Source: Promethearchaeota archaeon | GTDB taxonomy: Archaea; Asgardarchaeota; Heimdallarchaeia; Hodarchaeales; Hodarchaeaceae | Direction of reading: 5' to 3' | DNA: 64,000 nt | NCBI GenBank assembly: GCA_048938105.1 | Contig: JBHLMN010000018.1 | Location: forward strand, 1 to 64,000 | Shown here: positions 1-64,000 of the stretch, one piece after another | Layout: each line of letters starts with the position of its first letter | How positions within the stretch are numbered: position 1 is the first letter of the stretch | Program-made: the position numbers and the translations under genes | The notes under the pieces: model-generated | Seen by the model: the letters and a program-made list of their open reading frames with translations, nothing else | What the model was told of the DNA's origin: nothing | Database searches by the model: none

Positions 1-702
1 AAAAAAGCTAAATTGATAGAAAAAATCAGCCCAGTCATGCTCAAGAGGGAAGAAAGGACGAAAAATCAATTGAACTACTAAAAGAGGTAAAATAAATATT
101 AAAATTCCTCCTCGATATTCAGATATTTGTACGAGCCATGAAATTACTTGTTTACCTGAATTACCTTTAAGCCAAAGGAATAGAGGGAGCCCAAGTAGAG
201 AGAATGAGAATAGAAATCCGAGAAACCATAGATGATAACCTAATGCTCCAAACCACATTGGACTGAAACCAGCATAACGATTGAGGACAAATTCGAGAAA
301 TGACCCCGTAAGTGATCCTTTCATAGTATTGAAGTACCATTCTAGGTAAAGCATGATAGGCGAGAACAAGATGACTCCAACAATATAAGGAATGAGAAGG
401 CGCTTGAAACGCTCCTCAACGTATTGTTGGCTGCTGCGGCGACGTAATGCAAACCAACTGCCTGCCCCAGCTAACAAGAAAAATAATTGCATTCCCCATA
501 GTGAGAAAAAAACAATAGCGATAGTTAATTCCAAACTTAACTCATCATTTTTGACATGCCAATAAGTTAAATCAAAGGGATGGACTGCATGATAGAGGAA
601 AACTCCAAGAATAGCTAGTACTCGTAACCAATCAATATAATGTAAACGGACGGATTCTTGGGTTATCTCAACTGGTGTTTGAGAAATAACTTCATTCTTC
701 AT
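1..702 (-). CDS. Acyltransferase family 3 (MdoC/OpgC-like) membrane protein, truncated by the window start
   Basis: Not in the ORF track. Own translation from ATG at 702: MKNEVISQTPVEITQESVRLHYIDWLRVLAILGVFLYHAVHPF...MQLFFLLAG...ERFKRLLIPY...YHLWFLGFLF. The IDWLR, RxxRLLIP and HLWFL motifs are Acyl_transf_3 signatures. Confidence 0.85.
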   Translation of the reverse strand, partial: MKNEVISQTPVEITQESVRLHYIDWLRVLAILGVFLYHAVHPFDLTYWHVKNDELSLELTIAIVFFSLWGMQLFFLLAGAGSWFALRRRSSQQYVEERFKRLLIPYIVGVILFSPIMLYLEWYFNTMKGSLTGSFLEFVLNRYAGFSPMWFGALGYHLWFLGFLFSFSLLGLPLFLWLKGNSGKQVISWLVQISEYRGGILIFILPLLVVQLIFRPFFPLEHDWADFFYQFSFF

Positions 703-1236
703 CTACTTCACTTCCAATTTGTTAAATGAAACAATAGGGAAAAAGGAGGAGGGGAAAAAAGTTCAGTGTGATCAGGTAGTCTGTACTGAGAATTGAAGAA
801 AGTCTTTGATAAGAAAGGATAGCTCTTGGTCAAAGAGCCTTTATATGTCTTCATTGTCTCATTATGATTGTTAAACAGTTCTTTTCAATTTACAGTTATT
901 GATCCTATATATAGTTATTGGCTTAACAAAAGAAAGTAAGAATAGACTGAAATAGATTAGAAAAATCAGGAATTTTCCTCCTTTTTCCTTAATATTATAA
1001 TATTCCATAGAACCAAAGATATGAGGAGGCTAATTTTGATCTTGAAAATCCTCTGAAAACTTAATAAAATGCTACAAAACCTTCTAAAATTTGGAGATCA
1101 ATACAGAAGTTAGTTTTCGGATATTTTTGTCTATAAAATATTTAAGTTCTCTTCAAAATAAGAAAAAGTTTAGTAAAAGGGATTTAAGGTGTAATGAACT
1201 CTGTTCTCAAGCTGCACAGCTTAAACTCAAGATATT

Positions 1237-2177
1237 TTGATATTCATTTACATACTGATAATCAATGATATAATATCGCCAAAGTGGTATTTTGCGACAT
1301 TAAATATTCCCAAAAAAACAAAAATAGTTAACTCAACATTTTACGCTTTACGAAGGCGGTGGACTGCATCTGCATACTCCCAGAATCCTCCTTTTAATGA
1401 ATGGACGCTACAAGGTCACGAAGAGTTCCAGGTGAATGCTTCAACAAAACGGGCATATCCCACAACAGCTGTTCCAGAAATCAAAAATGGAAAATTACAA
1501 ATGCCTGTGGTCACGAAAACTGAAAACCTTAGCGTAAGCTCTGCAATTCATAATTCAACCGTTGCATATGGAACATGGAGTTTTGATTGGGAAATTAGTT
1601 CAAGCACAGGAACAGAACATAAAACGTGGGATAACATATGGTTTATGACAGATATGCCAATCAATTTGACGGGAGTTAATTTAGACACACCTTTCTGTGA
1701 TGGATATGTACTGATGTTGCAGTCAGCCTCAGAAGGGATGTCTGGTGTTCCCCCTAGTTGATATATCTGTGGAAATCCACTCTTTCAGGATATAGAACAT
1801 TAACATCTTATGATATCCCTGGTACCAAAATTACTGGTTCCCATCACATTGATATTACTCGTGATCTCAATGGAGAATTCAATGTTTACATTGATTCAAA
1901 CCATATTATTACTGTAACCGATAATATTATTACAACTTCTGAAAGGATTTTCTTTCGCTCTCACTTGGGTGATTCTGCTTTTGATAATATTATTGTACCT
2001 GATTCAGTTGATAAAACTCCTCCAGAAACGTCAGAAACATCAGAAACTACCACAGTAACAACAACATCTACTACAACCACGATTGAAACAACAAATGCTG
2101 CAGATTATCCACAAATGCTTGTACTAGTTTCTTCAATCAGTGTAATTATCATTTTGAGGAATAAACGAAATAAATAA
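1237..2177 (+). pseudogene. Frameshifted cell-surface beta-sandwich (ConA/lectin-like) protein with Thr-rich stalk and C-terminal membrane anchor
   Basis: ORFs 1237-1761 and 1758-2177 join across a one-base deletion at AGT TG ATA (about 1759). The downstream part ends in a T-rich linker, TM helix and basic tail (RNKRNK). No clear signal peptide in the upstream part. Confidence 0.65.
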
Positions 2178-2400
2178 CATTCTAGGATCTCTACAAATCT
2201 ATAAATTTTTATTTTGTATCCATTACACTAAAAGTTTATACCTCGCTTGGGCAAAAAATAGATATTCCTTTATCTAACTAGCTTTAAGCGACAAATTCTG
2301 ACATATATAACATAAAAATTCTCGAAAGCTATCTTTAACAATTATAAGGTAGATTTGATGACATTATTATAAATAAGGAATAAAAAAATGAATTGATTAT

Positions 2401-2556
2401 AATCTAATTTCAAAAACGACCTCGGTGTCTTGCTATCACTTTTAGAATCTATTTTTTTCCTGTATCTGTCAAAACAAATAAATTGTCTTGTTTTTGGATT
2501 AATTCATTCACGAGAAGAAAGTTAATCTGATGATGAAGACCCTCTTTGTCATGGGA
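2401..2556 (-). repeat. Degenerate copy of the 3' end of the CDF gene (partner 4741-4896)
   Basis: Ungapped alignment to 4741-4896 with 25 mismatches in 156 nt (about 84%). Translates SHDKEGLHHQINFLLVNELIQKQDNLFVLTDTGKK*ILKVIARHRGRF, with a CAG>TAG stop. Confidence 0.9.
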
Positions 2557-2618
2557 AACCACAATAATTTCTGATTCATGATACTTCATAAAAAGTGGAT
2601 ATCCTTAAATAAGCTGAT

Positions 2619-3107
2619 ATGCCTGTAAAAAAACGTCAATCTAAACATAAGGTAGGACTGGAGAACCTCAAATTGGTAGGGGCAGTCATCTTTTTAGTTG
2701 AGATTTTTCTTCTAACTGCAGCTGGTATTATCGGTTATTACTTTTTAATAAAATTTAGTGAACAAAGAAAAGCTTTATCTGTGGTAAAAGGGAAACCACG
2801 ACGATTAAAAATGTTAAATACCACGCGAACACCAAAAACAGTGATAAATGACATTGTACAATTCGCACAAGGGTCTCGTTATCTAATTGAGGATATTGAT
2901 GAGAGTAAAGGCCGATTAATATTAAGTTCGCCCTTTAACCACCTTACGTGGGGATTTTTCTACCCTATTTATATTTCTAGCCAATTGAATGAGAATACAT
3001 TAGTTGAGGTAGGTATTCAAAGCAAATTATATCAGATTGGCCCTCTTGTTTGGAAAGACCATCAACGAATATTTGATAGCATCAAAAGAGCTGTTGGAGA
3101 AAATTAA
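2619..3107 (+). CDS. Small membrane-anchored hypothetical protein
   Basis: 162-aa ORF with an N-terminal TM helix and an alpha/beta soluble domain; 27 nt upstream of the next gene. Confidence 0.7.
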   Translation: MPVKKRQSKHKVGLENLKLVGAVIFLVEIFLLTAAGIIGYYFLIKFSEQRKALSVVKGKPRRLKMLNTTRTPKTVINDIVQFAQGSRYLIEDIDESKGRLILSSPFNHLTWGFFYPIYISSQLNENTLVEVGIQSKLYQIGPLVWKDHQRIFDSIKRAVGEN

Positions 3108-3134
3108 CAAAACTTAATTAAAAGGGATAGAGAA

Positions 3135-4292
3135 ATGAAAATTCTAAAAAAGTATTTTATAATTCCATTTGTTTTTATAATAATAACAACTCATGCGAGT
3201 TGTTATGGTTTCATTCAAGGAGAAAACGTTCGAGAAAATACTTTACGAACTGAAGGACTTGTAATCATACAAGTCGGTGAGGATTTGGTACTTGAAAAAG
3301 GAGTTCAAAGTATCATTACTGAATTAAAACAGGAGAGAAAGCCCTTTCGTTTATTAAAAGTAGTTTCAGAGGAAAAACTCGCGATTACACTGACCAAATA
3401 TCATTCCTATGAGCTGGCTATCGTCGCTCATGGGGAATCAGACGGAATGTCAGTTAAAAAATCATTAATTAAATGGAGCGATATAGCATCTTTGATCGAT
3501 AATCGAGATCAAATGACTTACTTTGCCAGCTGTTATTCGCAATCTGTACTCCTTTATATTACAGATCAAGAACAAAAACAGTTGATCTGGGCACCATGGC
3601 CAGGATTAGCAGACCAGAAAATCGTAGGACTCTCTATAGTTACAGCATTTTTTGCAATGCATGGAGAAATCGAAAAAGCTATTAGTCTATTCGATGCAAT
3701 GCTTACCAATCATGTAGACCGAATGGTTAACCCTTTGGAAGTTCTATGGAATGATATCATTCATCACCAATGGGTATATAATTATTATTATTTCGCCACT
3801 ATTCTTATTGAAAACACAGCAAATTTGATACTTCATCTCGTATTAGACGCTCTTTTGCCAATATGGGTAGTTGCCACCATAATAGAGTTATTATTGGCCG
3901 TAATTCATTCAGCTTCGACAGGACTCTTTTTTGCTGGTTTAGGTATAGGAGTAGGTGATATTTGCGACCTCTATTATGATTATACTCATATTAATAGTCT
4001 TATCCCTCCCTTAGTCATTGTTGTCCCATTCATCGGCGATGTATTAGTGGGAGGGTTACTTTCAGACACTGAGACATACATAGATGTATATCATCATGCT
4101 TCTAGCACTAAATTCAGAGTAAAAGAGCATATTTTTGTCATAGGAGCAACTGCGGGTGGAATTCTTACATTAGGTGTATCTTGGGTAGAATGGCATTTAA
4201 TTTCAAGTGAACCATACGACAGTGGTGGGGGTGGCGGCGGCGGCGGGGGCGGTGGGGGTGGTGGCGGCGGCGGCGGAATTTATCCTATTTAA
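3135..4292 (+). CDS. Secreted protein with caspase/CHAT-like (clan CD) His-Cys domain, hydrophobic C-terminal domain and Gly18 tail
   Basis: Signal peptide; beta-strand-HG (LAIVAHGE) and beta-strand-SC (TYFASCYS) motifs; several hydrophobic helices; ends DS-G18-IYPI. Confidence 0.6.
   Translation: MKILKKYFIIPFVFIIITTHASCYGFIQGENVRENTLRTEGLVIIQVGEDLVLEKGVQSIITELKQERKPFRLLKVVSEEKLAITLTKYHSYELAIVAHGESDGMSVKKSLIKWSDIASLIDNRDQMTYFASCYSQSVLLYITDQEQKQLIWAPWPGLADQKIVGLSIVTAFFAMHGEIEKAISLFDAMLTNHVDRMVNPLEVLWNDIIHHQWVYNYYYFATILIENTANLILHLVLDALLPIWVVATIIELLLAVIHSASTGLFFAGLGIGVGDICDLYYDYTHINSLIPPLVIVVPFIGDVLVGGLLSDTETYIDVYHHASSTKFRVKEHIFVIGATAGGILTLGVSWVEWHLISSEPYDSGGGGGGGGGGGGGGGGGGIYPI
4224..4277 (+). 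repeat. (GGN)18 poly-glycine tract
   Basis: 18 consecutive Gly codons with mixed third positions; GC spike in an AT-rich region. Confidence 0.95.
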
Positions 4293-4749
4293 ATATGGTG
4301 AATTGTTTTATTTGATCCGAAATATGGTAACCACAAAAAAATTTAAACAACCTACTAATCGATGGGAAAACCACTTAATTAATCAAGAATAGTCAAAATC
4401 CCCAAACAGTTTTTTTCTCTACACTCTACTTTTTTTGGGAACTGATATCATTGGTTATCGCTTATTATATTATAATAGGTAAAAATAATTACTAAAGGAA
4501 GATTTTGATTAAGGAGAGATATTAGACTTATCTTCCCAAAATTTCATATGGTGATCTCATTCTTTTGATAATTAAACTCCTACTAGGATATACCAGATCA
4601 TAAAGGGAATAACAGAGAGGGGAATGGGTAACCATCCCTTTATTAGAAGAAGAATTATGGTAATAAAATAACCTAAACCTACTCCATTAGCTAGGATTCC
4701 AAAATACGCTGTTATTCTACTAAACACATTAATGGATTGAAATCTAGTT

Positions 4750-6813
4750 TCAAAAACGCCCTCGATGTCTTGCTATCACTTTAAGAATCTGTTTTTTTCC
4801 CGCATTTGTCAAAACTAATGAACTGTCTTGTTTCTGTATTAATTTATTTTCCAAAAGTGAATTAATTTGATCATGAAGTCCCTCTTTGTCATGAGAATAA
4901 TTTATTGTAAAACTATCTCCCTGACTGTGGTTCAATGTAATAGGGCTGAATTTATTATCAAAAGCTGATTCTAAAATGTTTAATTGATTCGTACCATTTA
5001 GAATTTGGTAAAGAACCCAATTTCCTAGCATACGATCTTGGAACCTGCTGTATGATTTCCATACACCCAATTTATACTTTTCATAATCAATCGCTTCCCC
5101 CTGGCTCACACTACGTAAATCTTGAAATATCTCGTATGCGCCTTTCAGTATTATAAATCCAATAAAGCATCCAACCAATCCATCAAGTATGTAAATTTGG
5201 AAATAGTCAGCTCCTATGGCAATAAGCACCAACAGTGCGTTTAAAACATGATTTTTACTATCTTCAGATTGAGCTAGAATGGCAAGGCTTTGATTAATAT
5301 AGCCACTATACCGTTGATAAAGATAAAGGCAAATACAGAAAATAATAGAAATAACAGCTATTGTAATTGCTAGCATTTCTTCTGCTAAGCCCACAGGATG
5401 TAGAATTCGATCAATACTTGAGAATACAACACCAATTCCTGTAAAAACCATAAGCCCAATTAAAATATAGGTTGCTTGGATTTCTTTTTTGATCTTCATA
5501 GATAACCCTACGACAATTGAGGATATACCGTCAATCGCTGAATCTAATCCGTCCCCCAAAAGGCTAATGCTTCCAGTAATTACGAAGCCTATCAGTTTTA
5601 GAGATCCTAAAAATAAGTGCAATATGAGTGATAATATTGGGGATATCGCTGGCTTTGTTAATGAGAAGACAAATCGTAAAAACTTGATCATTTGCTTTAC
5701 TGCATCATCAGCGGGTTGTTTTCCTTTCTCTGTTAATGAATAGAGTCCTTCTTCTTTCTTAATAATTTCTTTCTTTTCCAGATATGTTAATCCAATTTGA
5801 TTCCACCATGTGTGAATAGGATTTCTAGCTTCTTCAAGAAACATTGGGGCCCCAAAAAACATTGCAATTCTACTATCTATATCTAAAATTTCATGATAGC
5901 TATAAGGTCTCTCATTAAGAAACATGAGGACATGTCTGGTGTAACGTTCAAGATTTATCCTAATTGCTTCTCCCATGATAATTATACCATATGTTAGGGC
6001 AATTAATCCTTCAATAAAAAATAAACCAAATAATTCGGCGACAATAGGGAATAATGCTAAAGCAGGAAGAAAAATATCTCCCTTAACTTTTTTTGTAAAA
6101 ACCAATAGATTAAGACTGTTATTTACAGAGGAAGCAAAGTGTAAATACAGAAATAATGATAACCCAATGAGTATTGCAATAGCAACATAGAAAAATGAAA
6201 GTTCTAGATTGATACCTCCACCTGGATTTAGAGTCAGAAGGATTCCAGCAATGAAGAACGATATTCCTGTGAGTATGTAGAAAACCTGAATGATTCGAAT
6301 CAGGATAGTCTCATGCTCTATTCTTATAGCAATACTTACTACAGCTATTGTTAGTACTCCAAAAATTGAGCTAAAACTATCAGATAAGAATATTAAATTG
6401 CCTGTGTGTATGTATCCTATTATTTTTACTAGCCATAAAACCAGAGATCCTGTTAATAAAATAAAGAAAGAAAATCTTTGATTTGTTAAGCCTCTTGTCC
6501 ATGATCTGTACTGTTGGGTTCTTTTATGGGAAATATCAACTTTAGACTTACCTTTTTCGGTTAAATAATACATATCGTCTTTATTTGTAACTAATTCGTC
6601 TTCTTTGAGATATAACAGAGCTTTTTCAACTCTCAAGTCCACTTTACGGAAATGTCTTTGCTTATTTAACAGAAAAAAATCCCTTATACTATCAAAATCA
6701 TGCGATTTTTGACTTAATAATTCAAGAATTACCTTTTTTTCATAGTGATAACTGAATTTAGAAGCTTTCAATCGAATATTATCGAATAAATTTCCCACGG
6801 TGTTCATTCCCAA
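4750..6813 (-). CDS. Tandem cation diffusion facilitator (CDF) transporter with three winged-helix modules
   Basis: Two CDF TM blocks (KIIGYIHTGNLIFLSDSFSS; KLIGFVITGSISLLGDGLDSAID...EDSKNH). Three wHTH wing motifs (YYLTEKGK, YSLTEKGK, LVLTNAGK). Confidence 0.8.
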   Translation of the reverse strand: MGMNTVGNLFDNIRLKASKFSYHYEKKVILELLSQKSHDFDSIRDFFLLNKQRHFRKVDLRVEKALLYLKEDELVTNKDDMYYLTEKGKSKVDISHKRTQQYRSWTRGLTNQRFSFFILLTGSLVLWLVKIIGYIHTGNLIFLSDSFSSIFGVLTIAVVSIAIRIEHETILIRIIQVFYILTGISFFIAGILLTLNPGGGINLELSFFYVAIAILIGLSLFLYLHFASSVNNSLNLLVFTKKVKGDIFLPALALFPIVAELFGLFFIEGLIALTYGIIIMGEAIRINLERYTRHVLMFLNERPYSYHEILDIDSRIAMFFGAPMFLEEARNPIHTWWNQIGLTYLEKKEIIKKEEGLYSLTEKGKQPADDAVKQMIKFLRFVFSLTKPAISPILSLILHLFLGSLKLIGFVITGSISLLGDGLDSAIDGISSIVVGLSMKIKKEIQATYILIGLMVFTGIGVVFSSIDRILHPVGLAEEMLAITIAVISIIFCICLYLYQRYSGYINQSLAILAQSEDSKNHVLNALLVLIAIGADYFQIYILDGLVGCFIGFIILKGAYEIFQDLRSVSQGEAIDYEKYKLGVWKSYSRFQDRMLGNWVLYQILNGTNQLNILESAFDNKFSPITLNHSQGDSFTINYSHDKEGLHDQINSLLENKLIQKQDSSLVLTNAGKKQILKVIARHRGRF

Positions 6814-7189
6814 GAATAAGTTCTGTTCTTTTTCGTAGAAATTGATTGTTTAAAAGTTATTATTCTGGCAGGAAATAGAAGCTAAGAAAACAGATTTCAA
6901 TCAGTAATAACTGCAAGTTATCGACCATATGTAATGGTCAAGTGGAACTGCTTATCGATTTTAAATTATAATTCGTGATAGCGGAAATGATATGGACTTA
7001 ATGATTGAGGAGCAATAATATATGGACACTTTGTTTAATCAGTAATAAACTAAAAAAACAATCTCCTCCTTCATGTATTTTGTTAATGATTTTCTAAAAA
7101 ATTATTTTTATAGAAATATTTATTAGTAAAATGGTTATAAACCATTTTAAGTCATTTAAAGTTTATAATTCCTGATTGGAGGCATTTTT

Positions 7190-8119
7190 TTGGAAATCGG
7201 TGATTTCATCAAAATTTCTGACCACACTTCAATGGTAATTGGAGAAAGACCACATGGAAATACTGGCGGGATTTCTCTTGAGAATTATACTGTTGCAGTT
7301 GATTCCACTGGTAACTTAAGTGGTGGGAAAATTTTCCGCAAAAAGCTTGAGAACTATTACAATCTCCCAATTAAATACGTCATATTTACTCACTATCATG
7401 GAGATCATATCAATGGAAGACAAGCGTTTAAGGATGTTGATCTAATAATCTCTGATTTTATTCCGACAGATAAGGGACGATTTCAGAATGCTATTTTCAT
7501 TAAAGATGATTATTCAATCCAAGACGAGAATCTCGAGGTGAAAATATTCCATACTGGGGGTCATACGGTTGATTCGATGTTCGTGCATTTTCCTAGCGAG
7601 GAAATTGTTTTTGCAGGAGATATAATTTTCGAGAATCTTTTTCCACCCTTTGGTGGTGATCCGACTTGCAATCCGGAGCTATGGTTCCAGGCTTTGGAGA
7701 AAATCGAAGCATTAAATCCTATTAAAATTGTCCCAGGACACGGACCATATCTCACAGGGGATAAAATCAATAACCACCTATCTAATTTGCAAAAGCTTCG
7801 AATTAATGTCAAAAAAGCAATTAAAGAGAATCTGAAACCTCATGAAATTGAGATATCTGATTATTATGGCGAATTCCATCAAAGATGGATGTCAAGAACT
7901 CTTCCTCACTGGTTTTCGTTCTATAGTACAATTGACAAAATCCCTGGAATTTTAGAAGAAATTCGATCGAATTCCCATGATCATAATAGAATTTTACTTT
8001 CAAAAATGACAATAAAAGAATTAAAAGTTTTAGCTAATCATCTAAAATTCAGGCCTAGTGGAAATAAAAATAAAATAATAAGTGAGATAATAGATTACTT
8101 AGAAAAGCATGAATCTTAG
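7190..8119 (+). CDS. MBL-fold metallo-hydrolase with C-terminal SAP-like domain
   Basis: THYHGDH, GGHT, AGD and PGHG motifs. C-terminal LSKMTIKELKVLANHLKFRPSGNKNKIISEI resembles the SAP consensus. Confidence 0.85.
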   Translation: MEIGDFIKISDHTSMVIGERPHGNTGGISLENYTVAVDSTGNLSGGKIFRKKLENYYNLPIKYVIFTHYHGDHINGRQAFKDVDLIISDFIPTDKGRFQNAIFIKDDYSIQDENLEVKIFHTGGHTVDSMFVHFPSEEIVFAGDIIFENLFPPFGGDPTCNPELWFQALEKIEALNPIKIVPGHGPYLTGDKINNHLSNLQKLRINVKKAIKENLKPHEIEISDYYGEFHQRWMSRTLPHWFSFYSTIDKIPGILEEIRSNSHDHNRILLSKMTIKELKVLANHLKFRPSGNKNKIISEIIDYLEKHES

Positions 8120-8133
8120 AATGTAGTTTTCAG

Positions 8134-9660
8134 ATGATAGAAGTGGTAAAACAAAGAAGGAGAGAATTTGGGGAATTTCAAACTCCTAATGAGTTGGCAA
8201 GTAAAATTATCTATCATTTAAAACTGTTAGGCTTCTCCCCTGCTTCTATCATTGAACCAACTTGCGGTACTGGCTCTTTTATTTTCGCATGTTTAGAAAT
8301 ATTCTCAGAAGCGAAAATTATTGGAATAGATATTAATTCCAATTATTTAGACTTAATCACAGAAAAATTATCTCAGATAAATGGATTAAAAAAGGTTGAA
8401 CTCCTTCAAGCGAACTTTTTCGATGTAGATTGGCAAAAAAAGATTGAGAAGCTTACTGAACCAGTTTTAATTGTTGGAAATCCTCCATGGGTCACATCAT
8501 CAGAAATTGGTGTTTTGGGTGGTACTAATATCCCTGTAAAAAGTAATATTCATGGTTTTCAAGGTTTGGACACGAAAACTGGTAAAAGTAATTTTGACAT
8601 CTCTGAATGGATGATAATAGAGCTATTAAAAACTCTAAATGGACATTTAGGTACTCTTACGATGCTTTGTAAAGTAGCAGTTGCACGAAAAGTGTTGTCA
8701 TATGCCAAAAAGGGTGGAATTTCAGTGTTTTCCTCAAAAATAATTCATATCGATGCTAAAGAGTATTTTGGCGCCTCAGTCGACGCATGTTTATTCATCT
8801 GTAACCTAAGACCTGATTCACAGAATTATTACTGCCAAGTTTATGAGAACTTTAATTCAAACATCCCAATTCAAGAAATTGGATATATTGACGAAAGAAT
8901 GGTAGCAAATCTACCATTATATAAAAAGTGGAAACACTTACTTGGGGAAAGTACTTACGTTTGGCGTTCAGGGATTAAACATGATTGTGCAAAGGTAATG
9001 GAATTAATAAGGACCGATAATGGATTTCTTAATGGATTTGGGGAGAATGTCACAATCGAAAATAATTACATTTATCCAATGCTCAAAAGCTCTGATTTGG
9101 CTAATAATCGAACTAAAAATATTGAACGATGGATGATTGTTACACAAAAGTCTATAGGAGAAGATACATCTACTATCCAAGAGGAGGCCCCTTTAACATG
9201 GGAATATTTAGAGAAGAATGGTCATCTTCTTGAGAATCGGGCAAGTAGCATATATCTGAATCGCCCTCAATATTCTATATTTGGTGTTGGAAGTTATACG
9301 TTTTCTCCTTGGAAGGTTGCAATTTCTGGGTTTTATAAAGACTTGAAATTCAGATTAATAGGACCATTTGAAAAAAAACCTGTTGTATTTGATGACACTT
9401 GTTACTTCATTCCAGCTAGATCTTTAGAAGAAGCAGCAACACTTCATTCCCTATTGAATCATCCAATTGCCCGTGAATTTTATCAGTCTTTCATCTATTG
9501 GGACGAAAAACGACCAATTACTAAGCAAGTCTTGAAACAACTTGACTTTAAGAAGTTATTTTATGAGATTGGTTATTTTACACTCCTAGATATATTACTA
9601 GATAACTACAGGGGCATAAAAAAGGATTTAATAATTTCTAGCTTAGAACAATTTAAATAA
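8134..9660 (+). CDS. N6-adenine DNA methyltransferase (gamma class)
   Basis: GEFQTP (motif X), IEPTCGTGSF (motif I), GNPPW (motif IV) and a C-terminal target-recognition region. Confidence 0.9.
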   Translation: MIEVVKQRRREFGEFQTPNELASKIIYHLKLLGFSPASIIEPTCGTGSFIFACLEIFSEAKIIGIDINSNYLDLITEKLSQINGLKKVELLQANFFDVDWQKKIEKLTEPVLIVGNPPWVTSSEIGVLGGTNIPVKSNIHGFQGLDTKTGKSNFDISEWMIIELLKTLNGHLGTLTMLCKVAVARKVLSYAKKGGISVFSSKIIHIDAKEYFGASVDACLFICNLRPDSQNYYCQVYENFNSNIPIQEIGYIDERMVANLPLYKKWKHLLGESTYVWRSGIKHDCAKVMELIRTDNGFLNGFGENVTIENNYIYPMLKSSDLANNRTKNIERWMIVTQKSIGEDTSTIQEEAPLTWEYLEKNGHLLENRASSIYLNRPQYSIFGVGSYTFSPWKVAISGFYKDLKFRLIGPFEKKPVVFDDTCYFIPARSLEEAATLHSLLNHPIAREFYQSFIYWDEKRPITKQVLKQLDFKKLFYEIGYFTLLDILLDNYRGIKKDLIISSLEQFK

Positions 9661-9907
9661 CAGCGAGCTTAACCGTAAAATGGTAGAGAGATGATAGTAC
9701 ATTTTGAATGAACATATATAGATCTACTCCAATCACATGTAGTTAATTGCCTTTTTTTTACAGAAAAGGGAGTATAAGGCACACCGTATATATTATGGAA
9801 AGGTGTTGATCATTATAGATTAACCGTTCCTTTTCCAAAGAGCTGTATTGGCGTAACAATGCTCCTTTGTACATCTAAATGGTGGATTTAATGTGTGAAT
9901 CTCTGTC

Positions 9908-10153
9908 TTATACTTGTTGTTTCTTTGAAGAGACTATCATTATAGATCCCGAAATTGATGTCGCGTTGAGTATACCCATCAGTAATAATAGGATCTCAAG
10001 TCTTACTTCAGAACTACCCTCAAGTGAAAGATTTTGGAAGAGACCTATAGAGAATAATAAAGCAAAGAAAAAGGAAATACCTGCTATCATCCATAAAATC
10101 GTCCCAAATGTTATAAAACCGTTATTATTTATATGCAAAATGTGTTGATCCAT
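9908..10153 (-). CDS. Small two-TM membrane protein
   Basis: 81-aa ORF with two hydrophobic helices; GAGG upstream on the minus strand. Confidence 0.5.
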   Translation of the reverse strand: MDQHILHINNNGFITFGTILWMIAGISFFFALLFSIGLFQNLSLEGSSEVRLEILLLLMGILNATSISGSIMIVSSKKQQV

Positions 10154-10531
10154 TTTTTAACCTCAAAATAGATTCTATCAAAAATTCCATTTCAAAATTC
10201 ATTGTCATGTTTAATTTGAAAGAGATACAGGGCAAGTTTATTTTTCAACATAATACCATATTATCTTTTTCTTAAATACTGGAATTTTCATAGATAAATA
10301 AAAAAAGAATTATTAGAATTATTTCTCATTTTTGTTTTAAGAATATTTGTTCTTAAATGTTTATTAGTAAATTGAATCTGCTGCAACATTTACGAAGTGA
10401 TTTAACAATAACTCTACCTAAAGGATATTCCTAAAGGAAAATCAAAATAAATTATAATTTTTGCATCACAGATTTCTAATAATCAGATGAGTTTGTACAA
10501 TAAAGAAAGAAAAAGATATTAGCTGGTATCT

Positions 10532-11239
10532 ATGGATTTAAGTGAAATAAACCACCTGACTAGCAGAAAGATAAATCAGGTGTGTCAAGAAGGTCTGTCT
10601 AACCAACAACTAAGAAAATACTATCGTTTTCGGTATTCCAGTCAGTTTTATGGAGGAATAGTCACTGCTGATGTGGTGGGATGTAACTTGCGATGTGTCT
10701 ATTGTTGGTCGCAAAAAATCGCATGGTATCCACGAAAGGGATCGTGGTACTCATCTGATCAGGTAGTACAGGCATTAATGGCTCTCAGCAAAAAACACAA
10801 TTGTCACCGAATGCGCCTTAGTGGAGGGGAACCCACCCTGTGTCAAGAGCATTTACTTGCAGTACTAAAAGAGATACCAGACGAAATTCTGTTCATCTTA
10901 GAAACGAATGGTATTCTCCTCTCTAACCCCAAGTACATTCAGGCACTCGAAGCAGCCAACCATCCCCCATATGTTCGGATCAGTTTGAAAGCTGGTCAAT
11001 CCCTCTTTTCGAAGGTGACTGGAGCTCCTCTTGATGTTTATGACGCACAGCTCCGTGCCATTGATTTGATACAGCAATCAACATTGCGATTTAACATTGC
11101 CATCATGGCGGAATTCTTCACTTCCAAGGAAATTAGTGAACTGGAAGAGATAATAACACCAAAACAATTAGAAATTGAGCAATTGATACTGTACCCCTTC
11201 GTGAAAGAGAAGTTAAAGGCCCGAGGATTCATTTATTAG
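10532..11239 (+). CDS. Radical SAM protein (COG5014-like)
   Basis: CNLRCVYC motif, SGGEP, LETNG. Confidence 0.9.
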   Translation: MDLSEINHLTSRKINQVCQEGLSNQQLRKYYRFRYSSQFYGGIVTADVVGCNLRCVYCWSQKIAWYPRKGSWYSSDQVVQALMALSKKHNCHRMRLSGGEPTLCQEHLLAVLKEIPDEILFILETNGILLSNPKYIQALEAANHPPYVRISLKAGQSLFSKVTGAPLDVYDAQLRAIDLIQQSTLRFNIAIMAEFFTSKEISELEEIITPKQLEIEQLILYPFVKEKLKARGFIY

Positions 11240-11312
11240 TTGGAGATCTATTATAAATCTTATATGTCTTCGGAAAAAAACTTCTTATAGTCTGAGAATC
11301 ACTTTTTCTTTT

Positions 11313-12293
11313 ATGTCAATTACCATTGAATTAATGATGGAATTTTCAGATGATACTGGATTAACGTCAAATAAGCCAAAAAGAAGATATCTTTGGACTG
11401 ATGGATTCGCAGTTTGTAATTTCTTGGAATTATACCAAATTTCTAAAGATAATAAATTCAAAAACCTAGCGATAGAGTTAGTTGAACAAGTTCACAGGAT
11501 ACTAGGTAAGCATAGAGAAGATGATGAGAGATCAGGGTGGTTGGGAAGCAAAGATTCCCCTACAAAACGCGGATTGAGAATAGGAAAACCTTTGCCCGAA
11601 AGGAAGCCACATGAACCTTTTAACCCAAACTTGGAATGGGATCGTGATGGCCAGTACTTTCATTATCTCACAAAGTGGATGCATGCTCTAAACAGGATTT
11701 ATCAAGTAGTTAAAGAAGAAAAATACCTCACATGGGCAATTGATCTTGCAAAGGCGTCAACAGGTTTTATCAGGGACAATAGGATGTTTTGGAAAATGAG
11801 TATTGACCTTTCTTATCCTCTAGTTCCCTCGATGGGACAACACGATCCTGTTGATGGTTATGTCACTTTTAAAGAAATACAAGCAGTATCTGATATTGAT
11901 TTAGGAGCAGCGTTAAAAAAATTTGAAAAATTAATGCACCAAATTAATCTCATAACAACTGATCCTCTTGGTATTGGAGGGCTATTATTTGATGCCTATA
12001 GACTTGAACAAATGGGCGAATCTGAAAAAAGGCAGACTCTCATTGATGCTGCTCGAAAAGGACTCGAATACTGTCAGTTGTCACATGTTTTAGCATTTAG
12101 AGAACTCGGTTTAGCAATAGGATTACAAGCTGCTAAAAAGATGTCTGTTTTAAAAGAATATTGGTCATTAATAGATAAGATTAATGATTATTGGCTTCAA
12201 AATAGGGGTTGGACAGAGCACAAGGATATTAACAGTGTCATGCTAGCAACAAGTATAATACCAGGTAGTTTTCTATCGATTTCAGAATATTAG
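11313..12293 (+). CDS. Conserved hypothetical protein, probable alpha/alpha-toroid (six-hairpin glycosidase-like) fold
   Basis: RRYLWTD, DRDGQYFHYLTKWMHAL, FWKMSIDLSYPLVPSMGQHDP and HKDINSVMLATS motifs of a widespread uncharacterised family. Confidence 0.7.
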   Translation: MSITIELMMEFSDDTGLTSNKPKRRYLWTDGFAVCNFLELYQISKDNKFKNLAIELVEQVHRILGKHREDDERSGWLGSKDSPTKRGLRIGKPLPERKPHEPFNPNLEWDRDGQYFHYLTKWMHALNRIYQVVKEEKYLTWAIDLAKASTGFIRDNRMFWKMSIDLSYPLVPSMGQHDPVDGYVTFKEIQAVSDIDLGAALKKFEKLMHQINLITTDPLGIGGLLFDAYRLEQMGESEKRQTLIDAARKGLEYCQLSHVLAFRELGLAIGLQAAKKMSVLKEYWSLIDKINDYWLQNRGWTEHKDINSVMLATSIIPGSFLSISEY

Positions 12294-12302
12294 ATCTCAT
12301 GG

Positions 12303-13088
12303 ATGGAATTGAACTTGTCAGACAATTTAGGGAGAAAATACTATTTATCACAAAAACCTAAAATTATGGTGAATTTTGAGAAACAGATCAAGCTCTTTAG
12401 GAGAGTATTATGCAAGCAATTCGAGGAAAAGGTTGTCGATCAGATTATTAATGACACACGGATGGAATATGAAGAATTAATCCCTGAAATGCCGTATATC
12501 GGAGCCGAGGAGAGTCGAGTGGGAAAAAGATTAACAAGTAACATCATTAATACAACAATGGGTTTAGCGTTATGGAAAACCATAAAAAAACGCAGCGTTA
12601 CTGTTGAGGAAGCAGCAGTACTCCTATGCGAAACAGCTGAAGAGATGTTTAACTCTATGTCACGATTCTCAAAAATCTTCTTACGAACGTTCAGAACTTT
12701 GACCTATAGTTTTCCATTAAAACATCTGTACAGAAGACTTCTAAAGAACATGGCGAAAAAGTCTCAAGAAAGGGAATTTCATAATAATTTTGTAATGCAT
12801 TATATTGATGGGGAGGGGGAAGAATTCGATTTTGGATTTGATTATACAGTCTGTCCAATCAACAACTTTTGGCGTGAACAGGGGGAAGAGGAGTTATTGC
12901 CATATATTTGCTTATATGATTATTTCACAAGTGATCTCACAGGATCAGGGTTAATCAGAACACAAACCTTAGCAGAAGGATTTGATAGATGCGACTTCAG
13001 ATTTAAGAGAGGGAGAAAGTCGGAAAACAGGCAACGAACGCAATTTATAAAGAGAAAAGACTTAATTTCATTTCAGGAGCTAGATTAA
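12303..13088 (+). CDS. L-2-amino-thiazoline-4-carboxylic acid hydrolase family (V4R-related) protein
   Basis: FDYTVCPI...YICLYD...LIRTQTLAEGFDRCDFRF motif. Confidence 0.85.
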   Translation: MELNLSDNLGRKYYLSQKPKIMVNFEKQIKLFRRVLCKQFEEKVVDQIINDTRMEYEELIPEMPYIGAEESRVGKRLTSNIINTTMGLALWKTIKKRSVTVEEAAVLLCETAEEMFNSMSRFSKIFLRTFRTLTYSFPLKHLYRRLLKNMAKKSQEREFHNNFVMHYIDGEGEEFDFGFDYTVCPINNFWREQGEEELLPYICLYDYFTSDLTGSGLIRTQTLAEGFDRCDFRFKRGRKSENRQRTQFIKRKDLISFQELD

Positions 13089-14804
13089 GTGTCTAAAAGC
13101 CAAATCCAACCGATTAGTCATGATGAATTAAAACGTGGTATTCTATTAGGAAAATTATGGTTTATGGTAGCTTGGATTACAATCATTGTCATATTGCTGA
13201 TCATCCCATTAGATGAATTTGGTGAATTAGCTATAGGGAGACAGATATATGTTATATTCAGTCGATTATTTATTTATGGAACTATTTTTGTCTTTAGTAT
13301 CGTCCTTATCTATCTTGTTGGGAAAAAATTAGATTATAATCCTTATAGGGGGAAATTTTTCGGACTTCTGGGTTTAGTACTAAGTTTTATTGGTATTTTT
13401 CTGTTTCTCCAAAATAATGTACTTTTCTTAGTAATACCTGGATTTTGGCTTATTGGATTAGGTAGTTCCCTAGTTGGTGTTGTTGGATTCTATTTTTTGG
13501 CAGGTTTTATACCTGTTCATCGACGAGGAGTTCACATTTCTCATTCGATAGGATTAGGTTCGTTAATCATCCTAATAATATCATTTTTACGATTAAATGT
13601 CCTTAGTCAAGAAACATTCACATGGTTTTTCTTCGTTGGTGAAATTAATGATTTTCTGATCCTTTTTACGCTATTTCTGGTGACTTTCGTAGTATTCTGT
13701 ATAACTTCACTAGTTAGTAGGAATCATCAAGTTGGATGGACCAATGATCGTTGGCCGACAAATGATCGCGATATAATGAAACGCCATCCTGTAAGATTAT
13801 CAATTATAAGCCATTTCTTGGTTTTCATGGTGTTTGGTCTCGCTATATCCATTATAATCGATATAGTAAGGATTTATCCTTTCAATGATTCTGATATTAA
13901 ATGGCTCCCTCTCTCTGGAGTTGAGTATGTAGATTTATTTTGGGTATTTCTCTTCATAGGTAATTTTATCTCAATTTGGGCAGTTGGCTACTTAGTTGAC
14001 AGATTTGGACGTAAATCTTTTACTATTATTGGTATCTATACAATATCTCTTGCGTTTTTGGGATTTAGTGTCTCCTTAACCTTAATAAGTCTTATAGCTG
14101 CTGCATTTGCTATTGGGATAGGTGTTTCGGGAATTAATCTCACCTTAGACACCTCTATATGGATGGATCTTTCTCCGAGAGATGGATTAGGACGTTATAC
14201 TGCTTTTGGATTGATTTCTTTAATCACAGGATTATCATTCGGACGACTTCTAAGTTTAGTATTAATAGATCAAATTGGGGATATCGCTACTAGTATTAGT
14301 TTGGTAGGTTTTATCTTGCTTTTTGTAACTGCTCTCTCAGTATATCCACTTAGCCTTATAGATGATACCTATCCACCATTAAATTTTCTTCTATTAATTG
14401 TACGCATGGAAGGGGGAACTTTATTATACTCAAATGGATTTCAAAAAGAATTATGGGAATTTAACAAGCTCGCGTTAATTTCTGGAGGTTTAGAAGCCAT
14501 TGACACATTCATGCATGAAGTGTTGGAACGGGGGAATATGGAATATGTTCTTCATGCTGGTTATTATATCCTTAATGATCAACAAGAATCCACTCGTGCG
14601 AATCTCATAACAAACAAAGCAAGTCATGAACTCCGGTATCTACTCAAAGAATTTACTAATCGATTTAACGATCAATATCTAGAAGTCATCAAAACCTGGA
14701 AAGGAGATGTATCACAGTTCAAAGACGCGGATAAAATTGTAGAAGAGATATTTGGCCCATTAATCTCTTCTAGTGATCTAAAAACATGTACCTCTCCCGA
14801 ATAG
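13089..14804 (+). CDS. MFS transporter fused to a C-terminal longin-like domain
   Basis: About 12 TM helices; MFS motif A GYLVDRFGRK; C-terminal GGTLLYS...LISGGLEAIDTFMHEV...WKGDVSQF, typical of Asgard longin-like domains. Confidence 0.75.
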   Translation: MSKSQIQPISHDELKRGILLGKLWFMVAWITIIVILLIIPLDEFGELAIGRQIYVIFSRLFIYGTIFVFSIVLIYLVGKKLDYNPYRGKFFGLLGLVLSFIGIFLFLQNNVLFLVIPGFWLIGLGSSLVGVVGFYFLAGFIPVHRRGVHISHSIGLGSLIILIISFLRLNVLSQETFTWFFFVGEINDFLILFTLFLVTFVVFCITSLVSRNHQVGWTNDRWPTNDRDIMKRHPVRLSIISHFLVFMVFGLAISIIIDIVRIYPFNDSDIKWLPLSGVEYVDLFWVFLFIGNFISIWAVGYLVDRFGRKSFTIIGIYTISLAFLGFSVSLTLISLIAAAFAIGIGVSGINLTLDTSIWMDLSPRDGLGRYTAFGLISLITGLSFGRLLSLVLIDQIGDIATSISLVGFILLFVTALSVYPLSLIDDTYPPLNFLLLIVRMEGGTLLYSNGFQKELWEFNKLALISGGLEAIDTFMHEVLERGNMEYVLHAGYYILNDQQESTRANLITNKASHELRYLLKEFTNRFNDQYLEVIKTWKGDVSQFKDADKIVEEIFGPLISSSDLKTCTSPE

Positions 14805-15155
14805 GTTAAATTGGTCTGGAGTAGGGACAGCAATTATTCTGGATAATGGAATTATAACATGAAATTTATCTGTCTACACCTACCTATAAACGCAAGGACT
14901 AAGAATAAAACCGTAAAGAAGGTATAAATCCTAATAGTCTGGCTTCAACAGCGATTAAACACTTAAACATAACAATATAGTATAAGAAAATGGAATTTAC
15001 CAGATATATTCTACCACTTAAGTACATGAGACTATTGGTTACAGACAGAAATGGACAGTAGATGTTCTATCAACTAAGATAATTATTTATTCTATTATCT
15101 ACATCCTTAAAGCTAGACAAATACTTTTTCAAAGGTGAAAACTCTTTAAGTACAT

Positions 15156-17900
15156 TTGAAAATGTTTTCTTGGTGTGATTATTTGTCAAAAGTTGCAATT
15201 ATTGAAACCACGTCTCAGACAATTATTGAAGATTATTCTAAATTGCTAGATCTCATAAATTATCAATCTATAATTAAAAAGGAATTAAAAACAATCATTA
15301 AGATTAATTTATCCTGGACATTATTCTACCCTGCATGTTCTACTCCTGTATGGCAATTAGATGGGGTACTTAATAAATTAATTAATGATGGGCTCAACCC
15401 AGAGGAAATTATCCCAACTGAGAATCAAACAGTTGTAACACACCCTTATAAAGGAGCCTATGGAAACAAATGGTTTCCAATTTTTAAAAAATATCAAACG
15501 CAATATCGTCCTCTAACTAACGAAAAATGGATCAAATTTAATCCCAAGAATGAAGTTCCTTGGATGAGAGAATTATTCAAAGATAATATTATCATCCCTG
15601 AAATCTTTATGAATAATAATATCATCCATTTACCGACTTTGAAGTGTGTTCATCCCGATACTGAAATTTTTCTTTCAGATGGATCCTTAGTGAATATTTC
15701 AAATTTTATTAATGTTCATCATAAAAAGGAAAAAGTCTTCTCCACTCAGGAGAACGATAAATATACTGAAACTTCCACTGAAATTGTATCTTATAAGGGG
15801 AAAATATGTAAAAGTAATACTTATAGGTTATGGAAAACTCCAGCACCTAAAACAGTTTATAAAATCTTAACCAAAACAGGAAAAGAAGTCATTGTTAGTG
15901 AAAATCATCCGTTTTTAACACCAAAGGGATGGATAAAAGCTAGAAATCTTCAAAAGAAGATAAGAATCGCTATACCAAGAAATATAGGAATTGAAGGGAA
16001 AGAACAGGTATTATCAAACATTCCGACAGTTCAGGATAAAATGGATGAAATTTTTATTGATAAAATTAATTTCAAAGAAGGTAGGAAGTTCACCATAGAG
16101 CAACAAAAAGAAATAATTAGAGAATATTTACTAGGAAGAACAACAACAGAAATTGCTAAGAAATATTCTTCTCATTATGAGAGTATTCGAGCAATCCTTC
16201 TCCGATATAATATACCAATTCGATGGGTTCGTCCTCCATTAAAGTTACCAAGAGTAACTTCAGAAGCGTTGTGGGAATGGATGGGATATTTTTTATCTGA
16301 AGGTTATGCTAGTGATACTAAAGGTAGTATGAGGTATTGGTTTAGTAATATGAATGATATTTTAAAATCTCGTTTCATTAAGCTAACTAAATCACTGTTT
16401 AATATCGAAATCAAGATAAGGGACAATAATAAGGACATGTACTTTGATTCGAATGAATTTATTAAATTTATGAATTCATTAGGGTTTGAAGAGAATATTA
16501 AATCATATAATAAAAGGATTCCACGGATTTTATTCAAATGTAGTGAGAAAGAAATTGTAGCTTTTCTTCAAGGTTATTTCGATGGAGATGGAACAGTAGG
16601 AAAAGATGGTTTACATATTACAACAAAAAGTAAACGTTTGGCAAAGGATATGGTATATCTACTCTTACGAATTGGCATCATTAGCTTTCTAGATGAAGTT
16701 AAAAACGAAGCTATAAACGCAAAAAATCCTAGGAAGAGAAAATATTGGCGAATTAGTATATATGGCGATGATGTTGTTTCTTTCAATGAAAAAGTCACTT
16801 TAAGAGTACATAAGAAAAAAAACCGTTTAAATGACTTTTCAATTAGACGTTTAAAGAGTAAAAGACCTTCAAATTGGGATACTATTCCAGTTAATAGAGT
16901 AATTTTTAGAAGTGTAAGAAAAGGACTAGGATTCACCCAAGAATCTACAGGAAAACCTAGTAGTGTGAATAGCATTGAAAACGGCCATTCTCAACCAACA
17001 CGACATATTATGAATTATTTCATTCAATTATTTGAATCAAAAAGTAATGGAAAATTTAGAGATGAAATAAAATATTTTAAAAAGATTAGTTCTACAGAAA
17101 TTGCGTGGGATCATATAAAAAAGGTAGAAAAAATTAATTGTGATTCAGAATATCTTTTTGATCTCTCTGTTGATGGTACAAACTGCTTTATTGGAAATGG
17201 AACAATTTTACATAATACACATGGACACACTGTCACAACTGGAGCAATAAAAAACGCCTTTGGGGGATTGATACCGAAATACCGCCATCATTCTCACCGT
17301 ATTATTGATGGTATTTTAGTAGATTTGTTGGCGATCCAAAAAGAGATACACCCTGGAATGTTAGCAGTGATGGATGGAACTGTCGCTGGTGATGGAGCTG
17401 GACCAAGAGTTATGGAACCTGTGTCCACTAATCTCCTCCTCGCGAGCGAAGATCAGGTTGCTATAGATGCACTTTCTGCTAAGATCATGGGATTCGATCC
17501 TTTAAGCATTAATTACATCCGAATGGCTCATGATCAAGGCCTCGGTACTGGTGATGTTGATCAGATTGAGATTATTGGATTAGATTCTGATAAAGTACGC
17601 GACATGAATTATGATTTTACTGTGAAACGAAGCCTTGTAGTTCGTTGGGATCAAAGGTTACGAAATACTACCTTTCGCTATCGTCCTTTAAAGCCCTTCC
17701 ATTGGCTTTTTTTCCACACGCCAATCTTTAAATTATTAATCGCAGGATCGAGCATATATCATGATTGGTTCTGGTATAGATTTATAGGAAAAAGGAGAAT
17801 AAAGAAGTTTCAACAAACAGAATGGGGAAAACTGTATGATAGATATGAATATGGAGAGAAAGAACAATACCCAAAGATCAAAGATTGGAATCCCTATTAA
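15156..17900 (+). CDS. DUF362 family (Fe-S, LarA-like fold) protein interrupted by an intein
   Basis: Exteins contain IIKINLSW, LPTLK|THGHTVTTGAIKNAFGG, MDGTVAGDGAGP and DQVAIDA. The true start may be the TTG near 15184. Confidence 0.85.
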   Translation: MKMFSWCDYLSKVAIIETTSQTIIEDYSKLLDLINYQSIIKKELKTIIKINLSWTLFYPACSTPVWQLDGVLNKLINDGLNPEEIIPTENQTVVTHPYKGAYGNKWFPIFKKYQTQYRPLTNEKWIKFNPKNEVPWMRELFKDNIIIPEIFMNNNIIHLPTLKCVHPDTEIFLSDGSLVNISNFINVHHKKEKVFSTQENDKYTETSTEIVSYKGKICKSNTYRLWKTPAPKTVYKILTKTGKEVIVSENHPFLTPKGWIKARNLQKKIRIAIPRNIGIEGKEQVLSNIPTVQDKMDEIFIDKINFKEGRKFTIEQQKEIIREYLLGRTTTEIAKKYSSHYESIRAILLRYNIPIRWVRPPLKLPRVTSEALWEWMGYFLSEGYASDTKGSMRYWFSNMNDILKSRFIKLTKSLFNIEIKIRDNNKDMYFDSNEFIKFMNSLGFEENIKSYNKRIPRILFKCSEKEIVAFLQGYFDGDGTVGKDGLHITTKSKRLAKDMVYLLLRIGIISFLDEVKNEAINAKNPRKRKYWRISIYGDDVVSFNEKVTLRVHKKKNRLNDFSIRRLKSKRPSNWDTIPVNRVIFRSVRKGLGFTQESTGKPSSVNSIENGHSQPTRHIMNYFIQLFESKSNGKFRDEIKYFKKISSTEIAWDHIKKVEKINCDSEYLFDLSVDGTNCFIGNGTILHNTHGHTVTTGAIKNAFGGLIPKYRHHSHRIIDGILVDLLAIQKEIHPGMLAVMDGTVAGDGAGPRVMEPVSTNLLLASEDQVAIDALSAKIMGFDPLSINYIRMAHDQGLGTGDVDQIEIIGLDSDKVRDMNYDFTVKRSLVVRWDQRLRNTTFRYRPLKPFHWLFFHTPIFKLLIAGSSIYHDWFWYRFIGKRRIKKFQQTEWGKLYDRYEYGEKEQYPKIKDWNPY
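15645..17216 (+). mobile_element. Intein (524 aa) with LAGLIDADG homing endonuclease
   Basis: Block A CVHPDTEIFLSDG; block B SENHPFLT; LAGLIDADG motifs WMGYFLSEG and FLQGYFDGDG; block F/G FDLSVDGTNCFIGNGTILHN; Thr at +1. Confidence 0.95.
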
Positions 17901-17930
17901 ACAAAAAAGGGGAGAGGAGAAGATAAAGTT

Positions 17931-19319
17931 TTAGGCGTGTACTTTTTTTGCTGACGCTTCTAACACTTCATCTTCAGGGTATTTCCTGAATATAAAAAGT
18001 CCAATGAGGAGGATTAAAGCTGCCACTGGGCCAATAAGAGATACTCCCAAAGTATCAGGAAGTCCTGGGATGATGGTAGAAATCAATGAGGGTTCGCCAT
18101 AGGTTCCCCCAAAGATTCCCAGAATAAGCCCTAATATTTGGACGGAAACACCCCCAGCAAAACGAGTTAAAAGTCCTTGGGAGGCAAAGTGCATAGCTTC
18201 ACGACGAGTACCTGTAATCGTTTCATCGTAATCTGTAATATCAGAAATGATTGAGTCAGGCAAAATCAATAGGGGAGCCGCTGGAAAACCAACAAGAAGA
18301 ACAATAATTAAAGTGTGAATAAGTGGGTCGAATGGGATCATTCCTACGGTGAATAAAAGGGATGTTAAAACTGCAGCGACAATTATAGAATAAATTACTG
18401 CCTTTTTTTTGCCCACCCTATTGATCCAAAACATCGCTGGAATGATTGATATAAAAGCCGTAATGACAAAGGCACCAGGAATATATGATGATATATCCAC
18501 TACTTCACCTTTATAGATAATTTCTCTTCCAAAAATAGGTAATACTTTGATCACCATTTCTTGAAAAGCTGTAGCAAAAATCGTGTAACCAAGATAGGGT
18601 AAGAATGGTTTATTCTTGAGTGTAACCTTTAGTGCTTCATTAATCCCAAAAGTAGGCATTTTTGGGACTTCTTTGGGTTCTTTAATTCCGAAAACAGTAA
18701 TATAAAGGCATATAAACATGAAACATGCAAGTATTACAACAATAAATACATTGAATTCCACAAATGCTCCAATAATTACTCCAAGGACAAAACCAACGAG
18801 ATAAAACCCTTGACGATATGTAGAAATACTCGTTCGTTCCTCAGGAGTCTGACAAATCTCTGGAATAATAGCTAGATAGACACAAAATGTAGCAGCGTAA
18901 GCTGCATTATAAATCCCATTAAAAATCGCTAACCATATAACAGGAAAAAGTATGTCAGTTGCTGGAGTAGGGATTAGAAAGATAGCTACAAAACTAATAG
19001 CTATAACTGGCGAACCTAAGAGTAACCATGGTTTACGCCTCCCAAAACGAGTTGATACTAATTTATCAGAAAGCCATCCTGCAACTGGATTCATCAAGGC
19101 TTGAATCCACCATCCTATAGCTAAAGCAGTTCCAAGTAAAGTAAGAATCCAGAATTGATTTTCAGCACTCACTTCAATTAAATCTTTGTATACTACCTCT
19201 TTATAATAAAAGAATACAAATGTTGTAAGTGTTCCACCTACAGCTGCACTACCAAAAGTAGCTATGGAATATGATATTTTTCGGGGCCAAGATGTAGAAA
19301 ATATTTGATTTTGGGTCAT
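17931..19319 (-). CDS. MFS transporter, GPH (MelB-like) glycoside:cation symporter family
   Basis: GWLSDKLVSTRFGRRKPW, ERTSISTYR and ISDITDYDETITGTRREA motifs. Confidence 0.9.
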   Translation of the reverse strand: MTQNQIFSTSWPRKISYSIATFGSAAVGGTLTTFVFFYYKEVVYKDLIEVSAENQFWILTLLGTALAIGWWIQALMNPVAGWLSDKLVSTRFGRRKPWLLLGSPVIAISFVAIFLIPTPATDILFPVIWLAIFNGIYNAAYAATFCVYLAIIPEICQTPEERTSISTYRQGFYLVGFVLGVIIGAFVEFNVFIVVILACFMFICLYITVFGIKEPKEVPKMPTFGINEALKVTLKNKPFLPYLGYTIFATAFQEMVIKVLPIFGREIIYKGEVVDISSYIPGAFVITAFISIIPAMFWINRVGKKKAVIYSIIVAAVLTSLLFTVGMIPFDPLIHTLIIVLLVGFPAAPLLILPDSIISDITDYDETITGTRREAMHFASQGLLTRFAGGVSVQILGLILGIFGGTYGEPSLISTIIPGLPDTLGVSLIGPVAALILLIGLFIFRKYPEDEVLEASAKKVHA

Positions 19320-19619
19320 GTTTTACTCACCAATGTAAGAAGAATTGAGGTTATTTTTCTCTTTCAGGTGAAATAAAAAATTTTTCCTCGATAGTTAGTT
19401 TATTCCTTAAAAAACTAAAGATTCAATGGATTTTCTTCTCTACAAAAAGCAAATAATAATCTAAATTATGGAACATTTTTATATAGAATCTGAACCTAGA
19501 TAGTTATTGAGTAACAAGAATTCCGATTCTATTGGAGTTTTCATTAGTTGTTATGGTGTTAATGATAATCGTCTTGAACCATTATAAATTTCCTTTTTTT
19601 TGAACCCTGAGGTATTCCA

Positions 19620-20864
19620 ATGAATGAAGAAAACAATAAACGCTTAGCTGAGGTTAAATCATCATTAGAAATTGTGTTTAGTAATGTAAGAACCTTAAAA
19701 AGAGAAATTCATGTTATTAAACAAAGTTTAAGTGATTTCGAATCAACTATGCAATCATTTGAGGAAAATCTTTCTACAATAAATCAACTTTCTACTAACA
19801 TTGAAGAAATTAAGCAGACAATATCAGAGCTGCAGGAATCTTTTAATGAGCAAAGGGCATCACAACAGGATTTAGTCCAACCTTTGAGTACAGCGATAGA
19901 GGGTGTTCAATCTAAAATATTAACTGTTGAGGAGAATATCTTAAAAGTTTCTGCAACAGAAGAATCCATTGGAGAAGTGAGAAATTCGGTCCAAAAGATC
20001 ATTGAATCATTTTCACAACAGGAACCAAAATATAAAGAAATTCAAATGAGATTTGAAAACTTAACACCAGATTTAGACTCCTTAAAGAGCAACTATGAAA
20101 AAAACTATGAATTAATCAATAGAATAAGTAACGATTTTTCACAATTCAAGGGGACCGCTGATGAAAAGATAGGCCAAATACTGATTGAGAGCGAATCAAA
20201 TAAAAACATTATCAATGAGTATGAAACAAAGATCGATGGATTATCCAATCGTATTGCTAACTTAGAAAGTGTTCTAGAAGAAACAACAGCCAATGTAACA
20301 AATATCACACATTTGACAACTCAAATTGATACCCTGACCTCTAGTACAACAGGCCTTCTCAATCGGGTGCAAAATTTGGAAGAGAAAGCTGGAATATCCA
20401 CTGGGGAATTAATAGGTACTGGTTTTGATAATTTGGGAATGCTTAGGCAATTAGTAGCGGACTTACTTGGAGAAGATAAAGTAGACTACTATATTCCGGT
20501 AGAATCGGGGAAAGACCCTATTTTAGTGATTAATTCGTTGAAGGGGATCATTCGCGACCTGAGCTTTATTGATGAATCCAATAGTCTAAATACATCTGAA
20601 ATCTTATTGAAATATTCTGAAACGGCCGATAGTAGAGCTGATAGAAGAACGTTGATTGTAAATTACAACAAAGATATTCAAAGGATACTAGAAATTGGCC
20701 AATCAGTTTTGATGGATATTGGTCAAAAAAGAATGCAAACACGGAACATTATAGAAGAAATACGAAATTTGGCCAGGCAATGGACTAGTGAGGACGATGT
20801 CCGAGGAGAATCGGGTGTTTTTATGGCTTTAGACTTACTGGAAACCTTGGAGAAAGAATTTTGA
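19620..20864 (+). CDS. Long coiled-coil protein with C-terminal globular region
   Basis: About 250 aa of E/Q/S/I/L heptad-like pattern; no ATPase motif or TM helix. Confidence 0.7.
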   Translation: MNEENNKRLAEVKSSLEIVFSNVRTLKREIHVIKQSLSDFESTMQSFEENLSTINQLSTNIEEIKQTISELQESFNEQRASQQDLVQPLSTAIEGVQSKILTVEENILKVSATEESIGEVRNSVQKIIESFSQQEPKYKEIQMRFENLTPDLDSLKSNYEKNYELINRISNDFSQFKGTADEKIGQILIESESNKNIINEYETKIDGLSNRIANLESVLEETTANVTNITHLTTQIDTLTSSTTGLLNRVQNLEEKAGISTGELIGTGFDNLGMLRQLVADLLGEDKVDYYIPVESGKDPILVINSLKGIIRDLSFIDESNSLNTSEILLKYSETADSRADRRTLIVNYNKDIQRILEIGQSVLMDIGQKRMQTRNIIEEIRNLARQWTSEDDVRGESGVFMALDLLETLEKEF

Positions 20865-20900
20865 TGAATTAAAAGACGAATCTCCTTCAACTTATTTTTA

Positions 20901-21280
20901 TCAAAATTCTCTCAGCAACAGGCCTAAAGTAATCAAATGCTTGGGATATACCCTTGTCTTCATCGGCCCTGATTTTAAGATCAAGGGGAATTTGACCTCT
21001 AAGTTCCGTTTCAAATTATTGGGCCAATTTGAGCACCTCCCTCTCTCTAAATAGTGTGTATCCTTCCACACTAAGGACAAATAAAGGAAGACATGTTTTC
21101 AATAATTCCGATTACTGGTCAATCCATTTTACGTGACATAACCAAAGATTTACTAGTGTCAAGAAGATTTACCTCTTGTGTGGAGTGGTGACAATCACGA
21201 CTCCGGCCATATCAGGAATCATTTGCATGATAGAAATAGCTTCATCTCCAGTTCCTGGCGGCATATCGAAAACTAATATC
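20901..21280 (-). pseudogene. mrp: Mrp/NBP35 (ApbC) Fe-S carrier ATPase remnant
   Basis: Own translation: [32 protein letters not shown], then a frameshift, then [35 protein letters not shown]. The N-terminal Walker A half is missing. Confidence 0.85.
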
Positions 21281-21601
21281 TGATTTCTTTTCAAACAACC
21301 GTTGTTAATGAAAATAAGGATCGAGGCAATAAACAGAAGATTAGATTAAAGAATAAGAATTTATGGTTTCTAATCAGCTGTGGTTGCTTTTAATTCTTCT
21401 AACCATTTGAAAGAAGATAATTTTGGAGCCATTAAAAGGGAATATATTACTCAAGGAATCCGAGTGTAATATTGAAAGAAATATTTGTAAATTTGAGGGG
21501 ATTTAATAAATAATTTCATCAAAAAAAGATAAAGAGAATTATTTTTAATAACCGAAATCGCCTCAGGCCATCATTTGTCAAAATTAATTCAAAAATTACA
21601 T

Positions 21602-23044
21602 TCAGAAATAGGTGTCTTTTAGTTCAACACCCCATTTCACATGATCTACAGAGCTCGCAATTTTGTAATATATTTTGATGCCAGAATTCCTCTTGATTAA
21701 ATCGATTCTTCGAGCGAATGATTTGATCCAATAATTAGGCATTTTAAGGAAGCCAAAATAATAATTAGGTTTATTATCTTCTTGGAAAAAGATATCACAC
21801 TTTGGAAAGCAGAGGAAATGTTGAATCCAAGGAATTTGATGGTCTTCGGCTGAAATGAAAAGGAAAACTGTCAAATCTAAACCAATGTTGAAGTATTGAT
21901 TCGTTTTTACTAAAAGGTTTTTTTCACCATATTCTTGAAGTCTTTTTGAGATCTCCGGTGCTGAAACTTTGATAGCCTGACTAAACTGTTTTATACTGGA
22001 AAAACTCCCACGGGTTGTAAGAAAATCAAGGATTTTTACATCTGCAGGAGTAAGGGATCGAAAGAGATCAAATGTAGGTTTAAGAGGAAAATTAATATCT
22101 GGGCTAGGAGAAATTAAGGAAACGTTCGTATCACTGTGAAGAAGTGAAACATTCGTATCACTCCAAGTCAATTCTCCTGATGATAGTCCAGTTAAGTTCC
22201 AAGACGAAATTCTTGTATTTAATGGATGAGAAATCAAGATCTCAAGATTATCGTGAAGAGTAAAGAATTCTTTTGATTTCTGATAAGGAATCTGCACAAT
22301 ACTGAAATTTCCTACAGTTAAATTAGTTGAGAGAAGCAAGTATTTTTCATAACGTTTTGGAAATAAGTTGGAATGAACAAGTAAGTTTGTCTCGTAACCT
22401 AGTCTACCCATATCTAGAAAGTGGAGAGATTGAACCATTTGTAATAAACGAATTGTATTCATTCTTCGTAAAACAGTCCTAGAAGAGATATTTAGATGTT
22501 TTGCAAATTCTGTTTGAGTTGGTTGCTTATAATATACTGGATTGAGCTTTTCCAAACTCTGAAAAGCTTTTAAAAGTGATATATATAATTCATCAAGTGG
22601 AACTGTAAAGTTCGTTAAGATAGGTATAAGGAATTCGAAAAGAGCTTCTTTATCCCCCTTAATCTCTTTTGTTAAGAGCTTCTGAATGAAAAATTCAAAG
22701 TTTTGCTTATTATGAAAGCAAATCTCATATGTAACCAGTTTAAGAGGAAATAAGTAACTCCCCCTTTTCCTCCACTTTAAAACAATGGAAGCATAACTTT
22801 TAAACCAGCTTTCATTAAATTCTAAGGTTTTGTCACCTTGAAATTTGTTGTAGAATGGAAGAATATGAGACTCCAATATATCTTTAGTGAAATCCATGGT
22901 ATCTTCTAGTGTAAAATTGTTGGCTCTTTCATGGATGTACATCCAAATATTGAGAAAATCAAATACAAATTCCTCTATTTTATAATCTTCCGGGTTTTGT
23001 CGGAAATTATCAAGAATTGAAGGAATTTGTTTAGGGAGGGGCAT
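21602..23044 (-). CDS. Transcriptional regulator with two HTH + Lrp/AsnC-like units and an N-terminal helical domain
   Basis: HTH1 TQTEFAKHLNISSRTVLRRM, followed by LDMGRLGY; HTH2 SIKQFSQAIKVSAPEISKRLQEY, followed by FNIGLD. Confidence 0.75.
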   Translation of the reverse strand: MPLPKQIPSILDNFRQNPEDYKIEEFVFDFLNIWMYIHERANNFTLEDTMDFTKDILESHILPFYNKFQGDKTLEFNESWFKSYASIVLKWRKRGSYLFPLKLVTYEICFHNKQNFEFFIQKLLTKEIKGDKEALFEFLIPILTNFTVPLDELYISLLKAFQSLEKLNPVYYKQPTQTEFAKHLNISSRTVLRRMNTIRLLQMVQSLHFLDMGRLGYETNLLVHSNLFPKRYEKYLLLSTNLTVGNFSIVQIPYQKSKEFFTLHDNLEILISHPLNTRISSWNLTGLSSGELTWSDTNVSLLHSDTNVSLISPSPDINFPLKPTFDLFRSLTPADVKILDFLTTRGSFSSIKQFSQAIKVSAPEISKRLQEYGEKNLLVKTNQYFNIGLDLTVFLFISAEDHQIPWIQHFLCFPKCDIFFQEDNKPNYYFGFLKMPNYWIKSFARRIDLIKRNSGIKIYYKIASSVDHVKWGVELKDTYF

Positions 23045-23105
23045 TTGATGCCGAAAAAAAGGGTAGTATCATTTAAAAACCTGTCTAGAGAATATATTCG
23101 AATGT

Positions 23106-23136
23106 GCAAAATAGCAAGTTATTTGCTAATTTTTGC
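23106..23136. promoter_or_regulatory. Palindromic operator candidate between the regulator and the peptide ORF
   Basis: GCAAAA-TAGCAA-gttat-TTGCTA-at-TTTTGC in the 140-bp divergent intergenic region. Confidence 0.5.
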
Positions 23137-23184
23137 CTTAACCTAAAAAAAAACCGAAAAAAAAGATAAGGTGTGTAAAAAACA

Positions 23185-23337
23185 ATGAGAAAAGTTAGAA
23201 ATCGTGAAAAAAGAATTAATGTTGAATTAACATTATTAAAAATACTCCCCTGGTTATTCCTTATATTACTCTACATTGCTGCATCTTCATTGGGAACTGC
23301 TGTTTCAGCTGGACCAATTGGTAGTCTTGTAGACTAG
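23185..23337 (+). CDS. 50-aa signal-peptide-only ORF (putative precursor of the secreted peptide GPIGSLVD)
   Basis: Below the ORF-track cutoff. MRKVRNREKRINVELTLLKILPWLFLILLYIAASSLGTAVSA-GPIGSLVD; AGGTG RBS-like sequence upstream. Confidence 0.6.
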   Translation: MRKVRNREKRINVELTLLKILPWLFLILLYIAASSLGTAVSAGPIGSLVD

Positions 23338-23904
23338 GAATTTAAGATAGGGCCATAATTCCAATTTAATAATCAGGTATAGATGAATTATTAAGTGGTC
23401 ATCAAAAAAGGAGTTTCTGCGCTCATCTTAGAGCAAAAATCCGACAAAATCAACTATTATTTCCACAATGGAGGATATCCCCAAAATTACCCCTAGGATC
23501 GCATGTGACACTATATCTCAATGAAATAGGTTATTCATATATAACTGTAATCCTCCCAGGGTAATATATGACCTTTTAATGGCCCCATCACTGTTTCAGA
23601 CAACCTTAACTAATTGAATAGGTATATATTTGTTTCTCTTCAACTCTGATGTATCTTATTTTCTAACAATACTCGAAAATAATCAGAAGTTTTTGTGACA
23701 ATGGGGGGAAATTATTTACATTAATTTATTCTAAAGGTTTCTGTCGTTTTTTTGAAAATCATACCTTGTAATTCATTTGACTAATTACAGACACATTTTT
23801 TTGAAAAGTGTCACTTCTGAGTAACTTTTCATTATATCAAACTGTGTTTTTTAATTTCTTATTCAAAGTGAAGTCATCAAAAGACACAAGGATGTAGGAA
23901 AAAA

Positions 23905-24174
23905 GTGCAAGTGACTGATCAATTTGGCATCAAAAAATCTTTAGATCGAGTTTTCCAGTTATTATTCATGTCTACGAATCTTTTTTCTTCATTTGAGCTT
24001 CGAGATAAACTCTGTCTACTCCAAATGAACAAAAAGTATAATTTTTCTGACCCTGAACTCAAACAACTACTCATCTACTTTCTTGACTTGATCGAGTATT
24101 TTTCTCATGAAAGGTTGCTATTGATCCAGGATCCTGTAGATAGTTCTCGATATGCACTCACTGGAGGTTTTTGA
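23905..24174 (+). CDS. Small hypothetical protein, possibly winged-helix
   Basis: 89 aa; helices followed by an LLLIQD...RYALT wing-like ending. Confidence 0.55.
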   Translation: MQVTDQFGIKKSLDRVFQLLFMSTNLFSSFELRDKLCLLQMNKKYNFSDPELKQLLIYFLDLIEYFSHERLLLIQDPVDSSRYALTGGF

Positions 24175-24640
24175 CATGTACTCAGAAATTATTACAGTTC
24201 GAAAAGGAGAACCAAATCGCAAAAATTTGGAGCATGAATCTCTATTGGAAGAATCTTTTTTACAATCCAATGAGATAAAAACAGTAGAGGTTTCTGAAAG
24301 TGATGTTCACCGTTTAGCAGATCGTACTCTTCTCTTACTTTCCTTCAAAGATACTTCTACTCAAAATTTACGCTATGTTCTTAATGTACTTGGTATTCGC
24401 ACATTAGAAGAGAAAAGGAATATTCTACAAGAAATTTATCGGTTAATTCGGGAGGGTATTGTGTATGTTCCTAGAGGGCTTCCTCAATTAATCGATCAAG
24501 GTTCTCGTCTTGATATTAACAGCTCTTTAGAAGCCGAAAATATCGATATATGCCTCCTTCGTCCCTATGAGGAATTAATTAGAGAAATTCAGAATGAAAT
24601 AACGGAGCTAAATACTACTACGGTTATTAGAAAACCATGA
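24152..24640 (+). CDS. Hypothetical protein, paralogue of 25144-25527
   Basis: About 58% identical (62/106, ungapped) to the 127-aa ORF. The start is probably the ATG at about 24176, after GGAGG. Confidence 0.75.
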   Translation: MHSLEVFDMYSEIITVRKGEPNRKNLEHESLLEESFLQSNEIKTVEVSESDVHRLADRTLLLLSFKDTSTQNLRYVLNVLGIRTLEEKRNILQEIYRLIREGIVYVPRGLPQLIDQGSRLDINSSLEAENIDICLLRPYEELIREIQNEITELNTTTVIRKP

Positions 24641-24675
24641 ATAACCATACCAGTAAATTAGAAAGATGAGCAATA

Positions 24676-25110
24676 ATGATTCGTAATGGTCTCTCACTTA
24701 AGGATAATGACGAGCAGCGAGAAGTTAATCAACTTAAGGAATATCTGAAATTAGCCAATGGTACCTCTGAACATGTTTTAATTGCTAAATGGCGGTGTAT
24801 AAAACACATGCAATCGGATTTAGAATTACCCTCTCAAACTCCGATTGACAAACTCGTTAAGCTTTACAACAATCTTGAAGAGATTCGGAAGGCCTTTAAT
24901 TACCAAATCAATGATTTTAGTCAATTAAATGAACTTTTTCATGATGTTACCGCTGTTAGGGATAGATTAAACTTCCCAAAAGACTATTCGACAACTGATG
25001 TCTTGTCTCGACTCAATTCTGATCTAATTCCTTTCTTAGGGCTTAAAGAAAACTCATTACTCAAGCAATTATTGCTATTATACCAACCAAATCAATTACA
25101 AATCATGTAG
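24676..25110 (+). CDS. Hypothetical helical protein
   Basis: 144-aa ORF in an operon-like arrangement. Confidence 0.65.
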   Translation: MIRNGLSLKDNDEQREVNQLKEYLKLANGTSEHVLIAKWRCIKHMQSDLELPSQTPIDKLVKLYNNLEEIRKAFNYQINDFSQLNELFHDVTAVRDRLNFPKDYSTTDVLSRLNSDLIPFLGLKENSLLKQLLLLYQPNQLQIM

Positions 25111-25143
25111 GGATATCATCGACGTCTAAAGGCCGAAATTCCA

Positions 25144-25527
25144 ATGAGAACGAAGAAGAACATATTAAAAGAAATAAATCTAACTGAGGAGGAACGAACT
25201 CAATTAACGGATCGTGCTCTCATTTTATTATCATTTAAAGATACCGAAAGGCAAAATCTGCAATTTCTGCTTAACATTCTTGGGATTCAAACACTTAAAG
25301 AAAAAGAAAACATTTTACGGGAAATTTTCAGGCTTATTCGTGAGGGGATTGTCTATGTTCCACAAGGCCTAGCGAAATTAATTGATGAAGGAACTCTATT
25401 TAATATCAACAACCCTGAAAACATCAGAGACATAGATTTATACCTTCTTTGTCCTTATGATCAACTTATCAAGGAAATTCAAGATGAGATCATCAATTTA
25501 AGAGCTAAAGCAGCTTCACAGCAGTGA
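25144..25527 (+). CDS. Hypothetical protein, paralogue of 24152-24640
   Basis: Shared core DRxLxLLSFKDTxxQNL...RLIREGIVYVP. Confidence 0.75.
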   Translation: MRTKKNILKEINLTEEERTQLTDRALILLSFKDTERQNLQFLLNILGIQTLKEKENILREIFRLIREGIVYVPQGLAKLIDEGTLFNINNPENIRDIDLYLLCPYDQLIKEIQDEIINLRAKAASQQ

Positions 25528-25657
25528 AATCTTATGTTTTTTTAGATTCATTCAATATAAGGAATAAATCGCATTTGCTCTAATTAGTTTCCTTTTTATT
25601 GAATGAAAAAATGCTTTAAAAATTAAGAAAACTTGCTTTATAAAAAGAGGTTAAACA

Positions 25658-27202
25658 ATGTTTTTCCCTTTCTCTCTTCAATCTGCATCAGATTGGTTAG
25701 ATTATGTTCCTAATTTTCTTCTAACTCTCCCAGAAGACTCAAAATATGTTAATAATAAGGAATTTCATCATTATCTTGCCTCTACTTTGGAAGCATTTTT
25801 CCCTGAAGCCTCACATGAATTCCTTTCAGCCATTCTAACAATATTAATAGATGCAACGGAGGCTGGGAAGTATATCATTCTGGAAATTTTACTTGATACA
25901 GAGTCTATTTGGGAAATATTGGCGGAATTTGAAAAAATTCAACCAGTTTTAACTGAATTAGCGTTGTCGACAGATAAGCTTTATTCTAAAAGCGCAGCTA
26001 CTCTTTCAAGTAAATTAGAAGACATTCACATACCCTATGACGAAGAATCAATTGAAGAAGTAATGGACGAAAGAGAGAAAGTACCAGCTTTTGATGAAAC
26101 AGTCCTTGATGACATCTTAGAAGGTGCTTTAGAGGAGATTACATCAGAGAAACTGAAATCAGAAGCACCTCCAGAAATTCGGAGTACACCCAGAGAAGAA
26201 ATTTTAGCCCCAGAACCAGCAACTCCTCCTGAACCTACTTCGAGGGCACCAACGGGGCCTCCTGCTGGAACTCCAGCCCCATCTCGTCTTGCTGCAAGAA
26301 CGGCTCCTCCAACTCCCAAGCCTGCTCCTCCTCCTGAAGCAGCACCTCCACCAACACCGACAATAGCTCCTGCTAAAGAAGCTGAAAGTTTTGCCATTCG
26401 AGACGAAGACACCTCAATGAAACGGAAAAAAGCAGTAATGGAAGAACTCAAGACTGAACTTGAGGAGAAATCCATTGTTCCTTCTCCTGTTCGTTCTAAA
26501 ATCCCAAAATTTGATACCATTCATACTCATGTTCATTATTATTCTCGAATGAATCCCCGAAAAACGTATCCATTTACCGTCACCTTATCTAAACTAGCAA
26601 AAGAAATTGCTGCTGATAAGATGCATTTTCTATCGGGTGAAAAAGAAAAAGAAACCCGAGGAGAATTTGAACTACGCGATGTTACTAAACGATTAGTTGT
26701 GGAACCATTATTGAGCGGCTGTTTAGTTCAGCCCACCTCTCAATTTGTTGATCCAAAATCTCAAAACCTTCCAAAAGTACTAACATTCTTTATAACTCCA
26801 TTAGTAGAAGCAGGGTTTCGTGCCACATCTCTTGAAGGATCACTTTTTGTGAAAGATGAGACAGGAACAATTTTACTTAAGTTAGATCTTCCAGAATTAT
26901 CAGTTGCTAGTCATCGCGTTAGTCAAGTAGCAGCTTTGATAGGTACTATTGGAGGAGGAGCAATGCCAGCTGTTGATTCATTGTTTGGTGTAAATCTTCA
27001 GGTAACGATGGCTGGTCAATTAGCTTACCTTCTTCCACAATTAGCTAGATCTTTCGACATGATGTGGGTAGTAAGCGTAGCTCAGGCCCTTCTTTTCGTT
27101 GGTGCTGTAGGTGGTGCACTTCTTTGGTGGTGGAAAAAAGGTCGAGCAAAAGTAGTAAAAGTTGCTCCTGAACGTACTATGACCCTCCAGCTTTCTCAAT
27201 GA
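25658..27202 (+). CDS. Membrane-anchored protein with Pro/Ala-rich linker and beta-sandwich domain
   Basis: Acidic helical N-terminal domain, PEPATPPEP...PAPPPEAAPPPTP linker, beta-rich domain and C-terminal TM segments ending WWWKK. Confidence 0.7.
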   Translation: MFFPFSLQSASDWLDYVPNFLLTLPEDSKYVNNKEFHHYLASTLEAFFPEASHEFLSAILTILIDATEAGKYIILEILLDTESIWEILAEFEKIQPVLTELALSTDKLYSKSAATLSSKLEDIHIPYDEESIEEVMDEREKVPAFDETVLDDILEGALEEITSEKLKSEAPPEIRSTPREEILAPEPATPPEPTSRAPTGPPAGTPAPSRLAARTAPPTPKPAPPPEAAPPPTPTIAPAKEAESFAIRDEDTSMKRKKAVMEELKTELEEKSIVPSPVRSKIPKFDTIHTHVHYYSRMNPRKTYPFTVTLSKLAKEIAADKMHFLSGEKEKETRGEFELRDVTKRLVVEPLLSGCLVQPTSQFVDPKSQNLPKVLTFFITPLVEAGFRATSLEGSLFVKDETGTILLKLDLPELSVASHRVSQVAALIGTIGGGAMPAVDSLFGVNLQVTMAGQLAYLLPQLARSFDMMWVVSVAQALLFVGAVGGALLWWWKKGRAKVVKVAPERTMTLQLSQ

Positions 27203-27264
27203 TCCTTTATTAATTCATAATATTCCTATTCAACACCTCATTATATCTTTATGGAGATTTTGGA

Positions 27265-28512
27265 ATGCTCTCAACAGTGATTCGCTCATATCCTAACCAA
27301 CGCACAGTATCCTTGGGAATTGTTACTCATAGGGGAGCAGCTCATGATACACTCGCGGGTACCACCCAAGTTTTGTTACAAACTATGGCTCGAGGGACAA
27401 TAGATCATAATGAAGTTGAAATCGCTAGATTAATTGATGGAACAGGTGGCTCGTTGTTTTCTTCTACAGAAAAAGATTTCTCTATTATTGGTGCTCAAAT
27501 TCAACCAAAATACGCAATACGAACTTTAGATCTTCTGTTCGAAATGATCTCTCACCCTACCTTAAATGAGTCACATTTTCTTGTTGAAAAACAGAATTTA
27601 ATCCAGATTTTCTATCAGGTTCAGTCGAATCCAATACGAAGGATGATGATTTTTGATGCAGATAAAGCCACTTTTGGAGAGGATCATCCCCTTGGCCGAT
27701 CCCAAATTGGAACACCTGAATCCTTAGAAAGACTCACAAAAGACGATCTTCAAAAAGCTCATCAGAAATTATTGATAAATCCCTGGGGATTTGCGGTGGG
27801 AGCCATTTCAGAAAGTCTCCATAAACAAATAGACCATAAATTAACTGAATTTCTTTCAAAAAGCAAATCAAAAGCTCAAAAGCTTCAACCATTTCCTCGA
27901 AGAGACATTCCACCAAATAATCTTATTGCTTCATCTGCAAAGGAAGAAGGGAATGTATATCTTTGTGTTAACATCATAACTGATGCAAGTCCCAGTATTA
28001 TAGGCTTAGCACGTTTTTCCAGTGCTCTTCTAGGAGAATCCTTTGGCTCAAGGATGTTCTCAATTCTAAGAGATCAAAAAGCATTTGGTTACATTACTGG
28101 ATCGACTTTGAAGCTTCTTGCTGAATCTTTAGTACTACGTTGTTACATGGAAACATCTCCAAAGAGAACAGAAGAAGCAATAGACTCATTAATAGAGTTA
28201 CTTACCGATATAAGTAGAGAGAAGATATCAGAAGAAGAATATAATACAACTCGTAATTTTATCTTAGGCCAATTAGATTTATCTTTTGATGATTCTCGTT
28301 CAACAGCTTCTCGAATTATAAATAGGGTAGTCCATGATCTTCCACCAAACATTGAGTCAGGATATAAGGAAATTGAAACAGTAACTTCAGAAGGTATCAA
28401 CTCTTGGTGGAAGAAAACTCTCCTTCGCCCTGAAAATGTTAGCTTAGCTATTGTTGGTGACATAAATCCTGCTCAGATCCAAGAAAGTTGGAAAAAAAAT
28501 ACTTATACTTAA
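27265..28512 (+). CDS. M16B peptidase, non-catalytic subunit
   Basis: M16 fold. The HXXEH position reads QVLLQT; the SRMFSILRDQKAFGY (R/Y pair) motif is retained. Confidence 0.85.
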   Translation: MLSTVIRSYPNQRTVSLGIVTHRGAAHDTLAGTTQVLLQTMARGTIDHNEVEIARLIDGTGGSLFSSTEKDFSIIGAQIQPKYAIRTLDLLFEMISHPTLNESHFLVEKQNLIQIFYQVQSNPIRRMMIFDADKATFGEDHPLGRSQIGTPESLERLTKDDLQKAHQKLLINPWGFAVGAISESLHKQIDHKLTEFLSKSKSKAQKLQPFPRRDIPPNNLIASSAKEEGNVYLCVNIITDASPSIIGLARFSSALLGESFGSRMFSILRDQKAFGYITGSTLKLLAESLVLRCYMETSPKRTEEAIDSLIELLTDISREKISEEEYNTTRNFILGQLDLSFDDSRSTASRIINRVVHDLPPNIESGYKEIETVTSEGINSWWKKTLLRPENVSLAIVGDINPAQIQESWKKNTYT

Positions 28513-28528
28513 TAATAAGGGAATATCA

Positions 28529-29842
28529 ATGCTGACTGATCAATCTGAATCTGTAATATTAGACAATAATCTAAGATTGCAACTAGTCTCGATTCCGGGG
28601 GGAAAAACGACCTTAATCGCAGTTGGTCTCCACGCTGGCGCAATGTATGAGGAGGGATTTGGCCCTGGATCAAATGATGGGATCAGTCATTTTATAGAGC
28701 ACATGTTCTTCAAGGGAACCCCGACTAAAACCACAAAACAAGTTAATGAGGCGTTCACGCGCTTAGGGGCAGATTTAAATGCATATACAACCTATGATCA
28801 TACAGCATATCATGCAAAAGTCCCTAGTCGCAATTTACATAAAGCTATTGAAATCTGGAAGGAATTGTTAGTAAATAAGAACATTGATTCAACAGAATTC
28901 AACGCAGAGAAAGAAGTCATTTTACAAGAGATACAATTATATGCGGATATGCCAGAATTTGATGTTAATTTCACAGTTCGGAAAAAACATCTCTCAGGCA
29001 CAGCACTTGAACATAACATCCTTGGAACTCTTGATTCTGTAGCAGATATTACACCTGATATGATGTTCAATTATATTGAGCGTTTTTATTCCTTTGATAA
29101 TGCTATTGTAACTTTAGTCGGAGGTTTCGATTTAGAAGCAGAAAAACAATATTTAACCTCAATTTTTAGTGATCCGATCGCTCATCCACGAAAACATCCA
29201 ATTTACCCTCCAAATGTCGATTATCTTTCTCCAAAAAATGTTAAAAGTAATATTTCCTTTTACAAAAACGAAATATCAAAACCCCTTTCTTATATTGCTT
29301 TAGCTTGGACTTGCCCTGGCATTCGATCGACAGATTTTTTTCCATTACTGTTACTAAATACATTCATTGGAAATTCACGCACATCGTTATTATATAGGGA
29401 AGTAATTAGCAAAGGAATAGCCAGTATCTGTCGTTATGGATTTGAAGCTCTCTATGATGTCTCAATAAGTAGTATTCTCTTCGTAACACCTCCCAAAAAG
29501 ACAGAAGAAGTCTTTCAAAAGGTTATTGACCTAATGATTACTATTCGTGATCTGAAAATTTCCCCTCAAATCACTAACACGCTGAAAGAAGAAGTTTGGG
29601 GGTCGTATATTTCTGAAATCGAAGATCCTAGTAATTATGGGATTGATCTTCTTCAAAAGTATGTTAAATTTCACCAACCCCTCTCTGTAAAGGAATTTCA
29701 GAAAGAAATATTTCAAATCAATCCAGAAGATATTCAGAATGCTAAAGATAATTTATTAGAGAACTTCAACATTACTGTTTATGCAACTGGTACAGTTCCA
29801 CCTAATTGGGAACCTCAATTCCCAAAACACGGGCCCTGGTAA
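28529..29842 (+). CDS. M16B peptidase, catalytic subunit
   Basis: GISHFIEHMFFKGT, LNAYT and EKEVILQE motifs. Confidence 0.92.
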   Translation: MLTDQSESVILDNNLRLQLVSIPGGKTTLIAVGLHAGAMYEEGFGPGSNDGISHFIEHMFFKGTPTKTTKQVNEAFTRLGADLNAYTTYDHTAYHAKVPSRNLHKAIEIWKELLVNKNIDSTEFNAEKEVILQEIQLYADMPEFDVNFTVRKKHLSGTALEHNILGTLDSVADITPDMMFNYIERFYSFDNAIVTLVGGFDLEAEKQYLTSIFSDPIAHPRKHPIYPPNVDYLSPKNVKSNISFYKNEISKPLSYIALAWTCPGIRSTDFFPLLLLNTFIGNSRTSLLYREVISKGIASICRYGFEALYDVSISSILFVTPPKKTEEVFQKVIDLMITIRDLKISPQITNTLKEEVWGSYISEIEDPSNYGIDLLQKYVKFHQPLSVKEFQKEIFQINPEDIQNAKDNLLENFNITVYATGTVPPNWEPQFPKHGPW

Positions 29843-29876
29843 TAATAAAAATGAGATAATGCCAGAAGATGAGTAA

Positions 29877-30725
29877 ATGACATTCACAACAGGTTTGACT
29901 ATTCAAAAAATAAATGGTATCATTCCGTCTAAGTGGGTAGAAATTGCTTCAGCTATTGGATTACAACACATTGAATTTGATCAGACAGTTTTCGAAGACA
30001 TAGAAAACGTCATTCGTGTGTTAAAAGCACCCCAAACTGTAATTCATGCACCTTATGTTGAAGATTACGGAAACGACCTTTCCTCAAACGATAGGATTGT
30101 TGATCAATTTGTTGAAAACGTAATTAACTCTCAGCATGATCTTAATATCATTGGAGTCGTAGTCCATCCTCCCACTGATGCTAGTGGTTCTTGGGAAACA
30201 TTTTATAGCAGACTAGAAAAAATCCCATTTCCTTTACTCGAAAATATGCCTTATCAATCATGGGAGGAATTTCAAGAGTTTGTTGAAAATACAATGGCAA
30301 ATGTGGACAAGAACATCGGAATGTGTTTCGATATTCCCCATTCATGGATTACAAATGGGGAAACATTTTTGGAACTTCCTGAATTCTGTTTAGACTTCCT
30401 ACGCGCACCAACTGGTTATATCCACATTTCTGGAGGAACTCGAGAGGAGGATACACATTATCCATTACTAACTGAAGGGGATATGCCACTCGACCCCGTT
30501 GAAACTTTCTTAAACACCATTTCATTTTCTGGTACTGTCACAATGGAATTGGGTCCTCGATCTATTGATGATCTAGACAAAATCTTCAAGTCTTATATGC
30601 TTATGTTAAAAATAGCCCGAAAAAATTGGCATAAAATCCAAGTAAAAGTTAAACGTCCTTTCATCATGCGAAAGGTTCGTAATTTAACCAAGAGACACGC
30701 TTCAGGAAGTTTTAGTAGGAGATAA
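29877..30725 (+). CDS. Sugar phosphate isomerase/epimerase (AP endonuclease 2) TIM-barrel protein
   Basis: IHAPY, VVHP, LENMP, FDIPH, IHIS and TME metal-binding pattern. Confidence 0.8.
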   Translation: MTFTTGLTIQKINGIIPSKWVEIASAIGLQHIEFDQTVFEDIENVIRVLKAPQTVIHAPYVEDYGNDLSSNDRIVDQFVENVINSQHDLNIIGVVVHPPTDASGSWETFYSRLEKIPFPLLENMPYQSWEEFQEFVENTMANVDKNIGMCFDIPHSWITNGETFLELPEFCLDFLRAPTGYIHISGGTREEDTHYPLLTEGDMPLDPVETFLNTISFSGTVTMELGPRSIDDLDKIFKSYMLMLKIARKNWHKIQVKVKRPFIMRKVRNLTKRHASGSFSRR

Positions 30726-30844
30726 TGCAAGTCATTATAGTTAAAGAGTGAAATTTATTCAATTGAGCTATCAAATGACAATGAATCTGATTTCTAACAG
30801 AATATATGTCCTCATTTATCTCCTGTAAATTTGGAAGAGAGGCT

Positions 30845-32479
30845 ATGAAAAGGAAAAAATGGTGGCAAAAAGCAGTATTCTACCAGATATACCCCCGTTC
30901 ATTCGCGGATAGCACAAACAATGGGGTTGGGGATCTCCAAGGCATTATTAATCGATTAGACTATTTACAGGAGCTCGGAATAGATGCAATTTGGTTTTCA
31001 CCCTTTTTTCCCTCACCACAAGAAGATTACGGATATGATGTATCGGATTATGGGGCAATTAACCCAGAATATGGCACAATAGCGGATTTTGATGAATTAT
31101 TAGATAAGGCTCATTCTCTAGGAATAAAAATAATTTTGGACATGGTATTAAATCATACTTCTGATCAGCATACTTGGTTCCTTGAATCACGAAGTAGTAA
31201 CGACAATCCAAAGCGTGATTGGTATATCTGGAAAAATGGTAGAAATAAGGAGAAAAAACCACCGAACAATTGGAAGGCTATTATTGGAGGATCAGCTTGG
31301 GAATGGGACAAAAAAACCCAACAATTCTATCTTCATCAATTCTTACCTTGCCAACCAGACCTTAATTGGCGTAACCACGAAGTTCAAGAAACCATGTTTA
31401 ATTATTTACGCTTCTGGTTAGATAAAGGCGTAGATGGCTTTCGTTTGGATCTTATCCGTGCTCTTTTTGAAGATAATAAGTTTCGTGACAATCCACTAAG
31501 CTGGCGCCTCTTACCGTCAGATAATTCTACCTCTTGCCTATTTCAAAACCCAAAGTATACAAGTTATCTCAATGAAACCATTGAGATGTGTACTCACATT
31601 CGACAGCTCATTGATTCTTATAATCCTGAAAGAATGCTTGTAGGAGAAGCAATAGGAGGCCCTCGAATATTCTATCCTCTTTATGGCAAGAATAATGATG
31701 GTTTAAACCTTGCATTCAATTTTAAATTCAGTAATCAACCATTTTCAGCTACAAAATTCAAAGAGACAATTCAAGAAACAGAAGACATCTTAAGCGAACC
31801 TTTATGGCCCTGTTATGTTTTTTCAAACCATGATAAGGCTCGTATGATCTCTCGATATGGGAATGATGAGAGAAAGGCAAAATTATTATTTCTGCTTCTC
31901 TTAACCTTACGAGGTACTCCTTTTATTTACTATGGGGAAGAAATCGGCATGCATCAAGTGAAAATCCCTAAACCCTCATTAAGAGATCCTATTGCAAACC
32001 TTAAAGTAATGGGTATTCCAATAGGTAAGTTTTTTGGGCGTGATGGGTGTCGTACTCCGATGCAATGGACAAGTTCCACTCGAAACGCAGGTTTTTCGCT
32101 AGATCCAGACATTACTCCATGGTTACCAGTAGCCACAAATTCACCTTTTATTAATGTGGAAAATCAAAAGAACGATGAACGGTCGTTGTTAACCTTTTTT
32201 AAACGATTGATACAATTTCGAAAGATAAATAGAGCTCTTACTGAAGGATCCCTCGAGCTTTTTCCCGTGCACAACAAGAACTGTCTTGGTTTTGAACGTT
32301 GTGTAGAGAAAGAAAGAATTCTTGTTTTACTCAACTTCAATAAAAGGAGATTTCAAATCAAAAATCCTCATCCTTCATCTACTAAAGTATTTTCTACATA
32401 TACTTTGGACGTCTCATTAAAAACTAACAGTCTCATTACACTTCATCCATTTGAAGGGTTATTGCTAAAACTCCATTGA
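30845..32479 (+). CDS. GH13 alpha-glucosidase / oligo-1,6-glucosidase
   Basis: WWQKAVFYQIYPRSF, DMVLNHTS, DGFRLD, GEA and SNHD motifs. ATG 30845 is preferred over 30806. Confidence 0.95.
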   Translation: MKRKKWWQKAVFYQIYPRSFADSTNNGVGDLQGIINRLDYLQELGIDAIWFSPFFPSPQEDYGYDVSDYGAINPEYGTIADFDELLDKAHSLGIKIILDMVLNHTSDQHTWFLESRSSNDNPKRDWYIWKNGRNKEKKPPNNWKAIIGGSAWEWDKKTQQFYLHQFLPCQPDLNWRNHEVQETMFNYLRFWLDKGVDGFRLDLIRALFEDNKFRDNPLSWRLLPSDNSTSCLFQNPKYTSYLNETIEMCTHIRQLIDSYNPERMLVGEAIGGPRIFYPLYGKNNDGLNLAFNFKFSNQPFSATKFKETIQETEDILSEPLWPCYVFSNHDKARMISRYGNDERKAKLLFLLLLTLRGTPFIYYGEEIGMHQVKIPKPSLRDPIANLKVMGIPIGKFFGRDGCRTPMQWTSSTRNAGFSLDPDITPWLPVATNSPFINVENQKNDERSLLTFFKRLIQFRKINRALTEGSLELFPVHNKNCLGFERCVEKERILVLLNFNKRRFQIKNPHPSSTKVFSTYTLDVSLKTNSLITLHPFEGLLLKLH

Positions 32480-32564
32480 AGATGATAATTTCAAGAAGGA
32501 AAATATCGAAGGGTACACGCCATAAATGTATTTACAAAAAGAAAGAATAGAACAGAAAAAATAA

Positions 32565-33674
32565 TTAATCTTCTATTAGGTTAAGATGTCCCCCATATTT
32601 CGCATGAATTGCACAGGTGCCTTCATTACCTACCATACATGGGCCTACGGGAGATTCAGGAGTACAAGTTTTATTAAAGAGTTTACAACTCTCTGGATAA
32701 ATTTTTCCTAGCATAACGTCCGCACACCTACATCCTTTTGGGATATCCGTACCATTAGTGATTGGAATCTCCTCCTTATCCCGAATATTATATTGAGAAA
32801 AATGATCTGCTAACTCAAAACCAGATGAGGGAATGACACCAATCCCTCGCCATCGAGCATCGACGATAGAGTAAGCTTTTTCCATTGCTACCCAAGCAGC
32901 CTTATTTCCTTCTCGAGTTACCACTCGTGAATAAAGGTTCTCCGTTTTTGAACGAGAATGAGATAACTGTTGAAGAATTGCTAGGACACCAAGCATCACA
33001 TCAGCAGGTTCAAATCCTGCCACAACAATTGGAACATGATGTTCATCGCTAATAGGTTCATAAATCCCATAACCAGTTATCGCTGAGACATGTCCAGGTG
33101 CAATGAAACCATCTAGAGAAACTTCAGGTTGTTCCAATAGGATTTTCATGGCAGGGGGGACAAGCCTGTGAGAACTTAGAATGAAAAGATTTGAAGGAAC
33201 TCTCTGATTTATAAGTTCAATTGCAACTGTTGGTGCTGTGGTTTCGAAACCAATCGCAAAGAAAACAATTCTTTTTTGAGGATTATTGGTGGCCAGTTTA
33301 ATGGCGTCAAGAAAACTATATACTATTCGTACATCAGCTCCTTCTGCTCGAGCCATCAGAAGTGATCCCTGATTGCTAGGAACACGAGACATATCTCCGA
33401 AAGTGGTTAAAGTATATTCATTCTTAGCGAGCCAGATACTTTGTTCGATATCCTCATTTGGGCATACACAAACAGGACAGCCTGGGCCTGCAATTACCTC
33501 AACATTTGATGGTAGAAGCGATCTAATACCCCAATGAGAGATTGTATACTCATGGGTTCCACAAACATGACAAATGCGAATCTTTCGAGCACTAAGCTTA
33601 GTTGCTAATTTGTGTATCTTGGCTTTGAGCTCATTGATAATAAGTGGGTCTTGAAACGATTTACTCAACAACAT
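32565..33674 (-). CDS. hypD: Hydrogenase maturation factor HypD
   Basis: VCGTHE, GPGCPVC, GFETT, PGHVS and C-terminal CRC...GPCMVGNEGTC motifs. Confidence 0.97.
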   Translation of the reverse strand: MLLSKSFQDPLIINELKAKIHKLATKLSARKIRICHVCGTHEYTISHWGIRSLLPSNVEVIAGPGCPVCVCPNEDIEQSIWLAKNEYTLTTFGDMSRVPSNQGSLLMARAEGADVRIVYSFLDAIKLATNNPQKRIVFFAIGFETTAPTVAIELINQRVPSNLFILSSHRLVPPAMKILLEQPEVSLDGFIAPGHVSAITGYGIYEPISDEHHVPIVVAGFEPADVMLGVLAILQQLSHSRSKTENLYSRVVTREGNKAAWVAMEKAYSIVDARWRGIGVIPSSGFELADHFSQYNIRDKEEIPITNGTDIPKGCRCADVMLGKIYPESCKLFNKTCTPESPVGPCMVGNEGTCAIHAKYGGHLNLIED

Positions 33675-33800
33675 TACTCCATAATGAAATAAAAGATCGC
33701 TACAAAATCCAACTCTATGGAAAATTTTTAATTATTTTCATACTGAAAAAGAGTTTGGCGATTTATTACTGAGTAGATATTTGATAACTTTCTTTGATAA

Positions 33801-35168
33801 TTAGATTTCCTTCAAATATTCTTGAAATTCTGTTTTTAGCTCTAATTCAGAGAATATCTTGATTTGACAGTCTTTTTCCGCTTCCTTTTCGGAAATACTT
33901 CCAATGAGGATAATTTCACTGTAATCCTCGTTATTAATAACTTCTTTAAGATTATTCCAATAAGATTGATGAAAACCTTTCTCTATACCCTCTATTGGGG
34001 GGATAGTGACTAACACTCTTTTATCTGGCGCGGTTAACGAAATGAAGGCACCATTATTTCTTTGCAGGATACCCACACTAAATTGGTTCATTTTATCAAC
34101 AATTATCTTGATTTGCTTACTAAAACGTGTAAGATGCTTTTGATTTCTTTCTAGATCTTTCAATAGGGGCGTCTTGCGCTCCTCAATACATCCTGCAAGC
34201 CATTTGATCGCTTCTCTCGGATTGCCATGAGAATATGCATAAGCTGACTCGATATCTGCTGTACAAAGAGGCCATAACGAATTTTCATCTTGCGAGAGGA
34301 TTTCAAACTTGGAATGGAAATCTTGTAACATTTGAAGACAATAAGCATTGATATCCTTTTTTGAAAATCGCTTCAAGACAACTGGAGGTTCGATACGACT
34401 CTGAACAGCTGTACTGGAAAGATCAAGAATCGTATCCCACAGAGTAGTAAGGCAGGCTAAGCACAGAATGAAATTGGAGGCCTCATTGTGTATCTTCTTT
34501 AGAGTTTCGAGAAACTGTAGCTCTGCCTCTGGTCCTAAAGCAATAAAGAGTGATTCGAGTTCATCAATGAAAAAGATAATTGGCTTATCAATAACCTTCA
34601 AAATTACTTTCAGTGCTGCAAATGCCAGTTCTTCATCATCCATGATCGTACGCTTGAAGTGAGCTGTATCATCGTCAATATCAAAGCCAGTTAACCACTT
34701 AAGAGCTAATTTTGACTGTTTGGGGTCTTTCAGAGCAAAGAATCCATTAATCACAATATTACCCATCCCTGGAAAGTCTACTGCTGCATGTTCGACTTTA
34801 GGGTATTTTTGGGTTAAAGCATCTGCCACATACTCTAATAAAGGTGCGCCTCCAGCTTTAATCGTTTCAAAGTAGAAATGTGAATATACACGATTAGGGT
34901 TGGTTGGAACAGGAATATAAACAACATATGCTTCAGTAATTGTTTCACGCAATACCCAATAAAAGTGAGTCTTTCCATAACCTGCTTCCGCGATTATGGG
35001 TAAGATGACAGATTTACGTTTCTTTTTTCTTATTATTTCTAAGAACCGGATTACATGTTTCAATGCTTCATTGTTTGGACGGTTTAGATTAAAAGGTTCT
35101 GGAACATCAGAACGTGCTGTGAAGTTATGGAATGGGTTTTCTATGACTAAGGATGCCACATGGGTCAT
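33801..35168 (-). CDS. AAA+/STAND-like P-loop ATPase (BrxD/RcaG-like)
   Basis: Walker A AEAGYGKTH, Walker B FFIDELE, arginine finger QSRI and GNPRE sensor. Confidence 0.8.
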   Translation of the reverse strand: MTHVASLVIENPFHNFTARSDVPEPFNLNRPNNEALKHVIRFLEIIRKKKRKSVILPIIAEAGYGKTHFYWVLRETITEAYVVYIPVPTNPNRVYSHFYFETIKAGGAPLLEYVADALTQKYPKVEHAAVDFPGMGNIVINGFFALKDPKQSKLALKWLTGFDIDDDTAHFKRTIMDDEELAFAALKVILKVIDKPIIFFIDELESLFIALGPEAELQFLETLKKIHNEASNFILCLACLTTLWDTILDLSSTAVQSRIEPPVVLKRFSKKDINAYCLQMLQDFHSKFEILSQDENSLWPLCTADIESAYAYSHGNPREAIKWLAGCIEERKTPLLKDLERNQKHLTRFSKQIKIIVDKMNQFSVGILQRNNGAFISLTAPDKRVLVTIPPIEGIEKGFHQSYWNNLKEVINNEDYSEIILIGSISEKEAEKDCQIKIFSELELKTEFQEYLKEI

Positions 35169-35174
35169 TATAAT

Positions 35175-35654
35175 TTACGCCTCAAACATCATGAAATAAA
35201 ATACACCTGTACCAGAATCCGACTCAATCCCACCATGAATTGCATGTGTTTTTGACAGGGCTGTTTGTAATGTGAGAATCCCTTGATCGTGCAGATTTAA
35301 CACTTTCTGGTTAAATAAGTTATCTGGAATCCTCTTTTCACTTAACTTCCGTCGAATATCGGGTATTCTCACGAGGGGTTTCATTGGGTTTGCAAGATCC
35401 TTGTAAGCCTTTTTTAAGCATGTTAAAAACTCCTGATCATCAATCGTGGTATTAGGATTCAGTTCACGAGTAAGATAACTTTTACCATCTGGAGTAATCT
35501 GAAAGATATTTTTTGTCCCACGTTTGATACGTACGTACCCCTTATCAACCAGTTCCTGAAGTATTGCTTTTTCTGCTTCTGTTCGTGCATAATAACCTGT
35601 ATTACCCAAGAATTGCAAGATTTGGAGGTATGAGCTCTCCATAAATATCATCAT
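35175..35654 (-). CDS. Double winged-helix protein (resembles cyanobacterial RcaD)
   Basis: ILQELVDKGYV...FQITPDGKSYL and VRIPDIRRKL...LHDQGILTL...GGIES...FYF; 6 nt upstream of the ATPase. Confidence 0.65.
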   Translation of the reverse strand: MMIFMESSYLQILQFLGNTGYYARTEAEKAILQELVDKGYVRIKRGTKNIFQITPDGKSYLTRELNPNTTIDDQEFLTCLKKAYKDLANPMKPLVRIPDIRRKLSEKRIPDNLFNQKVLNLHDQGILTLQTALSKTHAIHGGIESDSGTGVFYFMMFEA

Positions 35655-35673
35655 CTCTATAATATATTCTCAA

Positions 35674-35713
35674 TTGAGCCTATAAGCTTCAAAGAATTTT
35701 AGTCTAGGCTCAA
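35674..35713. promoter_or_regulatory. Perfect 9-bp inverted repeat upstream of the wHTH-ATPase operon
   Basis: TTGAGCCTA-N22-TAGGCTCAA. Confidence 0.45.
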
Positions 35714-35909
35714 AAACGATGAGATTAGCCTTATGATCTTAGGATAATGAAGATGGAAATGAAGAAATAACTTGCTATCATGAGGATATTATCTTAAAAT
35801 CAGAAATATTATGCTTAGTTAATTTAGTGTTGAAGAAGTTTAGCACCTGATTTTTCCTTCTTCATTCTAATCATAATTAATAAATCCATTTAATCAAGAA
35901 AAGAGTGAT

Positions 35910-37043
35910 TTGACAATGATTCTTGATAATCTGACTAAAATTTCCGAATTGGATTCCCAAAATATGTTTCAAATGGTTTATAACTGGGCTGAGCTAATTG
36001 AGGAGTTACTCCAACATTCTTTTGAAGTTCCAGATCAAGTTACTGTTAATCAACGTACGATCTCTTACGTTGACCCTATTTCTCAAGTAGTTGTCTGTGG
36101 AATGGGAGGATCGGCAGTTAGTGGTGATTATTTACGAATTTACCTAGAAAAAACATCTCCTTTTCCAATAATAATACAAAGAAATTATACGATTCCAAAT
36201 TTCATAACAAAAAATACGTTAATAATTCTGATTTCGTATTCTGGAAACACAGAAGAAACCATATCATGTTTGATAGCTGCAATAAAGAAATCAGCCAAGG
36301 TAGTTGGAGTAGGGTCAGGAGGTAATTTGGGGGATTTTTTAAGAAATCATAACATACCCTTCTTTCCAATTCCCTCTGGGTTTCAGCCAAGAGCAGCTTT
36401 TCCACTTTTATTTTTCCCCTTGCTTAAAATTTTATCTACATTTAATTTAATTCCCATAGATCAAGCGGCAATTGATGAAACAATTTCATTCTTTCGCCAA
36501 ATGAGACAGGAATTCCATTTTGACAAACCTGTCAAAATAAATCAAGCAAAACAGATAGCACTCAAGTTACATGAACGTATTCCTGTTATATGGTCTCCTT
36601 TCGGTTGCATTGCTAATCGAATGAAGTGTCAACTTAATGAAAACTCAAAAATTTTAGCCATGGCTGAAGAATTACCAGAATTCAACCATAATCACATAGT
36701 TGGTTGGGAATTTTGGGGTAAAGACAATCCTTTTATTGTCATTGCTTTTCGTTTTCAAAGTGAACATCCTAATGTCAAGTTACGTTTTAAGATAACTAAG
36801 GAAATAGTTGGAATAAAAGCCGAAATTATTGAGATTGAAGCAAGAGGTACAAGTTTATTAAGTCAATTATTCTCCGCCACTTATTTTGGGGATTATATTT
36901 CAATGTATTTAGCCATTCTAAACAATCAGGACCCAAATACCGTAGATAACATTGATTATTTAAAAGAACAATTAGAACGACGCGAACAGACCCAAACCAA
37001 GTTAATTGCTACCTTACACGCGATTAATGAAAAAACGACCTAA
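35910..37043 (+). CDS. Bifunctional phosphoglucose/phosphomannose isomerase
   Basis: GMGGS, SYSGNTEET, QPRAAF, QLNENSK and EFNHN motifs. Confidence 0.93.
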   Translation: MTMILDNLTKISELDSQNMFQMVYNWAELIEELLQHSFEVPDQVTVNQRTISYVDPISQVVVCGMGGSAVSGDYLRIYLEKTSPFPIIIQRNYTIPNFITKNTLIILISYSGNTEETISCLIAAIKKSAKVVGVGSGGNLGDFLRNHNIPFFPIPSGFQPRAAFPLLFFPLLKILSTFNLIPIDQAAIDETISFFRQMRQEFHFDKPVKINQAKQIALKLHERIPVIWSPFGCIANRMKCQLNENSKILAMAEELPEFNHNHIVGWEFWGKDNPFIVIAFRFQSEHPNVKLRFKITKEIVGIKAEIIEIEARGTSLLSQLFSATYFGDYISMYLAILNNQDPNTVDNIDYLKEQLERREQTQTKLIATLHAINEKTT

Positions 37044-37152
37044 ATTTGCCTAATTTTGTGTAAGTGAAAATCAAACAGAAAATAGATTAGGATCTACTTA
37101 AAATGCCAGTTATCGTGTTTTTTCCCCTGAAAGCGATGAAACCAAACACTAG

Positions 37153-38520
37153 GTGAAATTGATGGCTAATTATGACGTCATTGTGGTTGGGGCTGGTACT
37201 GGTGGCTCAGTAACTGCGGCTGCTCTTGCCAATAAAGGAGTAAAAGTGGCTCTTTTTGATAGGCAACCTAAAGAAATGATAGGAGTAAAAATATGTGGGG
37301 ACGCTACGAGTGGGGAACATTTCAAACGGATTCAAAAGATTACCAAGATTGAACCACCGAGGGGTGATGAAATCAGGCAAAAAATCAAAGGAGCATGGCT
37401 TTTCTCCCCAGATAGGGAAGTTAAATTTGAATTAATCGAGGAAGGAGGGACGGGTATCATCATTGACCGCTTTAAACTTGGGATGAGGATTTTAAATGAT
37501 GCAATTGATCTTGGAGCTGAACTTTACGATTCAACATATGTTAAAGAACCAATCATCCACCAAGATCAAGTGACAGGTATTAAATATCGGGGAAAAAACA
37601 AGAATATTCAGGAAATGTCTGCAAATGTTGTAGTTGATGCATCAGGCATTGGGGCAGTACTTCGCCGAAAACTAGATCCTGAAAAGACTTTCATGAACCT
37701 TGAACTAGCCCCCAAGGACGTATGTAATTGTTATCGAGAAGTACGTGATGTAGAAAATGAGATTGAATCGCCTGAGTTCATTCGTATCTGTTTTGATCAA
37801 GAGTTGTGCCCTGGTGGGTATTTATGGGAGTTTCCAAGGGGAACATCATCAATGAATGCAGGATTAGGCGTGATGCGCAAATTTAAAGTGAATGCTCATG
37901 TTCAATTCAACAAATATTTAGAAAGAGAAAAGAAGTTTTACACTAATTCAAAATTAATTCATGCTGGTGCTTGGAGAGTACCATTACGTCGGCCTCAGGA
38001 TAATCTCGTTTGGAACAATTTTCTTCTTGTTGGCGACGCAGGAACCCAAGTAAAACCTACAGATGGTGGCGGAATAGGTATTTCTGTTAACGCTGCAGCA
38101 ATGGCTGGTAAAACAATCGCCAAGGCTTTAGAAAATGATAATGTCTCTTTAACTGGCCTTTGGGATTATAATGTCGATTTTATGACTTCTATAGCTCCTG
38201 TGAACGCTCCTTTAGCAATCATGAAAGATTTTATTATGCCCTTACCAAGTTCAATCATTAACACGGTTTTTCACAATAAAATCGTCGAAGGAGGGGACTT
38301 ATTATATGGTAATGCTACTGGAGAAATCTCAGGTGGATTTTTCAAAACCCTCCAACGAGCTTATCGTGGGAAAAGAATTCTACGAACACTTTTAAAATTT
38401 AGATCTGTCATAAAAAAAATGGATAAAGCAAGAGAACTATATGAAAATTATCCAAAAACACCTGAAACGTTCTTGAATTGGCGTGAGAAGATTTTAAAAC
38501 TATATGGTGAGGCGAATTAA
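37153..38520 (+). CDS. Geranylgeranyl reductase family protein (DGGR-like)
   Basis: VGAGTGG, KICGD, PGGYLWEFP and VGDAGTQVKPTDGGGI motifs. Confidence 0.9.
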   Translation: MKLMANYDVIVVGAGTGGSVTAAALANKGVKVALFDRQPKEMIGVKICGDATSGEHFKRIQKITKIEPPRGDEIRQKIKGAWLFSPDREVKFELIEEGGTGIIIDRFKLGMRILNDAIDLGAELYDSTYVKEPIIHQDQVTGIKYRGKNKNIQEMSANVVVDASGIGAVLRRKLDPEKTFMNLELAPKDVCNCYREVRDVENEIESPEFIRICFDQELCPGGYLWEFPRGTSSMNAGLGVMRKFKVNAHVQFNKYLEREKKFYTNSKLIHAGAWRVPLRRPQDNLVWNNFLLVGDAGTQVKPTDGGGIGISVNAAAMAGKTIAKALENDNVSLTGLWDYNVDFMTSIAPVNAPLAIMKDFIMPLPSSIINTVFHNKIVEGGDLLYGNATGEISGGFFKTLQRAYRGKRILRTLLKFRSVIKKMDKARELYENYPKTPETFLNWREKILKLYGEAN

Positions 38521-38538
38521 AAAAAAGGCTAAGTTTTT

Positions 38539-40335
38539 TCACATAAAAAGATCATCTACAACTTTAAGGGCGGGAGGGCAAACACGCATATTACCTATCG
38601 CGGTTGAATAAAAATAACCTGAGAAGTTCCCAAGAATTTTTGTCGCACTTTTGTAGATTAGTGCGTTTTCTAGTGCAGTTGATGAGATAAGTAATTTAAA
38701 AAGATCATTTCCTTTTCCGTCTAAAGATTGAAGGTGAAAACCCATCTTAACTTGGGTATCATTCATAAGAAAGATAAAATAGTTATTTCCAAAGAAAGAT
38801 TCAGGAGGCTTCTCAATAAACCAATCTTTAGGAATATCAAGTAAATATAAGTATTTAGGATTCCTTGGTCTTTCTTCATCGATAAACACTACAGGATTAT
38901 CTTTGATATAAAATTCTTTGAATATAGAAATTCCAATTGCAAGGAGATTGGAAATTATAGCCTCAGAATAAGGCACAAGGAGCGACCTAACAGCATTTAA
39001 ACCTTCATTATAACGCTTTTCTTGAAGAAACTTAATTTCTTTGACTTTTTGACGTTTTGCGGGTGTTTCCAGTAACTTCACTAGTCTAGAGGGAACCCGT
39101 TCATAAAAATAATGAGCAATAATATTTTCGAAAGCAAAGTGAATCCCTCCAACCTGTTCAAAAATCGCAACAGCTTTCTGAAGGGATTTTGTTTTTTTCT
39201 GCGATTGTAACGCGTTTTTGAACGTCAATTGTGAATTAAGACTGTCTATTACATCCTTGGATGACTCAAATTGCCATTTTGACCCTTTTCTATAATATTT
39301 GAACCATGGGGGTTCTTTAGAGAGTGAATTAATCACCTTTTTTACAAAATCTTGGAATTCCTTAGAAATCTCTTTTATTAATTTATCATATTCTTTTGAA
39401 AAACCTTCTTTTATTGAGTCAAATTCCTTGTGTGAAACCTTCTTTCCAGCTTTCAGGCGTGTCTGAACTTTTTCTAAATCATGGATAAGTTTTATTTTGA
39501 TTTTTTCAGATACTGAATGTTCAAACTCAATTTCTAACTTAAATTCAGCATCATCATTTTCAGCTTGAATTTTACATGAATTAATCAACGAATGAACTGG
39601 GTTTTTGAAGTCTTTCTCTAGTTTTTCAATACATTTCGCATGGATTCTCTCTAAGTATTCTTGGGGGTGTTCCTCAACATATTGACAGATGTCATCTATT
39701 CCTAATTCTTCTAGTGTGGGTAAAGAACCAACCATTGAGAATTTTTTCCAATTATAGCTTAAGAGTTCTTTAATAAGTATAAGAAGGGTATTCATTTTAC
39801 GAATACGATTTGCAAGGAATCTACAATTAGTATCTAAATCACGAAAGAACTTTCCTGAATGATATTCTTCCTCTATCAAAAGATATCCGAATAAAGAAGC
39901 TGTTGTACTAATTAATGCTCTTTCTAACATGTCTCGAGCAAGTGATGCAGATTCAGGATTTCCAGATAAATCGTAGGCTGCACGATCTATCTCTAACGTT
40001 GGTAGGGGAATATCTTCATCTAGTAATGTAGCTAATTCTTTTTTAAGCTGAGTACCATCCATCTTCTGTAATTCTTGTGGAGTTTTTTCAATAAGAAAAT
40101 TCGTAAAAGCCAAAAAAAATGGTTGTCTTCTAAAATCATATTCTGCTGCTGCGACTGTTAATAGTGCAAATAATTCGGTTGATGATATAATTTCATTGAG
40201 AGGTTGATTGGGAAAAGCCAGATCCAGCAATTGTTTCGTAATCACTAAGCCCTGTTCTCCAAAGGGATCATCTTCATACCCTTTGATAAATTCTTGAAGG
40301 AGTTTACCCGCAATAATACTTTCTATGGTGGCCAA
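38539..40335 (-). CDS. Hypothetical helical protein
   Basis: 598-aa ORF overlapping the upstream longin-like gene by 13 nt. Confidence 0.75.
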   Translation of the reverse strand: MATIESIIAGKLLQEFIKGYEDDPFGEQGLVITKQLLDLAFPNQPLNEIISSTELFALLTVAAAEYDFRRQPFFLAFTNFLIEKTPQELQKMDGTQLKKELATLLDEDIPLPTLEIDRAAYDLSGNPESASLARDMLERALISTTASLFGYLLIEEEYHSGKFFRDLDTNCRFLANRIRKMNTLLILIKELLSYNWKKFSMVGSLPTLEELGIDDICQYVEEHPQEYLERIHAKCIEKLEKDFKNPVHSLINSCKIQAENDDAEFKLEIEFEHSVSEKIKIKLIHDLEKVQTRLKAGKKVSHKEFDSIKEGFSKEYDKLIKEISKEFQDFVKKVINSLSKEPPWFKYYRKGSKWQFESSKDVIDSLNSQLTFKNALQSQKKTKSLQKAVAIFEQVGGIHFAFENIIAHYFYERVPSRLVKLLETPAKRQKVKEIKFLQEKRYNEGLNAVRSLLVPYSEAIISNLLAIGISIFKEFYIKDNPVVFIDEERPRNPKYLYLLDIPKDWFIEKPPESFFGNNYFIFLMNDTQVKMGFHLQSLDGKGNDLFKLLISSTALENALIYKSATKILGNFSGYFYSTAIGNMRVCPPALKVVDDLFM

Positions 40336-41084
40336 TCAAATACAACTCCTTGTAATACCTCTTTAAGAAGAGCTGCTGGACCATGATGTTTTATTTCTTC
40401 CGCCATTAGCTTCTTAATCCTTATTCTCAGGTTTGGGATAATCTGATCAATGTTTTGAGCTGTAATGAGAGGAGAAACACTATTTTCTAAAGCTGATCCT
40501 AGGGTAATCCACACAGCTGAATCAATGGCATTTTCTATCCTTTCGGGAAATGTTAAATCAGAGAGGTTTAAACCAATTTTTTCGAAAATAGTTCTATCAA
40601 TCTTGAGAAGCTGTTCTTCTAAGGTATCAGTTTCACGAAAAGGTGATTCTCTCAACTGTTTTCGCCAATTGAAAATAGCTTGATAACCTAATTTCACTTG
40701 AAACTTATCTGGAAGACTACCTACCATTAAAATTTCTTCAAATGCTGGGTTGAATACATAGTCTGATAAATATTGAGCTCCTAATCCCCCAACAAGCACT
40801 TTCATTTGCTGGCTGATCTGTTGGGGAAAACCTGTTGTACCCCAAACAAAAAATCCAACCATTGCATCTTGACCAGCAGTTTGGATGTATATCCGACCTT
40901 CTTTGGCCTGAATATCATTTAATTGTCCCATACCTGTTTCAGATTGAGTGAGAGAATTGATTGCGGAGAGTATCCCGCCAAATAGTAGGCTCTGTTCACT
41001 AGAGAAACCGACCGAGACGGTTGGAATTCCATGGTTAACAATAAAGAACGCTATTTGGGGACAAGAAGGCTTTTTCTTTGCCAT
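40323..41084 (-). CDS. Longin/roadblock-like domain protein
   Basis: FFIVNHGIP...SLLFGGILSAINSLTQSETG.GQLNDI pattern. Confidence 0.65.
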   Translation of the reverse strand: MAKKKPSCPQIAFFIVNHGIPTVSVGFSSEQSLLFGGILSAINSLTQSETGMGQLNDIQAKEGRIYIQTAGQDAMVGFFVWGTTGFPQQISQQMKVLVGGLGAQYLSDYVFNPAFEEILMVGSLPDKFQVKLGYQAIFNWRKQLRESPFRETDTLEEQLLKIDRTIFEKIGLNLSDLTFPERIENAIDSAVWITLGSALENSVSPLITAQNIDQIIPNLRIRIKKLMAEEIKHHGPAALLKEVLQGVVFDWPP

Positions 41085-41310
41085 AATTCTGTAACATCCT
41101 TAATAGGTTAGGTAGGTAGATCGTTATTAGTTGGCCATCCTAGATCTGGACGCTTAGGCATAGGTCATGAGGCTAATCATCTGAATAATTGAAACTCAAT
41201 ATATTGGGATAGTTTCATTACTCGTTTAAAATATATAATGAAATTTAGAAAGCATTCTAATATAAATCTATAGATATCTTTATGGATTCAAGCGATCTGG
41301 ATGACAAAAA

Positions 41311-42564
41311 ATGGTTTTTTTTCCATCTAAATCTCAATTCATTGAAAAGTATAGATGGCTTCTTCTTTCTTTGCTGTGTAATCTGATAATACACTTATTT
41401 CTAGGATTGATTTATTATAATCCAGTGGATTTTGTACTTCAATATGAGGCTGCCAAAAAAATTGCGCAAGGACAGCTCCTTTACCGTGATATTGGTAAAT
41501 TCATAATTGGTGACGTAGAACTACCAAAACCACAATATCCACCGCTTTATTTATACACTTTAGGATTTATTATCGCAATATTTGGTGTAGAAAGGTTCAC
41601 ATGGCAAATGGCTAAGATTTTTTTGATTATTTTTAATATACTTGTCGGTTTGTTAGTCTATCATATTCTATTGATTCATATCCAGTCTTCTCCTAGAGGC
41701 AATATGATAGCGTTAGCTGCATTAAACTGGTTTTTATTAAATCCATCAACCTTAGGAATCGTCTTTGGAGGTTATCATGAAAATTTCATGTTATTTTTCG
41801 TGTTACTGGGAATTTTTATGTTTAAAAACGCTCACTACGGACGGACTGGGTTATGTTTTGGATTAGCTCTCTTAGTTAAACCGATTGTTGGCATTTATAT
41901 GATACCCCTTTTAGTTTGGGGTATTCAAACACGTGATTTGAAATCAATAATAATCTGGATTGGAGCTGGTTTCACATTTCTGATAGGATCTCTTCCATTC
42001 TTATTATTATCTCCTGAGGAATATATCAATGATGTTTTCCTTATTCATACTCAGAGACCCGATCCAAGCATGTCATTTTACACTTATTTTTTATCTGAGA
42101 TCTCATCAACTCTATTTCCATTTGTATTGCAGCTAATCATTTTTGGACTATATATTGTGATATTTATCAAGAAAATTCCAGTTACCAGTTCTAAGGAGGT
42201 TATTGTAGCAATTCTACCATTTATGACCATTTTTATGGCTCTAAACCGTATTCTTTATCCTCACTATGTACCATTTTTCTTTCCGTTTTTCACTTTCACA
42301 GTCTTTTTTCTAGTTAAGGAGTATTATAATCATAATACAGCTAATAAACCAATTGTAATTTTCATAGTGTTAATTTTAGGCCTTTTTTTGGTTTATTTAG
42401 GAAGTATCTCATGGTCGTTACTTTGGTCAATTGAAAGGTACGAAACTTATTTGTCCAATCCACTCTTCCCGATTTCAGCAGTCATATGTATCATTGGATT
42501 AATTATAATTTCAGTAACTTCTCTCTTCTCTCTTAATTATATGAGTAAAGAAAAAGTCAAATAG
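41311..42564 (+). CDS. GT-C fold membrane glycosyltransferase (GT87/PIG-M-like)
   Basis: Multi-TM; D after TM1, QYPPL, LNP, GYHE, ALLVKP and YPHY motifs. Confidence 0.75.
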   Translation: MVFFPSKSQFIEKYRWLLLSLLCNLIIHLFLGLIYYNPVDFVLQYEAAKKIAQGQLLYRDIGKFIIGDVELPKPQYPPLYLYTLGFIIAIFGVERFTWQMAKIFLIIFNILVGLLVYHILLIHIQSSPRGNMIALAALNWFLLNPSTLGIVFGGYHENFMLFFVLLGIFMFKNAHYGRTGLCFGLALLVKPIVGIYMIPLLVWGIQTRDLKSIIIWIGAGFTFLIGSLPFLLLSPEEYINDVFLIHTQRPDPSMSFYTYFLSEISSTLFPFVLQLIIFGLYIVIFIKKIPVTSSKEVIVAILPFMTIFMALNRILYPHYVPFFFPFFTFTVFFLVKEYYNHNTANKPIVIFIVLILGLFLVYLGSISWSLLWSIERYETYLSNPLFPISAVICIIGLIIISVTSLFSLNYMSKEKVK

Positions 42565-42593
42565 AAGATAAAAAAGTCAGCAAATTCTTATTA

Positions 42594-44198
42594 CTAATCC
42601 AATTCAGCTTCAAACTCACAATATGGATGCCCATTTGCTTGACATTTTGTCTCGCGAACAATAATTTCATCTTCAACTAATAGGTTTAACCTACCATTAA
42701 GAAACCCTGCCATGAAATCGTCCAAAGTGTTAATTTTAGTTGGTTTTTCGATTCCTGGGAAAAGAGCAGAGAGATCCACAGTAGAGAGGTCAATTCCTGA
42801 AGTGGCTGCACTTTCCCAGATTTTAAAAACAGCAGATTCATCATCGATAACTTCAACAGTAGCCACACCATGAATCCGAGATAATAACCGTCCTGGTGTG
42901 TTTAAATAATAGCCAAGTAATTCGCAGGCTTGAGGAAATTCCGCTGGGGGTAAGTATTCTTCACCATCAAGATTTCGTTGAGATACGATCCTACTGATAC
43001 TTCCGACATCTTCTAGCATTTGACCATAGCTTTGACCCGCATAAGCTAATAATGTGGAATTGAATGGATCAGAAAATTTTACAGAGGTAATGATGTGCTG
43101 CAAGACTGAGATATGACAATAATCTCCAATACCTGGTCTCATTTGCCTACGATTAAGGATCGAATCAAACATATTTCGAGAAATGGTTGATAAGGAAACA
43201 TCAAACCGTAAGCGGTCATCATCACTGAAGAATTCCTTAGATTTAACCTTAGAGGGACTATAATGGTCAGACTCCTCGCCCAATCGTATATCAAATTCAC
43301 AGTAATCGTCTCCTAACCCCCAGCATTTTGTCTCCTCAACACTCGCTTTCTCACCTAATGTTACCTCCAAGAGGCCTGCAATTTCTCCAGATATAAATCC
43401 ACAAACATCTTGTCCAATATCAGAGTTCATCACTGCGAGTCCAGAATCTTTAATTTGTAATCGAGCATGATAAGGTGCAATTTGTGTAATATGAACTTCA
43501 GAGGCTATATTAGTTGCACCAGGATTTGGTCCATAAAGAATACGAAAACCCTTCAGCATTTCAGTAAATCGGGATTTCATTCTGTGTGTTTCCATAATCT
43601 TGGGATTATATCTATGGATCCATGATTGAGCTGACCCGAATTTTCCCGCTAGTTCTCCTGAACGAAATAAGTATGACTTGGCACTTGGATTAATAGCTAA
43701 TAAAGAAGTAACAATGGATTGAAGATGTCCTATGTGAACGTAATCGCCAACTGAAGGACGAGTCACTGATTCAAGTTCATCCTCATTTAATATCCTTTCT
43801 GAAACACTGATGATTGATAATTTCCGCCATCGATCAATCAATTGAGACGATTCACTTGCTTTAACCCCCGCCTCGATCAATTTATTAAATAAAAAGTTGA
43901 ATAAATCATACTGATCTGGTGAAAACATATTTGTAGCATCAGTAGTTTCAGTAGTAAAGCTGGAGAACATTGATGCTGCCTGAGTTGCAGAGAGAATAAC
44001 CTCATCATCATAGAGAACATGAGGGACGTTGCGGACACCATATTTACTCGCAATATCACGGTTTTCATCTGTATCAATAATAGTTAAACTCGCCCCGCCT
44101 TGAGAAGTATCTTCAATTCGCTTTAAATGTCGTGCAACTGGCTTACAGGCTGCACAATGAGGCCCCTTGAATAGAATAATTTTGATAGGTTCTGTCAT
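42594..44198 (-). CDS. Thioredoxin domain fused to two V4R domains
   Basis: GPHCAACK and VP; V4R1 VCGFISGEIAG...ETKCWGLGDDYCEF; V4R2 LDDFMAGFLNG...ETKCQANGHPYCEF. Confidence 0.85.
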   Translation of the reverse strand: MTEPIKIILFKGPHCAACKPVARHLKRIEDTSQGGASLTIIDTDENRDIASKYGVRNVPHVLYDDEVILSATQAASMFSSFTTETTDATNMFSPDQYDLFNFLFNKLIEAGVKASESSQLIDRWRKLSIISVSERILNEDELESVTRPSVGDYVHIGHLQSIVTSLLAINPSAKSYLFRSGELAGKFGSAQSWIHRYNPKIMETHRMKSRFTEMLKGFRILYGPNPGATNIASEVHITQIAPYHARLQIKDSGLAVMNSDIGQDVCGFISGEIAGLLEVTLGEKASVEETKCWGLGDDYCEFDIRLGEESDHYSPSKVKSKEFFSDDDRLRFDVSLSTISRNMFDSILNRRQMRPGIGDYCHISVLQHIITSVKFSDPFNSTLLAYAGQSYGQMLEDVGSISRIVSQRNLDGEEYLPPAEFPQACELLGYYLNTPGRLLSRIHGVATVEVIDDESAVFKIWESAATSGIDLSTVDLSALFPGIEKPTKINTLDDFMAGFLNGRLNLLVEDEIIVRETKCQANGHPYCEFEAELD

Positions 44199-44676
44199 GT
44201 TTCCTATGACTCCATTTTTCCTATTTAGCGGGTTTAGAGTCCTTTATTTATTAAGAGTAACAACTAAGATTACAAAACAATCTTTTATATATTATACCAT
44301 CGATTTGATTCAAACCCTTTTCATACGAAAACAACCGTAAATTATCAGATGTGGCTCTTCAGGAGGTTATTCTCTGCTTTATTGTTGTCATTTCTCCATC
44401 CTCTTGACTTTTGTTCTTATTTCTTGTATATGTTCGCTATAAAAGAATCTTAGATCTTTTTCAATTAATCTCCTTTCGAAATTTCTTCCATTCAATCATA
44501 TGAATTTTATGTTCAATACCATTACGCTAATAACCAAAATAATTAAGATACCTTCATTGTTGATTACTTATTTATCACATTAGGGGATGTACCCTTCATT
44601 TTTTGATTTGATATACTAACAATCTCTCTAGTTAACTTGAAGAAAGAAAGAAATGATATAATTACCTGATTCTCAT

Positions 44677-45060
44677 ATGATTAATGCAACTCAAGAACTT
44701 AGTTCAAGAAACAAAGAATTAGATGTAATTCTTGAAAATTATTTGAAAAAAACCTCTTCTATCCAAGCTATCACCGTTGTAAGCCCAAATGGCCTTCCTA
44801 TAGCATCTAGCTCTGATGAAAATGAAGTAGTCATCGCTGCGATGACTGCTGCGAGCCAAGCATTATCAGAACGTGTTTTAACAGAATTAGATAGGGGAGA
44901 TATGCAAGAAATCATGCTTTCAGGAAAAAATGGTTTTGTAGTCATACTGAATGCAGGAGAGAATGCTGTTGTTAGTTTTACTGCTAAGGATTTCAAAAGC
45001 ATAGGATTGGTGCGGGTCTTAGCAAAACAACTGGCAAAAATTATTTCTGAAATGGTATAG
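44677..45060 (+). CDS. Roadblock/LC7 (MglB-like) protein
   Basis: VVSPNGLPIAS, IAAMTAA, ELDRGDMQEIMLSGKNG and AGENAV motifs. Confidence 0.93.
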   Translation: MINATQELSSRNKELDVILENYLKKTSSIQAITVVSPNGLPIASSSDENEVVIAAMTAASQALSERVLTELDRGDMQEIMLSGKNGFVVILNAGENAVVSFTAKDFKSIGLVRVLAKQLAKIISEMV

Positions 45061-45564
45061 TATCATTATGTCTAAAATGTGTTGAGCTTAAGGTGGTATT
45101 GTAAAAAATCCTCTTCTATTGAAAATTGCTCCAAAACTCTTCATAATTCTCAACACGAAATTATTGTCCTTATATTCTGTGTAAAAATAATGATATAAAC
45201 AATTGATCCAATAACCAAAAATTCCGCCTTTCACTATAATAAACTGTCTATTAAATAATTATTCACACAACTTGAAAAAAGAATTCATCAATAGATCTGA
45301 TGAGTGACATGTTAGATTTTTTCTCTAACTTCTATGAATGTTCGTTCCAACTGGTACCAATTTCTAAAGGAACCGATTTACTTGAGGATATTTTTGAGCA
45401 AATGAAGGTACAGGTAAAAACTTTCTATCAATTACTACATTGGAAGCGTAATCACCTATTATTTCCTAAACCAACATTAAGTACTGATCAAATTTTTTTT
45501 CTGGGTTCATTCCTCTGTTTTAGAATCTGCTTTACTTTTAACAGGAGTACAAGGCGGGTTTAAA

Positions 45565-46041
45565 GTGACTCAAAAAGGACCAAAACTCTGTGATTCTTCA
45601 ACTTATAAAGGGAAAAAACAAACACCCCGTCCCCGTCGGGTTCTACTGGACATTGGTTGCGATGATCCTGATCTTATCAAAGCTTTAACTCAACTAGGCT
45701 TGGAAGTTGAACTGGTCTGGCGCCATGCCGTGGATCTCTTGAATTATGAAATTATCGAAATCTGTACAGCCCAACACATTGCTATCTTGGTGTCAACCAA
45801 TAGCCAGTTATTGACTCCCCCAGAAGAATGGCTCACTTATCTCATGCCTCATCGAACAAGGCTCTTTTTTCCGCCTCCGCAATTGTTGCACGACCCGAAA
45901 GGTTTAGCTCAGGCTATCTATGAACGTACTTTTACTCGACTGAAACGAAAACAAGTGGGACAGCTTAATCCACACCATTTACCTCGTAATTCTAGTAAAA
46001 ACGTTACTAATCCCCCTTCAAATAAAATTAACATGGAGTGA
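45565..46041 (+). CDS. Degenerate PIN-like (Mut7-C/DUF5615-type) protein
   Basis: RVLLD...LIKALTQLGLEV...LNYEIIEIC...ILVSTN follows the fllD...L..lG.dv...sD.eI...ilTxD pattern, with two Asp>Asn changes. Stop overlaps the tnpB start (GTGA). Confidence 0.55.
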   Translation: MTQKGPKLCDSSTYKGKKQTPRPRRVLLDIGCDDPDLIKALTQLGLEVELVWRHAVDLLNYEIIEICTAQHIAILVSTNSQLLTPPEEWLTYLMPHRTRLFFPPPQLLHDPKGLAQAIYERTFTRLKRKQVGQLNPHHLPRNSSKNVTNPPSNKINME

Positions 46042-47573
46042 GGAATCTAATGCGACTAACCCTTGAAGCAGCATGGTATCCATCCACAGAACAACATCAA
46101 ATCATTCAGGATCATATGAGACGCTTTCAAATCGTGAAACGCGTCGCATTCAACTGTCTCCTCAAAGGACACGCGAGACAACCAATTGTCACTCGGATTC
46201 GAAAATTAAATCTCCTCTCAAACGCTCGGTATATTCGCTCTGCAATTGAGGAAGCCAAAACAATTATCCAAGCTCAACAACAGCTGGTCTCTCTTTATTG
46301 CAAGGAGAGTGCGTGGAAAGTCCAACAGGCTAATCAACGCTTGAAGGACTACCAACAAACCTTGAATCAAAAACAAAAACCTTTCACGAAAAAACAATAT
46401 CAAAAACTCAAAGGACTACATACTTATTTCCAAAAGACCCAGTCTCTCCAGATGAAATGGCAAACTCATAGAAAAAATAAGACTATTCCTTCAATAGTAT
46501 TTGGAGGCAAACAAAATCTTCACCTATACCAACAAGGAAAAATATCCAAAGAGGAGTGGACTAAAAGACGGAACAATGGCATTTATTGTGTGGGTGAAAA
46601 AAACAAGCGAGGCAACGCCAACTTACGTCTTCATTATGATCCTCTTACCGACACATTCACTTTTTCGATGCTATTAGATCGTGGCCAAAGAAATGAGCGA
46701 TTGAGGGCTTTTTTATTTATCCCAATCAAGTATGAAACACTTTTTCGACGATTAACCTATAGTGAAGAGAAATACACTGTTCGTGTTTTGTACTCCACTA
46801 ATAGGACTTTTTTTCGAGTATTGGTTACATTAGATCTTTCAACCGAAATCATATCAAATAATAATGGGATAGCTGGAATAGATCTTAATCCTTCAGGGAT
46901 TGCGATCACTTTAATCTATCCTAATGGAAATTATCGCTGTTCAAGATGGTTTTTCTGCTCTGAACTAGTATATGCCCGAAAAGAGAAGCGTGACTGGTTG
47001 ATCGGTAATCTTGTGAAAAAAGCTCTCAATTGGATTACTTCGTATAAGTTGAATACTCTCACTTTAGAAGATTTGACATTTTATAAGCAGTTTGGATCAA
47101 ATAAAAGGTTTAATCGAATCAAAACAAACTTTGTTCACAAAAAATTACTTCAGACTATTCAAGCTCAAGCGATAAAACAGAAAATAACACTCAAATTGAT
47201 TAATCCAGCCTATACTTCAATTCTTGGCAAGATAAAATATCAACGCTGTTATGGTCTGAATATTCACCAGGCTGCTGCTTTAGTCATTGCCCGTCGCAGT
47301 CTGGGTTTAAATGAAAAACTTTATGCTCACATCAATGGGAAACGGCTGGTGTTGGTTGTTCCACCGATGGAAGGATGGACAAGCAAACAGATCCACCGTT
47401 TATCCCGTGAGATAGATGAGTTCACGGCTCACCTGGGTAATTCAACGAGTAAAGTGTCGGTTAGTTTACCCCGACTAATTACTCGGCGCCAAGGCTCAGG
47501 AGGCGGGATAGTCCCCCGCGATCACACCCCTACTCCAGGTAAGGGTGCACCAGTTCTCAAGACTGGTGTTTAG
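46038..47573 (+). CDS. tnpB: TnpB-related RNA-guided nuclease (clade lacking the Zn finger, with atypical RuvC-III)
   Basis: RuvC-I GIDLN, RuvC-II LEDL, and INPAYTSILGKIKY...NIHQAAALVIARR. Confidence 0.9.
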   Translation: MRNLMRLTLEAAWYPSTEQHQIIQDHMRRFQIVKRVAFNCLLKGHARQPIVTRIRKLNLLSNARYIRSAIEEAKTIIQAQQQLVSLYCKESAWKVQQANQRLKDYQQTLNQKQKPFTKKQYQKLKGLHTYFQKTQSLQMKWQTHRKNKTIPSIVFGGKQNLHLYQQGKISKEEWTKRRNNGIYCVGEKNKRGNANLRLHYDPLTDTFTFSMLLDRGQRNERLRAFLFIPIKYETLFRRLTYSEEKYTVRVLYSTNRTFFRVLVTLDLSTEIISNNNGIAGIDLNPSGIAITLIYPNGNYRCSRWFFCSELVYARKEKRDWLIGNLVKKALNWITSYKLNTLTLEDLTFYKQFGSNKRFNRIKTNFVHKKLLQTIQAQAIKQKITLKLINPAYTSILGKIKYQRCYGLNIHQAAALVIARRSLGLNEKLYAHINGKRLVLVVPPMEGWTSKQIHRLSREIDEFTAHLGNSTSKVSVSLPRLITRRQGSGGGIVPRDHTPTPGKGAPVLKTGV

Positions 47574-47652
47574 CATAATTCCTGATCAACTCTTCATAAA
47601 ATGTCTAGATTTGCAGAGGATTTATGTACCTGGTATTGTAACACTACCTTGT
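47425..47652 (+). ncRNA. Predicted omegaRNA (scaffold to about 47633, then guide)
   Basis: Stems CGAGTAA/TTACTCG (47446/47479), GTCGG/CCGAC, GCGGG/CCCGC, CACCAGT/ACTGGTG and CATAATTCCT/AGGATTTATG. CCAGGTA (47535) is complementary to the terminal TACCTGG (47627-47633). The 5' end is approximate. Confidence 0.7.
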
Positions 47653-47735
47653 TAAAAGGAAATCTTCTAAAAAGAACAACCTGATTACCGTTTTTTAGAT
47701 TGAGAATATCGAAAGAAAGACTCTGAGGATATAGA

Positions 47736-48464
47736 ATGAGGATCGAGCAATTTGCAAGCATATATCTAGAGTTTAATAAACCTGTGGTATTAGAGGTCTA
47801 TCAGGGTTATCTTATTGCTGGACAGATAAAAAGTAGGGCACCACGTTGTTTTTGGATCAATAAACAAAACATTGAGGGGATTGCAGAATTAGCTAAGATC
47901 GTAGCAATCGAATCTGCCTTTCATGGCCTTCTTTCACTAATCCCAGGAGGATCATTTGCTTATCGTTTGATAAAGGATCAAATTGGTTATCCCCCTCGTT
48001 TTAATGTAATATTCGAACCAAGATATTACACTGTTACATATAGCACCATCACTTTGGATCAAAAAGGAGATAATAAAGGTATAGTTGATGGTCTTGTTCA
48101 TGGTATTGACAGTGTGGCAAAAATGGCCCTTAAAACAGGTAGTAAACTGCAAGAAACGATTGTTGAATTAATAACAAAAGAAAAATCAAATACTATACCG
48201 AGTGATGATATCTTAGGATTTACTTATATAAGATTTGATGATGTGACAACTGCTATTCGTAATAAAATCGTAGAAAAACGTTTATCTGAAACAAAATCTA
48301 CTTCAGCAAGGTTGGCAAAGAGTACAATGGCTGATATTGTTCCTCCAGTTGTCGTTAGTTTCAAAACCACAGCCAATGAGGAAGCAATGAATTTTCTCAG
48401 TCATTTACATCAATTAGGTTTTAAAGTTAATTTTTCTAAATCCATTGTTGATGCAAACAAATAA
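47736..48464 (+). CDS. Hypothetical protein
   Basis: 242-aa ORF with GAGG upstream; no motif recognised. Confidence 0.65.
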   Translation: MRIEQFASIYLEFNKPVVLEVYQGYLIAGQIKSRAPRCFWINKQNIEGIAELAKIVAIESAFHGLLSLIPGGSFAYRLIKDQIGYPPRFNVIFEPRYYTVTYSTITLDQKGDNKGIVDGLVHGIDSVAKMALKTGSKLQETIVELITKEKSNTIPSDDILGFTYIRFDDVTTAIRNKIVEKRLSETKSTSARLAKSTMADIVPPVVVSFKTTANEEAMNFLSHLHQLGFKVNFSKSIVDANK

Positions 48465-48519
48465 GGCTTAAAGTTTGCACATCAACACAAAGAAGAACAT
48501 TGTAAGGAATAACTGAGAA

Positions 48520-49821
48520 TTGAACATTTACTATGACACTATCATCGTTGGGGCTGGTATTTCTGGAGCAACTCTTGCCCATGATTTAACAAAAGCAGGT
48601 CAACAAGTATTGCTACTTGAAAAAGGTGGTAATCATCGTTTTCTAGGCAATCATTTAGCTATTATTAGAATAGCAGACAGAAAGGGTTTTCGTTACACTA
48701 AAGAGCATTTAATGGTTGCTTCAGGAGTTACAGTTGGTGGATCATCTGTAATCAGTGCTGGAACTGCATTTCGGCCGCCTCGTTATTATTTTAAGCCTTG
48801 GAACGTAGATATTGAACGAGAGCTGGATCAGGCAGAAAAAGATTCGAAAATGACTATTATTCCAGATGATTTGATTGGAAAAGGAAATCTTAATCTTTTA
48901 GAAGCAGGAAATCGGATTGGTCATGAATGGATTCGATTACCAAAATTTATTGACCTTTCTAAATGTGTTCCAAACTGTTCAGCCTGTATGTTAGGCTGTA
49001 AACGAAAAGCAAAATTCACTGCTCGAAGTTTAATCGAAGAAGCAAAATCTCAAGGATTACAGATGCAGAAAAAAGAAGTTGAACGTGTGGCTATTGAAGG
49101 TAGCAAAGCTATCGGAGTCAAACCTAAAGGGGGACACATAATAAAAGCGGATCGAATAATTATTTCTGGAGGGGGTATCCATTCACCAATAATATTGCAA
49201 AAATCAGGAATTGATAACGCAGGGCAGGGATTTTTCATGGATCCCATGGTTTTTACTTATGGTGTGGCTGCTGAAAAAAGCCACAGGACAATTCACGATA
49301 TGCCAATGGCTGTTGGTACATATAAATTCTATAAAGATGAGGGAATTCTTCATAGTCCAGTAGTTGATCCATGGGGAATCTTTCTAGTCACTTTCTTATA
49401 TCAAAAAAATCCATTGAAAGTATTGAAATTTCGTCATTATCGTCACCTCATGGGAATTATGTCGAAAATACAGGACACCAAACAAGGTACCCTCACACCT
49501 ACTAGATTTGGTATTAGAATTTCAAAAAAATTGACAGTAGAAGATCACATTCGACTCGATAAAGGTCAATCCATTGCTCGAGAAGTATTAATAGAAGCAG
49601 GATCAAAACCAAAACATATTTTTTCCACTCCTATCCGTGGTGCTCACCCTGGGGGTACAAATAGCATTGGTGAGGTTGTTGATTCTAATCTTCAAACGAA
49701 AATCTCCAATCTTTATGTTTGTGATTCAAGTATCCTACCCCGATCGTTAGGAGCGCCTTTGGTAATAACACTAATGGCTTTTGCTAAAAGATTAGCAGGA
49801 CGAATTATTAGTGAATCATAG
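48520..49821 (+). CDS. GMC-family FAD oxidoreductase
   Basis: VGAGISG, VGGSSVISAG, CVPNCSACMLGC, HSPIILQKSG and HPGGT motifs. Confidence 0.9.
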   Translation: MNIYYDTIIVGAGISGATLAHDLTKAGQQVLLLEKGGNHRFLGNHLAIIRIADRKGFRYTKEHLMVASGVTVGGSSVISAGTAFRPPRYYFKPWNVDIERELDQAEKDSKMTIIPDDLIGKGNLNLLEAGNRIGHEWIRLPKFIDLSKCVPNCSACMLGCKRKAKFTARSLIEEAKSQGLQMQKKEVERVAIEGSKAIGVKPKGGHIIKADRIIISGGGIHSPIILQKSGIDNAGQGFFMDPMVFTYGVAAEKSHRTIHDMPMAVGTYKFYKDEGILHSPVVDPWGIFLVTFLYQKNPLKVLKFRHYRHLMGIMSKIQDTKQGTLTPTRFGIRISKKLTVEDHIRLDKGQSIAREVLIEAGSKPKHIFSTPIRGAHPGGTNSIGEVVDSNLQTKISNLYVCDSSILPRSLGAPLVITLMAFAKRLAGRIISES

Positions 49822-49986
49822 GATCTTATCCCTTTAAATCGTAAGAAATAAGATTACTTCTACTATTTCATTTTCTTTAAAAAAGAGACTGCAGCCTCCC
49901 CAGTGTTTATTGTTACCTCTAATATTGTCAGTTCTTTGTTCTTTTTCATTATATTACTGTAGGAATTGGTTTTACTTTCGTTTAAA

Positions 49987-52900
49987 TTATTCCTCTTCAC
50001 CAAGTAATTCTGTTGTTCCATAAATGTTTTGATAAGATAGAACAATAGTAGAAACAAATTTTCTTATTTCGAAGGCTGATTTTTGGATTTTTTCCTTTTT
50101 TGAGGGATCTTTATCCATAATCACATGAAAGGAGTGTACTTGATCTTGTATTTCATCTTGAAATTGGTTTAACAATGGAAATACGTTTTTATGAATTAAA
50201 ATATTGAGTGTGAGATTCTCTTGGCCTCCACGAGCTTCAGGCCTTTCTACTGCAAATCCGAAAGACAGTACACTAGTTCTTATACCCTCAGCTAAAATAA
50301 AATCGAAGTTAGATGGAATTTCCTCGTCAAAATTTTGGCCAAATCCAGTCCCACCAAAAGAGCGGTCTGAAAGTTCTACAAGTTTCGAATAATTATCCTT
50401 TAACAGCTCGGGTAATATGATAATAGGGATGGGCCCATGCCTCTGGTCAAAGAAAGAAACAATAACACCGAGTGTGTGGTTATCTAGAGAGTTTATTACT
50501 TCATTAGGATTGATATCAGCGATTTTTTGTAGTACAAGTTCTTTATCTAAACCTACAAGCTCTGGTTTGCGTATGAACTTGATATAAACGATTGAACCAA
50601 CGAAAATCACAAATATAATAACACCTGCAATTAAAAGAACCCATTGAGGCAAGCCAGGTGATTGGAATCTGAAAGTTTGATCAGGTAATCCTGTATTATC
50701 AAAGGCATACTCATTAATATTTCCATCACCATCTCTAGTCGATATCCGATAGTGAATTTCAATATCTGATTGGTTATGCTGGAAATCTACTGTTACTGAA
50801 TATAAAAAGACATTATCAGATTTATTTTGAAAGATCATTTTAGAATGATGCAGTTCTGTTTGCAGAACAGTAGCCCCAAGTCCAGCAGTACCTTCAGTTT
50901 CGCTTACAGGTACGAAATAATAGAAAAGTATAACTTCTGAGATATTTGAGCCAAATTCTTCCACTTCTGCATAAAAAATAAGACTAGTGGGATCATACTC
51001 ATCATCCTTTATGAACCAAGCATCAATGACTCGTGGAGGAGATTTATCCAACAGAGTAAAAATATAATCCTTCTCATTAGTAATATAAAAAACATCAGAA
51101 TATTCAACAGTAGTTCTGACTGTAATTCTCATTGTTGCATTTGTATTAAGAAATGCAAAATCATGTAGCGTATAAGGTAGAATCCAATAACCAGTAGCAT
51201 TAGGAAAGTTTGTTATCGTATTCACAATTGGTACAGTGGACTTGTTCAGAAAAATTTCAAACCTAACATCAACAATCTGATTATCGAGAGAATCATGTGC
51301 TTTTACAGCAAATTGATATAAGCCTTCTGATTCTGTGTAAATATACGAAACAAACTCTTGAATTGCTGGGCGACTTTCAATGAATATTGACATGCTAATT
51401 AATGATCCATTATCGAATCCATCAAAAGGTCGAATCTGCACAGTCCAATTTTGACCAGGATGAGTTTGATCTTGAGGAATCAACCTCAGATTGTCATATT
51501 GCGATTGATATGAACCATTAACGTACCAATTAAAGAAAGATAAGTCACTATCTCCTAGATCGATATCTAAGAGCGTTAAACTTACATTAATATCTTCATC
51601 TTCAATCAGGAAATCTGGAAATTCATTTCCAACTAGCTTAAGTATTTTAATCTCAGGAGCTTTATTCACAATAAAAATTTCTTGTGAACTATAATTCAAT
51701 GACCAATTTTCACCGTCATCAGTGATTTGGACACGAGCGAACCATGATTCGCCCTTTGAAATCTCCGTAGCTGGAATTTCTTCCCAATTATCGTATTCAG
51801 GTTGATAAGTACCGTTTTTGAACCAATAAATGAAGGTATATTGCCATAATATGGGATCTTGATCTGGATCTGTGTTGTTAATATCTTGAATGGGATCAAG
51901 GATTAAGCTTGTGTCTGCATAAGTTTGAGTCGCATTCTTGTTACTACTCCATATTGTAACTTCTGTAATAATCGGAGGACTATTTAAGATAGTAATCGGA
52001 TCAGAAGTATATATGATGCTATAATCAAAACCATCAAAAACTTGTATCTCGATTCTCCAACTATCCCCTTTAGTAGTATTTATAGCAGGAATCATAGTAG
52101 AATTTTCAAACTTATCTTGCTCTATTCCCTTGTTGAACCACTTAATAAAGGCTACATAGGAGTCTACAGGGTCGTCATCTTCGTCAAAAAAATCCCAAGA
52201 TATGTTTAAAGAATCAACTGTATATGCAGGAAGGTCTAATCCGTTTGGTTGGATTTTTACATCATATACAATAGGTAATGAGTTAACAATAATAATATTT
52301 GAGCTAATGTTTGGTTCTATTCCCCAATTTATACCATCAAAAGGTTGAACATAGACAGAAATATTATCCCCTCTAGAGAAGGTATTACAAGAAAGACGGA
52401 TTCGTACATGAATCTGATTTCCAATTTGATCAAAATCTATTATAGTTCCATTTTCTGTGTCTGGGATAGGGGTACTATTATTGTACCATAAAATTAGTGT
52501 TTCTGACAGAGTAATATTATCTCCATCATAATCAAAATAAATAAACATTAAATCTAAGTCCATATCCGATTTTGTTTCTAGGTTAACCTCATAGAATTCA
52601 GTAATTATGGGAGGACTATTATTTATTATAATAGCAGGTGAAGTTACCCAGTCACCAAAATCGCCCCAACGATCACGTGGCCTAACACTAACGTTCCAAA
52701 TGTCTCCACGGGATAAATAGCTAATTGGTACAAAAAATGATGATATTTCTTCCACTAAAGTCCCATTTCTAAACCATTTATATTCAGCATCAGTGACTAA
52801 ACCATTTTCATCATATTCAATATCATAAAGGGCATTACTTTCCCCGGAATCGGGATCCAAAGTAGTATAATTGACATAAAGGACTTTAGAGGCATAAAAA

Positions 52901-55900
52901 ATTGTTGTAATATTATTAGGGCCATGAATATAAGGGGATCCATCAATTGTTGGAGCAGCATTATCGATGATTAAGTACACTCTATATTTTTGCCATATTT
53001 CACCTAGGCTTTCCCCATCATGGGGAGTAATTTGGACGGTGATATAATCTCCTGCAACAAAATATGTGCTTAATAAGTCCAAAGTTCCATTGACTTTATG
53101 TATTTCATCTCCATTTCTTTCAACGGTCCAATTAATCTTAGTTCTTGCTAGGTCTAAGTCATCACCATCAGCATCATTAATATAGGGATCAAGAAGAACA
53201 CTAATATCATCTAATGTGTTTAATCCTCCAGTTAATGTTACATCATCAAGTGACATGAGCGAGTTTTGAATAGTTATTTTTTCTGATGTATAATTTCCTG
53301 ACCATTCCGTTCCATCAAAGACACGAATAACAAAAGTCCAATTTTCTCCCTTTGCTGTATAACTTGAAGGCACAGAAGTTTTATTATTTAGACTCGGTAC
53401 TTCCTTAGTTCCATTTTTCCACACAATGGACAAATTAACCATAAGATCATTATCAATATCATGATAATATTCAATATAGTTTGCAATAAGGGTATTTGTG
53501 GTATACGCGGTAGTGGATGGATATATTTCAACTGATAATAGTTCAGGAGCCGTGTTTTCAATCATTATCGTGGCATTGGTACTCCAATTGCCATAGTCTC
53601 CGTAAATATCTTGTGGTTTCACTTCTACTGTCCAGTTGTCTCCTTTAATAAGAGGAGCAATATCAAGAATTTTAAATGTTGGTCCATCAAATTGAGATTG
53701 ATAAATGTCATTTCTATACCAACGGAAAATGGTAATCCCCTCATTATCTCCATCAGGGTCAGAATAGGTATAGCTTACATTTAAATACCCACCAGCTACC
53801 TGATTGCTAAGTGTTAAATTCACCATTAGTGCTTCTGGAGGTTTATTTGGAGGTACTCCAATACTCATGGTTGCAGAAGAAATCCAGCCACTAAAGTTCG
53901 TTCCATCGCTTATATTCATTTCAACACGCCATAGATCATTATTAGTTGTGTTTCCACTCTTAATTACCAATGTATTGGTATAATTAAGCACCCAACTTCC
54001 CAAGCTATAGATATACCACCTTATTTCTAGTGACTCATTTGGATCTGAATCAGCGTCAAAATATGTATAGTTTGCAATCAAATCATCAGTAGACAATATT
54101 TCTGCAGGTATTGTATTATTATTTATATCTACAATCAAAGTCGGTGGAGTATTTCCAATAGTAATTTGGTTAGAAACAGTAAATACTCCAAAATTCTGCC
54201 CATCATACGGAGTAATAATATAATAGAAAATATAACTCTTATTTGTGGCACTAGGTGGTACCTCTGTTTGATTTTCAAAGTTTGTTAGCTCAAGAAATCC
54301 AGAACCATTCCTATAATCACAATACCATCTGATCAAAGACCCCTGTTCTATATCACTTGGATCAGGATCAATCCAATCATAGGAGGCAGTTAGAGTATTC
54401 CCTGTGAGAGGATCACTCGGATAAATAATCACATTCTTTGTGGCAGGAGCAGAATTCTGAATTGTAATAATAATTTCTGAAGCAATCATATCTCCAAAAT
54501 CCTTCCCATCTCGAGGTTTTACTGTTGCATTCCAAATTTCACCCCTCACTAGCGCACTTGAAGGAATTTGTGTTTCATCGTTATATGCTGGTTGTAACTT
54601 CCATTCTGTTCCATTCCATAGATACCATCGAATCTCTGTTCCAGATTCGGTATATCCTTCAGCATCGAAGTAATCATAAAGTAGATATAGAGTGTCGTTG
54701 CTAGTAACCGGTAATTCCTCTGAAAATGCATCTCTGGATAAGGATACATTCTCAGCAATAGGTACGAGATTCGGAGCATATCCTGGATGTTCAGATGAGG
54801 TGTATGTATTTCCTTTAGTATCATTCACCTTAACCACAAAGTTAATAGATCCTTCAATCATGACAAGAGTATTATTCATAAACCCTGATGTTGTATTTTG
54901 CATTATTGCCCATAATGCACTTAAATCTCCCATATTCTCATGATACGTTACGTTTACAATAACAGTATTGATTTTGCCCCAGGAATCAGAAACATTTGCT
55001 TTAAAAGTACCATATGGCCCTTCATCAGTAAAAAAGGCCCAATCATCAACATTTGGGGCTATTGTGTCATAATCGAAGGTGTGGTTGCCCTCAATAGAGG
55101 CTTTTTTTAGAGTGTTATCGAAAGTATCAGATGCATTAACAATTTGATAAGTATAATAATCATCGTAGTTAATTGAGAGAGGTTGATAAATCCATATGTC
55201 GCTAGCATTCTTACTCATATCAACTTCTATAATTCCGTTAAGTAACAACTTTACATTAGTTACTGTTGAAAATGAATCAGTGACATTTGCCCAAAATGTT
55301 GGATTTCCATCACCTGGATCGTCAACACCAAAGCTATCAATTACAGGAGGAGTCTTATCGGTATAAAGTGTTAGTGCATGAATATAAATATCCTGTTCTA
55401 TACTTTCGGCATAGATTTGTATTCTATTTTCTGAATCGATTCCACTACCACCCATCAACCATTGGTCACCACCTACATCATAACGAGGAAATGTCCAACT
55501 TTGGCCATATTTTCTAGCTATATTCTTATAATCTGCGTAACCACCGGTCGATTCATACTGTAAAATGACTCCTGAAGCATTAGAAGGTACAGTAGAATAA
55601 CTGTCTAAGTCTCGTATAGTCCATCCTGGGTATGGTGCTGAAATACTATCCCTGTTTGTGTCTAACCAGTCAATGCTATCCTTTACTTCTGCGATTAAGA
55701 AAAATTTGGCTGCCCTCCCACTAGTAATGTAATATTCAAATTGGTCATTTGCATCGATTTTGACGAAAAAAACTCCACAATTATATTCTTCCCACTCTCT
55801 AAATGTCATAGAATCAGTAGAACCAACAGCTCTGACCAATATTGTTGCATCTTGATCAGATGTTGATTGTCCAAAAAGGATAACTCCTGTTGTAGTGTCA

Positions 55901-57729
55901 TCTACGCCACTAATAGTAATCTTATTCCATGATGAGTCAGCAGTTAAACTTCCTAAATCAGAAGCAACTCTTTTAAATTGTGGATCCGAGCCTACAGTAT
56001 AACCCATAACATAAAGTCTCGAGGATGCACTTTGTCGCCAAGTATCAATATATTTATGTTCACTAAGCTTAACTATTTGCATTCTCCACGTTTCTTCTTC
56101 AATTCTACAATAATTAGAGCCCCCATTCATGAAATCATTAGTATCCTGTGATCCTCGGGCAACAGCATGACGAACATAAATACTATCTTCAACCCAAGTT
56201 AATATTACACCTGTGGCATTGCTAGGAATGCTGTCATCTGATAAATCCTGTTGTACCCAAGAACTATATGTCATCCCTAAATTCACTTCATCTGGGCTAT
56301 CAAGCCAAATAAATCCAGAATCATCCCCTAAAACCTGTTCTGGACCTTCTACAATCAACAAGACTGAGTCAATCTCCCACCAATCTTGAATACTATCAGT
56401 AGAGGTTGTTGAACCACCAAATTTAATCGTAAATGTTGGACTAGTAAGTGTAACTGTGAAATTATTCCATGTGGAAGCTGTTAGATCTGAAGTAATCAAC
56501 TCCCAAGAGTCCCCATCCCAATAAGTTACATTAATATCTTCAATTCCTCCAAATGAGCCTGTTTTGATACATAATTCCTCTGCAATACTTCCAGAGTCAT
56601 AAACTCCAGCAAATTGAGCTTCTAGATCTAATTGATAATCAGTTCCAGTTCCACCACCAGAAAAACCTGAAGGAACATCAGTGGAAAATGTGCCGCCACT
56701 ACCAGCCTCAACACAATTGGATGAGCCAGCAGAGTCAGTTAAATCATTGTCAAACTCATAATAATGGACTAGATTGCTTTCCGAACCTGATAATTTAGTT
56801 TTATAATCATTCTGAATAGCCGAAAGGCTTCTATCAGTGTCATAATAGCGAAAATCATCAACATGCCCATCGACTTCATAACCACTGTTTCTGGAGTTCA
56901 TAATATTATTTTGAATGACTCCAATAGTGCTTACTGCACCTGTCCATGTTGAAGTAGAAGCCACCTGAGAAGGTTGATTATTCTCATCTCCCTCGTAAAT
57001 GTAAATAGTATTCGCAATTTCATCCCAAGTTACAGCCCAAAAATACCATGTATTAGTCGTAAAACCATGAGTATAAAGTAATGCATCAGTTACCCCCCAA
57101 TCTAGATGTAATTCCGAATTTCCAATTCCACCAAATCTAATCTCAAAATCAGTATGTTGACCCCAGAAACGACCACTAATAGAGTCAAACTTTAACCACA
57201 GAGAAATTGTGCCTGATGTTGAACCAAAATCTGTTAAACCACCAGAACCAACCTGTAAAAAATTCCCAAAACCACCAGGAGCATCCCAAGAATGCGTGTT
57301 GCCACTGGAAGGAATTACTTCTGTCATGTTATCATAAATTGAATCTGTTGCCTGTATATTACTAAACAAGTCATGGCTGCCTAAATCAGGACTTGAATCA
57401 ACATCAGATGTCAAGTCTACATAGTCTTCAATCGTTCCTCCTCCTGGTCCTTGAATTTTATGATGAATTCCAATTGAAAAATTATTATTTGCTTGAAAAT
57501 TAATTTCAGAAGATTCAAGTTCTATTCGAGGTGACCTCATAAGTCTTGATACTGCCTGATTGCTTCTATTTTCCTCTTTTGATATTCTGAAACCTCTTAA
57601 TAGCTCCAACGCAATCGAATTTGAATCTTCATAATTTACTGTTTGGATTGGAATAGAAAATGAAACAATATTAAGTACAAAAAAACAAGTAAAAAAACCG
57701 AGAATGAAATTTTTATGGCGTATTAACAT
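49987..57729 (-). CDS. Giant single-pass surface protein: LamG domain, about 11 cadherin/Ig-like repeats, TM and cytoplasmic uDENN/longin-like domain
   Basis: Signal peptide; LamG (GTISLW...WYFWAVTWD...GHVDDFRYY); NxxP/DxDxD/PxDG repeats; TM WVLLIAGVIIFVIFVGSIVYI; tail IVSFFDQRHGPIP...ARGG. Confidence 0.85.
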   Translation of the reverse strand: MLIRHKNFILGFFTCFFVLNIVSFSIPIQTVNYEDSNSIALELLRGFRISKEENRSNQAVSRLMRSPRIELESSEINFQANNNFSIGIHHKIQGPGGGTIEDYVDLTSDVDSSPDLGSHDLFSNIQATDSIYDNMTEVIPSSGNTHSWDAPGGFGNFLQVGSGGLTDFGSTSGTISLWLKFDSISGRFWGQHTDFEIRFGGIGNSELHLDWGVTDALLYTHGFTTNTWYFWAVTWDEIANTIYIYEGDENNQPSQVASTSTWTGAVSTIGVIQNNIMNSRNSGYEVDGHVDDFRYYDTDRSLSAIQNDYKTKLSGSESNLVHYYEFDNDLTDSAGSSNCVEAGSGGTFSTDVPSGFSGGGTGTDYQLDLEAQFAGVYDSGSIAEELCIKTGSFGGIEDINVTYWDGDSWELITSDLTASTWNNFTVTLTSPTFTIKFGGSTTSTDSIQDWWEIDSVLLIVEGPEQVLGDDSGFIWLDSPDEVNLGMTYSSWVQQDLSDDSIPSNATGVILTWVEDSIYVRHAVARGSQDTNDFMNGGSNYCRIEEETWRMQIVKLSEHKYIDTWRQSASSRLYVMGYTVGSDPQFKRVASDLGSLTADSSWNKITISGVDDTTTGVILFGQSTSDQDATILVRAVGSTDSMTFREWEEYNCGVFFVKIDANDQFEYYITSGRAAKFFLIAEVKDSIDWLDTNRDSISAPYPGWTIRDLDSYSTVPSNASGVILQYESTGGYADYKNIARKYGQSWTFPRYDVGGDQWLMGGSGIDSENRIQIYAESIEQDIYIHALTLYTDKTPPVIDSFGVDDPGDGNPTFWANVTDSFSTVTNVKLLLNGIIEVDMSKNASDIWIYQPLSINYDDYYTYQIVNASDTFDNTLKKASIEGNHTFDYDTIAPNVDDWAFFTDEGPYGTFKANVSDSWGKINTVIVNVTYHENMGDLSALWAIMQNTTSGFMNNTLVMIEGSINFVVKVNDTKGNTYTSSEHPGYAPNLVPIAENVSLSRDAFSEELPVTSNDTLYLLYDYFDAEGYTESGTEIRWYLWNGTEWKLQPAYNDETQIPSSALVRGEIWNATVKPRDGKDFGDMIASEIIITIQNSAPATKNVIIYPSDPLTGNTLTASYDWIDPDPSDIEQGSLIRWYCDYRNGSGFLELTNFENQTEVPPSATNKSYIFYYIITPYDGQNFGVFTVSNQITIGNTPPTLIVDINNNTIPAEILSTDDLIANYTYFDADSDPNESLEIRWYIYSLGSWVLNYTNTLVIKSGNTTNNDLWRVEMNISDGTNFSGWISSATMSIGVPPNKPPEALMVNLTLSNQVAGGYLNVSYTYSDPDGDNEGITIFRWYRNDIYQSQFDGPTFKILDIAPLIKGDNWTVEVKPQDIYGDYGNWSTNATIMIENTAPELLSVEIYPSTTAYTTNTLIANYIEYYHDIDNDLMVNLSIVWKNGTKEVPSLNNKTSVPSSYTAKGENWTFVIRVFDGTEWSGNYTSEKITIQNSLMSLDDVTLTGGLNTLDDISVLLDPYINDADGDDLDLARTKINWTVERNGDEIHKVNGTLDLLSTYFVAGDYITVQITPHDGESLGEIWQKYRVYLIIDNAAPTIDGSPYIHGPNNITTIFYASKVLYVNYTTLDPDSGESNALYDIEYDENGLVTDAEYKWFRNGTLVEEISSFFVPISYLSRGDIWNVSVRPRDRWGDFGDWVTSPAIIINNSPPIITEFYEVNLETKSDMDLDLMFIYFDYDGDNITLSETLILWYNNSTPIPDTENGTIIDFDQIGNQIHVRIRLSCNTFSRGDNISVYVQPFDGINWGIEPNISSNIIIVNSLPIVYDVKIQPNGLDLPAYTVDSLNISWDFFDEDDDPVDSYVAFIKWFNKGIEQDKFENSTMIPAINTTKGDSWRIEIQVFDGFDYSIIYTSDPITILNSPPIITEVTIWSSNKNATQTYADTSLILDPIQDINNTDPDQDPILWQYTFIYWFKNGTYQPEYDNWEEIPATEISKGESWFARVQITDDGENWSLNYSSQEIFIVNKAPEIKILKLVGNEFPDFLIEDEDINVSLTLLDIDLGDSDLSFFNWYVNGSYQSQYDNLRLIPQDQTHPGQNWTVQIRPFDGFDNGSLISMSIFIESRPAIQEFVSYIYTESEGLYQFAVKAHDSLDNQIVDVRFEIFLNKSTVPIVNTITNFPNATGYWILPYTLHDFAFLNTNATMRITVRTTVEYSDVFYITNEKDYIFTLLDKSPPRVIDAWFIKDDEYDPTSLIFYAEVEEFGSNISEVILFYYFVPVSETEGTAGLGATVLQTELHHSKMIFQNKSDNVFLYSVTVDFQHNQSDIEIHYRISTRDGDGNINEYAFDNTGLPDQTFRFQSPGLPQWVLLIAGVIIFVIFVGSIVYIKFIRKPELVGLDKELVLQKIADINPNEVINSLDNHTLGVIVSFFDQRHGPIPIIILPELLKDNYSKLVELSDRSFGGTGFGQNFDEEIPSNFDFILAEGIRTSVLSFGFAVERPEARGGQENLTLNILIHKNVFPLLNQFQDEIQDQVHSFHVIMDKDPSKKEKIQKSAFEIRKFVSTIVLSYQNIYGTTELLGEEE

Positions 57730-57967
57730 CGAAATCCCTAAATCTTTGTTTAATTGAATTATAATAGTCGTTAAAAATTAGAAGCTCTGTATTATTTGGA
57801 TAGGATAAGTTATTGAAGTAAATTTAGCTTTATATTGTTTAGAATATTATAAGGCTTGCTGAACAAAACCTCCGTATTAAAATATCTATGTAAATTTTAA
57901 TCATCAAACATCCCATTATATCGAGAATTGATGGTCAGCTTGAGTAACGCCTCAATCATCGATTTCT

Positions 57968-60157
57968 TCAATCCAGATCTTTTTCAAGAAGAGCTAAGTA
58001 CTCCTTTAGTTCTCTAGATGTTTGATCTTCTACCACTTCAAATTCAGGTTTTAATACTTCCTTCGGTCTTATTCCTTCTGATTCTGATTCAATTACCTTT
58101 TTTATAGTTTCTTGGATGACTCGTGCTGCAAAATCTAAAGCACCATCTTTATCAATTGGGAGTTGTATCGCTTCCTTAAGAAGCCGCTTTAACTGATCTA
58201 TTTTGATAGATTCCACAACATTAACCTGAGCTATTGGAAATCCTCGCTGCACAAAGTCAATTAAAACTCCTTTCTTGGCTTTATAAACAGTAAACGCTAA
58301 TTGTTCACTATCAGGGAGCATGAGATAATTAGTATCTACTTCAATCTGCATAGGAATTATAAAATTAACAGTTTCAGTTAAATATCCTTGTTCTTTCCGA
58401 CTTCTTTTAGTTGTCACTTCACTGGTAGATTTCAAGGTTTTCTTTTGCAACTGTCTTAAAGATTCGTGAATAATTTTTGTTGCAAAATGCATAGAACCCA
58501 ATCCTTCCTCAAAGAATCCCATATTCTGCATATTAAGTTCATATGCTAATAAATACAGAATTTCATCAGAAGTGATCTTTGATGAGACTTTTGCACTTCC
58601 AATTAACTCTGTTTGACCAACAAGCCCTAAAAAATGAAAAGAAATAATTGCGTTTAAACCTTCATCAACAAGATCGATTTTAAATCCCAACCCCTTGATA
58701 TTAGGAATAGCGATTATCCCGTTGTTCGTTTCAGCCTCTACAGGAATATCAACTTCTGTCAATTCCACTGGTTTTTCTTCAACAATCTCTTCTACAGCTT
58801 CTTTTTTCTTCTTTTTCATTTTTTCTGGGATTAAATATTTCTCTAGTATTTCTTCAATAGACATCTTTGGTTTTTCAGCTATAAAGACCAAACACTTAAC
58901 AAAATCTTCTTCTTTAAGTCGTGATTTTAAATAGGCACCAAAAAGCTGTAAAAGTTTGTCATCGGTTATATTTTTGTATTTTTTATCCCCTTGAGACTTT
59001 TTAATGAATGGTAAATATTTGAAAAAAACATCAAGAAGAAGAGGGATTTCAATACCGATTTTAGCTGCTGTCTCAAAGATAATATCATATCCAGATTCGA
59101 CAATCTCTGTGGCTTTATCAGGTTCAATTCGGAAAAAATCTACGAAGTAACTAATTCTCGGGTTGATTTGAACACTTTCCCTTTTTTCAACTAGTTTTTC
59201 TTCATTTACAACTGATATAATGTGTTCTTTATGTTTTGTCGGCGTAAGAACTGAATCTTGGCCCACAAATTCATCCGCATATGGTTGAGGACTCACATCA
59301 ACATGTGTTAATGTTGTTTCCGAAATAGACTCTTCTTCAGCAGCATTACCCAGGAATATTCCTCCTTGAGATAATGCCTCAGGATCTGTTTTTACAGCTG
59401 ACTCCATCAACCGTTGTAATTTACTTAATATAGCAGGATCTCCAGCCATTTTAGGAGTAATAGTTTCTACAGGTTGATTAGCTACAACAGCTGAAGGCCT
59501 TCGAAGTGTCATTCCAGTTTCATGAAATTCTTCAATCTCACCAATCTCACGCCCCTCAACAAATTCACTCTTAGAGATTTCTGGGATTACAAGTTCAATT
59601 ATTCTTCCAAAAGCGTTGATTACACTTTCTGGACGATAGATTGTAGTTCTAAAGAATTTAAGTGGCCCTTTAGGATATTCTAATTGAAGTTGTTCTTTTA
59701 GCTGTTCATGTATTGATTCATAGTTTGGTGAGTCAACCAAAAGATCGTTCTTATGTAGAAAAACAAAAGTCTCTGTATGAGGAGAATAAGTATTAATTTT
59801 TTCAAGACATGCTTTGAAATATTCAATAGCATTGTTTCGGGAAGTTTTGTTGGCTACATCGATTAAGAATATAAAAATTTTAACACTACTGAATACAAAT
59901 GGGCTAAAACCACTTAAAAAACGCTTCAGAAAGACCTTTTGACCACCTAAATCCATTATGGTTATTGGTGTATCACGAATTGTAATAGACATTCGTTCAT
60001 AATTAATTGTAGCTGAAAGACTGTCAACGTCCTCCGCACGTTGTTTGAGGAAAAATATACGTTTGACCGCAGTTTTTCCTGCTTCAGATAATCCTGCTAT
60101 CAATATTTTGTATCCTAGCTTCGCAGCTAATTCTGCGTCAGAAACCCATTCGCTCAT
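57968..60157 (-). CDS. Rag/Gtr-like small GTPase with long C-terminal extension
   Basis: GLSEAGKT, ATINY, DLGGQ, HKND and TTIY motifs. Confidence 0.9.
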   Translation of the reverse strand: MSEWVSDAELAAKLGYKILIAGLSEAGKTAVKRIFFLKQRAEDVDSLSATINYERMSITIRDTPITIMDLGGQKVFLKRFLSGFSPFVFSSVKIFIFLIDVANKTSRNNAIEYFKACLEKINTYSPHTETFVFLHKNDLLVDSPNYESIHEQLKEQLQLEYPKGPLKFFRTTIYRPESVINAFGRIIELVIPEISKSEFVEGREIGEIEEFHETGMTLRRPSAVVANQPVETITPKMAGDPAILSKLQRLMESAVKTDPEALSQGGIFLGNAAEEESISETTLTHVDVSPQPYADEFVGQDSVLTPTKHKEHIISVVNEEKLVEKRESVQINPRISYFVDFFRIEPDKATEIVESGYDIIFETAAKIGIEIPLLLDVFFKYLPFIKKSQGDKKYKNITDDKLLQLFGAYLKSRLKEEDFVKCLVFIAEKPKMSIEEILEKYLIPEKMKKKKKEAVEEIVEEKPVELTEVDIPVEAETNNGIIAIPNIKGLGFKIDLVDEGLNAIISFHFLGLVGQTELIGSAKVSSKITSDEILYLLAYELNMQNMGFFEEGLGSMHFATKIIHESLRQLQKKTLKSTSEVTTKRSRKEQGYLTETVNFIIPMQIEVDTNYLMLPDSEQLAFTVYKAKKGVLIDFVQRGFPIAQVNVVESIKIDQLKRLLKEAIQLPIDKDGALDFAARVIQETIKKVIESESEGIRPKEVLKPEFEVVEDQTSRELKEYLALLEKDLD

Positions 60158-60444
60158 TAGTCACTAACCTGTAAAGTCATTCATTGAGTCGTTTATTATA
60201 AAATTCTAAAATTTTTCCCAAGTTTTACTCACATTACTTATGATCTGTGATATCGAGATTAAGTACCTAATAAAAATCTTAAGGAATTCTTGTTGTGAGA
60301 AATAATAAGGCATATTAATCTATTTTGATCAGAAGCACTAACAATACAATGAGGATATTTTATATATCGTAGAACAAGTTATTATTACTTGAATTCTAAC
60401 TTACATTTAATCAGCATTTAAAGAAGATTCCGAGGGTTACATCC

Positions 60445-61347
60445 GTGTCAGCAGTAGCAAAACAAAAAGTTCTTTTTATGGGCCTTGGTGCTTCAGGTAA
60501 ATCAAGTATACGCTCGGTAGTCTTCGAAGGAAAATCAGTGGAAGATGTCAAAGATTATAATGCAACGATAAATTATACCCGATCTTCTAAAAGTATAATT
60601 GATAGTGCATTTCAAATTTTTGATTGTGGGGGTCAAGAAGCGTTTATTTCCGTCTTTGTTGGAGAACAAGCGGAATTTATTTTTAGCGATGTTTCTATAT
60701 TAGTTTGGGTCGTAGATGTTTCCAATTTCGATGTAGTTAGTACCTCAAAATTCTATTTTGATTTAGCTGTTAAAAAATTAAGTGAATACTCACCTGATTC
60801 TGTAATTTTTTGTCTCTTTCATAAGATTGATCTTCTACTATTGGATATGAAGGAACAAGTTGTAACAACCATGAAAAGTTATTTTACAGCTGAAGAATCG
60901 TTTAATGTTCATTATCGGGGAACATCAATTTATGACAACTCGATTTTTTTAGCTGTGGGAGAGATGGTACAAACCTTAATTCTAAAAACTACAAAAGCTA
61001 AAACCGTCTCTGAGGCTATTCAGGAATTCATGCAAGCACACAGAGAGTTATCAGGAATCGCAGTTTATTCAGATGATGGATTACCTGTATTTGAGGAAGG
61101 AGAAATGGCTGATCAAATTATTCTTCCTGCTAATCTTTGGCTAACAAATTACGACAGGCTAAGTAATGAGTTTGCTTCTGACATAACTTTTAAAACTACT
61201 TTAGAAACAAATGACTACATTTTTATTTTTCAAAAACTTAAAGGGGAGCTGCTTCTGTCAGGTATAGCGCAAAAAGTTGCTCCACTTCAATATGTGCTTG
61301 TTAAAATGGAACAGCTTGCTGAAATTATAAGCAAGTTATTGCAATAG
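60445..61347 (+). CDS. RagA/Gtr1-like GTPase with C-terminal roadblock-like domain
   Basis: GLGASGKS, ATINY, DCGGQ, FCLFHKIDL and TSIYD; C-terminal GIAVYSDDGLPV. Confidence 0.92.
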   Translation: MSAVAKQKVLFMGLGASGKSSIRSVVFEGKSVEDVKDYNATINYTRSSKSIIDSAFQIFDCGGQEAFISVFVGEQAEFIFSDVSILVWVVDVSNFDVVSTSKFYFDLAVKKLSEYSPDSVIFCLFHKIDLLLLDMKEQVVTTMKSYFTAEESFNVHYRGTSIYDNSIFLAVGEMVQTLILKTTKAKTVSEAIQEFMQAHRELSGIAVYSDDGLPVFEEGEMADQIILPANLWLTNYDRLSNEFASDITFKTTLETNDYIFIFQKLKGELLLSGIAQKVAPLQYVLVKMEQLAEIISKLLQ

Positions 61348-61376
61348 CTGTTTTTACAAAACTTTACATTTCTTTG

Positions 61377-62399
61377 TTAGATATAATGTAAAACGCCATT
61401 CTCGATTTTACCATTCTTAATAAGACCTGCACTTATTAAGCTTACAATGAAATCCTCTATCAACGTTTCAGAGATTCCGGTTTGAACTCTAGCCTCCCCA
61501 AGGTTTAATGGGGACTTTTTCTTATAAGATTGTACAATTAATTTTGCTAATGTTTGTCGTTTTGGAGTAAAGTGAAAATCTAGATATTCATCAACTTCAT
61601 CATAGGTTAGTTGATCGGTAAGGCGAATTCGATAGTGAATCCCTGTTTCTGCTTGTGATATCAAACCAATTTTAGAGAGCATTCTTTGAACAATTAGTTC
61701 ATCTGATATTATTTCTACTTTGTAGAGGGAACCTTTGGGCAATTGTCCTGTGAAATTCTTAACTTGATGAAGCAAATTAACTTTAAGAGAAGGTTTAACT
61801 TCTTCTCGTATTAAGACATTTATCTGTTTGTTTGGTTTGTCTACTAGCATAATTGGAGCACTTGCAGGAACGAGAGCGAGTTCTAAAAAAGGTTCAAATG
61901 TCTCTCTATCAGAAAGATAAAATGACTCAATACCTGTTTCAATGATCTGCAATTTTTCATCAATTTTTTCTAAGAATCCTTTTTCTTTTAGGTCTTCATC
62001 TGTACGTATCTTATACGACCGAATAGCTCTCCTTAAATTTTGCTTAAGAACGCCAACATATTTCACTGTGGAGCTTGAACGAGTTATAACCCAAAAAACG
62101 ACAATTCTTCCAAACTGAGCTATACGAACATCTTGAGAATCCACTGCTTTTAAAGTGAAAATGAATCCAATTGTTAAGAAAGGATCCCGAGGGGTTGGTA
62201 TTGGTCCATAAGAACGAATTTCCCCAACGCGAGGAATATCTGAACTCAATGCGGTTAAGGATTTAATTGCAAGATTGAATCCCTCTTCCTCGGATAAAGG
62301 AGAGGAATTATAGATGTTCTGAGGGCCAAAATCCTCAAAAATGGTTATTATCAATCCATCAGTGAGACTGGTACCTTTTAAAGCATCATTCTTTGACAT
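61377..62399 (-). CDS. uDENN/longin-like protein with C-terminal winged-helix (PCI-like) domain
   Basis: IITIFEDFGPQ...GPIPTP...DVRIAQFGR; C-terminal IEDFIVSLISAGLIKNGKIENG. Confidence 0.6.
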   Translation of the reverse strand: MSKNDALKGTSLTDGLIITIFEDFGPQNIYNSSPLSEEEGFNLAIKSLTALSSDIPRVGEIRSYGPIPTPRDPFLTIGFIFTLKAVDSQDVRIAQFGRIVVFWVITRSSSTVKYVGVLKQNLRRAIRSYKIRTDEDLKEKGFLEKIDEKLQIIETGIESFYLSDRETFEPFLELALVPASAPIMLVDKPNKQINVLIREEVKPSLKVNLLHQVKNFTGQLPKGSLYKVEIISDELIVQRMLSKIGLISQAETGIHYRIRLTDQLTYDEVDEYLDFHFTPKRQTLAKLIVQSYKKKSPLNLGEARVQTGISETLIEDFIVSLISAGLIKNGKIENGVLHYI

Positions 62400-62476
62400 G
62401 TAAAATTGTCACCAAATCAGAAATTTTAATTTTCTATCTACTAATTAAAGTTCCTATCTGTTCACTATTGATATCG

Positions 62477-64000
62477 CTATTCTTCAGGTTGGTTATCTAA
62501 AACTTGTTGCATTAGCTGATTTACTCTTTTTATCATTTCGGTCGGATCCTGTAAAAGTCCTTCAGCTAGTTCTTGATTTTCCAGTAATTGAAAAGTACAT
62601 GTCTGAATGAGGGGAGAATCTGGTTCTTTTTCAAAAAGGGTTTTTAACAAAGTGATAAGAGAATGATTTGCATTTATTTCCATTATCTTTTTTTGAGGAA
62701 TATAGTTTTCTTCCATGTATTTTAGAACACGTGTAAAAGCAGAAGTTCCACTAGGATTCACAAGTCGACAAGGGCTATCTGTTAATAAATCTGTATAACA
62801 AATGTCTATTATCCGATCTCCCAATATTTCTTTCATGTGAGTAAGAAAAGAGTCTTTCTCAGACTCTTCTTCTTTCTTCTCTTTATCTACTTCTTCTTCC
62901 TCTTTAGCTTCAATAGGTTCAGCTTGATCAATGGGTTTGAATTTCTTTTCTTGAAACTCTTTGACATGCATCATTACAAAAGAATCAACAGGATCAGCGA
63001 AGAGAATGACTTCTTGATCCATCTTTTTGTAGTATTCTAAATGTGGGCTCCGCTTTAGAGTTGTTAAATTCTCACCAAGTAAATACAAAATCTCTTCCTG
63101 TTCTTTAGGCATATGTTTGATATATTCTGTCAAAGTGATAAGTTTGTCCTCTGATTTGGTAGTCTGAATTCGAAGAATCTTAAGTAATTTCTTTCTCCGC
63201 TTTTCATCTTGCGTTATCCCTTCTTTAATAAAGACCCCAAATTGATCCCACCATTCTAAATACTTATCTTCTTCCTCATCAGCAATTTTTTCGAGTTCAT
63301 CTAGTATTCGACCACTAAGAACCTTAGAAATCCTACGAATAGTTCGATCGACTTGAATTACCTCTCTTGAGACATTTAAAGGTAAATCTTCACTATCAAC
63401 GACACCAAAAACGAACCGTAAGTATTCAGGAAGTAAATCCTTTGCTTTTTCTTGAACAAGAATTTTTTTGCTATACAATCGAAGCCCATAATCTTGATAG
63501 CTGTAAGTCATCATCATACGGCTTCGTTGCTTTGGTAAGAACAGAAGTGCTCTGAATTGGATTGGCGCGTCAACACTTAACCTCACACGATGGAATGGTT
63601 CAGTCCAATCTAAACTCACTTGACGATAAAATTCGTTATATTCTTCCTCAGTAACTTCATCTTCTGATTGATGCCAGATAGGAATTTGACGATTCACAAT
63701 TTGATCATCATCAGCAATTCGGATAGGAAAACCAACGAAATCACTGTATTTTTTTACAATAGATTCAATCTTGAACTTATTAGCAAACTCTTTAGCATCA
63801 TCCTTCAGATGAAGAATAACATCAGTTCCTCTTTCAGGTTTATCACGGTAAGCCACATTGAAATTCCCCGATCCATCCGATCGCCATTCAACTCCTCGTG
63901 AATCTTCAGTATAAGAACGGGAACGTACAATTACCTCGTTTGATACAATAAAGGAACTATAAAATCCAACACCAAATTGTCCAATTAAATTTATAGCATC
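62477..64000 (-). CDS. htpG: Hsp90/HtpG chaperone, 5' part beyond the window
   Basis: The frame stays open to 64000 (IGQFGVGFYS); GVVDSEDLPLNVSRE and MEINANH motifs. Confidence 0.95.
   Translation of the reverse strand, partial: DAINLIGQFGVGFYSSFIVSNEVIVRSRSYTEDSRGVEWRSDGSGNFNVAYRDKPERGTDVILHLKDDAKEFANKFKIESIVKKYSDFVGFPIRIADDDQIVNRQIPIWHQSEDEVTEEEYNEFYRQVSLDWTEPFHRVRLSVDAPIQFRALLFLPKQRSRMMMTYSYQDYGLRLYSKKILVQEKAKDLLPEYLRFVFGVVDSEDLPLNVSREVIQVDRTIRRISKVLSGRILDELEKIADEEEDKYLEWWDQFGVFIKEGITQDEKRRKKLLKILRIQTTKSEDKLITLTEYIKHMPKEQEEILYLLGENLTTLKRSPHLEYYKKMDQEVILFADPVDSFVMMHVKEFQEKKFKPIDQAEPIEAKEEEEVDKEKKEEESEKDSFLTHMKEILGDRIIDICYTDLLTDSPCRLVNPSGTSAFTRVLKYMEENYIPQKKIMEINANHSLITLLKTLFEKEPDSPLIQTCTFQLLENQELAEGLLQDPTEMIKRVNQLMQQVLDNQPEE

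Follow-up and report, generated by a model that had tools for sequence, protein, structure and literature searches.

A divergent gene pair of an Lrp/AsnC-type protein and a 50-codon pre-peptide-like gene in Hodarchaeales: a candidate peptide-signalling cassette

A gene for a 480-aa protein with two fused Lrp/AsnC-type modules (here named REG) and a divergently orientated gene of 50 codons (here named pep) were found as a recurrent pair, which is best explained as a cassette of two genes that is complete in itself and confined to Asgard archaea of the Hodarchaeales type. As to its function we tentatively prefer a secreted-signal circuit, in which a peptide cleaved from the pep product would serve as a signal and alter REG activity. 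The pair is located in a stretch of 64,000 nucleotides of contig JBHLMN010000018.1, here referred to as the window. REG is an ATG-initiated ORF on the minus strand (21602–23044), and pep an ATG-initiated ORF of 50 aa on the plus strand (23185–23337, including the stop codon). The survey of the window ORFs thereby confirmed the arrangement noted earlier of a 480-aa regulator facing a 50-aa ORF, with a spacer of 140 bp between the two divergent genes.

For the comparative analysis 52 full-length REG genes were taken from the 20 species of the genus and from the present genome; they shared 20–73% identity. About 40 of them had their own divergent gene of approximately 50 aa, which started 60–250 nt away. 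A script flagged 37 of these pairings, and three more (L005, L020 and L069), falling under the hydrophobicity cut-off, were added by inspection. The original prediction had expected such ORFs, differing in their C-terminal peptides, beside homologues of the regulator. Homologues from three groups of genus level, with identities down to approximately 20%, nearly always had such an ORF, which showed the signal-peptide-like layout and a short C-terminal tail of its own. Roughly a quarter of the REG genes had no pep gene of their own, and eight of these 12 were part of tandem REG arrays holding one pep gene. Up to 12 REG paralogues were found per Hodarchaeales genome. The pair was also present at L091, in Hodarchaeales of a different genus, and in assembly GCA_016839955.1, where the small genes had been called with 49 and 50 aa.

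The other neighbours varied from locus to locus. Housekeeping genes adjoined the pair at L040, L042 and L046, and at L041 the change concerned a different side. Genes of the p89/p162 family, longin-like genes and Arf-like GTPase genes were frequent near the REG-pep loci; neither p89 nor p162 gave a match above the cut-off in Pfam and NCBIfam. At the window locus a pair of M16B peptidase genes is located 4 kb downstream, and the same holds for its orthologues.

The 50-aa ORF is a real protein-coding gene. Residues 1–42 are under purifying selection (dN/dS approximately 0.05–0.16). A pep profile built without the present genome matched two of its 33,955 small ORFs (E 7e-23 and 3e-9), each of them adjoining one of the two REG paralogues; the generic architecture was seen in 49 of the 14,883 ORFs of 40–70 aa in the genome. 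AT-rich DNA, such as that of the promoter region, gives rise to many short hydrophobic ORFs, and so large a number of small ORFs would leave room for a chance open frame. However, dozens of paralogous regulators had a homologous ORF at the corresponding place, the dN/dS was approximately 0.1 and both profile matches were regulator-adjacent. Chance as the identity of pep is refuted by this recurrence, selection and specificity, and we give it practically no weight.

Database homologues of pep numbered 23 and ranged in size from 50 to 68 aa; where named, all were labelled Hodarchaeales or Heimdall, and in several Hodarchaeales MAGs at NCBI the orthologues are annotated as hypothetical proteins. 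In Pfam and NCBIfam pep matched nothing above the cut-off, and its look-alikes in the ESM Atlas were unnamed clusters, with a score (0.82) at the level of chance. Of 8,000 candidates that were scored, none proved to be a longer homologue, which is weak evidence against the ORF being the 5' fragment of a longer secreted protein.

By its predicted features pep encodes either a pre-peptide or a micro-membrane protein. The products of the family have a basic head with the motif R-x-R, a hydrophobic core, a junction of small residues and a tail of 8–19 aa rich in Pro and Gly. In the window the head comprises residues 1–19 (23185–23241, plus strand) with seven K/R among the first ten positions. R5 and R7 are conserved in at least 90% of the members of the family alignment, together with an acidic residue near position 14 and K19; the R-x-R, the acidic residue and a subsequent K-L-L-P are kept across the family. 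From the positive-inside rule the head is predicted to be cytoplasmic. Residues 20–42 (23242–23310, plus strand) form the hydrophobic core with its invariant P22 and a small-residue region ending in V-S-A (residues 40–42), and may represent either the h and c regions of a signal peptide or a membrane anchor. The tail GPIGSLVD (residues 43–50; 23311–23334, plus strand) is the putative released peptide.

Inspection by eye showed the layout that had been noted for the small ORF, namely basic head, hydrophobic part, V-S-A and the octamer GPIGSLVD. Compared with the usual pattern of a positive n-region, an h-region of 7–15 residues and a cleavage site where -3 and -1 are small and uncharged and +1 is not proline, the product has a K/R-rich head, a core of 14 residues and V-S-A followed by G-P, with an unusually long n-region of 19 aa. 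Where the hydrophobic part ends, small residues occupy positions -3 and -1, which gives the junction the look of a site for signal peptidase I. In the second clade it reads G-[IVM]-A-D-P at no fewer than ten loci. Four further classes were rejected by eye: a class III (prepilin) signal, as the core is not preceded by a K/R-G/A cleavage motif; a lipobox protein, as Cys occurs only in some tails; a Tat substrate, the motif being R-x-R and not R-R; and PGF-CTERM, as the hydrophobic part is not C-terminal.

Two features do not fit well with the plain reading as a signal peptide. The first 20 residues are conserved far beyond a generic Sec n-region, which suggests that the head itself has a partner. 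Secondly, the uncharged segment of the family is 23–30 residues long (residues 20–49 in the window) and can span a membrane. A serious rival is an uncleaved single-pass membrane micro-protein, whose cytoplasmic head would bind REG, perhaps at its N-terminal domain, and tether or inactivate it at the membrane; the outside tail would be a small sensor or be trimmed. Parallels in bacteria are anti-activators bound to the membrane and small regulator proteins residing in it. The strongly conserved head motifs and the purifying selection on residues 1–42 would suit such a role, and so would the strict one-to-one gene pairing, which is typical of interacting proteins, and the additional REG domain of no known fold, which needs a partner or a ligand. 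Moreover, the cleavage motif is poor in distant members: in GCA_016839955.1 the junction is S-T-V followed by I/T-P-V-P. However, a conserved G-x-A / D-P junction is situated exactly at the end of the hydrophobic part, eight residues are very short for an outside sensor, and the tail of several lineages has changed less than their membrane segment, which would not be expected of a mere anchor. Taken together, we consider this possibility rather doubtful. Co-folding of REG with the full 50-aa product, using alignments, gave a median score of 0.68, and as one unrelated control reached 0.51, the score is counted neither for nor against an interaction.

Within the window subclade the dN/dS of the tail was 0.3–5.8, compared to 0.05–0.16 for the remaining protein. 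In other orthologue pairs the identities of tail and hydrophobic core were 10/10 versus 16/22, 9/10 versus 12/22 and 8/10 versus 13/22, respectively, and all paralogues within one genome had distinct tails. Since species with differing hydrophobic cores have the same or nearly the same tail and paralogues have differing ones, the sequence pattern of the tail indicates a functional element and not a neutral linker. A conserved leader with a variable core would also suit a ribosomally made, post-translationally modified peptide. Here the N-terminal part of pep would be the leader, the tail the core, and the winged-helix modules of REG would recognise the leader and not DNA. The M16B peptidase genes near the window locus and its orthologues could be seen in the same light, but they are missing from most REG-pep loci. 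As no modifying enzyme is conserved beside the pair, neighbours at most loci are unrelated, and the supposed leader holds a hydrophobic segment of membrane length, we regard this alternative as very improbable.

According to the structural model (AlphaFold, pLDDT 89.5, pTM 0.84), REG is a cytoplasmic protein consisting of a new N-terminal helical domain and two fused Lrp/AsnC-type modules, each composed of an HTH and a RAM domain. This agrees with the double HTH and additional N-terminal domain originally proposed, as well as with the proposal of an Lrp-like regulator outside the RRNPP group. Foldseek found the fused Lrp-like protein NirDL (4ch7) as the best match (E 1e-8, TM 0.57 by target), followed by many Lrp/AsnC regulators, and gave a probability of 1.0 for Lrp/AsnC proteins; structural alignments of 142–158 REG residues covered entire Lrp chains. 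A REG profile matched Lrp/AsnC sequences of the PDB with E-values from 5e-6 to 2e-3 (PH0140 5e-6, AsnC family 2e-4), and the Pfam matches to HTH_AsnC-type and HTH_24 were below the threshold.

The first module comprises residues 171–285 (22190–22534, minus strand), with an HTH and a RAM-like beta-alpha-beta domain assigned by the model and the HTH alignment. Its recognition helix reads S-x-R-T-x-x-R-R, and residues 150–235 matched PH0061 in the PDB profile search (E 1.3e-3). The second HTH and RAM-like domain, assigned in the same way, are located in residues 331–480 (21605–22054, minus strand); here residues 322–451 matched Lrp/AsnC regulators. Both modules retain a recognition helix of the type S-x-x-T-x-x-R-R, so that PDB profile, Foldseek and recognition helices all identify an AsnC-type HTH. 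The order beta-alpha-beta-beta-alpha-beta of a RAM domain was predicted at residues 204–282 and 378–462. With two HTH+RAM modules and a helical domain of 170 aa the protein lacks the TPR architecture of RRNPP receptors, and AimR appeared among the chance-level structural matches (Z 3.2). Because the best structural match, the siroheme decarboxylase NirDL, is an enzyme, the Lrp fold does not prove that REG is a regulator.

Residues 1–170 (22535–23044, minus strand; pLDDT 85 when modelled alone) form a helical domain with one beta-hairpin, which is a candidate sensor or partner-binding domain. The residues F30, W34, I37, P63, P100, Y106 and E107 are conserved. No fold relative of this domain was detected by VIA-align over 48,161 chains (best Z 4.4), and Foldseek gave no match at E<=0.001.

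Within the shared 140-bp promoter region several conserved elements were found. A TATA-like T/A octamer (23072–23079, minus strand), approximately 28–35 nt upstream of the REG start codon, is invariant in six orthologues, and a similar element, CATTTAAA, was present at a like distance from the REG start in 14 of 23 intergenic regions. It is the probable REG promoter and would give a short or absent leader. On the other side, the sequence AGGTG (23169–23173, plus strand), 11 nt before the pep start codon, is part of a 19-nt stretch invariant in six orthologues; it may be a Shine-Dalgarno-like or a core promoter element. A search against Rfam over 22900–24000 gave just two matches with E near 1.

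Next to the octamer follows a conserved asymmetric box orientated towards pep (23083–23105, plus strand), which consists of CTAGAGAA, five variable nt and TCCG. It was present in 20 of the 21 intergenic regions of the window type (clade I) and always in the same orientation, by a pattern defined after seeing these sequences; the genome frequency would predict 0.011 occurrences per 140 nt. A matrix trained without the window subclade ranked the site 7th in the genome of 5.85 Mb, and between 19 and 28 kb of the window it was the sole one. Midway between the genes an inverted repeat with arms of 10 nt and a gap of 5 nt (23108–23117 / 23123–23132) confirmed the palindrome that had been noted. Its arms are 90% complementary, which for the window sequence alone is not above chance (p approximately 0.2 against shuffles). 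However, across six orthologous loci the dyad was kept by compensatory changes on both arms in eight of ten pairs; none of 500 shuffles scored as high, and slid controls were far lower. The dyad is hypervariable in sequence and conserved in symmetry, and other paralogue loci have dyads of unrelated sequence at about the same position. Because the palindrome varies among orthologues with almost identical HTH recognition helices, we judged it less likely to be the sequence-specific operator that had been suggested, and the conserved box appears to be the best candidate for the REG binding site. The dyad may have a structural role, or a further determinant may take part.

Further high-scoring copies of the box occurred elsewhere in the genome, one of them upstream of a p162-family gene. 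They hint at a wider regulon and fit a reading in which REG is a dedicated transcription factor of pep that senses, for example, an amino acid, with no feedback from the peptide. The pep product would then act elsewhere, as a surface or membrane effector, as a signal for a different receptor or as an antagonist between cells. Amino acids are the classical ligands of the RAM domains in Lrp/AsnC proteins, the PDB matches including structures with L-Leu, L-Ile, L-Phe and Gln, and p89/p162-family, longin-like and Arf-like GTPase genes are often nearby. Furthermore, dN/dS was 0.07–0.17 for all six REG domains; none was diversifying, although a receptor that keeps pace with a fast-changing ligand should show a raised value. 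Against this, each paralogous REG has a private pep with a distinct tail, which exceeds what a shared amino-acid sensor would need, and we consider this reading unlikely.

The secreted-signal circuit, our preferred explanation, would operate as follows. REG most likely binds the conserved box, its two non-identical HTH modules each contacting one half, and would govern the transcription of pep and probably of its own gene too. The product would insert into the membrane with the basic head inside. The single archaeal signal peptidase I would probably cut after the small-residue junction (V-S-A, or G-[IVM]-A in the second clade) and so release a Pro/Gly-rich peptide of 8–19 residues starting with G-P or D-P, at the window locus GPIGSLVD, as a lineage-specific signal. 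Most economically, the peptide would return and alter REG activity, as in Sec-dependent RRNPP systems, either imported by one of many Opp-type transporters or with its signal arriving indirectly. The genome encodes one archaeal signal peptidase I and about 17 OppA-type binding proteins and is thus permissive for export and import; no Opp genes were linked to the cassette. A further step, which we put forward as somewhat improbable, is that Hodarchaeales possess multiple private channels, each pairing a Sec-exported Pro/Gly-rich peptide of 8–19 residues with a cytoplasmic receptor-regulator of the Lrp type dedicated to it.

The quorum signals known from archaea are small molecules, and a search of the accessible literature found no gene-encoded peptide signalling in Archaea. 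Judged from the sequences, no earlier archaeal cassette for peptide signalling may be known than this pair. If so, it would represent the first genetically encoded peptide communication between archaeal cells, with a receptor fold that had not been linked to the sensing of peptides, and a new ligand class, or a new mode of membrane tethering, for the Lrp/AsnC family. Hodarchaeales are among the closest archaeal relatives of eukaryotes, and a synthetic 8–13-mer, the 23-bp box and the soluble regulator would then be handles on cell-cell or envelope signalling near them. Even under a rival reading, the pair stands for two protein families not described before and for a compact module of regulation.

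Among known systems, NirDL / AhbAB (PDB 4ch7) is the sole solved protein that shares the fused double Lrp-like architecture of REG, with 12% identity only. It is the siroheme decarboxylase of heme d1 and heme b synthesis and usually present in one or few copies per genome. In contrast, REG has many paralogues per genome with pep partners, and no heme genes were noticed among its neighbours at the loci examined.

Lrp/AsnC regulators such as PH0140, PH1519, LrpA and Ptr2 have the same succession of an HTH and a RAM domain (beta-alpha-beta-beta-alpha-beta). Archaeal Lrp-type autoregulators and activators bind just upstream of the TATA box, and the candidate site of REG is placed likewise. REG differs in fusing two modules behind a 170-aa domain of no recognisable fold, in its asymmetric predicted site and in being paired with a peptide gene and not with genes of amino-acid metabolism.

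The Rgg-SHP and ComR-ComS systems of streptococci likewise consist of divergent genes for a regulator and a small hydrophobic peptide, with a shared promoter region and a C-terminal mature signal. However, an intramembrane protease cuts the SHPs, which have no Sec signal of the classical kind; the Rgg/ComR receptors are of the TPR type, and neither gene is homologous to REG or pep.

The Sec-dependent RRNPP cassettes of Bacillota and phages (PlcR-PapR, Rap-Phr, NprR-NprX, AimR-AimP) have receptors made of TPR repeats, whereas REG is archaeal and carries a new helical domain in front of two fused Lrp/AsnC modules. The REG-pep peptide would be freed directly by signal peptidase with no pro-region, the pep head is unusually long and conserved, and the cassette is known from sequence alone. 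In both cases the gene of a cytoplasmic regulator adjoins a gene of approximately 40–50 codons; the RRNPP product, similar in layout to pep, consists of a signal peptide and, behind it, a short C-terminal segment from which a signal of 5–10 aa is derived. Both also share many paralogous pairs per genome with differing peptides, in which the leader is conserved and the peptide part variable.

The regulator gene REG is an ATG-initiated ORF of 480 aa on the minus strand of the window (21602-23044). It is divergent from pep, an ATG-initiated ORF of 50 aa on the plus strand (23185-23337), with a spacer of 140 bp. Seven of the first ten pep residues were K or R, no charged residue occurred at positions 20-49, and V-S-A at 40-42 was followed by the tail GPIGSLVD. 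In our ORF reading of the window, all sequence statements of the original prediction on this region were correct.

Comparison of five orthologues gave a dN/dS of 0.05-0.16 for pep residues 1-42 (dS 0.35-1.2), which indicates purifying selection on the reading frame; values for the eight tail residues were 0.3-5.8. A pep profile built without this genome matched 2 of 33,955 small ORFs (E 7e-23 and 3e-9), exactly those adjoining REG paralogues, and the next match reached only E 0.13. The generic architecture was rare as well (49 of 14,883 ORFs of 40-70 aa in this genome). Judged from these comparisons pep is a genuine gene, and its reading as a chance ORF is extremely improbable. Public databases contained 23 homologues of 50-68 aa, the named ones being 'hypothetical protein' of Hodarchaeales, Hodarchaeota or Heimdall-labelled MAGs. 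Truncation of a longer secreted protein, which would speak against the proposed peptide gene, gained no support from the homologue search, since no longer homologue was found (weak evidence).

To determine the distribution of the pair, 60 related genomes were searched with the 480-aa protein. Every one of the 20 genomes of the genus contained REG, often more than once (up to 12 copies per genome). Upstream of these copies a divergent ORF of approximately 50 aa was found in the same layout almost everywhere, including the second REG copy of this genome, which is only 21% identical. Once all remaining copies were included, the census covered 52 different REG genes that were full-length and had 600 nt or more of sequence upstream. 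A peptide-like divergent ORF was flagged by script at 37 of them, and at three further loci (L005, L020 and L069) the ORF was just below the hydrophobicity cut-off. The divergent short ORF expected beside REG homologues was thus present at about 40 of the 52 genes. Of the 12 genes without it, eight were members of tandem REG arrays holding a single peptide gene. Such arrays, with three to five paralogues and one peptide gene each, were seen at L032 (G019:C234), L033 (G001:C14) and L036 (G005:C14) in related genomes, and 'orphan' regulators are therefore left over.

The surroundings varied between loci and only the pair was constant. In L040, L042 and L046 the peptide gene was followed by unrelated housekeeping genes, in L041 the pair was on a different side of a syntenic block, and members of the 89-aa and 162-aa neighbour families were often close by on either side. 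The family profile matched 20/20 genomes of the genus, 2/2 of the other genera of the order (both weak matches) and 1/59 of the rest of the class. Outside the genus, a similarly built ORF of 68 aa was divergent from REG at L091, and beside two distant REG members in GCA_016839955.1 the divergent genes, of 49 and 50 aa, were already called. On a worldwide scale REG has few members, with 191 representatives among 1.84 billion at E<=0.001. The data show that the two genes form a self-contained unit that is inherited together and whose cis elements are conserved.

The alignment of the pep family showed the order head, hydrophobic core, serine/glycine/alanine-rich stretch and tail, with P22 invariant and R5, R7 and K19 near-invariant. 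In a second clade, which includes the other pep copy of this genome, the junction was strikingly conserved as G-[IVM]-A-D-P, and proline-rich tails of 9-19 residues came after it. Small residues at -3/-1 and a charged residue or glycine at +1 fit a putative signal peptidase I site; this genome has one archaeal SPase I gene. Tails differed among all paralogues within a genome. Between species, identities in tail and core were 10/10 versus 16/22, 9/10 versus 12/22 and 8/10 versus 13/22. The tail was sometimes more conserved than the core and is therefore under sequence-specific selection.

We tentatively favor signalling by an exported peptide. Here REG would control the divergent promoter, the pep product would be exported, cleaved and freed as an 8-19-mer, and the released peptide would feed back on REG. 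A modified peptide we regard as very improbable. Three features do not suit an ordinary signal peptide. Conservation of the 19-residue head exceeds what Sec export is known to require, the stretch lacking charges could act as a stable membrane anchor, and the cleavage motifs of distant members are poor. An uncleaved micro-protein, whose conserved cytoplasmic head would tether or modulate REG at the membrane, is less likely but a serious alternative.

REG was modelled by AlphaFold with 32 homologues (pLDDT 89.5, pTM 0.84). The model contained a helical domain with one hairpin (residues 1-170), a first HTH (177-200) and beta-alpha-beta domain (204-282) and, beyond a linker, a second HTH (333-374) and beta-alpha-beta domain (378-462). 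The top Foldseek match was the fused double Lrp-like NirDL (4ch7, E 1e-8), followed by dozens of Lrp/AsnC regulators with a probability of about 1.0. In a search of PDB sequences with the family profile both modules matched Lrp/AsnC regulators (E 5e-6 to 1.3e-3), and both HTHs kept the canonical recognition-helix pattern. Based on these results REG consists of two Lrp/AsnC-family modules fused into a pseudo-dimer and of an additional N-terminal domain, for which structure comparisons detected no relatives. This agrees with the proposed Lrp-like, non-RRNPP regulator, as does the absence of a TPR receptor. DNA binding is presumed; as the NirDL match illustrates, proteins with the Lrp fold can also be enzymes. 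Diversifying selection was shown by none of the REG domains, which slightly weakens direct peptide sensing. That REG only regulates the small gene without feedback and senses something else is unlikely.

The 140-bp intergenic region was almost invariant in six orthologues, except for approximately 28 bp in its middle. This variable part contains the predicted palindrome, a dyad at 23108-23132, which was not significant on the window sequence alone. Among the orthologues, 8 of 10 arm pairs had changed on both sides yet stayed complementary, a value reached by none of 500 shuffles; slid controls were low. Dyads at a similar position but unrelated in sequence were present at other paralogue loci (several p<=0.015). 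A role of the dyad as the sequence-specific operator is doubted, since recognition helices are nearly alike among orthologues whose dyads differ.

A better candidate for the REG operator is the adjacent asymmetric box of 23 nt (23083-23105), in whose consensus five variable bases separate CTAGAGAA from TCCG. It occurred in 20 of 21 window-type intergenic regions, always orientated towards the peptide gene, against an expected 0.011 per region for a pattern defined after these sequences had been seen. The window box ranked 7th genome-wide with a matrix trained without its subclade. A fused protein whose two HTH modules are unlike would be expected to bind just such an asymmetric bipartite site. 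The alignment also revealed a TATA-like octamer 28-35 nt upstream of the REG start and an invariant AGGTG 11 nt upstream of the pep start. Of the further top-scoring boxes in this genome (C63:191104, C4:172460, C14:195177-195238 and C53:125770), two adjoin each other upstream of a gene for a 189-aa protein, and one is close to a further tandem regulator gene of the Lrp-like type. These boxes could be extra targets or a motif common to related regulators.

Three small genes of 89 aa, 162 aa and 127 aa, the last a paralogue of the second, follow at 23905-25527. They had no Pfam or NCBIfam match, and their families recur near the pair in many genomes. Elsewhere in this genome, a member of the 162-aa family (C41:99339-99752) is immediately preceded by a high-scoring box copy, so the three genes may belong to the REG regulon. 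In the otherwise poorly conserved 570-nt gap between pep and the 89-aa gene, a non-coding island of ~40 nt (23547-23586) was conserved in four species and had no Rfam match. An M16B (insulinase-type) peptidase gene pair (27265-29842) lies ~4 kb downstream of pep. It encodes an inactive alpha-like subunit without H-x-x-E-H and an active beta-like subunit (H-F-I-E-H at residue 54), both lacking a signal peptide. Orthologous loci show the peptidase pair in synteny, but most other REG-pep loci lack it; it is possibly a lead to peptide processing, or mere synteny. Between a coiled-coil gene and REG, a 41-aa ORF (21169-21294, minus strand) looks like a pseudogene remnant, matching part of a 266-aa P-loop (GKGGVGKST) protein whose complete gene adjoins the REG-pep pair of a related genome (L046, 11697-12497).

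The second REG-pep pair of this genome (C14, 13761-16000; L002, L048), with a D-P proline-rich tail, is followed by a 124-aa gene of unassigned family and a 146-aa longin-like gene (Fuz_longin_1, E 2e-4, below cut-off). Equivalent pairs in GCA_016839955.1 precede a ~100-aa gene and an Arf-like small GTPase. A link of the cassette to Asgard GTPase/longin modules is possible.

Neither an archaeal pair of peptide and receptor nor any work on the REG-pep family was found in literature searches. Membership in the RRNPP or Rgg-SHP families was rejected because the defining TPR receptor is absent; by fold and profile REG belongs to the Lrp/AsnC superfamily, of which it represents a fused and extended form not described before. 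The logic of the cassette most resembles that of the Sec-dependent RRNPP systems (PlcR-PapR, Rap-Phr, AimR-AimP), and its gene arrangement that of Rgg-SHP.

Follow-up and report, generated by a model that had tools for sequence, protein, structure and literature searches.

A TnpB insertion with a broken copy of an Asgard gene that recurs beside RNA-guided effectors

A PIN-like gene directly upstream of tnpB, in the slot where a transposase would be expected, raises the question of whether it is a working partner of TnpB, a replacement for the transposase or captured cargo. The locus that poses this question lies in a 64,000-nt stretch of a Hodarchaeaceae genome (hereafter, the window), where an initial annotation had taken a 158-aa open reading frame (ORF) for a whole gene and proposed that it forms a two-component RNA-guided system with TnpB. 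We find that this ORF is part of a longer gene, called B here, which elsewhere follows a second gene, A. The region contains the following features.

45094–45104, + strand: left copy of the direct repeat TGGTATTGTAA, the duplicated target site, with one copy per junction
45099–45299, + strand: relic of gene A, its final ~200 nt, containing stops but lacking a start, seen by nucleotide homology to the A genes of loci L019 and L028
45300–45563, + strand: 87-aa ORF whose first 66 codons, compared with intact B, are the true B N-terminus and whose remainder is out of frame
45493–45500, + strand: T8 run resulting from a 2-nt deletion, the frameshift that splits B (alignment with five intact relatives)
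45565–46041, + strand: 158-aa ORF, the C-terminal two-thirds of B (linker and an alpha/beta domain, plausibly PIN/DUF5615-like), with Y160H and D162A
46038–47573, + strand: tnpB of RIIIr-4 type (PF27229), intact, 511 aa, likely true start ATG 46050
47400–47633, + strand: omegaRNA-like structured 3′ region and right end, from conservation and a consensus fold, with last letters GTACCTGG
47631–47641, + strand: right copy of TGGTATTGTAA, with host flank and the presumed guide template from 47634 on

The insertion and its TnpB

The mobile unit is 2,537 bp long and is bracketed by the 11-nt direct repeat, whose only exact copies in the 64-kb window are the two listed above. In two congeneric genomes (G003 and G008) the left and right flanks are joined directly and a single copy of the repeat is present. 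This empty site and the 11-nt duplication prove the insertion, which has a Roadblock/LC7 gene on one side and a 242-aa host gene on the other. At the right boundary, homology with independent copies ends at 47632/47633; the homology stop, the repeat pair and the empty site together uphold the earlier placement of the ORFs inside real element ends. A bracket of TGG plus 7–9 nt is found at five of eight right ends, compared with 2.4% of random positions, and insertion would occur after GTGG with duplication of TGG and the next 8 nt. An 11-nt flanking duplication is, to our knowledge, not what is reported for IS607, and in this respect the window insertion differs from that family.

Neither the ORF list nor domain scans revealed a Y1 or serine-recombinase ORF or domain between the ends (45094–47641), which agrees with the initial report of an element without its own transposase. 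Resolvase-domain genes are present elsewhere in the same genome, and mobilization of the window element would have to be supplied in trans. The element is probably non-autonomous, and its working core would be the intact RIIIr-4-type TnpB together with the omegaRNA/right end.

The window TnpB carries the RuvC-I Asp (in GIDLNP), the RuvC-II Glu and a His at the RuvC-III position, without a zinc finger. Across an alignment of 24 homologues, D282 is nearly invariant and E344 and H410 are invariant, with no Cys cluster between. The RIIIr-4 clade, as characterized in PMC10691335, keeps the RuvC-I Asp and RuvC-II Glu, has the RuvC-III Asp changed to His and has no C4 zinc finger. With its conserved D, E and H, and in having no zinc finger, the window TnpB fits this clade by sequence. 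Its profile matches are to NF040570 (E 1.6e-9; 37.5 bits, against a curated cutoff of 100), TIGR01766 and TIGR01765; of its 198 homologues, most of those among the matches listed have PF27229 and many are named TnpB-related.

The 3′ region is ~97% conserved, compared with 84–89% for the rest of the element, and the right end is common to IS607-type and solo relatives. In the consensus fold, CCAGGTA (47535–47541) pairs with TACCTGG (47627–47633), and nine pairs show compensatory changes. An Rfam search of 44500–48500 found no family, its single match being a chance one to isrC (E 0.24). TnpB and its omegaRNA would act as they do in other IS607/IS605 elements, reading the guide from the flank that begins TATTGTAAC.

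TnpB relatives at 72–73% identity have an IS607 MerR-resolvase TnpA exactly at B's position, and the claim that B sits in the transposase slot is borne out. Relatives either lie behind such a gene, as in L081 and L080, where TnpA is a serine recombinase (MerR HTH plus resolvase), or stand alone; in G048, of the same genus, the TnpB is 83% identical and all that is left of B is its final 55 nt. Because close relatives have a serine recombinase or nothing upstream, gene content indicates that this TnpB does not need B. Arranged as a series, the progressively shortened copies show that TnpB and omegaRNA are the part that persists. The window element is like IS607-family elements with an RIIIr-4 TnpB in the features of its TnpB and in a right end closing on GTACCTGG; unlike them, it has no TnpA, and the slot contains the A relic and the broken B.

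Intact B and the loci that carry it

An intact 244-aa paralogue (L002:1682–2416) spans both the 87-aa and the 158-aa ORFs, which together match this one gene, as they also do in more than 60 homologues. The paralogue, the homologues and the 2-nt deletion identify the 158-aa ORF as a fragment of a ~244-aa protein, and the idea that it is a whole gene has to be given up. Intact B is found in Asgard archaea only. The window's own genome has three B copies, and a decayed copy of the type found in ARAMP systems (see below) lies on contig C46. When 1.84 billion representatives were searched exhaustively by HMMER, the B profile had 24 matches, 17 of them at E ≤ 1e-10, and none was a longer protein linking B to a known family.

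B has two domains joined by a conserved basic linker. The N-terminal one is of beta-alpha-beta-beta-alpha-beta order and contains a Gly-rich loop, GVRGGF; the C-terminal one is of alpha/beta type. The Mut7-C/DUF5615 pattern that had been assigned to the 158-aa ORF survives in part, and a DUF5615/PIN-like C-terminal domain is plausible. On the positive side, hhalign against nine Asgard DUF5615 proteins gave a probability of 51% and E 1.5e-4 over 44 columns, in which the pattern beta1-LLD … helix … G.EV … EII is shared, and an Atlas fold search returned DUF5615/PIN_10 clusters at TM 0.49–0.59 (target-normalised). However, receiver domains score equally in that search, and a fold search of the PDB placed CheY and B12-binding folds on top (Z ~8). 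No HMM supports the assignment: a Pfam scan of the 158-aa ORF returned no family at E ≤ 1, PF18480 and PF18478 had no match in the whole genome with its three B copies, and Pfam, NCBIfam, PADLOC and PDB sequence searches with the 158-aa ORF and intact B gave nothing usable, the weak matches being to WhiB7 (E 1.5) and pPIWI_RE_REase (E 0.045). Unlike DUF5615/PIN_10/Mut7-C proteins, B has S-T-N in place of T-x-D-x-D-F and possesses the extra N-terminal domain and basic linker. The residues invariant in the B family are D118, E151, D162 and N168, which are not at the DUF5615 T-x-D-x-D positions. The Asn residues noted earlier at expected acidic positions are indeed present, but they are a family-wide property and not a degeneracy of this copy.

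Intact loci share one layout: a Cas1-like integrase (aCas1) on the opposite strand, then A, B and an effector slot. In a census of ~40 loci, what comes after B is a pair of genes C and D, a typical TnpB, the 511-aa type of TnpB or something else. Gene C is similar to Cas7/Csm3 (PADLOC, E 2.6e-9). B is followed directly by tnpB in ~20 independent loci, and the B–tnpB pair therefore recurs; the two genes mostly overlap or lie a few to 20 nt apart, the widest gap being 158 nt. At least three unrelated TnpB lineages occupy the slot. In a tree, all TnpB-linked B genes fall in one clade (support 95/88), nested among RAMP-linked B genes, and the slot occupant switches within this clade. Where B is intact at tnpB-linked loci, it is under purifying selection (dN/dS 0.14–0.29). 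Chance adjacency through independent IS insertions was considered as a source of the pairing and is rejected in view of the tight spacing and the recurrence across three TnpB lineages in one B clade. The notion of B as a stand-alone partner that replaced a transposase does not hold, as B is the third gene of an aCas1, A and B set that is also found before Cas7-like RAMP genes.

The C-terminal 399 aa of the Cas1-like protein fold as Cas1, since every one of the top 50 PDB matches is a Cas1 or a casposase (lowest E 1.5e-4, probability 1.0). An ESM Atlas feature search gave no usable match for the protein, its C-terminal part had no HMM match in PDB or Pfam, and hhalign against Asgard Cas1 returned a probability of 1.3%, with the E/H/D motifs nonetheless aligned; it was the fold search alone that settled the Cas1 identity. 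Read by eye only, A may be a PD-(D/E)xK/DUF559-like nuclease; hhalign against Cas4 found no similarity (a weak negative).

Two kinds of published system overlap with these loci. TnpBs associated with aCas1 in Asgard archaea, in groups Cas1H-Asgard-1 and -2, are described by Altae-Tran et al. 2023 (PMC10691335), whose accessible text makes no mention of a conserved A–B pair between aCas1 and tnpB. The present loci are like them in their Asgard hosts, in the joining of a Cas1-like gene and tnpB in discrete mobile blocks and in an omegaRNA-like conserved 3′ end followed by a variable flank; a search downstream of the tnpB genes did not recover GTTCACTCA, the motif that aCas1-TnpB loci are reported to have. 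ARAMP systems, which PMC8730458 and PMC12669027 attribute to Makarova et al. 2020, are Asgard RAMP systems that lack arrays and have a distinct Cas1. The ancestral context of B is of this kind: aCas1, A, B, a Cas7-like gene and a second RAMP-sized gene, with no CRISPR array, and L013 and L014 were searched for CRISPR-like arrays with none found. The B–tnpB pairing is real and recurrent, yet largely catalogued already, and A and B may already have been named in Makarova et al. 2020.

Possible roles of intact B

We tentatively regard intact B as a putative nucleic-acid-binding or nuclease accessory of an RNA-guided effector operon, and not as part of the integrase. B would be co-transcribed with A and with the effector in the slot, whether this is Cas7-like RAMPs or a TnpB from any of at least three lineages, and it might contribute, for example, to guide or transcript processing or to target degradation. 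A functional precedent, not a proposed homologue, is PcrIIC1, a nuclease with a PIN domain that is an accessory in type II-C Cas9 loci (PMC12669027); it likewise adjoins a single-protein RNA-guided nuclease, although the effector family and the host are different.

A bolder form of this proposal, which we consider unlikely, gives B an RRM/RAMP-like N-terminal domain and a PIN-like nuclease domain that serve any RNA-guided effector placed behind them. The A–B cassette would then have exchanged a Cas7/Cas5-type multi-subunit effector for at least three single-protein TnpB lineages, and in IS607-type derivatives B would have replaced TnpA while still under selection. The N-terminal domain may be RAMP-like, as judged by the order of its secondary structure and its Gly-rich loop alone. 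If true, effectors would have been swapped in nature, between class-1-like and TnpB-type guidance, within a single mobile Cas1 element.

In contrast, B may belong to the Cas1-like integrase as an accessory subunit that functions like Cas2 or Cas4 in an aCas1-A-B integration module, and would then have nothing to do with TnpB or omegaRNA. Such a role fits the data about as well as an effector-accessory one, as the constant neighbours of B are aCas1 and A: these three genes are constant in complete loci while the effector varies. Whole aCas1-to-TnpB blocks also move as units, since a 7.2-kb block common to L009 and L028 is 80% identical between them and its flanks are unrelated; a search around these blocks for terminal inverted repeats or target duplications yielded one unconvincing 9-mer, in L009 only. 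Furthermore, aCas1 is the transposase of such elements in the published view (PMC10691335). We nonetheless hold the integrase role to be doubtful. The effector gene has the same orientation as A and B and lies close against them, whereas aCas1 is divergent; L105 has an intact B without aCas1, and its A is a 100-nt stub. Profile comparisons of the B N-terminal domain with 17 Asgard Cas2 proteins (hhalign probability ~1%), and of A with Cas4, also gave nothing, though these are weak negatives.

The window copy as a decayed passenger

In the window, the A–B pair directly upstream of the effector is present as a relic, a 200-nt A stub and a frameshifted B. Nucleotide homology to the A genes of L019 and L028 starts at 45099/45100, and tblastn of A against the window recovers residues 128–163 only. 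The ORF list of the window shows no Cas1-like integrase upstream, and searching the proteins of the entire genome (99% complete) with that query found none. The left part of the window element would be the debris of a larger Asgard element comprising aCas1 on the opposite strand, A, B and an RNA-guided effector.

The 87-aa ORF has 89% identity to residues 1–66 of intact B, after which the 2-nt deletion shifts the frame. The frameshift sequence is identical in contigs of three runs (X1, X2 and X6), one of them from another study. In addition, Y160H and D162A occur only in the window copy of the B family, where Tyr160 is near-invariant and D162 is invariant in 32 homologues; with D162A, one of the putative active-site acidic residues is missing. 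Because it is split by the deletion and has lost an invariant Asp, the window B is a pseudogene and a decaying passenger, neither a replacement transposase nor a working partner. The translational coupling to tnpB is also less certain than it appeared: a GTG start does overlap the TGA stop, but because most TnpB homologues start at the Met corresponding to ATG 46050, the junction may be a 9-nt gap and not an overlap.

The T8 run could permit some transcriptional or translational slippage, and the window copy may not be wholly silent. We consider it very unlikely, however, that slippage bypasses the frameshift and that B and TnpB are a working two-component RNA-guided system in the window, as first proposed. 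The B remnant and tnpB are tightly packed, the homopolymer lies exactly at the shift and the 158-aa part has a dN/dS of 0.19–0.33 against relatives, all of which would suit such a system. Against it, all five intact relatives have the two deleted nucleotides and none has a homopolymer at this position, and the shift is for that reason not a conserved recoding site; both Asp162 and Tyr160 are lost; A is a stub; and the sister element has discarded B altogether. Captured cargo, the alternative offered by the initial annotation, is the best fit for the window element, with B broken, A a relic and aCas1 gone. It is barely credible that B instead acts as a toxin of PIN type, or as an addiction factor, that stabilizes the mobile element independently of RNA guidance and has A or an RNA for its antidote. 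Its DUF5615/PIN-like similarity, conserved D/E/D/N and multiple copies in mobile units would fit, but B, at 244 aa and with a conserved N-terminal domain and a basic linker in addition, is unlike a VapC-type toxin, A resembles (by eye only) a nuclease-type protein and not an antitoxin, and B often survives whole beside a destroyed A (L105 is an example), a state that would not be tolerated if B were a toxin left unneutralised.

Compared with aCas1-TnpB elements, the window copy is without aCas1, has lost most of A and has a broken B, and its tnpB comes from the IS607-type RIIIr-4 lineage; compared with ARAMP, it has no RAMP genes and TnpB fills the slot. The window element is a decayed member of catalogued kinds, combining aCas1-TnpB/ARAMP derivatives with an RIIIr-4 IS607-type TnpB. 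The best overall explanation, which we consider probable, is a non-autonomous TnpB insertion carrying a broken passenger B, with a more tentative effector-accessory role for B where it is intact. The pair of occupied and empty sites, together with the recurrent duplication of TGG plus 7–9 nt after GTGG, provides a testable handle on insertion. The ~244-aa B family, under purifying selection beside both RAMP- and TnpB-type effectors, is a candidate accessory factor for compact TnpB nucleases.

A broken gene upstream of TnpB

The initial annotation treated the 158-aa ORF as a gene in its own right. The ORF exists, but by sequence comparison it is a fragment of a larger gene, B, which in Asgard genomes follows gene A between an oppositely oriented Cas1-like integrase gene (aCas1) and an effector slot. 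The features of the window element are:

45094-45104 and 47631-47641, TGGTATTGTAA, an 11-nt direct repeat that flanks the element
45300..45563, 87-aa ORF, a part of B covered by the paralogue on contig C6
45565..46041, + strand, 158-aa ORF, the C-terminal portion of broken B
46038..47573, + strand, 511-aa ORF, TnpB

The organism's own genome (5.85 Mb, 99% complete) carries two loci paralogous to the window locus, and in the C6 paralogue a single intact 244-aa ORF spans both the 87-aa and 158-aa ORFs. According to an alignment with five intact relatives, window B is missing 2 nt, which creates the run of eight T at 45493-45500 and splits the frame. The same sequence is found in contigs from three sequencing runs, one of them from a different study, and consequently the deletion is not an assembly slip. 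D118, E151, D162 and N168 are invariant across a 32-sequence alignment of the B family; window B reads AQHIAIL where the family reads AQYIDIL, with the loss of Asp162 and Tyr160. Of gene A, upstream, just the 3′-terminal ~200 nt are left, with stops, and the match to intact A genes starts at 45099/45100. We read window B as a passenger in decay that came from an aCas1-A-B-effector element; of the initial annotation's readings, the cargo alternative fits best.

The GTG start of the 511-aa ORF overlaps the TGA stop of the 158-aa ORF, as first described, but most homologues of the 511-aa product start at a Met matching ATG 46050; the true start may therefore lie there, leaving a 9-nt gap instead of an overlap. 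The two genes are tightly packed in either case. The 158-aa product is not recognized by Pfam or NCBIfam, and the 511-aa product matches TnpB families weakly but consistently (NF040570, E 1.6e-9; TIGR01766; TIGR01765).

The B family and its effector slot

A database search with intact B identified 67 relatives, mostly 230-250 aa long, and all names attached to them are Asgard (Hodarchaeales, Heimdall- or Thor-labelled MAGs). Across about 40 loci from assemblies, species-representative genomes and metagenomes, we found a single architecture: a large opposite-strand gene (985-1,456 aa), A (146-302 aa), B and a variable slot. No HMM matches the large protein; the model of its conserved C-terminal 399 aa (pLDDT 79) has Cas1 or casposase as all of its top-50 PDB matches, and its E, H and D positions align with the Cas1 catalytic residues.

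Many loci have a slot occupied by a Cas7/Csm3-like RAMP gene (PADLOC E 2.6e-9; Pfam RAMPs E 0.0018) alongside a 272-294-aa gene, and the RAMP-type B loci examined have no repeat array. These loci are the ARAMP of the literature, described as Asgard RAMP systems that lack an array and have a distinct Cas1 (PMC8730458, PMC12669027). In other loci, the slot contains a genuine guided TnpB ~400 aa long (NF040570, 194 bits), a TnpB from a third lineage (451 aa, 200 bits) with just 26% identity to it, or the 511-aa type of the window. The PIN-tnpB pair that the initial annotation proposed to seek in Asgard and other genomes recurs as B-tnpB, with at least three TnpB types in the slot. Altae-Tran et al. 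2023 report TnpBs associated with aCas1 in two groups of Asgard archaea and propose aCas1 as the transposase (PMC10691335). Two slot proteins, unrelated to each other, to TnpB or to RAMPs, could be further effector types: a 706-aa protein with a C2H2 zinc finger and a possible wHTH (locus L008, 2832-4952), and a 568-aa protein (locus L030, 1652-3358).

Contig C46 of the own genome carries a decayed ARAMP-type locus (L014, 8938-11834) with a shortened A, a B that a stop divides into 112 and 96 aa, an intact Cas7-like gene (279 aa) and a following gene cut to 92 aa; a Cas1-like gene is absent. On C6 (L015, 8449-12483), A and intact B precede a typical TnpB broken into 311 and 71 aa; a second, solo tnpB 3′ end/right end lies about 1.5 kb further downstream (12291-12483), and a similar one, inverted, occurs in locus L044.

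Element ends and TnpB relatives

The element's last ~250 nt are ~97% conserved between copies, and similarity stops at ...GTACCTGG (47633), a right end common to the window element and its IS607-type and solo relatives. In the consensus fold, CCAGGTA (47535-47541) pairs with the terminal TACCTGG, with compensatory changes in nine pairs. In the whole window, the direct repeat has just two copies, starting at 45094 and 47631. In two congeneric genomes with an empty site (G003, G008), the Roadblock-side flank runs straight into the right flank and the repeat is present once; the 2,537-bp unit is therefore a genuine insertion that duplicated 11 nt.

A bracket formed by an exact direct repeat, 'TGG + 7-9 nt', is present at five of the eight right ends examined, compared to 2.4% of random positions, and a G precedes the left copy in all five (left GTGG, right CTGG). 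The bracketed RIIIr-4 TnpB elements include those with and without B or TnpA. Brackets in the compared loci are:

L105, 4081 and 7011
L080, 3102 and 5447
L084, 5987 and 9518
L114, reverse strand, 7272 and 9230

The bracket looks like either a target duplication or an identity-guided crossover next to a TAM-like motif; neither the 11-nt nor the 'TGG + 7-9 nt' duplication is known to be the pattern reported for IS607.

The window TnpB family, PF27229, covers Asgard, Methanosarcinales and Firmicutes. Its 24-member alignment has the RuvC-I Asp (GIDLNP) and the RuvC-II Glu, an invariant His (HQAAALVIARR) at the usual RuvC-III Asp position, and no zinc finger. These traits, all retained by the window TnpB, define the RIIIr-4 clade, which its authors regard as active (PMC10691335). 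In a class-level sample, 4 of 82 genomes carry the window type, all from one genus. Its relatives, with identity to the window TnpB, are:

G048 copy, 83%, only the last 55 nt of B upstream
L105, 82%, B intact, A a 100-nt stub, aCas1 absent
L081, 73%, MerR + resolvase TnpA upstream, IS607 layout
L080, 72%, MerR fragment of TnpA upstream, decayed IS607 layout
P0087 and P0105, 63% and 53%, solo tnpB, nothing upstream

At its start, the L105 element has ~25 nt similar to the left terminus of L080, an element of IS607 type. This B-carrying element and the B-less G048 element have a ~190-nt left segment in common at 77% identity (L105, 4092-4574; L114, reverse strand, 7383-7569); the comparison points to internal deletions that run from one fixed left end to varying positions in A or B. 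Flanking the L105 element in its MAG are Pcc1/prefoldin genes (3218-4061) and an L37ae-exosome cluster (RNase PH, Rrp4; 7036-9819), a neighbourhood strongly conserved in archaea.

At 47483-47516, a ~35-nt GC-rich stretch (the GGCGCCAAGGCTCAGGAGGCGGGATAGTCCCCCGC core), metagenome contig depth rises 3- to 7-fold, and many contigs continue past it on both sides into unrelated, GC-richer sequence; the omegaRNA core appears common to many other elements and organisms. In the Asgard 511-aa TnpB, the C-terminal stretch of ~55 codons (…RRQGSGGGIVPRDHTPTPGKGAPV…) overlaps the RNA-like region of highest conservation (47400-47573) and is absent or different in bacterial relatives; this tail may owe most of its conservation to the RNA. 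The own genome has four resolvase-domain matches (C52:248905-249309 and three further places), one of which has an open 215-aa frame; all are candidate IS607-type TnpA genes that could act in trans on the non-autonomous element.

Fold, role and evolution of B

In the AlphaFold2 model (pLDDT 75), the N-terminal domain of B is beta-alpha-beta-beta-alpha-beta and ends in a conserved GVRGGF loop, a conserved basic linker (DSSTYKGKKQxPRPRR) occupies the middle, and the C-terminal domain is beta/alpha. Generic receiver and B12-binding folds dominate the PDB matches of the model (Z about 8), and an Atlas search returns DUF5615/PIN_10 clusters at similar scores. In profile comparisons, the first half of the domain aligns with Asgard DUF5615 proteins (probability 51%), while B's N-terminal domain against Cas2 and gene A against Cas4 are negative. 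DUF5615/PIN-type HMM searches fail to place B in the family, and 1.84 billion representatives contain no distant relatives. The PIN pattern first proposed is thus plausible for the modelled C-terminal domain, but it is not what tops the PDB matches.

We tentatively favour B as a nucleic-acid-processing accessory in the effector operon, because A and B run in the same direction as the effector gene with little space between them, and because B persists in L105 without aCas1. Both observations count against B as an accessory of the integrase, a role we consider less likely.

In a maximum-likelihood tree, RAMP-linked B genes are basal and all TnpB-linked B genes fall in one clade (support 95/88), inside which the slot occupant has switched several times. 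Loci L009 and L028 have one colinear 7.2-kb block in common (80% identity), which extends from the stop codon of aCas1 to ~55 nt beyond tnpB, with unrelated flanks, and complete aCas1..TnpB units are therefore mobile. The dN/dS of B is 0.14-0.29 in RAMP as well as TnpB contexts. The initial annotation's two-component B-TnpB system is very unlikely to describe the window, where B is decaying and only the TnpB and omegaRNA parts are likely functional, but at the level of the family the pairing of B with an effector is real and under selection.

Follow-up and report, generated by a model that had tools for sequence, protein, structure and literature searches.

The window examined here, by which we mean the whole 64,000-nt stretch of DNA that was analysed, carries a tnpB gene on a 2.5-kb insert between a roadblock gene (end 45060) and a conserved 242-aa gene (start 47736). 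The left junction of this insert raises a question: why do the first eight bases of the guide stand there a second time, next to a candidate TAM? An earlier note on this DNA had proposed that TnpB binds the copy without cutting it, as a means of autoregulation or end protection. The source genome (G000) measures 5.85 Mb, and the nearest relatives of the tnpB gene are labelled Hodarchaeota. All sequences quoted in that note, CCAGGTA and TACCTGG among them, were found in place (Table 1).

Table 1. Features of the tnpB locus, in window coordinates.
Feature	Position	Strand	Remarks
Predicted TAM, GTGG	45093–45096	+	ends in the IS607-type GG core of the left junction; empty site in G003
8-nt copy of the guide seed	45097–45104	+	host target duplicated at the left junction; last 6 nt are microhomology with the passenger gene
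Passenger PD-(D/E)xK-like nuclease gene, 3′ remnant	45099–45299	+	family by motif only; 5′-truncated at the junction
PIN/DUF5615-like passenger gene	45300–46041	+	~247 aa in relatives; 2-bp deletion near 45493 leaves 87-aa and 158-aa ORFs
tnpB, 507 aa from ATG	46050–47573	+	alternative GTG start at 46038; RuvC D278, E340, H406; without C4 zinc finger; RIIIr-4-like
Predicted omegaRNA scaffold	47432–47633	+	predicted helices; 5′ boundary provisional
Predicted scaffold helices, first three	47432–38/47494–500, 47446–52/47479–85, 47503–07/47515–19	+	
Predicted scaffold helices, last three	47525–29/47543–47, 47548–53/47563–68, 47580–83/47617–20	+	
Predicted pseudoknot, 5′ strand CCAGGTA	47535–47541	+	in the loop of the 47525–47547 hairpin
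Predicted pseudoknot, 3′ strand TACCTGG, right end of the element	47627–47633	+	GG at 47632–47633
Guide, host flank	47634–47651	+	3′ boundary of the RNA provisional; before insertion, this host DNA supplies the loop and the right arm of a hairpin

The encoded protein matches the TnpB model NF040570 with an E-value of 1.6e-9, under the curated cut-off and among weak TnpB-family matches in the HMM search, and its predicted fold is closest to Cas12f, Cas12k and TnpB structures (E 4e-11). Among 30 homologues, the RuvC residues E340 and H406 are invariant and D278 nearly so; the C4 zinc finger is absent, and no CxxC pairs are present. A D-E-H RuvC without C4 zinc finger is the signature of the TnpB clade RIIIr-4 (Altae-Tran 2023, PMC10691335), whose common features are the replacement of the RuvC-III Asp with an invariant His and the lack of the C4 zinc finger, and for which activity is predicted only; judged by these residues, the protein is probably RIIIr-4-like. 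An experimental test of DNA cutting by the D-E-H clade was not found in the literature searched. Compared with the published description of the clade, the present locus has a defined scaffold, TAM and guide, and the presumed scars discussed below hint at activity.

The 3′ region folds at −75.4 kcal/mol (z −3.4), a value equalled by 0 of 200 shuffles. Across 16 homologues, 94.8% of the cells of the predicted scaffold are paired, compared with 32–44% in slid controls, and nine scaffold pairs show two-sided change. These results bear out the omegaRNA scaffold read from the letters by the earlier note; an Rfam search returned nothing significant. The predicted pseudoknot between a hairpin loop and the last scaffold bases is likely: its helix is paired in 97% of cells in the 16 homologues, and is retained in the protein-less copies L075 and L077, and a 7-nt complement alone has a chance expectation of ~2.6%. 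It falls short of proven because its changes are wobble-compatible only, with no double compensatory change among them; RNAalifold predicts the helix, but at the expense of the hairpin. The two protein-less copies are mini-elements of the IS607 family from genome G013 (~430 bp in L077:1303–1732, reverse strand), with left end, scaffold and predicted pseudoknot intact, and are possibly orphan guide cassettes.

An alignment of 18 distinct right ends holds as far as 47633 and breaks down at the next base; 17 of these ends terminate in GG. A nineteenth right end (L098) is also GG-terminal, and this common stop in 18/19 right ends places the start of the guide at 47634, as the earlier note had it. 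Genome G003 contains an orthologous site without the insert, in which the repeat is present once and which is identical at 116 of 128 positions to the window minus the element and one repeat copy; the guide is therefore host DNA from 47634 onwards, again in agreement with the original proposal. Directly upstream of this empty site (L052, G003 C138) the roadblock gene is absent, and the next ORF is a thioredoxin/V4R-like gene. Seven of 18 guides start with TT, above the base-composition expectation, possibly reflecting a target preference of TnpA. Two ideas on how guides might steer the spread of the element were rejected: a circle-junction guide (right end joined to left end) directing insertion, as the copied seeds all differ and the guides of close relatives are unrelated, and spread by off-target "guide walking", as sibling guides have no clear similarity.

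The suggested IS607 ancestry holds as well. A MerR+resolvase TnpA, intact or decayed, lies upstream of 72–79% identical TnpBs in L082, L083, L085 and L086, with remnants in L004, L084 and L098, and the element family is therefore IS607. TnpA of this family inserts at GG and makes no duplication (PMC6188088). The GG core at the ends and insertion at GG are seen here in 18/19 right ends and in the G003 empty site, and terminal inverted repeats are absent; insertion without target-site duplication is found in L083 and L077 but not in the window or at four more loci. No serine-recombinase TnpA is present in the window, and the serine transposases of G000 are distant only (28–39% identity over the main matches). 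What this Hodarchaeales genome carries is a derivative of an Asgard IS607 element that has lost its transposase and become immobile; it is truncated at its 5′ end, and its excision is presumably impossible. A complete ancestor of the window insertion was looked for and not found, and viral contigs searched for relatives of the element yielded none. Of the public sequencing runs, none of RNA was listed as containing this DNA. Among the contigs of four public DNA runs there was neither a joint for an empty allele nor one for a circle, a result that does not speak for their absence. Run X3, from another study, contributed two single contigs with a depth below 3, each possibly an error or another locus. 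In one, 20 bp are missing immediately beyond the seed copy (window 45103–45122), a gap that covers typical cut positions and leaves the seed match in place; the other contains the right end and ~8 guide bases (window 47606–47641), followed by unrelated flank.

The locus shares with the IS607 TnpB-omegaRNA systems CboIStron (10.1101/2023.11.20.567912) and ISXfa1 (10.1101/2023.08.09.552727) a GG-terminal scaffold whose GG also belongs to the TAM, a terminal pseudoknot (here a predicted one), a flank-derived guide, a G-rich TAM differing from the right end just 5′ of GG, and a serine TnpA in relatives. It differs from them in its predicted TAM (GTGG in place of TGGG or GGG, with −4 as the position predicted to tell self from target), in the D-E-H RuvC and the passenger genes, in the absence of TnpA and left end from this copy, and in the guide-seed copy at the left junction, of which no description was found in those papers. 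Nor did we find guide-seed copies at left junctions described elsewhere in the literature searched, the coverage of which was incomplete. The omegaRNA, guide and TAM belong to an already known type of system.

The earlier note was right in expecting a G-rich TAM, but the 3′ TGG or GG it expected from a TAM screen would not suffice. The right ends have C at −4 in 11/12 cases with a perfect target next to them, and that of the element in the window reads CCTGG, adjoined likewise by a perfect target; with TGG or GG alone as the TAM, cutting would be suicidal, and G at −4 would therefore be needed, which gives GTGG as the minimal TAM prediction. GTGG stands at 12 left junctions, with G at −5 in 8/12, a count in which GTGG served as the search key. 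Support independent of this key comes from a conserved left-end motif lying 10–32 nt inside GTGG in 9/9 relatives that possess it, and from the coincidence of GTGG with host continuity in the window, L083, L085 and L003. Three truncated copies without the motif, the one in the window included, also start at GTGG. In L084 and L086 it is ambiguous which flank is original, and the distant homologues L009–L027 lie outside the end analysis, their ends not being definable within the 1.5 kb flank. A self/non-self TAM logic has been shown in CboIStron (10.1101/2023.11.20.567912) and ISXfa1 (10.1101/2023.08.09.552727), and by analogy TnpB, besides TnpA, may read GTGG.

At the left junction (45090–45108) the TAM and seed copy include one arm of a perfect 11-bp direct repeat (45094–45104 and 47631–47641). 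Homology between the window and L002 starts at 45099, in frame within the nuclease-like gene. In L002 this gene runs on upstream for another 330 bp, and L033 and L038 have it in full. The last six seed bases are common to the ancestral passenger gene at the fusion point, forming a 6-nt microhomology, and the first two seed bases and the entire 8-mer match the host site. The 8-nt match reported in the earlier note is real; judged from these alignments, it is a duplicated host target within a truncated passenger gene, not the element's own left end. The PIN-like assignment of the second passenger gene, which is frameshifted in the window, is a lead only.

To place each family-A junction, we used either the left-end motif or the point where homology begins; the junction was then compared with the guide of its own locus. 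A copy was found at 5/12 junctions of these few and related loci, several of them without an empty orthologue on the left side: 8 nt in the window, 7 in L003, 8 in L081, 9 in L085 and 9 in L090. The other seven junctions match over 0, 0, 0, 1, 1, 1 and 2 nt, so that the distribution is bimodal. Swapped guides reached a maximum of 5 nt over 132 pairs (permutation p ~1e-5), and an unanchored search recovered a copy in 5/13 loci, with a chance of 6e-4 per locus. The seed match at the family level is far beyond chance, and since all five seeds differ, the copy is not a conserved motif. An unrelated TnpB family of this genome (family B), whose right end is different, has copies of 10, 10 and 11 nt after a TAT motif at 3/17 loci, all three from one genome; matches of at least 9 nt with swapped guides numbered 0/272.

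Other left junctions are damaged in different ways, with the right end intact. In L082 and L098 the TAM is fused to the middle of tnpA, and in L002 and L086 ~100–380 bp of host gene is lost on the left side. The insertion in L002 (571–900 / 3794+) lies in an HXXEE gene, ~100 bp of which is lost, and that in L086 (3826–3937 / 6291+) in a peptidase C15 gene, with ~380 bp lost. Nested chimeras occur in L081 (3841–4245) and L003 (4630–4935), where a family-A left end is followed by a family-B tnpB promoter and 5′ fragment, the fragment being fused to passenger genes. Family B itself comprises ~10 copies on G000 contigs C4, C14 and C6 with varied 5′ content, most inspected copies retaining the 3′ tail of a PIN-like gene upstream; a cognate transposase was not identified for this family. 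At G000 C6:193287–193460, the family-B right end and its downstream flank occur a second time, 1.5 kb past the first, a right-end-anchored duplication.

An ordinary 11-bp target duplication was held by the earlier note to explain the repeat equally well. Such a repeat could have been made by a DDE-type enzyme acting in trans, or by an atypical, staggered serine TnpA, as a 10–12 bp duplication from TGG; the perfection of the 11-bp repeat and the left-end spacing kept in L081 and L085 agree with this, and there are precedents for DDE-mobilised TnpBs and for Fanzor2 elements that carry duplications (PMC10691335, 10.1101/2023.08.09.552727). We nevertheless consider a transposase origin unlikely. 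A fixed-length duplication fits poorly because the length varies (7–9 nt, or 10–11 nt in family B) and because precise insertions exist: L083 and L077 have no copy, and in L083 the interrupted host gene, read by hand, rejoins in frame. The combination typical of DDE-mobilised elements, terminal inverted repeats with a duplication of fixed length at every insertion, was not found; at the window locus a transposase would find no left end, and the pattern recurs in two unrelated families.

We hypothesize instead that the seed copy was left behind when TnpB cut-and-copy repair proceeded imprecisely, as a scar too short after trimming to be cleaved, and assign this reading a probability of about 60%. 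It builds on the finding that IS607 TnpB cuts empty donor joints and drives recombinational homing or restoration (10.1101/2023.11.20.567912). By analogy with IS607 and IS605 work, an earlier complete copy would have inserted and later been excised by TnpA in trans, TnpB-omegaRNA would have cut the empty site at TAM and guide, and the break would have been repaired by copying the element off the filled sister chromosome. We propose from the present junctions that the right junction would then be an exact copy of the template, and that the left broken end would have retained the TAM and part of the target. Its joining to the copied DNA would have been in register in L081 and L085, and at the window locus and in L090 it would have come about through a template switch at microhomology. 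A cut at the empty donor joint and repair off the filled copy are common to the published model and ours; restoration is scarless there, whereas the junctions here would be its imprecise outcomes. An archaeal TnpB cuts 15–18 nt from the TAM and requires the seed from +1 to +10 (10.1101/2023.03.06.531077), and a 10-nt guide supports binding without cutting (PMC13507860). Ends with at least ~10 nt of target would be recut, and copies of 7–9 nt would therefore survive. The precise right end, the variable left end, the microhomology and the 7–9 nt ceiling together make imprecise cut-and-copy repair the simplest account.

Two other routes would produce part of this pattern. In the first, strands would be partly exchanged between target and donor junction, through branch migration or through gene conversion, during TnpA or host recombination, with no cut by TnpB. 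The in-register replacements in L081 and L085, with 2–3 nt of terminal microhomology, could stem from a recombinase intermediate, and the TT start of 7/18 guides hints at a resemblance between target and left end. This route appears quite unlikely, as it leaves unexplained why truncated junctions lie deep in passenger genes or tnpA, why no match length falls between 2 and 7 nt and why the ceiling is near the known cleavage threshold. In the second, the cut target strand would prime reverse transcription on an mRNA that includes the omegaRNA, and the product would have a constant 3′ end, a 5′ truncation of varying extent and a duplication. Target-primed reverse transcription is indeed recognised by a right end that stays fixed while the 5′ content varies, together with microhomology and duplication, but G000 (99% complete) contains no match to RVT_1, nor to Y1 TnpA or Cas1, with these families, and the scarred L081 and L085 retain the left end and promoter region, which would probably be missing from the mRNA; we regard RNA-templated homing as highly improbable.

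If the copy is a repair scar, TnpB quite plausibly occupies it without cleaving, as a by-product. Binding without cutting at TAM + 8 nt is plausible by analogy, considering that short guides bind in this manner (PMC13507860) and that little seed suffices for dTnpB to bind at TAM sites (10.1101/2023.03.14.532601); at the left junction, 12/16 of the first guide positions match, and the upstream host gene lies on the same strand, making a roadblock effect possible. The autoregulation or end protection suggested in the earlier note would, as a selected feature, have TnpB repress the element or block its excision. This now seems very unlikely: the site is part of a broken gene, 200 bp before a pseudogene, where the left-end motif is missing, and as the element is 5′-truncated and presumably non-excisable, no end is left to protect. 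The copy is moreover absent in 7/12 junctions and differs in sequence every time, two other genomic sites match TAM and seed equally well or better (8 and 9 nt), and the autoregulation shown for IS605 involves Arc, a separate repressor (10.64898/2026.09.24.754181). A sigma-70 promoter scan was uninformative, the host being an archaeon. Short-seed binding beside a TAM, as the earlier note proposed, would resemble TldR proteins (10.1101/2023.11.30.569447), which combine an inactivated RuvC with a fixed, promoter-directed guide. Here RuvC-I and RuvC-II are intact (D278, E340), the guide varies by insertion site (19 different guides), and a conserved target promoter is absent.

The nuclease-like and PIN-like pair (window 45099–46041) precedes different RNA-guided modules across loci. 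It is found with a Cas7-like and Cas5/HD-like RAMP pair in G000 C46:73000–75600 (L045), L035, L036, L040, L042 and L044, called ARAMP-like on the basis of PMC8730458 and a weak RAMP match (E 0.0018). The same gene pair accompanies a typical TnpB in G000 C6:189470–191913 (L034), L033, L038 and L050, a D-E-H TnpB in the window, L001, L002, L080 and L081, and IscB in L048. Such variety would fit either repeated swapping of effectors or a hotspot for insertions.

A broader form of imprecise cut-and-copy repair, which we put forward as possible but rather unlikely, is that this repair is stereotypically error-prone for Asgard TnpBs. Scars of TAM + 7–11 nt would then record in vivo cleavage by D-E-H enzymes, the process would build right-anchored, left-variable elements with neighbouring genes, such as the nuclease and PIN pair otherwise found before ARAMP-like Cas7/Cas5 operons, and the scar would serve as a non-cleavable site damping the element's own transcription.

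The locus belongs to an IS607 family, has an empty orthologue and a junction at which the microhomology can be pinpointed, and encodes a D-E-H nuclease; a second TnpB family with such copies is present in one genome. For a His-substituted clade whose cutting is predicted, it offers a ready-to-test set of protein, scaffold, GTGG TAM and guide, and a scar would be indirect evidence that the clade cuts DNA. If such scars stem from TnpB breaks, genomes would hold a readable record of active TnpBs and of how long a seed match can be and still escape cleavage. Should this be true, short "target duplications" of IS607 and IS605 elements would not be taken as transposase footprints or as designed autoregulation.

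Follow-up and report, generated by a model that had tools for sequence, protein, structure and literature searches.

A giant single-pass surface protein with a predicted folliculin (FLCN)-type longin as its cytoplasmic tail is encoded beside two Rag-type GTPases and a second, soluble longin protein in the DNA analyzed here, a 64,000-nucleotide stretch (the window) from the start of contig JBHLMN010000018.1 of a Promethearchaeota archaeon of the Heimdall group (Hodarchaeales). We interpret this locus as specifying a membrane-tethered longin regulator of the Rag pair, most likely a GAP, together with a second, soluble GAP-type longin, P0004, and assign this interpretation a probability of about one in two. 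It builds on the folds, the sequence motifs, the membrane topology and a gene linkage that is conserved and repeatedly duplicated. Rag GTPases and the longin GAPs folliculin and GATOR1 form the core of eukaryotic amino-acid sensing. Rags and GP-motif longins were already known in Asgard archaea, but separately; this locus and its relatives present a matched set of a receptor-borne longin, a soluble longin and two Rags, conserved and apparently co-duplicated, that is small enough for expression and testing.

All four adjacent open reading frames (Table 1) were recovered at the coordinates and on the strands given in an earlier, sequence-only reading of this DNA. Chance does not account for their side-by-side arrangement, which is found again in other genomes and among paralogous copies. 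The region between the divergent P0002 and P0003 genes presumably contains shared promoters. P0003 and P0004 are convergent and separated by 29 bp. A literature search found no paper describing a receptor-longin/Rag architecture, in agreement with the statement of the sequence-only reading that none was known to have been characterized.

Table 1. Genes, domains and key residues of the receptor-Rag locus (window positions).
Feature	Position	Strand	Details
P0001, receptor	49987..57729	-	ORF, 2580 aa; single-pass surface protein
P0001 cytoplasmic tail, predicted FLCN-type longin with extra N- and C-terminal helices	49990..50577	-	residues 2385-2580, 196 aa
P0001 Arg2500 (in RPEARGGQEN), candidate arginine finger	50230..50232	-	beta4-beta5 loop; codon checked
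P0001 GP motif G2432-P2433 (in FFDQRHGPIP)	50431..50436	-	start of strand beta2 (AF2 model); codons checked
P0001 TM helix PQWVLLIAGVIIFVIFVGSIVYIKF	50575..50649	-	Kyte-Doolittle maximum 2.95; coordinates checked by translation
P0001 tandem repeats, ~11 x ~100 aa	51340..54762	-	residues ~990-2130; window-against-protein phmmer, E down to 1e-14 between units
P0002, Rag-type GTPase ("P2 type")	57968..60157	-	ORF, 729 aa
P0002 homologous units U1/U2	58013-58726	-	~115 aa each; U1 vs U2 hhalign 97.4%
P0002 GatE-tail-like helical domain	58769-59194	-	GatE PRK04028 positions 443-585 match 11/12 orthologs, best 2.2e-10
P0002 G domain	59558-60115	-	Gtr1_RagA; followed by a linker
P0002/P0003 divergent intergenic region	60158..60444	.	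287 bp
P0003, Gtr1/RagA-like GTPase ("P3 type")	60445..61347	+	ORF, 300 aa
P0003 G domain	60460-61014	+	Gtr1_RagA
P0003 C-terminal domain	61027-61344	+	~105 aa; a-b-b-a-b-b-b-a pattern
P0004 ("LGW")	61377..62399	-	ORF, 340 aa
P0004 predicted PCI-like winged helix	61380-61571	-	residues 277-340; VIA UFL1/DDRGK1 and CSN winged helices, Z ~10
P0004 predicted gelsolin-like domain	61659-61934	-	residues 154-247; VIA gelsolin domains, Z ~9.5
P0004 predicted GAP-type longin	61935-62369	-	residues 9-157; VIA 8yqg Z 11.5, FLCN complex 8dhb_J Z 11.2
P0004 Arg92	62124-62126	-	beta4-beta5 loop; R in 40/40 sequences
P0004 GP motif G25-P26	62322-62327	-	40/40 sequences

P0001 contains only two hydrophobic segments, an N-terminal signal or anchor (residues ~7-28) and one TM helix, which is followed on its cytoplasmic side by the basic stretch IRK. 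Its ectodomain carries 71 N-x-S/T sequons, compared with 29 expected from composition. The tandem repeats had no match in a Pfam search, while their ESM Atlas feature matches led, at low share, to Big_9/Ig_2 clusters, so that they are possibly Ig-like. Because this label is a weak ESM Atlas lead, the term "adhesin-like" used in the sequence-only reading goes no further than plausible, and its suggestion that the receptor responds to cell contact or to glycans is purely conjectural. An assembly artefact as the origin of the giant gene was set aside: a 2571-aa ortholog of identical layout, with the same neighbors, is present in an independent assembly (L050).

The AF2 model of the cytoplasmic tail is confident (pLDDT 91.8, pTM 0.87) and displays a bbabbba core; the chain ends after the longin and one long helix, with no DENN or dDENN domain downstream. 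In an unbiased VIA search across 48,161 chains, members of the longin-GAP family took all of the top eight positions (Z 9.5-13.8), the best being 8yqg (Z 13.8, rmsd 3.0, 141 aligned). The FLCN complex 6nzd_H scored Z 11.6, C9orf72 11.2, Lst4 11.1, and GATOR1, SEA, SMCR8 and FNIP2 chains 9.5-10.6; generic longins reached at most 8.0. Structural comparison also gave Z 12.7 to the FLCN complex 8dhb_J and 11.8 to Lst4. Pfam and NCBIfam searches with single proteins matched neither P0001 nor the longin regions, and a tail-profile search of PDB sequences gave no longin match, but Pfam Folliculin matched 13 of 43 tail-family members below threshold (best E 1.9e-4). As modeled, the tail is a longin fold of the FLCN/NPRL2/SMCR8 type. 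The tail family comprises 153 clusters in which the domain is always C-terminal, on proteins of ~200-5800 aa; members in the host genome reach 8856 aa, and a single genome has up to 11 copies.

The GP motif of the tail, a motif defined in PMC12290439 and expected at the end of the beta1-beta2 loop or the start of beta2, retains its G in 43/43 and its P in 42/43 tail-family members, and the Arg2500 position is R in 41/43. Among 14 Rag-linked receptors from three families, the Arg is kept in all and the ARGG stretch in 12. The pairing of GP with Arg is reported to be specific to the GAP longins FLCN, NPRL2, SMCR8 and C9orf72, with FNIP2, NPRL3, adaptins, TRAPP and DENND all lacking it (PMC12290439).

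Modeling of P0004 (mean pLDDT 79; longin blocks 76-89) predicts a longin followed by a gelsolin-like domain and a PCI-like winged helix. Residues G25, P26, D90, R92 and G97 are invariant across 40 sequences. Judged by secondary-structure position, Arg92 and Arg2500 are candidate equivalents of FLCN R164 and NPRL2 R78, the catalytic arginine fingers of those proteins. Pfam PCI matched 22 of 40 P0004-family members; the P0004 profile gave no longin match among PDB sequences and hinted at the winged helix alone, and Pfam matches to the NPR2, NPR3 and DENN families were lacking for every tail- and P0004-family member. BLASTP found no similarity between the tail and P0004, and hhalign gave a probability of 2-4% with the GP motifs in register. 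A complex prediction for the tail and the P0004 longin (residues 1-160) scored 0.00 and carries no weight either way. The sequence-only reading had described the tail as uDENN/longin-like and P0004 as uDENN-like, and had staked its proposal on longin folds. Both domains are modeled as such, the one in P0004 being N-terminal, but the DENN core is absent from both proteins, ruling out a uDENN/DENN identity.

Both GTPases exceeded the Pfam Gtr1_RagA (PF04670) cut-off of 22 bits, P0002 with 111.6 bits (5e-32) and P0003 with 130.3 bits (1e-37), and have intact P-loop, DxxGQ and HKxD motifs. This bears out the earlier call of a Rag-like GTPase upstream of the giant gene on the same strand; all 12 orthologs compared retain the P0002 motifs GLSEAGKT, DLGGQ and HKND unchanged. 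The best PDB relatives were RagA for P0002 (2.5e-19, versus ~6e-7 for RagC) and Gtr1 for P0003 (4.7e-28, versus 1e-11 for RagC). Judging from these sequence matches, both appear RagA/Gtr1-like over RagC/Gtr2-like. As P0002, moreover, has no recognizable roadblock, an A/C heterodimer of the eukaryotic type, and indeed any Rag heterodimer, is no more than putative. The C-terminal units of P0002 resembled neither the P0003 C-terminal domain nor longin profiles and had no PDB match, and its C-terminal half had no usable match in the ESM Atlas, whose model was poor. The protein terminates in an acidic motif. A standard Rag-roadblock layout for P0002 was rejected, the roadblock being undetectable. 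The divergent orientation and Gtr1_RagA identity proposed for P0003 hold, while its supposed roadblock corresponds to a matching secondary-structure pattern and an alignment with yeast Gtr1: the family profile aligns over positions 3-264 of 300 (chain residues 2-277), into the Gtr1 C-terminal domain, suggesting that the P0003 C-terminal domain is roadblock-like. Neither GTPase has a lipid-anchor motif. The genus-level P2 and P3 types form separate starred clades in the GTPase tree.

Comparison of related genomes disclosed a strongly conserved neighborhood with Rag-type GTPases, also in paralogous copies; synteny was among the checks that the sequence-only reading had suggested. Reading by hand the neighborhoods of the P3-like genes from 30 relatives, 26 in all, we found a tail-bearing gene within ~12 kb in 15, with ~0.6 linkages expected by chance and the related genomes not independent; it was clearly absent in 2, and 9 lay on short contigs. 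Within the genus, the receptor adjoins the Rag pair in at least six gene orders or orientations, including paralogous copies in one genome, and single genomes such as G001 hold two trios. Within the locus, conservation is highest for the divergent P2/P3 pair. Families f3 and f4 place two Gtr1_RagA genes directly after the receptor in 4/4 genomes examined, each of them with a single tail-family member found; the four receptors keep FDQxxG[PA] and the Arg (4/4 each) and ARGG (3/4). Trees of the tails, P3 and P2 have in common the well-supported groups {window, L050}, {L015, L017}, {L051, L052} and {f3/f4}. The sequence comparisons suggest that the receptor and the Rag pair co-duplicate.

The gene for P0004 (LGW) adjoins P3 in 16 of 19 loci. 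A paralogous LGW-like gene lies inside a Rag operon in the host genome (C52:99774-103479) and in G016, and two Rag genes of family f2 (L059) precede an LGW-like gene. LGW was seen in f1 and f2, a profile search of f3, f4 and f5 found none, and several paralogous trios are without it. Synteny points to the receptor and Rag pair as the universal unit, with LGW as an addition in f1 and f2. Most tail-bearing giants in the host genome have no adjacent Rag genes, and of its six tail matches with E <= 1e-10 a single one, that on C28, is Rag-adjacent. The receptor-Rag module is dispensable, because neither the receptor nor either of the Rags is present at the locus of the closest relative (L001), and a further locus (L002) is without the receptor and P2.

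In the proposed mechanism, a giant glycosylated surface protein would position a folliculin-type longin directly beneath the plasma membrane, where it would physically bind the neighboring Rag pair, comprising the long P0002 (P2 type) and the Gtr1/RagA-like P0003 (P3 type). The tail would most likely accelerate Rag GTP hydrolysis in the manner of FLCN, NPRL2 and SMCR8, through the conserved loop residue Arg2500 adjacent to the GP motif. P0004 would be a second, soluble GAP-type longin with the P3-type Rag as its client. It might be a GAP in its own right, much as the two Rags of the eukaryotic dimer are served one by GATOR1 and the other by FLCN, or it might pair with the tail as its longin partner. 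We infer a GAP over a GEF or tether, and likewise which longin is assigned to which Rag; the ectodomain would be coupled to this switch, and the switch to a downstream output. The sequence-only proposal of a longin regulator of Rags is thereby retained in its longin folds, now with a GP motif and loop Arg, and in its conserved Rag neighborhood, but not in its DENN module.

The tail could instead act as a tether, scaffold or GEF platform for the anchorless Rag pair, resembling Ragulator/EGO or Mon1-Ccz1, TRAPP and DENN, an alternative of lower though still appreciable probability. The receptor-Rag linkage fits it equally, as does a longin domain directly beneath the membrane, and platforms of longin and roadblock domains are mostly GEFs or scaffolds (PMC10933270). 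The VIA search also matched the GEF-type longins of DENND1 uDENN, TRAPP and Mon1-Ccz1 (Z 6-8.8), but these were outscored by the GAP-type longins (9.5-13.8), and the strong conservation of a GP motif and loop arginine, reported as GAP-longin-specific (PMC12290439), also argues for a GAP, an activity with which tethering would be compatible. A PAS/GAF-like small-molecule sensor, whose adjacency to Rag genes would be mechanistically meaningless, is very improbable. Foldseek, a check that the sequence-only reading had suggested, did return longin matches for the tail, but with weak E-values (best 1.3e-4) and beside LOV/PAS chains at E ~1e-3, and GAF and LuxR ligand-binding domains reached VIA Z ~6.5. 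These VIA scores are far under those of the longin-GAP group, however, the PAS alignments have an rmsd of 10-34 A, and neither the Folliculin matches of the tail family nor a Rag adjacency conserved across families and rearrangements would be expected of such a sensor.

Sorting is an established role of longin domains in SNAREs and adaptor complexes, and the direction of control could be reversed: the Rag pair and longins would govern export, placement, clustering or turnover of the giant proteins, with the tail as a handle. The presence of the tail family on many different ectodomains, in more copies per genome than there are Rag pairs, would suit a common handle on many cargoes. We nevertheless regard this explanation as doubtful, as a mere handle needs no conserved catalytic-type GP and Arg signature, and co-duplication of the trio suggests dedicated one-to-one pairs and not one machine for many cargoes.

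If the pairing of longin GAP and Rags is true, their relationship predates eukaryotes and had its start on a plasma-membrane receptor, and the locus holds the first candidate transmembrane input to an archaeal small-GTPase switch. A more far-reaching version, speculative and rather improbable, sees an archaeal forerunner of the Rag nutrient switch that works outside-in: the GAP tail of a glycosylated receptor would control a Rag pair, one member of which bears a tRNA-binding GatB/GatE-type tail, joining an external cue with tRNA/amino-acid supply, and the NPRL2-like longin would serve the other Rag. It would mirror the FLCN/GATOR1 division of labor before lysosomes or TOR existed.

Folliculin-FNIP (yeast Lst7-Lst4) is the longin-DENN GAP for RagC/D (Gtr2), and FLCN-FNIP and C9orf72-SMCR8 pair also via their DENN domains. 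Compared with structures of this system (PDB 8dhb, 6nzd, 6ulg, 4zy8), the receptor tail shares the predicted longin fold, the GP motif at beta2 and, judged by secondary-structure position, a conserved Arg in the beta4-beta5 loop, as well as a genomic partnership with Gtr1/RagA-family GTPases and the sub-threshold Pfam Folliculin matches. In contrast, it has no DENN domain and no identified FNIP-like partner, it forms the C-terminus of a giant single-pass protein whereas FLCN is soluble and recruited to lysosomes, and its GAP role is predicted only, in a context with neither Ragulator nor TOR.

GATOR1 NPRL2-NPRL3 (yeast Npr2-Npr3) is the GAP for RagA/B (Gtr1). Among its structures (PDB 9o5a, 9v0j, 7t3a/b, 8adl), chains in 9o5a and 9v0j matched the GP/Arg longin of P0004 at Z ~10, the order longin, middle domain and C-terminal winged helix resembles that of longin, intermediate and C-terminal domain, and the P0004 gene adjoins a RagA/Gtr1-like GTPase gene. 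What sets P0004 apart from GATOR1 is a middle domain that appears gelsolin-like and a winged helix whose best matches are PCI-type winged helices. Aligned over its whole chain, it fits GATOR1/SEA chains poorly (rmsd ~10 A); Pfam NPR2/NPR3 do not match it, and a DEPDC5 counterpart is lacking.

Closer to hand, both longins belong to the archaeal class with a GP motif and arginine described as Asgard "Folliculin/SMCR8-type" (PMC12290439) and as NPRL2-like/FLCN-like by Liu et al. (10.1101/2020.10.19.343400), although neither study describes a longin fused to giant transmembrane proteins or linked to Rags. Liu et al. place the GTPase of their FLCN-like operon outside the Rag family, the partner GTPase of archaeal GP-motif longins was left as an open question (PMC12290439), and GTPase-regulator pairs are hard to match by gene order (PMC10933270). 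A solved Lokiarchaeota longin, 8yqg, is the best structural match to the tail and to the P0004 longin alike; a search of the accessible literature found no paper on the set of solved Lokiarchaeota structures, of a Rag and of Roadblock-Longin proteins, to which it belongs (8yqg, 8yl2, 8zla, 9m28).

Eukaryotic Rag/Gtr heterodimers on Ragulator/EGO differ in being A/C pairs, while both GTPases here are RagA-like; in P0002, a GatE-tail-like helical domain and two novel units replace the roadblock, and the locus has no LAMTOR-like set. Shared with them are a conserved divergent pair of Gtr1_RagA-family GTPases, of which P0003 has a Gtr1-like length and C-terminal domain, and the placement of anchorless GTPases beside a membrane protein with a domain of the longin/roadblock superfamily.

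The giant surface protein P0001 carries one N-terminal hydrophobic segment and one transmembrane helix near residues 2361-2385 followed by basic residues; its last 196 residues are therefore cytoplasmic, in agreement with the single-pass protein proposed in the sequence-only reading. About 11 tandem repeats of ~100 aa, for which an Ig-like fold is a weak lead, lie in the ectodomain, which holds 71 N-glycosylation sequons versus 29 expected. An exhaustive HMMER search disclosed 153 clusters of the tail family, always at the extreme C-terminus; the proteins that bear it range from about 200 to 5800 aa. On another contig of the same genome (C52), three tail-bearing giants stand in tandem on one strand, the tail match of the smallest being weak; no Rag gene occurs within about 28 kb of them.

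The AlphaFold2 model of the tail (43-sequence alignment; pLDDT 91.8, pTM 0.87) displays a b-b-a-b-b-b-a core, preceded by two helices and followed by a long one. The sequence-only reading had called this tail uDENN/longin-like and proposed comparison with FLCN, NPRL2 and DENN. In a structure search of 48,161 representative chains, independent of Foldseek, the best eight matches all belonged to the longin-GAP group: a Lokiarchaeal longin (8yqg; Z 13.8, rmsd 3.0, 141 aligned) was followed by the FLCN complex (6nzd_H, 11.6), C9orf72 (11.2), Lst4 (11.1) and chains of GATOR1, SEA, SMCR8 and FNIP2 (9.5-10.6). The DENND1A uDENN reached 8.7, generic longins 8.0 or less, and GAF/LuxR domains about 6.5. 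Re-scoring of the Foldseek candidates concurs (8dhb_J, Z 12.7), and an Atlas shape search returned Avl9/uDENN, NPR2, C9orf72 and a Heimdallarchaeota cluster partly matching Pfam Folliculin, a family also matched by 13 of the 43 tail-family members (best E 1.9e-4). Gly-2432 and Pro-2433, at the start of beta2, are kept in 43/43 and 42/43 sequences, and Arg-2500, within RPEARGGxEN in the beta4-beta5 loop, in 41/43. A GP motif beside an arginine finger is described as specific to GAP longins (PMC12290439). By its predicted fold and its GP/Arg conservation, the tail belongs with the GAP-type longins; its GAP activity is putative.

The 340-aa protein P0004 (LGW), also expected to be uDENN-like, belongs to a family of 57 members (39-86% identity), all from Hodarchaeales-type MAGs. 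Its model (pLDDT 79) has three domains, longin, gelsolin-like and winged helix; a DENN domain is absent from both P0004 and the P0001 tail. The P0004 longin also matches a GATOR1 chain (9o5a_H) at Z about 10, as do adaptor sigma subunits. By fold alone, this longin could be of the GAP type or a generic one; however, all 40 sequences keep G25-P26, D90, R92 and G97, and R92 lies between beta4 and beta5.

The two GTPases, previously read as Rag-like (P0002) and RagA-like (P0003), both match Pfam Gtr1_RagA far over cut-off and fit Gtr1/RagA best: P0003 scored 4.7e-28 versus about 1e-11 for Gtr2/RagC, and P0002 2.5e-19 versus about 6e-7. Their G motifs are invariant across orthologs. Alignment of the P0003 family profile to yeast Gtr1 extends to profile position 264, within the C-terminal domain; this fits a Rag-roadblock layout, in which that domain would be a putative roadblock. 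In P0002 the G domain is followed by a low-complexity linker, a GatE-like helical domain and two ~115-aa units. For the GatE-like domain, 11 of 12 orthologs hit NCBIfam PRK04028 (positions 443-585; best 2.2e-10), and PDB 1zq1_C is matched with E 0.023. In GatB/GatE, the C-terminal helical/tail region touches tRNA; a Rag joined to a domain of tRNA-binding type would tie the GTPase to amino-acid status in a striking way. Profile and sequence comparison of the ~115-aa units gave no roadblock, longin, Pfam or PDB match; shorter P0002 paralogs of about 560 aa (L051, L052) contain a single unit.

Coordinates of the locus, its domains and the related loci discussed here (strand where recorded)
Feature	Coordinates	Strand	Details
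P0001, giant surface protein	49987-57729	-	2580 aa ORF
P0002, long Rag (P2 type)	57968-60157	-	729 aa ORF
P0002 tandem ~115-aa units (two)	58013-58726	-	residues 478-715; mutual homology, hhalign 97.4%
P0002 GatE-like helical domain	58769-59194	-	residues 322-463; resembles GatE C-terminal helical/tail part
P0003, Gtr1/RagA-like Rag (P3 type)	60445-61347	+	300 aa ORF
P0004, LGW	61377-62399	-	340 aa ORF
P0004 longin			residues 11-155; 8yqg Z 11.5, FLCN complex 8dhb_J Z 11.2, Lst4 Z 10.4
P0004 gelsolin-like domain			residues 154-247; Z about 9.5
P0004 PCI-type winged helix			residues 277-340; Z about 10; 22/40 members hit Pfam PCI
Hsp90-family gene	62477-64000	-	Pfam HSP90 4.4e-107; truncated by window end
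Tandem tail-bearing giants, own genome	C52:34373-68646		8856, 1540 and 1025 aa
Rag-LGW cluster, own genome	C52:99774-103479 (L069:7775-11480)		four genes: 334 aa (Rag-like), 332 aa (degenerate Rag-like), 273 aa (LGW-like longin) and 309 aa (Rag-like)
Same cluster in a relative (G016)	L057:14983-18823
Beta-eliminating lyase at LGW place	L050:529-1656
Locus with genes between Rag pair and tail protein (G009)	L056:8420-15982
Gene upstream of f3/f4 receptor	L062:15399-16133		Ras-like
Gene upstream of f3/f4 receptor	L063:8186-8929
Gene upstream of f3/f4 receptor	L064:7945-8709
Gene upstream of f3/f4 receptor	L060:10595-11314
LGW without receptor and both Rags	L001:10001-13142
Locus without receptor and P2	L002:5783-10214
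Tail fragment only, 93 aa	L009:11039-11320

All four adjacent genes of the sequence-only reading are present as open reading frames in this 5.85-Mb Hodarchaeales/Heimdallarchaeia genome. They are separated by 238 bp (P0001/P0002), 287 bp (P0002/P0003, divergent) and 29 bp (P0003/P0004, convergent). Housekeeping genes with no relation to the set flank it, one of the Hsp90 family at one end and a GMC oxidoreductase at the other. The Hsp90-family gene shares the strand of P0004, 77 bp upstream of it; a gene of 625-651 aa occupies the matching position in L001-L004.

Among 19 P0004 homologs from species-representative genomes, a P3-type Rag adjoins convergently in 16, a divergent P2-type Rag comes next in 11, and a tail-bearing giant adjoins in at least 8. 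When the tail, LGW and P0003 were searched in 30 relatives and the regions around matches compared, trios of receptor and Rag pair appeared in several orders and orientations. The order LGW, P3, P2, giant is found in the window and L015-18, and in L050 with a beta-eliminating lyase at the LGW place. Other orders are P2, P3, giant without LGW (L051, L052); P3, P2, convergent giant (L053); giant, P2, P3 (L054); giant, P3, CysRS, LGW, P3' (L055, L014, L019); and LGW, LGW, P3, P2, a tubulin-like gene, two unknown genes and a 400-aa tail protein (L056). Intervening genes between the Rag pair and the 400-aa protein also occur in L003, L005 and L007; in this paralog group they encode a tubulin/FtsZ-family protein (441 aa; Pfam Tubulin 5.8e-19) and unknowns of 1140 and 311 aa. 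Two genomes (G001, G017) contain two trios each. For 26 P3-like genes, a tail gene lies within about 12 kb in 15 and clearly not in 2, the other 9 being on short contigs; the naive expectation is 0.6, with relatives not independent. Given this relatedness, the variety of arrangements weighs more than a P-value. Well-supported groups are common to the tail, P3 and P2 trees, consistent with duplication of the trio as one unit; resolution of the trees is otherwise limited.

In two further families (f3, f4), the tail occurs once per genome, in 6 of 8 genomes searched. In 4/4 single-tail genomes examined, two Gtr1_RagA genes come straight after a receptor of 1460-1600 aa, and these receptors keep FDQxxG[PA] (4/4), the arginine (4/4) and ARGG (3/4). 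The synteny that the sequence-only reading proposed to check is seen among genus relatives, in several arrangements, and in f3/f4. A gene of ~240-250 aa lies directly upstream of the f3/f4 receptor on the same strand; of these, the L062 gene was scanned and proved Ras-like (Pfam Ras, 1.9e-5).

LGW and Rag genes also cluster elsewhere. C52 bears a tight same-strand set of a Rag, a degenerate Rag-like gene, an LGW-like gene and a Rag, kept in a relative, and in family f2 an LGW-like gene comes after two Rag genes (L059). Upstream of the C52 cluster are an MFS transporter and a further Rag-like gene, and 5 kb further upstream a weakly tail-like 357-aa protein.

That the receptor tail and the Rag pair are functionally linked is well supported (probability roughly 0.85). 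Opposed to it is the view that the tail is a PAS/GAF-like sensor and its Rag adjacency meaningless. Foldseek on the tail did give weak E-values and include PAS/LOV chains; the PAS/LOV alignments have very high rmsd, the longin-GAP chains lead the independent search, and we regard this view as very improbable. Two observations run counter to the conserved neighbourhood. The majority of tail-bearing giants in the own genome are not beside Rag genes, and module composition differs among close relatives: LGW stands directly beside the GMC oxidoreductase in L001, where the receptor and both Rags are missing, and other loci, such as L002 without receptor and P2, retain only parts of the set.

As to mechanism, the receptor tail may act as an arginine-finger GAP tethered beneath the plasma membrane, and LGW would be a second GAP-type longin, serving the P3-type Rag or partnering the tail. 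Fold and motifs suggest this, and we hold the odds to be about even. A tail that instead serves as tether or GEF is a distinctly less probable option; the GP and arginine residues of the tail are almost always kept. Inside-out control or sorting of the giant surface proteins appears unlikely.

Rag-like GTPases were already known from Asgard archaea (PMC10933270; 10.1101/2024.02.28.582541), as were longins of FLCN/NPRL2-like type that carry GP and Arg (PMC12290439; 10.1101/2020.10.19.343400). A class of Asgard longins carries the GP and Arg pairing, its client GTPase being posed as a question (PMC12290439). In the FLCN-like operon of Liu et al., the GTPase is non-Rag (10.1101/2020.10.19.343400), and according to Tran et al. 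gene order seldom pairs GTPases with regulators (PMC10933270). The literature covered, excluding the papers behind PDB 8yqg, 8yl2, 8zla and 9m28, yielded no description of a GP/Arg longin fused to giant surface proteins or linked to Rag pairs, in line with the earlier remark that the architecture was not known as characterised; its separate parts are known in Asgard archaea. The window further contributes LGW as a fourth gene, expansion and co-duplication within the genus, and a long Rag with a GatE-like domain.
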